Part shown: piece by piece, positions 1-32,000 of the stretch
Layout: every line of letters starts with the position of its first letter
Position numbering within the stretch: the first letter of the stretch is position 1
Source of the DNA: Candidatus Saccharimonadota bacterium
GTDB taxonomy: Bacteria > Pseudomonadota > Gammaproteobacteria > Enterobacterales > Enterobacteriaceae
DNA: 32,000 nt
Assembly (NCBI RefSeq): GCF_000185985.2
Contig: NC_014909.2
Location: forward strand, 120,001 to 152,000
Reading direction: 5' to 3'
Notes under the pieces: model-generated
Database searches by the model: none
What the model was told of the DNA's origin: nothing
Seen by the model: only the letters and a program-made list of their open reading frames with translations
Made by a program: the position numbers and the translations under genes

Positions 1-159
1 CGTAATGATGTTGTGATTCATGAGGGAGAATTAGAATCATTACGTCATTTTAAAAATGATGTGAATGAAATTAGAAGTGGTGTAGAATGTGGTGTGGGGA
101 TAAAAAATTATAATGATATTTGTGCTGGAGATGTTATTGAGGTTTTAGATATTAAATAA
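1..159 (+). CDS. infB: Translation initiation factor IF-2, C-terminal end (5' part lies outside the window)
   Basis: Frame 1 reads [52 protein letters not shown], with stop TAA at 157-159. This is collinear with the recalled E. coli IF-2 C-terminus (..[39 protein letters not shown]..). It is followed by rbfA-truB-rpsO-pnp as in E. coli. Confidence 0.85.
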
Positions 160-341
160 AAATCATAATGAATAAAGTATTATAAGTAATAACATGTTTA
201 ATTATGTATATTATATATACAATTATGTTTGTTTTTGCGTCGATTAGGTAATGTTAATAAATCGCTGAGATAATTTTTAAAATACGATATAGTACATCGA
301 TATGTGTAATAAATGTAATTTAAATAATTAGGGAATTCAAA

Positions 342-710
342 ATGTATACTAGGAGATCGAATCGTATTCAACGTATTTCTCAAGAAATTCAAAGAAAAAT
401 TTCTGTGATTATACAACAGAAGGTTCATGATCCTCGTATAGGAGTTCCTACTATTTCAGGAGTACAAGTGTCAAAAGATTTAAGATATGCCAAGGTTTTT
501 ATTACCTTTTTGGATAAGAATAGTTCAGAAGAGATTAACAGTGCTATTGCTATATTACAAAAAGCTTCTTGTTTTATCCGATTTTTATTAGCTCGTTCTG
601 TGAATTTTCGTATCATTCCAATATTATCATTTAAATATGATTCCTCATTGATGGTGGGATTAAGGGTAGGAGATTTGGTATCACAGTTAAATAAAAAAAA
701 TTATATATAA
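342..710 (+). CDS. rbfA: Ribosome-binding factor A
   Basis: 122-aa ORF. RIQRISQEIQRKISVIIQQKVHDPRIGVPTISGVQVSKDLRYAKVFITF is collinear with E. coli RbfA ([47 protein letters not shown]). The position between infB and truB is syntenic. Confidence 0.9.
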   Translation: MYTRRSNRIQRISQEIQRKISVIIQQKVHDPRIGVPTISGVQVSKDLRYAKVFITFLDKNSSEEINSAIAILQKASCFIRFLLARSVNFRIIPILSFKYDSSLMVGLRVGDLVSQLNKKNYI

Positions 711-738
711 AATTAGTAATGAACATACATGTAAATAA

Positions 739-1497
739 ATGAAAAGATATTTAAATTTGTCTAAGAGACAAATACATGGTATTTTGTTTTTAGATAAGCC
801 ATCTGGATTTTCTTGTAATTTTGTTTTAAATAAAATTAAAAGTTTCTTTTATGTAAAAAAGATTGGATATGCTGGAACTTTAGATCCATTAGCAACAGGC
901 ATGTTGCCTATTTGTTTTGGAAAATCGACAAAATTTGCTACATATTTGTCGAATTCTGATAAACGATATTTAGTTTCAGCTAAATTAGGAGAAAGTACTG
1001 ATACCTTCGATTCAGATGGAGTAATTATACGTGTTTCAACTGTTCAATGTAGTGAAAAAAAAATAGAAAATTGTTTGAGCTCTTTTGTAGGTAAATCTTA
1101 TCAAATTCCTCCAATGTTTTCAGCTGTGAAATATCATGGGGTGCCTTTATATAAATATGCCAGAAAAGGTATTTGTGTATTTAGAAAACCTAGAGAAATT
1201 TATGTATACAGTTTATCTTGTATTAATAAAATAGATAATATCATTGATTTAGATATTTATTGTTCTAAGGGAACTTATATACGTAGTATAATACATGATA
1301 TAGGGGAATGTTTAGGATGTGGAGCACATGTTATAAGGTTACGTCGATTAATGATATCACAATATGTGCCTGATTTTATGATAAAAATTAAAACTATAGA
1401 AGATATTTTTTATAATACAGTTCTTAATGACACGGAAGTATTAAATAATCTTGATAAATTGCTAGTAGCTCAAGAAAATCTTGATAGATTCAAATAA
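739..1497 (+). CDS. truB: tRNA pseudouridine-55 synthase TruB, C-terminally short (catalytic domain only, no PUA domain)
   Basis: 252-aa ORF. GILFLDKPSGFS, the catalytic-Asp motif GTLDPLATGMLPICFG, CSKGTYIRSI and GCGAHVIRLRR are collinear with E. coli TruB (314 aa). The ORF stops near the position of E. coli ..LDPLLMPMD.., about 60 aa before the E. coli end. Confidence 0.9.
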   Translation: MKRYLNLSKRQIHGILFLDKPSGFSCNFVLNKIKSFFYVKKIGYAGTLDPLATGMLPICFGKSTKFATYLSNSDKRYLVSAKLGESTDTFDSDGVIIRVSTVQCSEKKIENCLSSFVGKSYQIPPMFSAVKYHGVPLYKYARKGICVFRKPREIYVYSLSCINKIDNIIDLDIYCSKGTYIRSIIHDIGECLGCGAHVIRLRRLMISQYVPDFMIKIKTIEDIFYNTVLNDTEVLNNLDKLLVAQENLDRFK

Positions 1498-1766
1498 TTT
1501 ATAACTTATTAGAAATTACAGTCTTTAATAGTTTATTATATTATATATATAATTTTAAAACTAGTGTGTTTTTATATACATGTTATGCAATCGTATAATA
1601 TTAAGAGTATAAAGGTAAAAAGATTGTTTAATAATAATTGTATGTTAGATTAAAGATGAAGATGCAAATTATATTTTTATAGAATTAAGAAGTGATAAAT
1701 GTGTTTTGTTTAATATGTTTAAAGAGTACAATTTTAAATTGTTATTTTTTATGAAAGGTAGTGTAT

Positions 1767-2036
1767 ATGTCTTATAATATGAAAAAAAAAAGTGAGATTA
1801 TTTTAAAATTTGGGCATAATATTAAAAATACTGGAATTACTGAAGTACAAGTAGCTTTATTGACTGATCGTATTAATCATTTAAAATGCCATTTTGATAA
1901 GAACAGAAACGATCATCATAGTCGTTATGGCTTATTAAAGTTAGTTGCTCAACGTCGTAAATTATTAAAATATTTAAGAAACAATAGTATTTTTCGTTAT
2001 AATAATTTAATTAAAATTTTAGAATTGCGTCATTAA
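1767..2036 (+). CDS. rpsO: 30S ribosomal protein S15
   Basis: ATG 1767 gives 89 aa, the same length and register as E. coli S15 ([15 protein letters not shown]...DHHSR.GLL..V.QRRKLL.YL). AAAGG at 1754-1758 lies 8 nt upstream. The ORF-track start (GTG 1761) is two codons further upstream and less likely. The gene contains an in-frame A10 run at 1782-1791. Confidence 0.9.
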
Positions 2037-2162
2037 ATATAAAACAATCGGTTAATTTTGATAATCAAATGATTGATTTTAGTTGAATAATTAATTCAAG
2101 TTTGTGAGATATATTTGGTAGATACATTATCTTAGATAAGTTGTTTATATGGTTTAAGAAAA

Positions 2163-2198
2163 AAGCCAATTTTTAGCTGTATTGAAAAGAATTGGTTT
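2163..2198 (+). promoter_or_regulatory. Candidate stem-loop with T-rich tail in the rpsO-pnp spacer (rpsO terminator/attenuator or pnp leader structure)
   Basis: 2163-2174 (aagccaattttt) pairs with 2187-2198 (aagaattggttt). This gives 12 bp including two G-U pairs and a 12-nt loop, followed by aattgtttttattttt. It lies 127 nt after the rpsO stop and 37 nt before the pnp TTG. In E. coli this spacer carries the rpsO terminator and an RNase III-processed pnp leader hairpin. The structure was paired by hand only. Confidence 0.3.
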
Positions 2199-2234
2199 AA
2201 TTGTTTTTATTTTTAATAAAAAAAGGATATTACT

Positions 2235-4328
2235 TTGATAAATTCAACTATTTATAAATTTCAATATGGGAAACATACTATAATTTTAGATACTGGCACT
2301 ATAGCTCGTCAGGCTAATGCGTCAGTTATGGTAAGTATGGATGACACTACTGTTTTGGTTACTGTAGTGGGCTCTGATCAAGTGAAAATAGATCAAGATT
2401 TTTTTCCTTTAGTTGTAAATTATCAAGAACGTACTTATGCTGCTGGTAAATTTCCAGGAGGTTTTTTTAGAAGAGAAGGTAGACCTAGTGAGAGCGAAAT
2501 TTTGACTGCTCGTTTAATAGACAGACCAATACGTCCATTATTTCCTAAAGGTTTTTATAATGATGTTCAGATAATTGCTACTGTGGTTTCAGTAAATCCG
2601 CAAATATCCCCAGATATTGTTGCTATAATAGGAGCATCTGCTGCTTTGAGTTTGTCTGATATTCCTTTTTTAGGGCCTATAGGAGTAGCAAGAGTTGGGT
2701 ATATTAATAATCAGTATGTTTTAAATCCTACTATTTCAGAACTTGCTAATAGTAAATTAGATTTGGTTATTTCAGGAACTGAATCCAATATTTTGATGGT
2801 TGAATCGGAATCGTCTTTATTGAGCGAAAAGGAAATATTGAATGCTATTATATTTGGTCATGAACAACAACAAATAGTGATTCATAACATTAATAAATTG
2901 GTTCAAGAAATTGGTAAATCTAAATTTATTTGGAAAAGGAAAGAGCTTGATTTGTCTTTACAAAAATATTTATCTGATTTATATGAATCGCGTTTAAATT
3001 GTATTTCTATTGTTCGAGATAGAAAAGGACGTCAAATACAACTAAATAATATAAAACAAGATGTTATTGATTTTTCTTGTATCAAATATAGTAATACTAT
3101 GAATGGTAATGAAATAATGTATTTTTTAAATTATTTAGAAGTACAATTATTACGTCAATATATTTTAAAAAATAATTTACGTTTAGATGGTCGTTCTCAG
3201 GACATGATTAGAGAAATAGATATAAAAATTGGGGTGTTACCTAGAACTCATGGATCAGCATTATTTACCAGAGGAGAAACCCAGGCTTTAGTTGCCGTTA
3301 CTTTAGGTACTGAACGTAATGCTCAAAATTTAGATGAACTTACAGGGGATCGGGTAGATCGGTTTTTGATGCATTATAATTTTAATCCATATTGTGTAGG
3401 AGAAATTGGTATAGTAGGAGCTCCAAAAAGACGTGAAATAGGTCATGGGCGTCTAGCAAAACGAGGCATGTTGGCAGTGATGCCTGATTCTAATGAGTTT
3501 CCTTATACTATACGAGTGGTATCGGAAATTACTGAATCTAATGGATCGTCTTCTATGGCCTCGATTTGCGGAGCATCTTTAGCGCTGATGGATGCTGGAG
3601 TGCCTATTAAAGAATCTGTAGCAGGAGTTGCTATGGGGTTAATAAAAGAAGAGAATGAATTTGTAGTGTTATCTGATATTATTAGCGATGAAGATCATAT
3701 TGGCGATATGGATTTTAAAGTTGCCGGGGGTAAACAAGGTATTACTGCATTGCAAATGGATATTAAAATTAATGGGATTACTTATGAAATTATTCATGTT
3801 GCTTTAGAGAAATCAAAATTAGCACGATTAAAAATTTTAAATTTTATGGAACAAGTAATTAAGATACCTCGTAAAAATATATCTGAATTTGCTCCTAGGA
3901 TATATAATATTAAAATTAATCCGGATAAAATTAAGGATGTGATAGGTAAAGGGGGTTCTGTCATTAGAGCTTTAACCGAAGAAACAAATACTATTATTGA
4001 TATTGAAGATGATGGATTGATAAAAATAGTTTCTTTGAATGCAGAAAAGGCGAAACAAGCTATGTCTAGAATTCAAGAAATTACGGCTAATATTGCTATA
4101 GGTTCTGTTTATACTGGAAAAGTTACTCATATTGTAGAATTTGGAGCATTTATTACTATATTTTCAGGAAAAGAGGGGTTGTTGCATATTTCTCAAATTT
4201 CAGAAAAAAGAATTGGAAAAGTATCTGATTATTTAAAATTAGGACAAGAGGTATTAGTAAAGGTTTTAGATATTGATCGGCAGGGAAGAATTCGATTGAG
4301 TATGCGTGGAATTAATCACATGAAATAG
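2235..4328 (+). CDS. pnp: Polynucleotide phosphorylase (two RNase PH domains plus KH and S1)
   Basis: 697-aa ORF starting at TTG 2235, with AAGGA at 2223-2227. (M)[43 protein letters not shown] is collinear with E. coli PNPase [21 protein letters not shown]... The C-terminal KH ([14 protein letters not shown]) and S1 ([16 protein letters not shown]) domains are present. Confidence 0.95.
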
Positions 4329-4586
4329 AATAATATGATCGAATCTAGAACTGAATAGGTTTTTATGTAAATAATGATAAGCATGAGTTCGGTGTGTATT
4401 GCTGTTTGTGAAAATATAATAATAAGAAAATGTTAGTAGTTGTTTCTTATAGTTTTGATGGTATTTTATTTTTATAATGTGTTGTATTATTAATATTTGA
4501 TCTGAAACTTTAGTTGTATTAGTTATTGATCTTTAAGGTAAGGTGTAATTATTTAATTTCAATATAAAAGTATCATAGGAGTCTAG

Positions 4587-6440
4587 ATGTTTCAAAGTGA
4601 GAGTTCTTTTAGTAATTTAGGGTTAAATGCTTGTCTTATTAGTATGTTAAAAAAAGTAGGATACAAAAAGCCTTTACCTATTCAAGAAAAATGTATTCCT
4701 TTGTTATTAAAAGGGCATGATATCTTAGGTATAGCACATACTGGTAGTGGTAAAACTGCTGCATTTTTGTTACCGTTATTGCAAAGTATAAATATTAATA
4801 CAGCATCTACTCAAGGTTTGATAATAACTCCTACTAGAGAATTAGCTATTCAAATTGGTCAAGTATGTATAGATTTTATTAAATATATATCTGGAATTAG
4901 TGTTGCAATTTTATATGGAGGACAAAATTACAACATTCAGTTAAATGATTTAAGAAAAAATCCACATATTATTGTGGGTACTCCAGGTAGGTTGTTAGAT
5001 CATTTAAATAGAGGTACGGCAAATATATCAAAATTAAAAATTTTAATAATAGATGAAGCTGATGAAATGTTGCGTATGGGTTTTATTGAGGATGTAAAGC
5101 TTATTGTGAATAAAGTTCCGGTAGATCGACAAACGGCTTGTTTTTCTGCTACTTTTCCTGAAAATATAAAAAAAATAAGTTATAAATTTATGAATACCCC
5201 AAAAGAAGTGTGCATATGTAATATTGATATACATCCTCCTGATATAAAACAAAATTTTTGGTTAGTAAAAAGAGGGATGATTACTAAACATGAAGCATTA
5301 ATTCGTTTTTTAGAAATAGAAGATTATGATGCAGCGATTGTGTTTGTTCGAACTAAATCTGAAACATTGAGAATTTCTGAAATTTTAGAAAATTTTGGTT
5401 ATAATAGTGCTGCATTAAATGGTGATATGAATCAATCTATACGACAAAAAACTGTATCTCGTTTAAAGTATGGTACTTTAGATATATTAATATCTACTGA
5501 TGTTGCTGCTCGTGGGTTGGATATTCAGCGTATAAGTTTAGTAATTAATTACGATGTTCCAAATAATTATAATTCTTATATACATCGTATAGGAAGAACA
5601 GGTAGAGCCGGTAGGATTGGAAAATCTTTGTTATTCGTGGAACGTCAAGAGTATAATTTATTAAATAGTATTAAAAGAGGAGAAAAATTTAATATTTCAG
5701 AAGTACAATGTCCTACATCTCATGATTTAATTAATTCTAGATTAATGAAGTTTTCTAATAAAGTAGCTCAATATTTGCATTCTGATGATTTACTAATTTA
5801 TCGTTCTTTGTTGACTAGAATTAAACCTGATAAACAGAGTGTAACTATGGAAAATCTTGCTGCTGTTTTATTAAAAATAGCGCAAGGTAATCGCCCGTTG
5901 GTATTACCTTATGAAACTGCTATTGTAAAAAATAAAGTAATGTGTGTTCAAGGACAGAACATGTCTAATATAAAAAATAAATATAATGGCGGTAACATGA
6001 GTGTTAATCGTTCTAAAAATTTTGGGCAAAAAAGATGTTATGGTGGTGGTGTTGTTGGTGGTAATAATAAACACGATAAAAAGAATGTTGATACAATTAA
6101 TATTGTTAATTCTATAGGATTATATCGTGTATCGATAGGACGGAATGATGGAGTGAAAATAAAACACATCATTCAAGCAATTTTGAGTAAAATTAATGTC
6201 GATTATTTTAATATTGGTGATGTAAAGTTATTTGATTCTTATTCTATTATTGAAATTTATAGAACTAATGTCATTAATAAAAAGATTATTAATTTTGCAT
6301 TGTCATCATGTATTGAAATTTTAAATAAAAAAGTGCAAATTAAATATTTAGGCAATATTTCTGCTGATCGTAGCAATAAATCATACTTTAAAAAGTTATG
6401 CCCGATGAAATTTAATAGTTCTAAAAAAAAATTTTTGTGA
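4587..6440 (+). CDS. deaD: Cold-shock DEAD-box RNA helicase DeaD/CsdA
   Basis: 617-aa ORF with AGGAG upstream. Q-motif PLPIQEKCIP, Walker A AHTGSGKT, DEAD (IIDEADEM), SAT and HRIGRTGRAG are present. The C-terminal DbpA-like region (LYRVSIGRNDGVKIKHIIQAI) is collinear with E. coli DeaD ([21 protein letters not shown]). Confidence 0.93.
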   Translation: MFQSESSFSNLGLNACLISMLKKVGYKKPLPIQEKCIPLLLKGHDILGIAHTGSGKTAAFLLPLLQSININTASTQGLIITPTRELAIQIGQVCIDFIKYISGISVAILYGGQNYNIQLNDLRKNPHIIVGTPGRLLDHLNRGTANISKLKILIIDEADEMLRMGFIEDVKLIVNKVPVDRQTACFSATFPENIKKISYKFMNTPKEVCICNIDIHPPDIKQNFWLVKRGMITKHEALIRFLEIEDYDAAIVFVRTKSETLRISEILENFGYNSAALNGDMNQSIRQKTVSRLKYGTLDILISTDVAARGLDIQRISLVINYDVPNNYNSYIHRIGRTGRAGRIGKSLLFVERQEYNLLNSIKRGEKFNISEVQCPTSHDLINSRLMKFSNKVAQYLHSDDLLIYRSLLTRIKPDKQSVTMENLAAVLLKIAQGNRPLVLPYETAIVKNKVMCVQGQNMSNIKNKYNGGNMSVNRSKNFGQKRCYGGGVVGGNNKHDKKNVDTINIVNSIGLYRVSIGRNDGVKIKHIIQAILSKINVDYFNIGDVKLFDSYSIIEIYRTNVINKKIINFALSSCIEILNKKVQIKYLGNISADRSNKSYFKKLCPMKFNSSKKKFL

Positions 6441-6645
6441 TAGAAGATATGCTTGATATTATTTAATTTTGGTAAATTGGCTGTGTATAAGATTTGATAA
6501 GGTTGATTGATTTTTATGAGTACAAAATACTAATACGTATAGGTTATGTATTTTATCAATGTATCTATGTATTTGCATTAGGTAAGTAAATAAATAATAA
6601 GATTAGCACATATGTAATATAGAGAATAATAATAGTTTTGATGTG

Positions 6646-7071
6646 ATGTCTATGCAGACAAGTTGGAGTGTAATTTCTAGAATAATGGGTATTAATATAT
6701 GGCAATTAAGATATCCTGTTTTATTAACAAATACAGAACCAGTTTATTTTTTATTAGTGAAGCTTAGATTATTAATAATATCAGATGTTGTAGTGTGTAT
6801 AGATGATCTTTTTATTAAAGATGTTTTTAGAGCTATGAGTATACATTGCTCAGAGGTATATATACTTACTGTTGATCGGTTGAATCGTCTTTTTTTGCCT
6901 AAAACTTTTTTAAGTTATTGTTGGTGGATGGGGGTAGAGGCATTATGTGATTTTCGGTGTATAACTTTTTGTACTACTTCTTTAGAGATACTAAAAAATG
7001 ATGCCGATTCTAAACGTGTTTTATGGGATCAGATTTGTCGATTTATGTATGCAAGTAAATATTATGCATAG
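6646..7071 (+). CDS. holD: DNA polymerase III psi subunit (diverged)
   Basis: The ORF-track product is 142 aa from GTG 6643. ATG 6646 gives the E. coli register. SWSVISRIMGINIWQLRYP aligns with E. coli HolD DWQLQQLGITQWSLRRP. LRLLIISDVVVCIDDLFIKDVFRAMSI..VYILTVDRL aligns with VRLVMVANDLPALTDPLVSDVLRALTV..VLQLTPEKI. LKNDADSKRVLWDQICRF aligns with LRANPTARAALWQQICTY. The length is similar (E. coli 137 aa). The alignment was done by eye from memory. Confidence 0.7.
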   Translation: MSMQTSWSVISRIMGINIWQLRYPVLLTNTEPVYFLLVKLRLLIISDVVVCIDDLFIKDVFRAMSIHCSEVYILTVDRLNRLFLPKTFLSYCWWMGVEALCDFRCITFCTTSLEILKNDADSKRVLWDQICRFMYASKYYA

Positions 7072-7666
7072 TCGATAGATGGTGTATTATCTATAATTGA
7101 TGATTGAATTATAATTATTTTTGTGTATGAGTAATATGTTTAATTTGATATTAAATAGGTTAATGATGATATCATCAGGTGTTGTCTCGTTTTTGATGTA
7201 TTATTTTCATTTCTGTGATGCAAATAAAATTTTAAAAATCATATGTAATAATAACAATTGGTCAGGTTTTTGAAAATTTAACTGTTTTAATAATAAATCA
7301 TTTTATATGAATATTATTATAAAGAATTATATTTTTGTAATTTTTTAAGATTATAAAATTTTACTCATGTAATAAAATATAATTTGATTTAATATATTGA
7401 TAAATTTAAATAAGATGTAATGTTATCAGGTAAATAGAAAATTATTGTAATTCGGATTAGTTTTGTTTGAGAAACAGTTATGTGAAGCAGTGTATTCAAT
7501 TGTAAATATGTATTTTTATAAATAGTTAACTAATGTTTTTAAAAATTATTTTAATGTATTAATATTACTTATTTTATGATATAATTAATTCTAATTTGTG
7601 TTTGTTCTAATTTTATATTATTCTGTTATAATTATGTCTAATGTTATAAATGACAGTGAAAATAAT

Positions 7667-7744
7667 ATATAACTTGATCTGAGCATATATCCTGTTTCAA
7701 AAATTTTTAACATTAACAGGACATGTGCTCAGATCAAGTTATAT
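7667..7744 (+). promoter_or_regulatory. Long stem-loop immediately upstream of the thrA ribosome-binding site (function unknown; occupies the position of the E. coli thr leader/attenuator)
   Basis: 7667-7696 pairs with 7715-7744 over 30 positions: 28 Watson-Crick pairs, 1 G-U and 1 mismatch. The outer 19 bp (atataacttgatctgagca / tgctcagatcaagttatat) are perfect. The loop is 18 nt (7697-7714). The SD AGGAG at 7747-7751 and ATG 7759 follow directly. There is no U-run after the stem. Confidence 0.6.
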
Positions 7745-7758
7745 CTAGGAGATATAAT

Positions 7759-10209
7759 ATGAGAGTATTAAAATTTGGAGGAACTTCATTATCTAATGCA
7801 CAGCAGTTTATGTGTGTGGCTAATATTATTAACAAAAACTCAAAAAAAGAACAAATAGCCGTAGTATTATCAGCTCCTGCAACAATTACAAATTATTTGG
7901 TTTTAGCTATTGATAATACGTTGCATGGGTTGGATGTATTAAAAAGTATTTATAGTATAAAAAATTTTTTTATTACTTTGATAAAAGATATAACTCAAAT
8001 TCAATCAGAATTTAATTCTTCAGTTTTAAATTCAATATTGGAGAAAGAGTTTGATCGTTTAAAGAAATTATTATATGGTGTTTCATTATTAAATTTTTGC
8101 CCAGATAATATAAATGCTGATATCATTTGTTTAGGAGAAAAGTTATCTGTAGTCTTAATGAAAGAGATTTTGACTACACAAAATTTAAAGGTGATTGTTT
8201 TAGATCCTGTAAAAGTAATTGTAACTAGAGGGGGATATTCTACATCTATAGTTAATATTGAGGAATCAACTCAACGTATTCAGAGTATTTCTATTGCTTG
8301 CGATGAGATAGTGTTAATGGCTGGATTTACTGGGGGTAATAAATATGGAGAATTAGTGACTTTAGGACGTAACGGATCAGATTATTCAGCTGCTATTTTA
8401 TCGGCGTGTTTAAGAGCGAATCTTTGTGAAATTTGGACAGATGTGGATGGAATTTATACGTGTGATCCTCATCAAGTACCTGATGCTAAATTGTTACGTA
8501 CGTTATCTTATACAGAAGCTATGGAACTTTCTTATTTTGGAGCTAAAATTCTACATCCGCGGACTATTGTGCCTATTGCTCAATTTCATATTCCTTGTTT
8601 AATAAAAAATATTTTTAATCCTGACGGTTCTGGAACATTGATAGGTTCTTCTGATAATATTACTACTAATATAGTCAAAGGGATTACATATTTAAAAAAT
8701 ATGGTGATGTTAAATATTTCTGGTCCAGGTATGAAAGGGATGATTGGTATGGCAGCTCGAGTATTTGCTTCAATGTCTAGAGCAGAATGTTCGGTGGTAT
8801 TAATCACTCAATCATCTTCGGAATATAGTATTAGTTTGTGTGTGCCTAATCAGGAGTGTGAGAAGGCTTGTGATGCTTTAAATGAAGAATTTCATTTAGA
8901 ATTAAAAAATAGATTATTAGAACCAATAGATTCAGTTCTTGATTTAGCAATTATTTCAGTTGTAGGTGATGGAATGAGGACTCAATTAGGGTTAGCAGGA
9001 AAATTATTTGGAGCATTAGCTCGTGCTAACGTAAATATAATTGCTATTACTCAAGGATCATCAGAACGTTCTATTTCTGTAGTTGTAAAAAATAATGTTA
9101 CTGCTATTGGAGTGAAAACGGTTCATCAAGTGTTGTTTAGTACTGATCAAGTAATTGACGCATTTATTATTGGGGTAGGAGGCGTTGGTAATGCTTTGAT
9201 AAAACAAATTTATAAACAATATTTTTGGTTAAAAAATAAGCGTATAGATTTGCGTGTATGTGGAATTATTAATTCTCAAATTATGTTTATTAATATGGAT
9301 GGTATTGACTTGAATCATTGGAAATCATTATTAATGCAATCTCAAGAATTATGTGATTTAAAAAAATTAATAACTATTATTCAAAAATATCATTTATTAA
9401 ATCCAGTTATTGTTGATTGCACCAGTAGTTTGCAAGTAGCAAATTGTTATGTAGATTTTTTGTTAGGAGGTTGCCATGTAATTGCTCCTAATAAAAAAGC
9501 TAATACCGGTTCAATGGAATATTATAAAAAGCTTAGGAGTGCTGTGACAGCATCTCGTCGAAAGTTTTTATACGATACTAATGTTGGTGCTGGGTTGCCA
9601 GTAATAGAAAATTTACAAAACTTGTTAAGTGCTGGAGATGAGCTAATAAGATTTTCTGGTATTTTGTCTGGATCATTGTCTTATATTTTTGGAAAAATAG
9701 ATGAAGGATTATCGTTATCTAAAGCAATATTATTAGCTAAAGAAAATGGATATACTGAACCTGATCCTCGTGATGATCTTTCAGGTGTAGATGTAGCACG
9801 AAAATTATTAGTGCTTGCTAGAGAAGTAGGATATGAATTAGAACTGAAAGATATATATATTGAACCTGTGATACCTAATAATATTCTTTATAATAATTTT
9901 CATTCTATTAATGATTTTTTTAAAAGATTATCATCTTTAGATAATTATTTTATTTGTAAAATTAATGAAGCTAAAAAATTGGGTCGAGTATTACGTTATA
10001 TTGGAAATATACAAAAAGGAGAATGTTGTGTTAAAATAGAATTTGTAGATCATAATCATCCTTTATGTAAAGTAAAAGATGGTGAGAATGCCTTAGCATT
10101 TTTTACACAATACTATCAACCATTGCCTTTAATTTTAAGGGGATATGGAGCAGGAAATAATGTTACAGCAGCAGGGGTATTTGCTGATTTATTACGTACC
10201 TTATCTTAA
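7759..10209 (+). CDS. thrA: Bifunctional aspartokinase I / homoserine dehydrogenase I
   Basis: From ATG 7759, [17 protein letters not shown].. matches the E. coli ThrA N-terminus [17 protein letters not shown].., and AGGAG lies 7 nt upstream. The protein is collinear to the C-terminus (..[24 protein letters not shown]). The ORF-track start at 7723 adds 12 non-homologous codons that lie inside the upstream hairpin. Confidence 0.95.
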
Positions 10210-10254
10210 TTTTTATAAGATTTTAAAAATTTGAAGGGAGATATTGAATTAAAT

Positions 10255-11193
10255 ATGATTAGAGTATACGCTCCAGCGTCTATAGGAAATATAGGAGTTG
10301 GTTTTGATACCTTGGGTATAGCGATTACTCCGATAAATGGAGATTTATTAGGAGATTGTGTTAGTGTTGAAAAATCTGACAACTTTATCATTAAAAATAT
10401 TGGATTATTTTATGATCAATTACCTATTGAACTAGAAAAAAATATTGTTTTTCAGTGTTGGAAAAGATTTTGTGAATATTTATGTAAGAAATATCCTCCT
10501 GTCATGATTACTTTAGAAAAAAATGTTCCAGTATCATCTGGTTTGGGATCTAGTGCTTGTTCTATAGTAGCAACGTTAATAGCTATTAATCATTATTATG
10601 GATGTCCGTTAGATAATGAACAATTATTTAAATTAATGGGGGAAATAGAAGGGAAAATTTCTGGATCTATTCATTTGGATAATATAGCTCCTTGTTTTTT
10701 AGGAGGTATGCGTATTTCTCTTGTAGTTTATGACAATATTAATCAATTAATACCTAGTTTTGATAATTGGATATGGGTTATAGCGTATCCAGGAATTAAA
10801 GTATCAACTGAGATGTCTAGATCAGTATTACCTGATAAATATAGTAGAAAAGATTGCATTACTCATAGTCAATATTTATCTGGATTTATACATGCGTCTC
10901 ATACTAATCAAGAATCTTTGGCAATTAAATGCATGAAAGATATTATCGCAGAACCTTATCGAGATAAGTTATTACCAGTGAATTTATCTGTGATAAAAAA
11001 GAGTCTTAGAGAAAAAGGAGCAGTATCTTGCGGTATTTCTGGATCAGGGCCTACTATATTTGCATTATGTAATGTTGCGCATGTGGTTAATGATGTTTTT
11101 GATTGTTTATCAGATTTATATATAAAAAATAATTTAGGTTTTGTAAAGGTTTGTGTTTTAAGTAAGTTGGGAGCTCGTATTTTGTTGGAATAA
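10255..11193 (+). CDS. thrB: Homoserine kinase
   Basis: From ATG 10255, [18 protein letters not shown] aligns with E. coli [36 protein letters not shown] and [13 protein letters not shown] are conserved. The ORF-track TTG 10231 start adds 8 non-homologous codons. Confidence 0.93.
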
Positions 11194-11196
11194 TAT

Positions 11197-12522
11197 ATGA
11201 AATTATTATATAATATTAAACATAGTAAAGAAAAAGTTAGTTTTTCTGAGGCCCTTATACGAGGTTTAGGAAAAAATCAGGGATTGTTTTTCCCCATTAA
11301 TTTGCCTAAATTTTCGAGTTCTGAAATTGATACGTTATTGAAAATGAATTTCATAGAACGAAGTGCATATATACTATCAAAATATATAGGGGCTGAGCTG
11401 TTATATGAAAATATTTTAACTTGCGTTAAAAATGCATTTACTTTTCCCGTTCCATTAGTTTTTATCAAAAAAAATATTGCGATTTTAGAATTGTTTCATG
11501 GTCCGACTTTAGCTTTTAAAGATTTTGGTAGTCGATTAATGGCAAGCATGTTGATGAATCAAGTTAAAGAAGGTTATAAATTAATTAAAACAAAACCTTT
11601 GGTGATTCTTACGGCTACTTCAGGAGATACGGGAGCTGCAGTAGCTCATGCCTTTTATGGATTGAAAAATATACATGTTTTTATTTTGTATCCTAAAGAT
11701 AAAATTAGTATATTACAAGAAAAATCATTTTGTACATTAGGAGGTAATATAACTACTATTTCGGTTGATGGAGATTTTGATATTTGTCAAAGTTTAGTGA
11801 AACAATCTTTTGAAGATGATTTTTTAAAAAAGAAATTACATTTAAATTCTGCGAATTCCATTAATATTAGCAGATTATTAGCTCAAGTTTGTTATTATTT
11901 TGAAGCATTATCTCAAATTTCCGAACGAATACGTGCTACTAATAAATTAGTAATATCAGTTCCTAGTGGAAATTTTGGTAATTTAACAGCAGGACTTTTA
12001 GCTCAGTCTTCTGGATTACCGGTTCAATGTTTTATTATTGCTACTAATTTAAATGATACGGTTCCTAGATTTTTACAGTCTGGTATATGGAACCCTTTGC
12101 CTACTCTTTCAACATTATCTAATGCAATGGATGTTAGTTGTCCTAGTAATTGGAGTAGAATAGAGGAGTTATTTAGAAGGGAGAAGAGATCTTTTGACGA
12201 ATTAAAATATGGGTGTGTTAATGATGAGTTGACTAAAGACACAATAAATAAACTTTCAAAGTTAGGATATATCGCTGATCCGCATACTGCAGTAGCATAT
12301 CAAGTATTATGTGACCAATTGAATTGTGGTGAATTTGGAATATGTCTTGGTACTGCACATCCCGCTAAATTTAAAAAATTAATAGAATTTGTGTTAGATA
12401 AAAAAGTAAATGTATTGTTACCTGATGTTTTAAAAAATCAAATAAAATTACCTATTTTATCATATAGAATATCGGGGTGTTTTTCTAAATTACGTGATTT
12501 AATTTGTTCTATTGTATTATAA
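11197..12522 (+). CDS. thrC: Threonine synthase
   Basis: 441-aa ORF. VSFSEALIRGLGKNQGLFFP, ELFHGPTLAFKDFG (PLP lysine), LTATSGDTGAAVAHAF, NSANSINISRLLAQ and PSGNFGNLTAG are collinear with E. coli ThrC. The ORF starts 3 nt after the thrB stop. Confidence 0.95.
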   Translation: MKLLYNIKHSKEKVSFSEALIRGLGKNQGLFFPINLPKFSSSEIDTLLKMNFIERSAYILSKYIGAELLYENILTCVKNAFTFPVPLVFIKKNIAILELFHGPTLAFKDFGSRLMASMLMNQVKEGYKLIKTKPLVILTATSGDTGAAVAHAFYGLKNIHVFILYPKDKISILQEKSFCTLGGNITTISVDGDFDICQSLVKQSFEDDFLKKKLHLNSANSINISRLLAQVCYYFEALSQISERIRATNKLVISVPSGNFGNLTAGLLAQSSGLPVQCFIIATNLNDTVPRFLQSGIWNPLPTLSTLSNAMDVSCPSNWSRIEELFRREKRSFDELKYGCVNDELTKDTINKLSKLGYIADPHTAVAYQVLCDQLNCGEFGICLGTAHPAKFKKLIEFVLDKKVNVLLPDVLKNQIKLPILSYRISGCFSKLRDLICSIVL

Positions 12523-12761
12523 TGGAATATGTAATTTGTTTAACAAGATAATAGAAGTAATGATTTCTGAGAGAATTTAATAAATACATAGGAGTTTATT
12601 GATAAAAATATTGAAAGTATAATAGTTAGTGTATATATATTTTATATTTTCTACACAGCGAGAAAATATAGGGGGTGTGTGTTATGTTATTTTTTTTGAT
12701 CATGATGAGATCGTTGTTTGTGTTGAAAAAAAAAGTTTTTAAAAACAAAAGTTTATTGAAG

Positions 12762-12790
12762 CTTGAAAAGTATGGTTTTTGCCCGCATAT
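12762..12790 (+). promoter_or_regulatory. Sigma-32 (heat-shock) type promoter upstream of dnaK
   Basis: CTTGAAA at 12762-12768, a 14-nt spacer, then CCGCATAT at 12783-12790. The sigma-32 consensus is CTTGAAA-N13-15-CCCCATNT, so the -35 matches 7/7 and the -10 matches 7/8. The element ends 64 nt upstream of the dnaK ATG. This C-rich -10 stands out in an otherwise AT-rich spacer. Confidence 0.6.
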
Positions 12791-12854
12791 CAAGTTCATG
12801 GTCTGATTAAAATTATCTATTTTTTTAATATATATGATATATGGAGATATTTAG

Positions 12855-14795
12855 ATGGGAAAGATTATTGGTATTGATTTAGGCACAACCAATTCTTGTG
12901 TTGCAATTATTGACGGCAATAAGCCTCGTGTATTAGAAAATAGTGAAGGGGATAGGACAACTCCTTCTGTTATAGCGTATACACAGGATGGTGAAATTTT
13001 AGTAGGTCAACCGGCTAAACGCCAATCTGTTACTAATCCTAAAAATACTTTATTTGCTATAAAACGTTTAATTGGTCGTCGGTTTCAGGATAAAGAAGTG
13101 CAGCGAGATGTTAATATTATGCCATACAAAATAATTTCTGCTAATAATGGGGATGCTTGGATAGATATTAAAGGACAAAAAATAGCTCCACCGCAAATTT
13201 CAGCTGAAATATTAAAAAAAATGAAGAAAACTGCTGAAGATTATTTGGGAAGTCAGGTTACTGAGGCCGTTATTACGGTTCCTGCTTATTTTAATGACGC
13301 TCAGCGTCAAGCTACTAAGGATGCTGGTCGTATTGCTGGTTTAGAAGTAAAACGAATAATAAATGAACCTACTGCAGCGGCATTAGCATATGGCTTAGAT
13401 AAAGCAACTAAAGGTAATAGAATTATAGCTGTGTATGATTTAGGAGGAGGTACTTTTGATATTTCGATTATAGAAATTGATGATGTTGATGGAGAAAAAA
13501 CTTTTGAGGTATTAGCTACTAATGGAGATACTCATTTAGGAGGAGAAGATTTTGATAGTCTTTTAATTAATTATTTAGTAGATGAATTTAAAAAAGATCA
13601 AAGTATTAATTTATATAATGATCCTTTAGCAATGCAAAGATTGAAGGAATCTGCAGAAAAGGCAAAAATAGAATTGTCAACATCCCAACAAACTGACGTA
13701 AATTTACCTTACATAACAGCAGATAACACTGGTCCTAAACATATGAATTTACGAGTGACTCGTGCCAAATTAGAATCGCTTGTAGAAGATTTAGTAACTC
13801 GTACTATGGATCCTCTTAAATTAGCTCTTAAAGATGCTAATTTATCTGTAGCTGATATAAATGATGTTATTTTAGTAGGGGGGCAAACTAGAATGCCTTT
13901 GGTTCAGAAGAAGGTGTCTGAATTCTTTAATAAAGATCCTCGTAAAGATGTTAATCCTGATGAAGCAGTAGCTATAGGGGCAGCTGTGCAAGGGGGAGTA
14001 TTGTCGGGAGATGTAAAGGATGTATTATTGTTAGATGTAACTCCTTTGTCTTTAGGTATTGAAACTATGGGTGGAGTTATGACTCCTTTGATTTCTAAAA
14101 ATACTACTATTCCTACTAAACATAGTCAGGTTTTTTCTACAGCTGAAGACAATCAAGCAGCTGTGACTATCCATGTTTTACAAGGTGAACGTAAGAGAGC
14201 GAATGATAATAAATCATTGGGACAATTTAATTTGGATGGTATAGCTCCAGCTATGCGAGGTATTCCGCAAATAGAAGTAACTTTTGATATTGATGCTGAT
14301 GGGATTTTACATGTATCTGCAAAAGATAAAAATAGTGGCCGAGAGCAACAAATTACTATTAAAGCTTCTTCTGGGTTAAATGAAGAGGAAATAAAAAAGA
14401 TGGTTCAAGAAGCTGAAGTTAATGCTGAGTTTGATAGAAAATTTGAGGAATTAGTGCAGATTCGTAATCAAGCTGATCATTTATTACATAGCACTCGAAA
14501 GCAGTTAAAAGAATTGGGGGATCGTTTATCTATAGATGATAAAACTGCTATTAATAATGCGTTAAAGGAATTAGAATTAGTAATGAAAAATGAAAATAAG
14601 GGTGAAATTGAAACTAAAGTACAAGATTTAATAAAAGTTTCTGGAAAATTATTAGAGGCAAGTAGTCAGAAGAGTAAAGAATCTAATGCTACCAATCAGT
14701 CTAAAAACACTTCTGATAATAATGCTACTACTTCTTCTGATGCCCATGGAGATGTTGTGGATGCTGAATTTGAAGAGATAAGAAATAAAAAGTAA
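12855..14795 (+). CDS. dnaK: Molecular chaperone DnaK (Hsp70)
   Basis: 646-aa [20 protein letters not shown].. is near-identical to E. coli DnaK through the ATPase and substrate-binding domains. GGAG lies upstream. Confidence 0.98.
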
Positions 14796-15023
14796 ATATG
14801 ATGTGTATATGTATAAGTTATATGATTTTAGTAATAATAGAGAAATCAAGAGTATATTCAGTGTTACGTTATAGATCTATTGTTTAAATTAAATTATGCA
14901 CATATTATAGTTAGTTTACATATTACAATATTTCATACTTATAAGAGTGTTTTAGTTTTGTTCACTATACTGTGAATATAGTTAATATTAATATATTATT
15001 GAAAGAGTAATAATAGAGGGATC

Positions 15024-16157
15024 ATGGTTAAATCGGATTATTATGAAATTTTAGGGATTGCTAGAAATGCAAATGATCGTGAAATAAAGAAGTCATATAA
15101 ACGTTTGGCGATGAAATTTCATCCAGATAGAAATCCAGGTAGTGCTTCTGCTGAAACTAAATTTAAAGAAATAAAGGAAGCATATGAGGTATTAAGTAAT
15201 CCGGAGAAGCGTGCTGCTTATGATCAATATGGACATGCAGTGTTTGAGCAGAGTGGAGGGATGGGGTCAGGATCGAATTCTGGAGGATCAGATTTTGGTG
15301 ATATTTTTGGAGATGTGTTTGGTGATATTTTTGGGGGGAACAGGAGAAATCGTTCTAGTAGAGGTTCTGATTTAAGATATGATATGGAGTTGACTTTAGA
15401 GGAAGCTGTACGTGGAGTGATTAAGGAGATTTTTGTACCGACTTTGCTAACTTGTGCCCAATGTCGAGGCAGTGGAGCCCGGTCAAGTTCTTCAATAATA
15501 ACATGTATGACTTGTCGAGGTCAAGGTCAAATACAAATGCGTCAAGGTTTCTTTTCTGTGCAACAATCTTGCCCTTCATGCCGAGGCCACGGGAAAATTG
15601 TTAAAGAAATTTGTGGTGTATGTCGAGGTAATGGTCGAGTAGAACGAACGAAAACTTTATCTGTGAAAATTCCAGCTGGAATTAGTGCAGGAGATCGTAT
15701 TCGATTATCAGGTGAAGGGGAATCTGGTAAATATGGGGCTTCAGCAGGGGATCTGTATGTGCAAGTTCAGATCAAAAAACATCCAATTTTTGATCGTGAA
15801 GAGAAAAATTTGTATTGTGAGGTTCCAATTAGTTTTTCTATGGCAGCATTAGGTGGAGAAATTGAAGTTCCAACGTTAGATGGTAGGGTAAAATTAAAGA
15901 TTCCACCTGAAACTCAAACTGGGAAGCTGTTTCGTATGAGGGGTAAAGGAGTAAAGTCTGTTAGAAGTGGAAGTTGTGGAGATTTATTGTGTAAAGTAGT
16001 TGTCGAAACTCCAGTAAGATTAAATGACAGACAAAAAAAATTGTTACAAGATTTATCAGATAGTTTTAATGCCCCTGGGGGGCATAAAAATAGTCCTAGA
16101 TCAAAAAATTTTTTTGAAGGGGTTAGAAAATTTTTTGATGATCTTACTAGGTCGTAA
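15024..16157 (+). CDS. dnaJ: Co-chaperone DnaJ (Hsp40)
   Basis: 377-aa ORF. The J domain is present (DYYEILGI...[13 protein letters not shown]), followed by a G/F-rich linker. The four CxxCxGxG zinc-finger repeats are [24 protein letters not shown] and CGVCRGNG. Confidence 0.97.
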
Positions 16158-16238
16158 TAAATTTTATTCGTAGAAAATAATAAGGAAACAAAACATAGGG
16201 TAGGTGAGTTTATTATAATAAATAAATTAGGCAATACG

Positions 16239-16505
16239 CTAAGGGGTTAGGGTTTTTATTTGTTTAAAAATTTTTGATTTATATCTAGCTGCTTTGTTTC
16301 TATGAATTAATCCTTTAGTAGATTGCCTATCTATGCATTTTTGCATAATGATGAATTGATTTATGGCTAAAGCCTTGTTTTTATTATTAATAGCTTTTTT
16401 TACTTTTTTGATAAAAGTTCGTAACATAGATTTTTTACTTATATTATTTGTACGTCTGTTTTTTGATTTTTTGATAGATTTTTTAGAAGATTTGATATTA
16501 GCCAA
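16239..16505 (-). CDS. rpsT: 30S ribosomal protein S20, initiating at TTG
   Basis: The minus strand reads ..ataAAGGGAaaaaaaTTGgctaatatcaaa. (M)ANIKSSKKSIKKS.. is collinear with E. coli S20 MANIKSAKKRAIQS.., and ..TKGLIHRNKAARYKS aligns with AKGLIHKNKAARHKA. This gives 88 codons against 87 aa in E. coli. As far as I recall, E. coli rpsT also starts at UUG. The ORF-track ATG 16535 adds 10 non-homologous codons and has no SD. Confidence 0.9.
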   Translation of the reverse strand: MANIKSSKKSIKKSKNRRTNNISKKSMLRTFIKKVKKAINNKNKALAINQFIIMQKCIDRQSTKGLIHRNKAARYKSKIFKQIKTLTP

Positions 16506-16556
16506 TTTTTTTCCCTTTATAATAAGTAAACGCATAGATATATAGCAGCTATGCTA

Positions 16557-16623
16557 ACATAAATAAATAAAAACTTAAAACAACTTTTTTGAAAGAGGGT
16601 TTTAAGTTTTTATTTATTTATGT
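16557..16623. repeat. Perfect 25-bp inverted repeat (67-nt palindromic element) in the divergent rpsT-ribF intergenic region
   Basis: ACATAAATAAATAAAAACTTAAAAC at 16557-16581 is the exact reverse complement of GTTTTAAGTTTTTATTTATTTATGT at 16599-16623. All 25 pairs were checked base by base. The spacer is 17 nt (aacttttttgaaagagg). The element lies 52 nt upstream of the rpsT TTG and 119 nt upstream of the ribF ATG. Confidence 0.9.
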
Positions 16624-16741
16624 ATGAATTATAAATTTTATATGTACAATTATAATACATATTTTGCATTTAAGAACAGTTAAATCTATATTAAATAGAT
16701 ATATATAATAAATTTTAAGAAATTTTTGAAGAATATTTATT

Positions 16742-17687
16742 ATGGAATTAATACGGGGATTACATAACATAAAACCTTATCATAAAGGATGTATATTAGC
16801 AATGGGTAATTTTGATGGTTTTCATAGAGGACATCAATTATTAATTAATATATTATGTGAAAAAAAAAAATTATAAATTACCTATTATGGTAATGATTTT
16901 TGAACCACACCCTAGAGAATTTTTCTCTAAAATAGTAAGGATTCGATTAAGCAAATTTAGAGATAAAATTCAATATTTATTTACCGCTGGGGTTGATATA
17001 ATTTTATGTATAGCATTTAATAAAAAATTTGCTTCTACTGAAGCATATAATTTTGTTAAAAAAATTTTAATATATAAGTTAGGGGTGCAATTTATTTGCA
17101 TTGGTAATGATTTTAGGTTTGGAGCATGTAGGAAAGGAGATTATAAATTTTTGAAAAAAATAGGCAATCAGGAAGGATTTCAAGTAGCATGCATAGAGAC
17201 TTGTGTTGATAAACTTGGCCAAAAAATAAGTAGTACTTCAATAAAAATTGCTTTAATGGAAGATAGAATTATGGACGCTGAGTTTTTGATGGGTCATGCT
17301 TATCGTGTTTTTGGAAAAGTTATTCATGGAAATAAATTAGGTCGTATTATTGGATTTCCAACAGCTAATGTATTTTTACAAGGAAAACAATTACCTATGA
17401 ATGGTGTGTATGCGGTAACAGTGTATGGTGTTTGTGACTTACCATTACCAGGTATAGCAAATATTGGGATACGACCAACAATTACTGGATCTTCAATTCA
17501 ACAATTAGAAGTACATATCTTCAATATATCCATAGACTTATATTTACGTTATATTACTGTAGTATTTCTTAAAAAAATACGTAATGAGCAGTATTTTCGA
17601 TCTATACGTATGCTTAAAAATCAAATTAAGAATGATATGTTAATAGTATGTGAGTATTTTAAAAAATACCCTAATATAATGAGATAG
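16742..17687 (+). pseudogene. ribF: Bifunctional riboflavin kinase / FAD synthetase, reading frame interrupted at an A11 tract (a frameshifted gene by standard annotation rules; may still be expressed via slippage)
   Basis: The 5' fragment runs from ATG 16742 to TAA 16874-16876: MELIRGLHNIKPYHKGCILAMGNFDGFHRGHQLLINILCEKKKL*. It aligns with E. coli RibF MKLIRGIHNLSQAPQEGCVLTIGNFDGVHRGHRALLQGLQEEG... The remainder is in the +1 frame (ORF-track 16857..17687: ..NYKLPIMVMIFEPHP...GFPTAN...IRNEQYF). The frames switch inside the A run at 16860-16870. Confidence 0.85.
16860..16870 (+). repeat. A11 homopolymer at the ribF frameshift site
   Basis: Counted directly: a at 16860 plus ten a at 16861-16870, flanked by tgtg and ttat. 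Confidence 0.95.
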
Positions 17688-17698
17688 TGATAAATAAT

Positions 17699-20554
17699 AT
17701 GATTAATTATAAAAATACTTTAAATTTACCTCATACAGAATTTCCTATGCGAGCCAATTTGCCAGATTCCGAAATTAAAATTTTAAAAGATTGGTATGAA
17801 AATAATTTATATGAAATAATTCGTATTAAAAAAAATAAAAAGAAACTTTTTTTGTTACATGATGGTCCTCCTTATGCGAATGGTCAAATTCATTTAGGAC
17901 ATGCAATTAATAAAATATTGAAAGATATTATTTTAAAATTTAAAGGATTATCAGGATATAATGCCCCTTATATTCCTGGGTGGGATTGTCATGGGTTACC
18001 TATTGAATTAAAAGTAGAACAATTAATTAAAAAAACTGGTTCTTACAATAATATTGATTTTAAAGAGTTTTGTAGTATTTGTAGAAAATATGCTTTAGAA
18101 CAAATAGAAATACAAAAAAGAGATTTTATTAGATTAGGAGTTTTGGGAGATTGGACGCATCCATATTTAACAATGGATTTTAAGATTGAAGCAAATATTA
18201 TTAGGACGTTAAGAAAGATTATATCTAATGGATATTTGTATAGAGGCATTAAACCGGTATATTGGTGTACTCAATGTTGTTCTGTGTTAGCTAATTCAGA
18301 AGTAGAATATTATCATAATCACTGTTCTAATGCTGTGTATGTTGGGTTTGTTGTTGCTAATAATACTTGTATTAATAAGATATTTAATACTAATGTGTAT
18401 GAATCGAAAGTTGAATTAATAATTTGGACTACTAATCTATGGACGCTTCCCGCTAATCAGGCTATTTCTGTTCATCCAGATTATATTTATCAATTAATTA
18501 AAACAATTGATGGGAAACACATAATTATTGCTGCTGAATTAGTAAATGTTTTTATGAAATGTGTACAGTGTATATCTTGGGTAATTTTAGGGCAAATCTT
18601 GGGAGGTGCTTTAGAATATTTAAAAGTAAAACACCCATTTATGTTGTTTAATGTACCTATAATTTTAAGTAAACATATTACGTTAAATTCTGGAACAGGC
18701 ATTGTGCATATAGCTCCAAATCATGGGATAGATGATTATTTTGTTTTTAAAAAGTATAAACTTAAAAGTAATATTAATAGCATTGTAGATGAGAAAGGAT
18801 ATTATGTATGTAATATTCACCCTGATTTAAATAAGTTGAATATATTTGAATCTAATTCGATAATAATTCAATTATTACGTCAATCAAGAAATTTTTTACA
18901 TGTTAATTTTAATTATCAACATAGTTATCCTTATTGTTGGAGACATAAAACACCTCTTATTTTTAGAATAACTTCACAATGGTTTCTTGATATGGATCAT
19001 ATGAATTTACGAGAGAAATTATTGAAAGAATCCCAAAAGGTAGTTTGGATTCCAAGTAAGGGATATACTAATATGCAATCTATGATTATTAATAGACCAG
19101 ATTGGTGTCTTTCTAGACAACGTGTTTGGGGTATTCCAATTCCTATTTTTGTTCATAAAAAAACGGAAGATTTTCATCCGAATACATTAGAGTTTCTGGA
19201 AAAAATTGCAAAGCTTGTGGAAAACAATGGTATTCAAGTATGGTGGGATTTAAAAATTGAAGAATTTATTACAGATAAACAGGAAGCTAATTGTTATAAA
19301 AAATTGTATGATGTACTTGATGTGTGGTTCGATTCCGGATCTACTCATGATTCTGTAATTTTAGATAAATTTCAATCTTTACAACACAAAGAGTTAAAAA
19401 TTGATTTATATGTAGAAGGATCAGATCAATATCGTGGATGGTTTATGTCGTCTTTAATCACATCTGTTGCTATTAATAATAAGGCTCCTTATAAACAAGT
19501 TTTAAGTCATGGTTTTACTGTGGATTCTCAGGGAAATAAAATGTCTAAATCCCTTGGAAATATTATTAGTCCGAAAGATATAATAGATAAATTTGGGTCA
19601 GATGTGTTGAGATTGTGGATTGCTTCTTCTGATTATTCTAAAGATATGACGGTATCAGATAGAAATTTGAAAAGTATTACTGAAATATATAGACGTATTC
19701 GAAATACTATACGATTTTGTTTAGCAAATTTAAATGATTTTAATCCAAATAAAGATTTAGTATTGTTTCAACATATGATCGAGTTAGATCGTTGGGCAAT
19801 AAATCATGCTTTATCGGTGCAATTAAAAATTATATCTAATTATGATAATTATCAGTTTCATAGTGTAATTCAGAATATTATGCAATTTTGTTCAATTGAA
19901 ATGGGTTCATTTTATTTGGATATAATTAAAGATAGACAGTATACTTTAAAACAAGCTAGTTTAGCTAGACGTTCTTGTCAAACAGCTTTATATCATATTT
20001 TAGAAGCTATGGTACGTTGGATTTCTCCAATTTTATCTTTTACTGCAGATGATATTTGGAAATATATTCCAGGACAACGTTCAAGATATGTATTTACTGA
20101 AGAATGGTATACGGGATTATCTAGATTAGATAATAATCTACTTATAGATAATGAACTTTGGGATATTTTTATACATGTTCGCAGTAAGGTAAATAAGGTT
20201 ATTGAACAGGCTCGTACTGATGGAATAATCAAAGGGTCTTTGGAAGCTAAAATAACTTTATATGCTGATTCAAGATTAGCAGATAAATTACGTATATTTG
20301 GTGATGAGTTAGCATTTGGATTAATAACGTCTTCTGTTACTGTAGTAAATAATGATGATGTAGGTATAATTACGCAAGATCAAAAAGTAAATGTTGTTGG
20401 ATTAAAAATCACCTTAGAAAAGGCTCCAGGACAAAAGTGTTTGCGTTGTTGGAATTATACATTAAATCTAAGTCAAAATAATAGTGATGTTGAAATTTGT
20501 TCGCGTTGTGTAGAAAATGTGTTTGGTGTAGGAGAAAATCGTAAATTTTTTTAA
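17699..20554 (+). CDS. ileS: Isoleucyl-tRNA synthetase
   Basis: From ATG 17699, MINYKNTLNLPHTEFPMRANL aligns with E. coli [21 protein letters not shown]. HIGH (QIHLGH), KMSKS and the C-terminal Cys cluster (CLRCWNY..CSRC) are present. The ORF-track GTG 17687 (4 extra codons, overlapping the ribF stop) is an alternative start. Confidence 0.95.
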   Translation: MINYKNTLNLPHTEFPMRANLPDSEIKILKDWYENNLYEIIRIKKNKKKLFLLHDGPPYANGQIHLGHAINKILKDIILKFKGLSGYNAPYIPGWDCHGLPIELKVEQLIKKTGSYNNIDFKEFCSICRKYALEQIEIQKRDFIRLGVLGDWTHPYLTMDFKIEANIIRTLRKIISNGYLYRGIKPVYWCTQCCSVLANSEVEYYHNHCSNAVYVGFVVANNTCINKIFNTNVYESKVELIIWTTNLWTLPANQAISVHPDYIYQLIKTIDGKHIIIAAELVNVFMKCVQCISWVILGQILGGALEYLKVKHPFMLFNVPIILSKHITLNSGTGIVHIAPNHGIDDYFVFKKYKLKSNINSIVDEKGYYVCNIHPDLNKLNIFESNSIIIQLLRQSRNFLHVNFNYQHSYPYCWRHKTPLIFRITSQWFLDMDHMNLREKLLKESQKVVWIPSKGYTNMQSMIINRPDWCLSRQRVWGIPIPIFVHKKTEDFHPNTLEFLEKIAKLVENNGIQVWWDLKIEEFITDKQEANCYKKLYDVLDVWFDSGSTHDSVILDKFQSLQHKELKIDLYVEGSDQYRGWFMSSLITSVAINNKAPYKQVLSHGFTVDSQGNKMSKSLGNIISPKDIIDKFGSDVLRLWIASSDYSKDMTVSDRNLKSITEIYRRIRNTIRFCLANLNDFNPNKDLVLFQHMIELDRWAINHALSVQLKIISNYDNYQFHSVIQNIMQFCSIEMGSFYLDIIKDRQYTLKQASLARRSCQTALYHILEAMVRWISPILSFTADDIWKYIPGQRSRYVFTEEWYTGLSRLDNNLLIDNELWDIFIHVRSKVNKVIEQARTDGIIKGSLEAKITLYADSRLADKLRIFGDELAFGLITSSVTVVNNDDVGIITQDQKVNVVGLKITLEKAPGQKCLRCWNYTLNLSQNNSDVEICSRCVENVFGVGENRKFF

Positions 20555-20560
20555 TAATGA

Positions 20561-21058
20561 ATGATGCAAAATAGTGTGGTTAAAAATTATGTTTGGGTAT
20601 TTTTGACGATATTGCTGACGTTATTAGACATAGGGTCTAAATATTGGATAAAAAATAATTTTTTCATTGGAGAATCAAAAAGTATTTGTTCTGGTATTAA
20701 TTTTTATTATATTCAAAATTCGGGATTAGCATTTGGATTATTTGCTAATATTGCTCATGTAATATATTTTAAATTAATATTTATTTGGTTATCAATATTT
20801 ACTTTAATTATATTAATTATAGTATTTTATAAATCAATAGTATGTCATTGTTTTTATGATAGTTTATCTTATTCAATGATTATTGGAGGGGGTTTAGGAA
20901 ATTTATATAATCGAATATTTTGTGATGCAGTGATTGATTTTATAGATATTTATGTTAGTTATTGGCATTGGCCAGTTTTTAACATAGCAGATGTAGAAAT
21001 TTGCTCAGGAATTATAATTTTATCTATTAGATATTTTTTAGTTTCGCAAGATAAGTGA
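20561..21058 (+). CDS. lspA: Lipoprotein signal peptidase (signal peptidase II)
   Basis: 165-aa ORF in the same register as E. coli LspA (164 aa). DIGSKY, NSGLAFG, GGGLGNLYNR, VIDFID and FNIADVEIC are present. Both positions I recall as catalytic Asp (VxD and FNxAD) are retained. Confidence 0.9.
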   Translation: MMQNSVVKNYVWVFLTILLTLLDIGSKYWIKNNFFIGESKSICSGINFYYIQNSGLAFGLFANIAHVIYFKLIFIWLSIFTLIILIIVFYKSIVCHCFYDSLSYSMIIGGGLGNLYNRIFCDAVIDFIDIYVSYWHWPVFNIADVEICSGIIILSIRYFLVSQDK

Positions 21059-21150
21059 AATTTTAATTATATATTTTGAATAAAATAGAGTAGGATTCTG
21101 ATCATGTAAAATATATAAATTTTTATGTTAATTAAAATACGGAGGAAATC

Positions 21151-22098
21151 TTGATTAGAATTATATTAGCTAATCCCAGAGGTTTTTGTGCAGGAGTAAT
21201 TAGGGCGATCAATATCGTAAAGAAAGCCATAAGTATATATGGAATCCCAATTTATGTGAAGCATGAATTAGTACATAATGATTATGTGATTAAAGAATTG
21301 TTAAATCTTGGGGTGGTTTTTGTTGAAGATTTAGATGATGTTCCTAATGGTTCTGTTTTGATTTTTTCAGCCCATGGTGTATCAAGGGCAGTAAAAAAGC
21401 AATCAAAAGATAAGGAATTAATAGTACTTGATGCAACATGTCCTTTGGTGAGTAAAGTTCATATGAAAGTATTGCGTGCTAGTAAAAAAGAGATGGAAAT
21501 AATATTAATAGGACACGCTGGACATCCAGAGGTTTCAGGAATAATTGGGCAATATGAATATATCAATAATACAGATAGAAGTATATATTTAGTACAATCC
21601 AAAAAAGACGCCTGGTCAATTAAGGTGAATTATCCCGATAATTTATCTTATGTTACACAAACAACTTTATCAATAGACGATACTGTAGAAATAATTGAAA
21701 TTTTAAAAAGGAGATTTCCTCGAATATTAGCGCCTAAAAAGAATGATATTTGTTATGCTACATCGAATAGACAAGTCGCTTTAAAAAAATTGGCGTTGTT
21801 AACAGAAGTAATTTTAATAGTGGGATCAAAGCAATCATCGAATTCTAATAGATTACTTGAATTAGCTTATAAAATTGGAAAGCCTGCTTATTTAATTAGT
21901 GATGCTAGTTATATTCAAGTTGATTGGATATGTAATGTCAATACTATTGGAATTACTGCGGGAGCGTCTACTCCAGAAATTTTAGTAGAACAAGTAATAG
22001 ATAGATTACGTATGATAAGTTTATGTGATGTTGTAGTTGAACATATGATTGGAAAACAAGAAAATATGTTTTTTGATATACCTCAGAGATTACAATGA
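21151..22098 (+). CDS. ispH: 4-hydroxy-3-methylbut-2-enyl diphosphate reductase
   Basis: TTG start with GGAGG 6 nt upstream. (M)[15 protein letters not shown] aligns with E. coli [15 protein letters not shown]. The three Fe-S cysteines (GFCAG, ATCPLV, DICYAT) and [11 protein letters not shown] are present. Confidence 0.93.
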
Positions 22099-22262
22099 TA
22101 ATATAATCAAAAAAAGTATATGAATAGTTTATTGTTGGTTTATATATAAGTATTTTTTGATTTTAAAGAATTTTTTATCTTATATCATAATTATTTTTGG
22201 ATACATAATAAATAGAGTAATGTATAATTTATACTAATAATAAAATTACAGGTATTTTATCT

Positions 22263-23147
22263 ATGATAAATAATATTCCTATTAGGATTGCTGTAACAGG
22301 GATAACTGGCAGAATGGGAACAGAAATAATAAAGTATATTATACAAAGAACAAGTCAAGAAATTAGAAAAAAAATTGTTTTAGGAGCTGCGATAAGTAGT
22401 ACGAAATCTGAGATTTTTGGCATGGATGTAGGAAATTTTATAGGGTCTTCTAATATTGGAGTGTATATTGCTAATGATGTTGAATCAGTGAAAAAGGATT
22501 TTGATGTATTAATTGATTTTACCAGTCCTGTATCTACTATGAAATATTTAAAATTTTGTATATTGAATAATAAAAATATGGTTATTGGTACTACTGGATT
22601 TAATAAAATTGATCGTCGTGTAATTAAGGATGCATCTGAAAATATAGGAATTGTTTGTTCTGCTAATTTCAGTCTAGGAATAACTGTAATGTTAAAGTTA
22701 TTAAAAGATATGTCAGAGAAAGTTATAAAAAATTTTATAAATATCGACATAATTGAAACTCATCATAATAAAAAGAAGGATATACCTTCTGGTACAGCTT
22801 TAATGATACGTAATATGTTGATCAAGGATCAATTAATAAATGATTTATGTAGAAAAATATCTTGTTATGATAATATTCAGACTAATGATCAATTAGATGA
22901 ACAAAATAAGTTTAGTCGTCATGATACTCAAGAAGATAATATTATGATTCATTCAGTACGAGCTGGAGATATTGTTGGGGATCATTCAATTTGGTTTACG
23001 GGGATAGGAGAGCGTTTAGAAATAACTCACAAAGCATTTGATAGAGTAATATTTGCACGTGGGGCAGTTTTTTCTGCGGTTTGGTTAGTAGAACAATCAA
23101 AAATTGGATTATTTGATTTAAATGATGTATTAGAGTTAAATATGTAG
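22263..23147 (+). CDS. dapB: 4-hydroxy-tetrahydrodipicolinate reductase
   Basis: 294-aa ORF. IRIAVTGITGRMG, DVLIDFTSP, MVIGTTGF, SANFSLG, ETHHNKKKDIPSGTA and GERLEITHKA are collinear with E. coli DapB (273 aa). It has an insertion of about 20 aa, N/D/Q-rich. Confidence 0.92.
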   Translation: MINNIPIRIAVTGITGRMGTEIIKYIIQRTSQEIRKKIVLGAAISSTKSEIFGMDVGNFIGSSNIGVYIANDVESVKKDFDVLIDFTSPVSTMKYLKFCILNNKNMVIGTTGFNKIDRRVIKDASENIGIVCSANFSLGITVMLKLLKDMSEKVIKNFINIDIIETHHNKKKDIPSGTALMIRNMLIKDQLINDLCRKISCYDNIQTNDQLDEQNKFSRHDTQEDNIMIHSVRAGDIVGDHSIWFTGIGERLEITHKAFDRVIFARGAVFSAVWLVEQSKIGLFDLNDVLELNM

Positions 23148-23327
23148 TTATAAATTTGATGATATTGTATGTAATGATATTTATTGTATTTTTAATATTA
23201 TTCAATTATAATAAATTTAATATTTGTATTACTAAAATAGTGATTATGTATATATAGATTATACATGTTTTTAAAAAGTTAGGATTAAATTAGATGATAA
23301 TAGTTTTAAAAATACAGAGGTGTTTTA

Positions 23328-24494
23328 TTGAGAATTGCATTATTAGTGTTAGAAGATGGTAGCAGGTTCTATGGACAATCAATTGGAGTACATGGAGAGT
23401 CAGTTGGGGAAATTGTTTTTAGTACTTCAATTACGGGATATCAAGAAATTATAACTGATCCTTCTTATGCTCGTCAGATAGTTGTATTCACTTATCCTCA
23501 TATTGGTAATGTTGGTATTAATAAATTTGATAATGAATCGGCTCGTATACAAGTAGCAGGATTGGTGATACGCAATTTAACTATTATTTCTAGTAATTTT
23601 CGTTCCGTGTTATCTTTATCTGATTATTTAATACAACATAATATCGTTGGTATTTCTAATATAGACACTCGTCAATTAACTAGATTGATTAGAAAAAAGG
23701 GAATACAACGCGCTTGTATTACGACGTTTGATAGATTAGATATGCAATTAGCTGTACGTAAGACTTGTGAATATTCAATTGATTGTCAATCAAATTTAGC
23801 TTATGAAGTAAGTACATCTCATAAATATATTTGGAATCAAGGAACTAATTATTCTAGTATGCAATGTAAACATGATACTTCTGTGATTTTTTCCAGAAAA
23901 TTTTTCTATAACGTTGTAGTATATGATTTTGGTATTAAATATAATATTATGCGTATATTAGTGGATTATGGTTGTTTATTGACAGTAGTTCCAGCTAATA
24001 CTCAAGCTCAAGAAGTGATTGATATGGATCCGGATGGTATTTTTTTATCTAATGGCCCAGGAAATCCGAACGAATATATAGAAATTGTTAGTGTCATTAA
24101 AATTTTTTTATTAAAAACAAATATTCCTATTTTTGGAATTTGCTTGGGACATCAATTATTAGCTTTAGCTTTAGGAGCTAAAATAATAAAGATGAAATTT
24201 GGACATCATGGGTCCAATCATCCAGTCAAGGATCTAGAAATTAATAAGGTCCTAATTACCACTCAAAATCATAATTTTGTAGTAGATATGATGACTTTAC
24301 CAAATATTTTTCAGGTAACTCATATTTCATTATTTGATGGAACATTGCAGGGTATTAAATGTTTGAATAAACCTGTTTTTGGATTTCAAGGACATCCAGA
24401 AGCTAGTCCAGGTCCTCATGATTCTGTGTTTATTTTTAATTATTTTATTGAGTTAATTAAAAACTATCTTAGTTACAATAGTGCTCGAGAGTAA
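23328..24494 (+). CDS. carA: Carbamoyl-phosphate synthase small (glutaminase) subunit
   Basis: TTG start with AGAGG upstream. (M)[15 protein letters not shown] aligns with E. coli [17 protein letters not shown]. The active-site motifs [10 protein letters not shown] and [13 protein letters not shown] are present. Confidence 0.95.
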
Positions 24495-24499
24495 TGTAT

Positions 24500-27400
24500 A
24501 TGCCAAAACGTACCGATATAAAGAGTATTTTGATATTAGGAGCGGGGCCTATTGTCATAGGTCAAGCTAGTGAATTTGATTATTCTGGGACTCAAGCATG
24601 TAAAGCATTACGTGAGGAGGGATATCGTTTAATATTGGTAAATTCTAATCCTGCTACAATTATGACAGATCCCGATATGGTTGATTCTACTTATATTGAA
24701 GCGATTCAATGGGAAATTGTATATAAAATTATACAAAAAGAACGACCAGATGCTTTATTATCGACTATGGGTGGTCAAACAGCTTTAAATTGTACTTTAG
24801 ATTTAGAGAAGAAAGGTATTTTAAAAAAATTTAATGTTGAGACAATCGGAGTAACGATAGATTCTATTCATAAAGCAGAAAATAGACAAAAATTTCAAGA
24901 ATCTATAAAGAGAGTGAAATTAGAAACTCCTAAATCTGATATTGCTCGCAATATAAATGAAGCGATGTCAATTCTTAACAATATTGGTTTACCATGTATT
25001 GTTCGTCCATCTTTTACTTTAGGAGGAAGTGGAGGTGGTATTGCTTATACTATAGAAGAGTTTGAACATATTTGTCAACGTGGTTTATTTTTATCACCTA
25101 ATCATGAATTGCTGATTGATGAATCTTTAATTGGTTGGAAAGAATTTGAAATGGAGGTTATGTGCGATCTTAAAGATAATTGTATTGTGGTATGTTCTAT
25201 CGAAAATATAGATCCTATGGGAATTCATACTGGTGATTCTATTACTGTAGCTCCAGCTCAAACATTAACTGATAAAGAATATCAAATTATGAGAAATGCT
25301 GCGTTTCTAGTATTGCGAGCAATTGGAATAAAATCTGGAGGAGCAAATGTGCAATTTGCAGTGAATCCAAATAATGGACGTATTCTTGTTATTGAAATGA
25401 ATCCAAGAGTATCAAGATCTTCTGCTTTAGCTTCTAAGGCTACTGGTTTTCCTATTGCAAAAATTTCTGCTAAATTAGCAATAGGATATACTTTAGATGA
25501 ATTATCTAATGATACTACAAATGGTCGAATTCCTGCTTCTTTTGAACCTTCTATTGATTATGTAGTCACAAAAATCCCTCGTTTTGATTTTAATAAATTT
25601 CCGGGCCAAAATAATAGATTATTAACAACTCAAATGAAATCAGTAGGAGAAGTGATGGCAATTGGTCGGAATCAACAAGAATCGTTACAGAAAGCAATAC
25701 GTGCCTTAGAAATAGAAGGGATATTTGGTTTAAATGGTAAAGTTAATATTAATGATTCTAATGCGTTTAAAATAATTATTCGTGAACTGCAATATGCTAG
25801 TGATGATCGATTGTGGTATATTGCTGATGCATTTCGTTATGGTATGTCGTTAGATCAGATTTTTGAGTTAACTAATATTGACCGTTGGTTTTTAAGTCAG
25901 ATTCAAGAAATTATACAATTAGAAAACGATGTGAAATTGAAAGGCATATTATTTCTTAATAAAGAAAATTTATTTTTCCTTAAACAACAAGGATTTTCTG
26001 ATGTGAGGTTAGGGCAATTGACGAATACTTCGGAAATTAAAATTCGAGAATTGAGAAATTTGTATGATATACATCCTTCGTATAAACACATAGATGCATG
26101 TTCGGCAGAGTTTTCTACAGATACTGCGTATATGTATTCCAGTTATGACGGTGAATGTGAACATGATAGAATTAATAATGATAAAGAAACTGTTATGATT
26201 TTAGGAGGAGGTCCGAATCGTATTGGACAAGGGATTGAATTTGATTATTGTTGTGTTCATTCAGCTATAACTTTACGCGAAGAAGGATATAACGTAATTA
26301 TAGTGAATTGTAATCCAGAAACTGTTTCTACTGATTATGATATATCTGATATTTTGTATTTTGAGCCGGTTACATTAGAAGATGTTTTAGAAATTATACG
26401 TATTAATAAATTAAAAGGAGTAATTGTGCAGTATGGTGGTCAAACTCCATTAAAATTAGCTACGTTTATAGAAAAATATGGTATTCCTATTCTTGGAACT
26501 AGTGCAAATATAATAGATCAAGCAGAAAATAGAGAACGATTTAAAAGCGCAATAAAATATTTAAAGTTAAAACAACCAAATAGTGTTACTGTATCTTCTA
26601 TCAAGTTAGCTTTAAAAAATGCGAAAGAAATTGGATATCCTATTGTAGTTCGCCCTTCTTATGTATTAGGAGGTAGGGCTATGCAAATAGTATATAATAA
26701 GAAAGAATTATTATATTATTTAAAAGATGCTATTCAGGTCTCTAATAATGCACCAGTTTTGTTAGATCATTTTTTGGAAAATGCAATAGAAGTAGATGTA
26801 GATTTAGTATGTGATGGTATACAAGTATTTATTGGAGGTATTATGGAGCATATTGAATATGCAGGAATTCATTCTGGAGATTCAGCTTGTTCCTTGCCAG
26901 CATATACCTTAGATAATAATATTCAAAACATCATACGGCAACAAGTAGAAAAAATAGCGTTATATTTTAATATTAAAGGATTAATGAATGTACAGTTAGC
27001 TATTAAAAAAAATGAGGTATATATTATAGAAATTAATCCAAGAGCTGCTCGTACTGTTCCATTTGTTTCTAAAGCTATTAATGTAGCGTTAGCGAAAATT
27101 GGGACTCGTGTAATGTTAGGCCAATCTTTATGTGATCAAAAAGTTTTTCAAGAAATAATACCGCCTTATTTTTCAGTAAAAGAAGTAGTTTTGCCTTTTA
27201 ATAAATTTTTAAATATTGATCCGAAATTAGGGCCTGAGATGCGATCTACTGGAGAAGTTATGGGAATTGGACGTACTTTTGAAGAGGCATTTGCTAAAGC
27301 AACATTAAGTAGTAGTCAATTTAAGATAAAAAGTAATAATTATTTAGGTTGTATATTATTATCGTTATCTGAGAGAGATTTAAAATTAGCAGTGATGGAT

Positions 27401-27766
27401 TTAGTAGTTACATTTCTTCAGAAAGGTTTTATATTGGAAGTTACTCCAAAAACGGCAGATATCTTAAAAAAAATTGGTATTGCTTCTAAAATGATCAAAA
27501 TAATAAATATAATTAATACTCAATATTTACTTGATAAAATGAAGAATGGTAAATATAGTTATGTTATTGATACAACTAATACATTATGTTGTGAGATGAA
27601 TCATGATTCTTCCATATTATTAAGAAGTATGGCTTTGAAAAGTACTATTCATTATAGCACTACGGTACAAGGGGGATCTGCTGTTGCTATGTCTATCACT
27701 GAAGATCCTACAAAATATATTAGATCTATTCAAGATCTGCATATTGGATTAATTAATAGTATTTAA
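24500..27766 (+). CDS. carB: Carbamoyl-phosphate synthase large subunit
   Basis: From ATG 24500, [23 protein letters not shown] is identical to the E. coli CarB N-terminus. The protein is collinear throughout, with both ATP-grasp halves and the C-terminal allosteric domain. The ORF-track ATG 24494 (2 extra codons, overlapping the carA TAA as TAATG) is an alternative start. Confidence 0.96.
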
Positions 27767-27878
27767 TTTTTTATTGTTGTATAAATAAATTTATGATATT
27801 TACATATTTAGTTTAAAAAAGTTAATATTAATATATTTTGAATTAAATATAATTTTATATCTTGATATAAAGAGTGTC

Positions 27879-28388
27879 ATGATCAGTTTAATATCCATAC
27901 TAACAATTAATCATGTTATTGGGAGGAAAAATATTATTCCTTGGTATTTTTCTATAGATATGAATTGGTTTAAATATCATACTACAAATAAACCAATTAT
28001 TATGGGGAGGAAAACATTTGAGTCTATAGGAAAAAAATCATTATCAAATAGGATAAATATAGTTTTAAGTAATCGATTGTCAAATAATAATAATGAATTT
28101 AATAATGTTATTTTTGTAGATGATCCTAATAAAGTGCTATCTTTATCTTTAGTAAATAAAAGTAAAGAGATTATGGTTATTGGAGGCAGTGCATTATATA
28201 AGATTTTTTTTCCTAAATGTACGCGTATGTATTTAACGTATATCAATACTGTTTATAATTATGGAGATAAATGGTTTCCTAGTTATAAAAAAGGGGATTG
28301 GAAAGTAATATGTGATATTTATAAAACATGCAAATCTTCTTGTAATAAGACGATGTATACTTTAAACTTTAAAATTTTCGATCGGTGA
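27879..28388 (+). CDS. folA: Dihydrofolate reductase
   Basis: 169-aa ORF. MISLISILTINHVIGRKNIIPWYFSIDMNWFKYHT..PIIMGRKTFESIG aligns with E. coli [48 protein letters not shown]. The catalytic Asp is retained. Confidence 0.93.
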   Translation: MISLISILTINHVIGRKNIIPWYFSIDMNWFKYHTTNKPIIMGRKTFESIGKKSLSNRINIVLSNRLSNNNNEFNNVIFVDDPNKVLSLSLVNKSKEIMVIGGSALYKIFFPKCTRMYLTYINTVYNYGDKWFPSYKKGDWKVICDIYKTCKSSCNKTMYTLNFKIFDR

Positions 28389-28411
28389 CAATTTTAATCT
28401 AAACATTCGAG

Positions 28412-29239
28412 TTAACAAGGAGGATTACAAGGTTGGCGTATGATTGTTTTGTTTTCCCACTTTAATGCAGTTAATTCTCCTCCCCAACAACAACCAGAAT
28501 CTAGTCCATAAATTCCAGGGGGGGTTTGAGTATTTTTTAATGATGCCCAATGCCCAAAGATTATGCTATATCCAGTAGTAGTCTTCAGTTTTGAGAATTT
28601 GAACCAAGGATAAATGTATGGAGGAGCATATTGAGGAAGATGTTTATATTGTAAATTTAACGTTCCATTCAAGTCAATATATCTCATTCTAGTAAATAAA
28701 ATAACATTGTGTTGTATTTTTTCTAATTGATTAATATCAATATTGTGAATTTTAATTTTATTTTTTGAAGTTCTATTAGTAAAGAACAGTAATTCTGGAT
28801 GATTGCTAATTAAAATATTTTCTATTTCTTGAGCATACAATTGTGCTTGATTAATACTCCATTTGGGATACAGCCCAGCATGACTCATTAATAATTTTTT
28901 ATTTTTATCTATATAAAGGATAGATTGATGACGTAACCAATCTATTAGTTCATCTGAATCTGGAGCATTAAGAATATCATTAAAATGATGATTAGTTCTT
29001 TTTTTTTTTATAGAAAAAAATGTTTCAAGTAAATGTAAATCGTGGTTTCCTAATACAGTGCAAGCGTTTTTTTTAAAGCTTTTTATTAAACGAAGAATTT
29101 CTAATGAATTTGGACCTCTAGCAACTAAATCTCCAGTTAAACAAAGAAAATCAAAATCGGGGTCAAAATTAATATAATCTAGCATATGTCTTAAGTTTTT
29201 GTAACAACCATGAACATCACCTATAAAGTAGGTAGCCAT
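28412..29239 (-). CDS. apaH: Bis(5'-nucleosyl)-tetraphosphatase, symmetrical
   Basis: From the second ATG (29239), MATYFIGDVHGCY matches E. coli MATYLIGDVHGCY. The ORF-track start 29242 adds one Met. The metallophosphatase motifs GDLVARGP, GNHD, HAG and GHW are present. The gene contains an in-frame A11 run (plus-strand T11 at 28999-29009). Confidence 0.93.
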   Translation of the reverse strand: MATYFIGDVHGCYKNLRHMLDYINFDPDFDFLCLTGDLVARGPNSLEILRLIKSFKKNACTVLGNHDLHLLETFFSIKKKRTNHHFNDILNAPDSDELIDWLRHQSILYIDKNKKLLMSHAGLYPKWSINQAQLYAQEIENILISNHPELLFFTNRTSKNKIKIHNIDINQLEKIQHNVILFTRMRYIDLNGTLNLQYKHLPQYAPPYIYPWFKFSKLKTTTGYSIIFGHWASLKNTQTPPGIYGLDSGCCWGGELTALKWENKTIIRQPCNPPC

Positions 29240-29355
29240 CATTATTTTGTATTAATAAAATATTTATTTTATTTTATTATTATCTTGTATATGAAGAGAT
29301 AATATATATGTATATGCGGTGTATGATAACAATTTAATTGTTGAAAATCAATATA

Positions 29356-30165
29356 TTAACATTTATTATGTAGTATTTCTGCAAGCATACAGAATTGTTG
29401 AATAGTTAGATTTTCTGATCTTAATGTTGTATCAAGTCCGCATTTTTGCATTTCTTTTGTGTTGAATAATGAAGATAAACTATTTTTAATGATTTTACGT
29501 CTTTGATGGAAAGCGATTTTCGTTAAAAAAGAGAGTAATCGTATATCAACAATGGGATAGGGAAAGTGTGCATGATAAGGAGTAAATTGTATTATCATAG
29601 ATTCTACTTTTGGAATAGGTATAAAGGATTGTTTTGATACTTCTAATCGTGATGATACTTGATAATGGTATTGAGTCATTATACTTAATCTGCCATATTC
29701 TTTACTGTTGGGCTGTGCTATAATTCGTTTGCCTACTTCTTTTTGTAACATAAAATGCATATCATAAATAATTTTAGTATATTTAAATAAATGTACGATT
29801 AATTGTGTAGCAATATTGTAAGGTAAATTTCCTATTAATCGAATTTTTTGATTAGATTTCAGAGGTATAAGATTAAAAAAATTTATTTTCATAACATCTG
29901 TATTGAAAATTTTTAATTTTTTAGTGTTAAAATTTTGAAAGAGTTTTTGAGTTAATTGAGGATCACGCTCTATTACTATTAAAAAGTCAACAACATTCAA
30001 TATTGGTTGAGTTAAAGCTCCTAATCCTGGTCCAATTTCTATTATAGTTTGTTTGTGTTGAGGTTGAAATATATTAATTATAGAATTAATTATATTTTGG
30101 TCTGTTAAAAAAATTTGCCCCCATTTTTTTTTAATTATATGATTTTTATAATGTATTTTTTGCAT
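29356..30165 (-). CDS. rsmA: 16S rRNA (adenine1518/1519-N6)-dimethyltransferase RsmA/KsgA
   Basis: From ATG 30165, [20 protein letters not shown] is in exact register with E. coli [30 protein letters not shown] (SAM binding), GNLPYNI and FMLQKEV are present. The ORF-track start 30177 adds 4 codons. The 5' end overlaps the pdxA 3' end. Confidence 0.92.
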   Translation of the reverse strand: [269 protein letters not shown]

Positions 30166-31180
30166 AATTATAAGCATTTTTTATCATATTAATAGCGGTT
30201 TTGATAGCTAAGGTCATACTATTATTATTTGCAATACCTAATCCAGCTAGTTTTAGAGCGCTACCATGATCAACAGAGGTTCTAATAAAAGGTAATCCAA
30301 ATGTGATATTAACGGATTTTCCGAATCCAGAAAATTTTAGAACGGGTAATCCTTGATCATGATACATAGCTAAGATTACATTTGCATATCGTAAATATTG
30401 TGTTTGAAAAATGGTATCTGCAGGAAATGGTCCAATAATATTACAGTTCATATTGGTTTTTCTCAGATTATTTAGGGCAGGTATAATAGTTGTAATTTCC
30501 TCTGATCCAATATATCCTGATTCTCCGGAATGTGGATTTAATCCGCATACATAAATGGTAGGATTCGAAATATTAAAATATTTTTGCAATCCTTGTACAA
30601 GGGTAGTAATAGTATTATGAATAGTTTGTTGAGTAATAAATTGAGATACTAAAGCTATGGGGATATGTGTAGTTACTAACGCTACATTTAGTTTATTATT
30701 ACTTAACATCATTACGGGGGAGGTGTTTGTTTTACTGATTTTAGCTAGAAATTCGGTGTGTCCACTAAATGAAATCCCTCCTTTATTTAAAATAGATTTA
30801 TTTATTGGGCCAGTAACTAAAGCTGAAAATTCTCCGTTAATACATCCTGTTGCAGCTCTATTTAAGGTGTTAATAATATAGTTATTGTTGGCTACGTTTA
30901 GTTGGCCAGGGATAACGGGTTGGGATAATGACATATCTAATATAGATATTTTTCCGGGTTTAAAAGGTAACGTTGTGTTATTAATATAGTAGGGTACTAG
31001 TGTTAATGGAAGATTAAGAGTTTTTGCTCTGTCTAATAGTAAATTAGAATCTGCACATATTATTAAGTCTATGGGCCATTTTTTTTGAACAGTCATAATA
31101 ACTATGTCCGGACCAACCCCAGATGGTTCTCCTGGAGTAATGATAATTTTTTGAGGTTTATTAGCGTTGAATTGAATCAT
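30146..31180 (-). CDS. pdxA: 4-hydroxythreonine-4-phosphate dehydrogenase
   Basis: 344-aa ORF. IIITPGEPSGVGPDIV, GHTEFLA, CGLNPHSGE, AMYHDQGLPVLK and IRTSVDHGSA are collinear with E. coli PdxA. Confidence 0.93.
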   Translation of the reverse strand: MIQFNANKPQKIIITPGEPSGVGPDIVIMTVQKKWPIDLIICADSNLLLDRAKTLNLPLTLVPYYINNTTLPFKPGKISILDMSLSQPVIPGQLNVANNNYIINTLNRAATGCINGEFSALVTGPINKSILNKGGISFSGHTEFLAKISKTNTSPVMMLSNNKLNVALVTTHIPIALVSQFITQQTIHNTITTLVQGLQKYFNISNPTIYVCGLNPHSGESGYIGSEEITTIIPALNNLRKTNMNCNIIGPFPADTIFQTQYLRYANVILAMYHDQGLPVLKFSGFGKSVNITFGLPFIRTSVDHGSALKLAGLGIANNNSMTLAIKTAINMIKNAYNYAKNTL

Positions 31181-32000
31181 GTTTATTAAGAATTTTGATA
31201 TATGATTCAGATTTTAATTTTTGAATCCAATTATTTAAAGTTTCATTGTATTTTTGAGATAATAAAAATAAATAAGCTCGTTCTCGTATTATTTCAGAGT
31301 AATTTACTTTTTTAATATCTATTAATTTTATTATACCCCATTTATTAAAAATATATATAGGATCGCTGATTTGATTTTTTTTTAGGGCGAGTAAAGATTT
31401 TTGTACCGATAAATCAAAGTGATCTAAATCTATCCACTGTTCTAAATGGTCGTAGTTTTCAGAATAAAAATTTTTCGATTTTTCTTTCAGAACTATATCA
31501 AAAGTAGTACGATGATTTTCGAGTTCTGTTTTTAGTTGTAGTAATTGTTTTTTGATATATTGTTCGTTGGATACATGTTTGAAAAGAATGCTATTTATTT
31601 TTACTCTGATTATAGGAAATGTATGTTGTTTGTCAAGTATATCTTGAATCGCTAAAATATGAATACCGTCATAAGAATGAATTGGACCGATAACGTCTCC
31701 TGGTTTTGCTGATTGTAGAGATTGATCAAAAATCATTGGAATATTTTGCCATGAGATCCACGATGTTTTTTTTACTGTAATTCTTGGAAAGATATTGTTA
31801 CTGTAATATGTATATATTAAATCTTGAGCATTTGTTTTAGATTCTATTTTTTTAATTAATAGTCTTGATAAATTATTGTAACTGTTAATTTGTTGAGATG
31901 ATGGATATATGGGTAGCTCAATAATAATATGCATTAATTTAAATTTTTTTTTGAAATCAACAAAATTTGATTGTTGGATGATGTCATTGATTTCATATGA
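31161..32000 (-). CDS. surA: Periplasmic chaperone / PPIase SurA, 3' two-thirds (5' end lies beyond the window edge)
   Basis: The ORF-track product begins at Met 31934. However, the same frame stays open to position 32000 (..SYEINDIIQQSNFVDFKKKFKL-MHIIIELPIYPSSQQI..). KLMHIIIELPIYPSSQQIN aligns with E. coli SurA [20 protein letters not shown] (around residue 170). PGDVIGPIHSYDGIHIL aligns with KGDIVGPIRSGVGFHIL. The C-terminal SESYIKILN aligns with ASAYVKILSN. Confidence 0.88.
   Translation of the reverse strand, partial: SYEINDIIQQSNFVDFKKKFKLMHIIIELPIYPSSQQINSYNNLSRLLIKKIESKTNAQDLIYTYYSNNIFPRITVKKTSWISWQNIPMIFDQSLQSAKPGDVIGPIHSYDGIHILAIQDILDKQHTFPIIRVKINSILFKHVSNEQYIKKQLLQLKTELENHRTTFDIVLKEKSKNFYSENYDHLEQWIDLDHFDLSVQKSLLALKKNQISDPIYIFNKWGIIKLIDIKKVNYSEIIRERAYLFLLSQKYNETLNNWIQKLKSESYIKILNKHDSIQR

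Follow-up and report, generated by a model that had tools for sequence, protein, structure and literature searches.

A frameshift within an A11 tract of ribF in Candidatus Blochmannia vafer, a candidate for rescue by transcriptional slippage

The interrupted ribF gene and its neighbourhood

In Candidatus Blochmannia (Blochmanniella) vafer str. BVAF, a carpenter-ant symbiont and the source genome of the 32,000-nt stretch of DNA analysed here (the window), ribF is split by a frameshift inside a homopolymer of exactly 11 A. By analogy with other long A runs, slippage of RNA polymerase on this run is, in our estimation, the most likely route to full RibF, with a probability of roughly 60%. The frameshift is real, and it is not new. 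Williams and Wernegreen (2010, BMC Genomics 11:687; PMC3017870) reported that ribF, dnaG, dxs and pth are frameshifted in poly(A) or poly(T) tracts only in B. vafer, annotated ribF as an intact ORF of 315 aa with the frameshift position marked, and proposed that such genes are rescued by transcriptional slippage. The present analysis adds the −2 register of the lesion, in which an A13 transcript would be canonical and an A10 transcript would carry a one-lysine deletion, the placement of the tract in helix alpha1 and the suitability of Glu-C for detecting the junction. The parts of the locus are the following (positions within the window).

16742 to 16876, + strand: 5' fragment of ribF in frame 0, 44 codons and the TAA stop (ORF list, Pfam FAD_syn match)
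16805 to 16834, + strand: GNFDGFHRGH codons with the nucleotidyltransferase HxGH motif (sequence)
16860 to 16870, + strand: A11 homopolymer, site of the frame change and proposed slippage site (sequence; A7 to A9 lysine-codon runs in relatives)
16869 to 17687, + strand: downstream part of ribF in the +1 frame, from AAT (Asn) to TAG, with the rest of the FMNAT module and the whole riboflavin-kinase module
16874 to 16876, + strand: TAA closing frame 0, three bases past A11 (sequence, ORF list)
16887 to 16889, + strand: earliest in-frame ATG of the downstream frame, 10 nt past the TAA; candidate re-initiation start for a 266-aa product without HxGH
17352 to 17369, + strand: GFPTAN codons, riboflavin-kinase motif (sequence)

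The A run is preceded by GTG and followed by TTATAA. ORF1, which begins at ATG 16742 and whose full frame-0 translation is MELIRGLHNIKPYHKGCILAMGNFDGFHRGHQLLINILCEKKKL, ends with ...GNFDGFHRGHQLLINILCEKKKL before the TAA and covers, from the FMN adenylyltransferase module, strand beta1 and the first part of helix alpha1. ORF2 (16857-17687, 276 codons, TAG at 17685-17687) is shifted by one base relative to ORF1. The reading frame breaks after codon 43, no single unbroken ORF encodes both domains, and the ORF list contains no other frame break in ribF. This is the arrangement described in the initial annotation of the window, namely a ribF gene split within A11, with 44 codons carrying GNFDGxHxGH that end at TAA 16874-16876 and 270-odd codons carrying GFPTAN in the +1 frame; the sequence, the ORFs and the break in the Pfam match all bear it out.

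The 44-aa fragment alone matches the Pfam FAD_syn profile over positions 3-33 (E 5.6e-9; 36.4 bits at a cut-off of 27), while ORF2 takes up the same profile over 33-157 (E 2.5e-32) and matches Flavokinase over 1-120 of 124 (E 4.2e-34). The FAD_syn domain is cut precisely at A11 (profile 33/33) and nowhere else, which is not a matter of chance. When the frame is repaired, FAD_syn (PF06574) is matched over 3-157 of 158 profile positions (E 2.1e-45) and Flavokinase (PF01687) over 1-120 of 124 (E 5.3e-34). An AlphaFold2 model of the 315-aa form, computed with a 120-sequence alignment, has a mean pLDDT of 90.2 and a pTM of 0.84. The predicted fold places helix alpha1 at residues 29-45, a loop at 46-48 and strand beta2 at 49-55, and the A11 tract would encode E40-K43, the final turn and a half of helix alpha1, after HxGH.

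Judged by its sequence, the gene is ribF, encoding the bifunctional riboflavin kinase / FMN adenylyltransferase. In a protein search the repaired product is 100% identical over its full length to the 315-aa RibF deposited for B. vafer BVAF; the best match after B. vafer is B. floridanus with 69%, and other Blochmannia reach 56-69% identity. A contig search with the same protein gave Curculioniphilus at 56% identity, otherwise distant Sphingomonadales and similar, and no Blochmannia. With canonical RibF or type I FAD synthetase (E. coli; 2x0k; 1mrz from Thermotoga maritima; 3op1) the B. vafer gene shares both Pfam domains, HxGH and GFPTAN, the family-invariant residues, the rpsT-ribF-ileS-lspA-ispH neighbourhood and a confident predicted fold. 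The difference is that canonical RibF is encoded by an unbroken ORF, whereas the B. vafer ribF is interrupted after codon 43.

The window has a G+C content of 28.4% and the gene order rbfA, truB, rpsO, pnp, deaD, holD, thrABC, dnaK, dnaJ, rpsT(−), ribF, ileS, lspA, ispH, dapB, carAB, folA, apaH(−), rsmA(−), pdxA(−), surA(−). Scans of the window for tRNA genes and Rfam families gave no match. The enterobacterial synteny rpsT(−) / ribF / ileS / lspA / ispH is present (neighbours assigned by NCBIfam), and the same order recurs at seven other Blochmannia loci. As ribF stands at the head of the ribF-ileS-lspA-ispH string, its premature stop could exert polarity on ileS. The most likely start of ileS is ATG 17699, 11 nt past the ribF stop; the mechanical ORF list has GTG 17687. 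Further downstream, ispH comes next after lspA, separated from it by 92 nt (21059-21150), and fkpB is absent between them. In E. coli, fkpB lies between lspA and ispH.

Register and age of the frameshift

The register of the lesion can be read from the spacing between HxGH and the downstream FEP. This gap is 22 residues in 119 of the best 120 homologues, 20 in one and 21 in none; the deposited B. vafer translation is counted among the 119, and for true relatives the figure is 118 of 119. Repair of the tract to A13 gives a gap of 22 and repair to A10 a gap of 21, and the A13-equivalent repair is exactly the deposited 315-aa translation (...CEKKKNYK...). Across the junction, the solved RibF structures of Streptococcus pneumoniae (3op1) and Corynebacterium ammoniagenes (2x0k family) align with the 315-aa form without gaps. 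A codon alignment with seven other Blochmannia ribF genes (L022-L028) points the same way, as the distance from the Cys/Asn codon to the conserved TAT-AAA-(TTA)-CCT is 13 nt in B. vafer and 15 nt in the relatives. Given these 13 versus 15 nt and the 22-residue spacing, the net genomic change is −2 nt, not +1. Loss of 3 nt in frame and a later gain of 1 nt would be the other possible history, which again is no simple +1.

The initial annotation had assigned another register: it took the junction at A10 to fit E. coli without a gap and saw the simplest history in the insertion of a single A. Anchored on HxGH and FEP, the A10 form comes out one residue short, and the register of −2 nt replaces the single insertion. 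The misalignment arose because two LL dipeptides were paired that differ in their distance from HxGH: judged by the enterobacterial consensus GHQALI.., that of E. coli sits one residue further away than the one in B. vafer (HQ-LL).

Tract length could be compared across species, where the homologous A runs are in frame and shorter, A9 in L023, A8 in L024 and A7 in L025, and interrupted in B. floridanus; therefore the lysine-codon patch is ancestral and has been lengthened in B. vafer. For sister strains the comparison found no partner, since exact-product look-ups (the 276-, 266- and 264-aa ORF2 forms, P0001) returned no other B. vafer assembly on record. The Blochmannia ribF genes of L023 (SRR32934348), L024 (SRR32934591) and L025 (SRR32934364) come from Logan assemblies, are all in frame, and are 67-69% identical to that of B. 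vafer, as near as B. floridanus. These symbiont genomes could help to date the B. vafer frameshift.

The protein on both sides of the break is well conserved. B. vafer keeps all 52 columns that are invariant among the 120 homologues, and the 5' fragment accounts for nine of these (N9, G22, N23, F24, D25, G26, H28, G30 and H31); within GFPTAN, T208 and N210 are invariant, and G205, F206, P207 and A209 are at least 90% conserved. Against the seven other Blochmannia, codons 1-39 have a protein identity of 72-85% and a pN of 0.09-0.17, compared with a pN of 0.18-0.23 downstream; the nominal dN/dS of codons 1-39 is 0.07-0.19, at a dS near saturation. Sites that are invariant in the other seven lineages are altered in B. 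vafer in 1 of 23 cases upstream and 8 of 121 downstream, similar to the same-site changes of the other lineages (0-2 upstream, 2-7 downstream). By these three measures, invariant columns, pN and lineage-specific changes, no erosion of the 5' fragment is detectable. This agrees with the published comparison, in which the four frameshifted genes show no unusual acceleration: set against the B. floridanus lineage their rates rise 1-1.5 fold, inside the distribution seen for 570 orthologues (PMC3017870).

The lack of erosion is consistent both with a rescue that selection maintains and with a very recent lesion. It is a weak argument against the latter, because pairwise comparisons cannot date the frameshift. 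The initial annotation had held that the intactness of both halves argues against long-standing pseudogenisation; the intactness stands, with 52 of 52 columns kept, and the weight placed on it carries no further than this against a recent event. The frameshift, known from the read set of one colony, is specific to B. vafer, with the seven other Blochmannia in frame, and Williams and Wernegreen allow that such frameshifts may be recent (PMC3017870). If that is the case, the lack of decay says nothing. A second B. vafer genotype was found in the same reads, with 37 indel polymorphisms of which all 23 in homopolymers are intergenic (PMC3268670), so the ribF tract should be alike in both genotypes. 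The two genotypes are nearly identical, with 159 synonymous differences over about 95,900 synonymous sites (dS about 0.002; PMC3268670), and a lesion common to both therefore tells little about its age.

The gene might stand at the first step of pseudogenisation, with a young and effectively null lesion and with flavins drawn from the host or from residual activity. We regard this as a real possibility on the unlikely side. Besides the restriction of the frameshift to B. vafer, the shallow depth of the shared lesion and the inability of pairwise conservation to date it, the state of the genome fits such a view: poly(A)-frameshifted genes number 8 in B. vafer and 4 in each sister genome, and 31 genes are lost or eroded (PMC3017870). 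Against it, none of the six Blochmannia genomes compared has lost ribF, not even the two that lost riboflavin biosynthesis (PMC4389277), the B. vafer gene has no second lesion, and every invariant residue is kept. There is also a mechanistic ground: slippage of an enterobacterial RNA polymerase on A11 is large, reaching 20-25% (PMC4256274), and a complete null is therefore unlikely.

An error of sequencing or assembly, with a true tract of A10 or A13, is hardly credible. Homopolymer runs invite errors, and the library had gone through PCR, with duplicates making up 42% of the reads. However, the genome (CP002189) is an Illumina majority consensus with 542x coverage after removal of duplicates, its frameshifts were manually curated and annotated on purpose (PMC3017870), and the later polymorphism study of the same reads found no homopolymer indels in coding sequence (PMC3268670).

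Transcriptional slippage and other routes to a flavin enzyme

In B. vafer, ribF carries a genuine genomic frameshift inside a lysine-codon run that has grown to A11. A faithful A11 transcript would yield the 44-residue peptide that stops at TAA 16874-16876. By reiterative transcription, RNA polymerase would slip on the A11/T11 hybrid and produce a mixed pool of mRNAs, among which A13 (+2) transcripts would encode the 315-aa enzyme of canonical length and A10 (−1) transcripts a 314-aa enzyme with one lysine fewer. According to the structural model, the lysine that an A10 product would lack lies at the C-terminal end of helix alpha1. The output of full-length RibF would be lowered, not abolished.

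The closest precedent is tssM1 of Citrobacter rodentium (Gueguen et al. 2014; PMC4256274), an A11 tract in which deletion of one A restores the frame. There, mass spectrometry, controlled with a synthetic RNA, revealed mRNAs of 10-15 A's, the full-length protein amounts to about 20-25%, and a change of AAA to AAG abolished the effect (PMC4256274). Both tracts have the same length, need a shift of −1 or +2, and are transcribed by an enterobacterial-type RNA polymerase; on this analogy, A10 and A13 transcripts of ribF are both to be expected. In tssM1 the short and the long product are both required in a set ratio, so that the frameshift is programmed, whereas the short product of ribF is a 44-residue peptide with no plausible function. 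The tssM1 tract lies near the 3' end of its gene and that of ribF at codon 40. Slippage at the ribF tract and activity of the resulting products are inferred. Two points speak against slippage as the source of RibF: the product expected to be commonest, from −1 (A10), has the spacing of 21 that occurs in none of 119 relatives, and the product of canonical length requires +2.

By its anatomy, ribF belongs to the class of poly(A)-frameshifted genes of endosymbionts. Functionally the class is defined by a mixed mRNA pool that includes in-frame species and by full-length protein, which for ribF are predictions. In this class, described from Blochmannia and Buchnera (Tamas et al. 2008 PNAS; Wernegreen et al. 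2010 MBE), the indel lies within a homopolymer that reaches 9-10 A (or T) or more and the gene is otherwise intact; ribF has a single indel in a run of 11 A and is otherwise intact. Like those genes it is conserved, resides in an AT-rich obligate insect endosymbiont and, in the published comparison, shows no unusual acceleration of rate. Unlike the ancient members of the class, which are conserved between species, the ribF frameshift is lineage-specific, and the argument that selection maintains it is therefore unavailable. In long poly(A) runs of Buchnera and Blochmannia, 12-50% of transcripts are corrected according to a review (PMC5009743). The initial annotation had put ribF forward as a candidate for poly(A) slippage with reference to Tamas et al. 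2008, a citation that agrees with the reference list of PMC3017870; the idea coincides with the proposal of the genome's authors (PMC3017870), and the conservation tests are consistent with it.

Correction might instead occur in translation, with ribosomes sliding by +1 or −2 on the AAA codons, and explain the full-length product better than mRNA heterogeneity does. tRNA-Lys can re-pair perfectly at any place in A11, and frameshifting on A runs has long been known and can offset indels in organelles and endosymbionts (PMC5009743). The tract has no Shine-Dalgarno-like motif on its 5' side, however, and the sole hairpin nearby (16877-16894) is weak (z = −2.1). The hairpin sequence, TTACCTATTATGGTAATG, encodes the conserved LPIMVM and is identical in the in-frame genes of L023 and L024; a downstream RNA structure as frameshift stimulator was rejected on the weakness of the hairpin and this identity. 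In tssM1, also A11, the heterogeneity was located in the mRNA (PMC4256274). We thus consider translation as the main route unlikely. Sliding of ribosomes on poly(A) could nevertheless add to transcriptional slippage, and the sequence cannot tell the two apart.

The known example of a +1 ribosomal frameshift, that of prfB (RF2), resembles ribF in that a +1 change is needed for an essential protein and a stop follows shortly past the shift site. A prfB-like site has a Shine-Dalgarno stimulator or a downstream structure and is conserved in relatives. In ribF, unlike prfB, no Shine-Dalgarno stimulator precedes the shift site, and the shift codon does not place the stop in the A site; nor do the relatives, whose genes are in frame, share the arrangement. 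A prfB-like signal is thus absent here.

A further source of flavin enzyme would be a shortened protein of 266-276 aa with kinase activity and without FMN adenylyltransferase activity, made from GTG 16857 or by re-initiation at ATG 16887. The Flavokinase domain is complete (E 4.2e-34), and the position of ATG 16887 shortly past the stop would suit a termination-reinitiation event. Neither GTG 16857 nor ATG 16887 nor ATG 16893 is preceded by a Shine-Dalgarno-like motif, whereas deaD, dnaK, dnaJ and rbfA in the same window do have one, and an internal start driven by a Shine-Dalgarno sequence was rejected on this absence. Since HxGH is missing, such a product would make no FAD. The 5' fragment and the remainder of the FMNAT module are also conserved as in relatives, and a role as kinase needs neither of them. 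A product of this kind may well be made alongside slippage; as the whole story it is quite unlikely.

Going beyond tolerance, the A11 tract might be used, with slippage setting a fixed low ratio of bifunctional RibF (A13/A10) to a kinase-only product from ATG 16887. This is a speculation to which we attach very little weight; if true, the balance of FMN to FAD would be tuned by the tract, as in the two-product tssM1.

Transcriptional slippage on A11 remains the reading that we prefer, and its products would differ at the junction. Cleaved with Glu-C, the A13-type product would give the junction peptide KKKNYKLPIMVMIFE and the A10-type product KKNYKLPIMVMIFE; trypsin would miss the junction because it is rich in lysine, for which reason Glu-C is suited. 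If slippage supplies RibF, the gene would add to the cases in which frameshifts in essential genes are tolerated by AT-rich, recombination-free endosymbiont genomes, since an unfaithful polymerase lets some functional product through at long A runs. The consequence for ribF would be a throttled supply of FMN and FAD in a symbiont whose tasks include provisioning the ant host.

Other homopolymers and features of the window

A second A11 tract lies in apaH on the minus strand (ORF 28412-29242), where an in-frame sense A11 occupies 28999-29009 (T11 on the plus strand; ..FFSIKKKRTN..). The ApaH protein has 276 aa and matches the full length of the ApaH model. If slippage acts here in the same way, a sizeable share of apaH transcripts should be out of frame, and the tract is a ready site for the next genomic frameshift. 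In rpsO, the apparent start ATG 1779 is followed at once by A10 (ATG AAA AAA AAA AGT; 1779-1791), and the match to the S15 model begins at residue 8 of the longer ORF from GTG 1761. A gene for a ribosomal protein thus has a slippery tract at its very start.

Of the genic homopolymers in the window that reach at least 9 nt, all 8 read as poly(A) on the sense strand and 0 as poly(T). Poly(A) outnumbers poly(T) on the sense strand by 12 to 1 at 8 nt, and the two stand at 16 and 13 at 7 nt. It follows that the long genic tracts consist, in essence, of repeated AAA codons for lysine. A frameshift in surA at A9 (31944-31952) was considered and rejected, because the frame reads through; the gene runs off the end of the window.

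Between holD and thrA, 650 bp (7072-7722) contain no ORF of at least 80 aa, no tRNA and no Rfam match, the Thr leader included. This gap is unusually long for a compact genome (the window is 89% coding) and may be the remnant of a decayed gene or a thr regulatory region. The GC skew is strongly positive in all 2-kb bins of the window (0.18-0.35), and the plus strand carries 19 of the 24 genes; both are consistent with the plus strand being the leading strand across the window.
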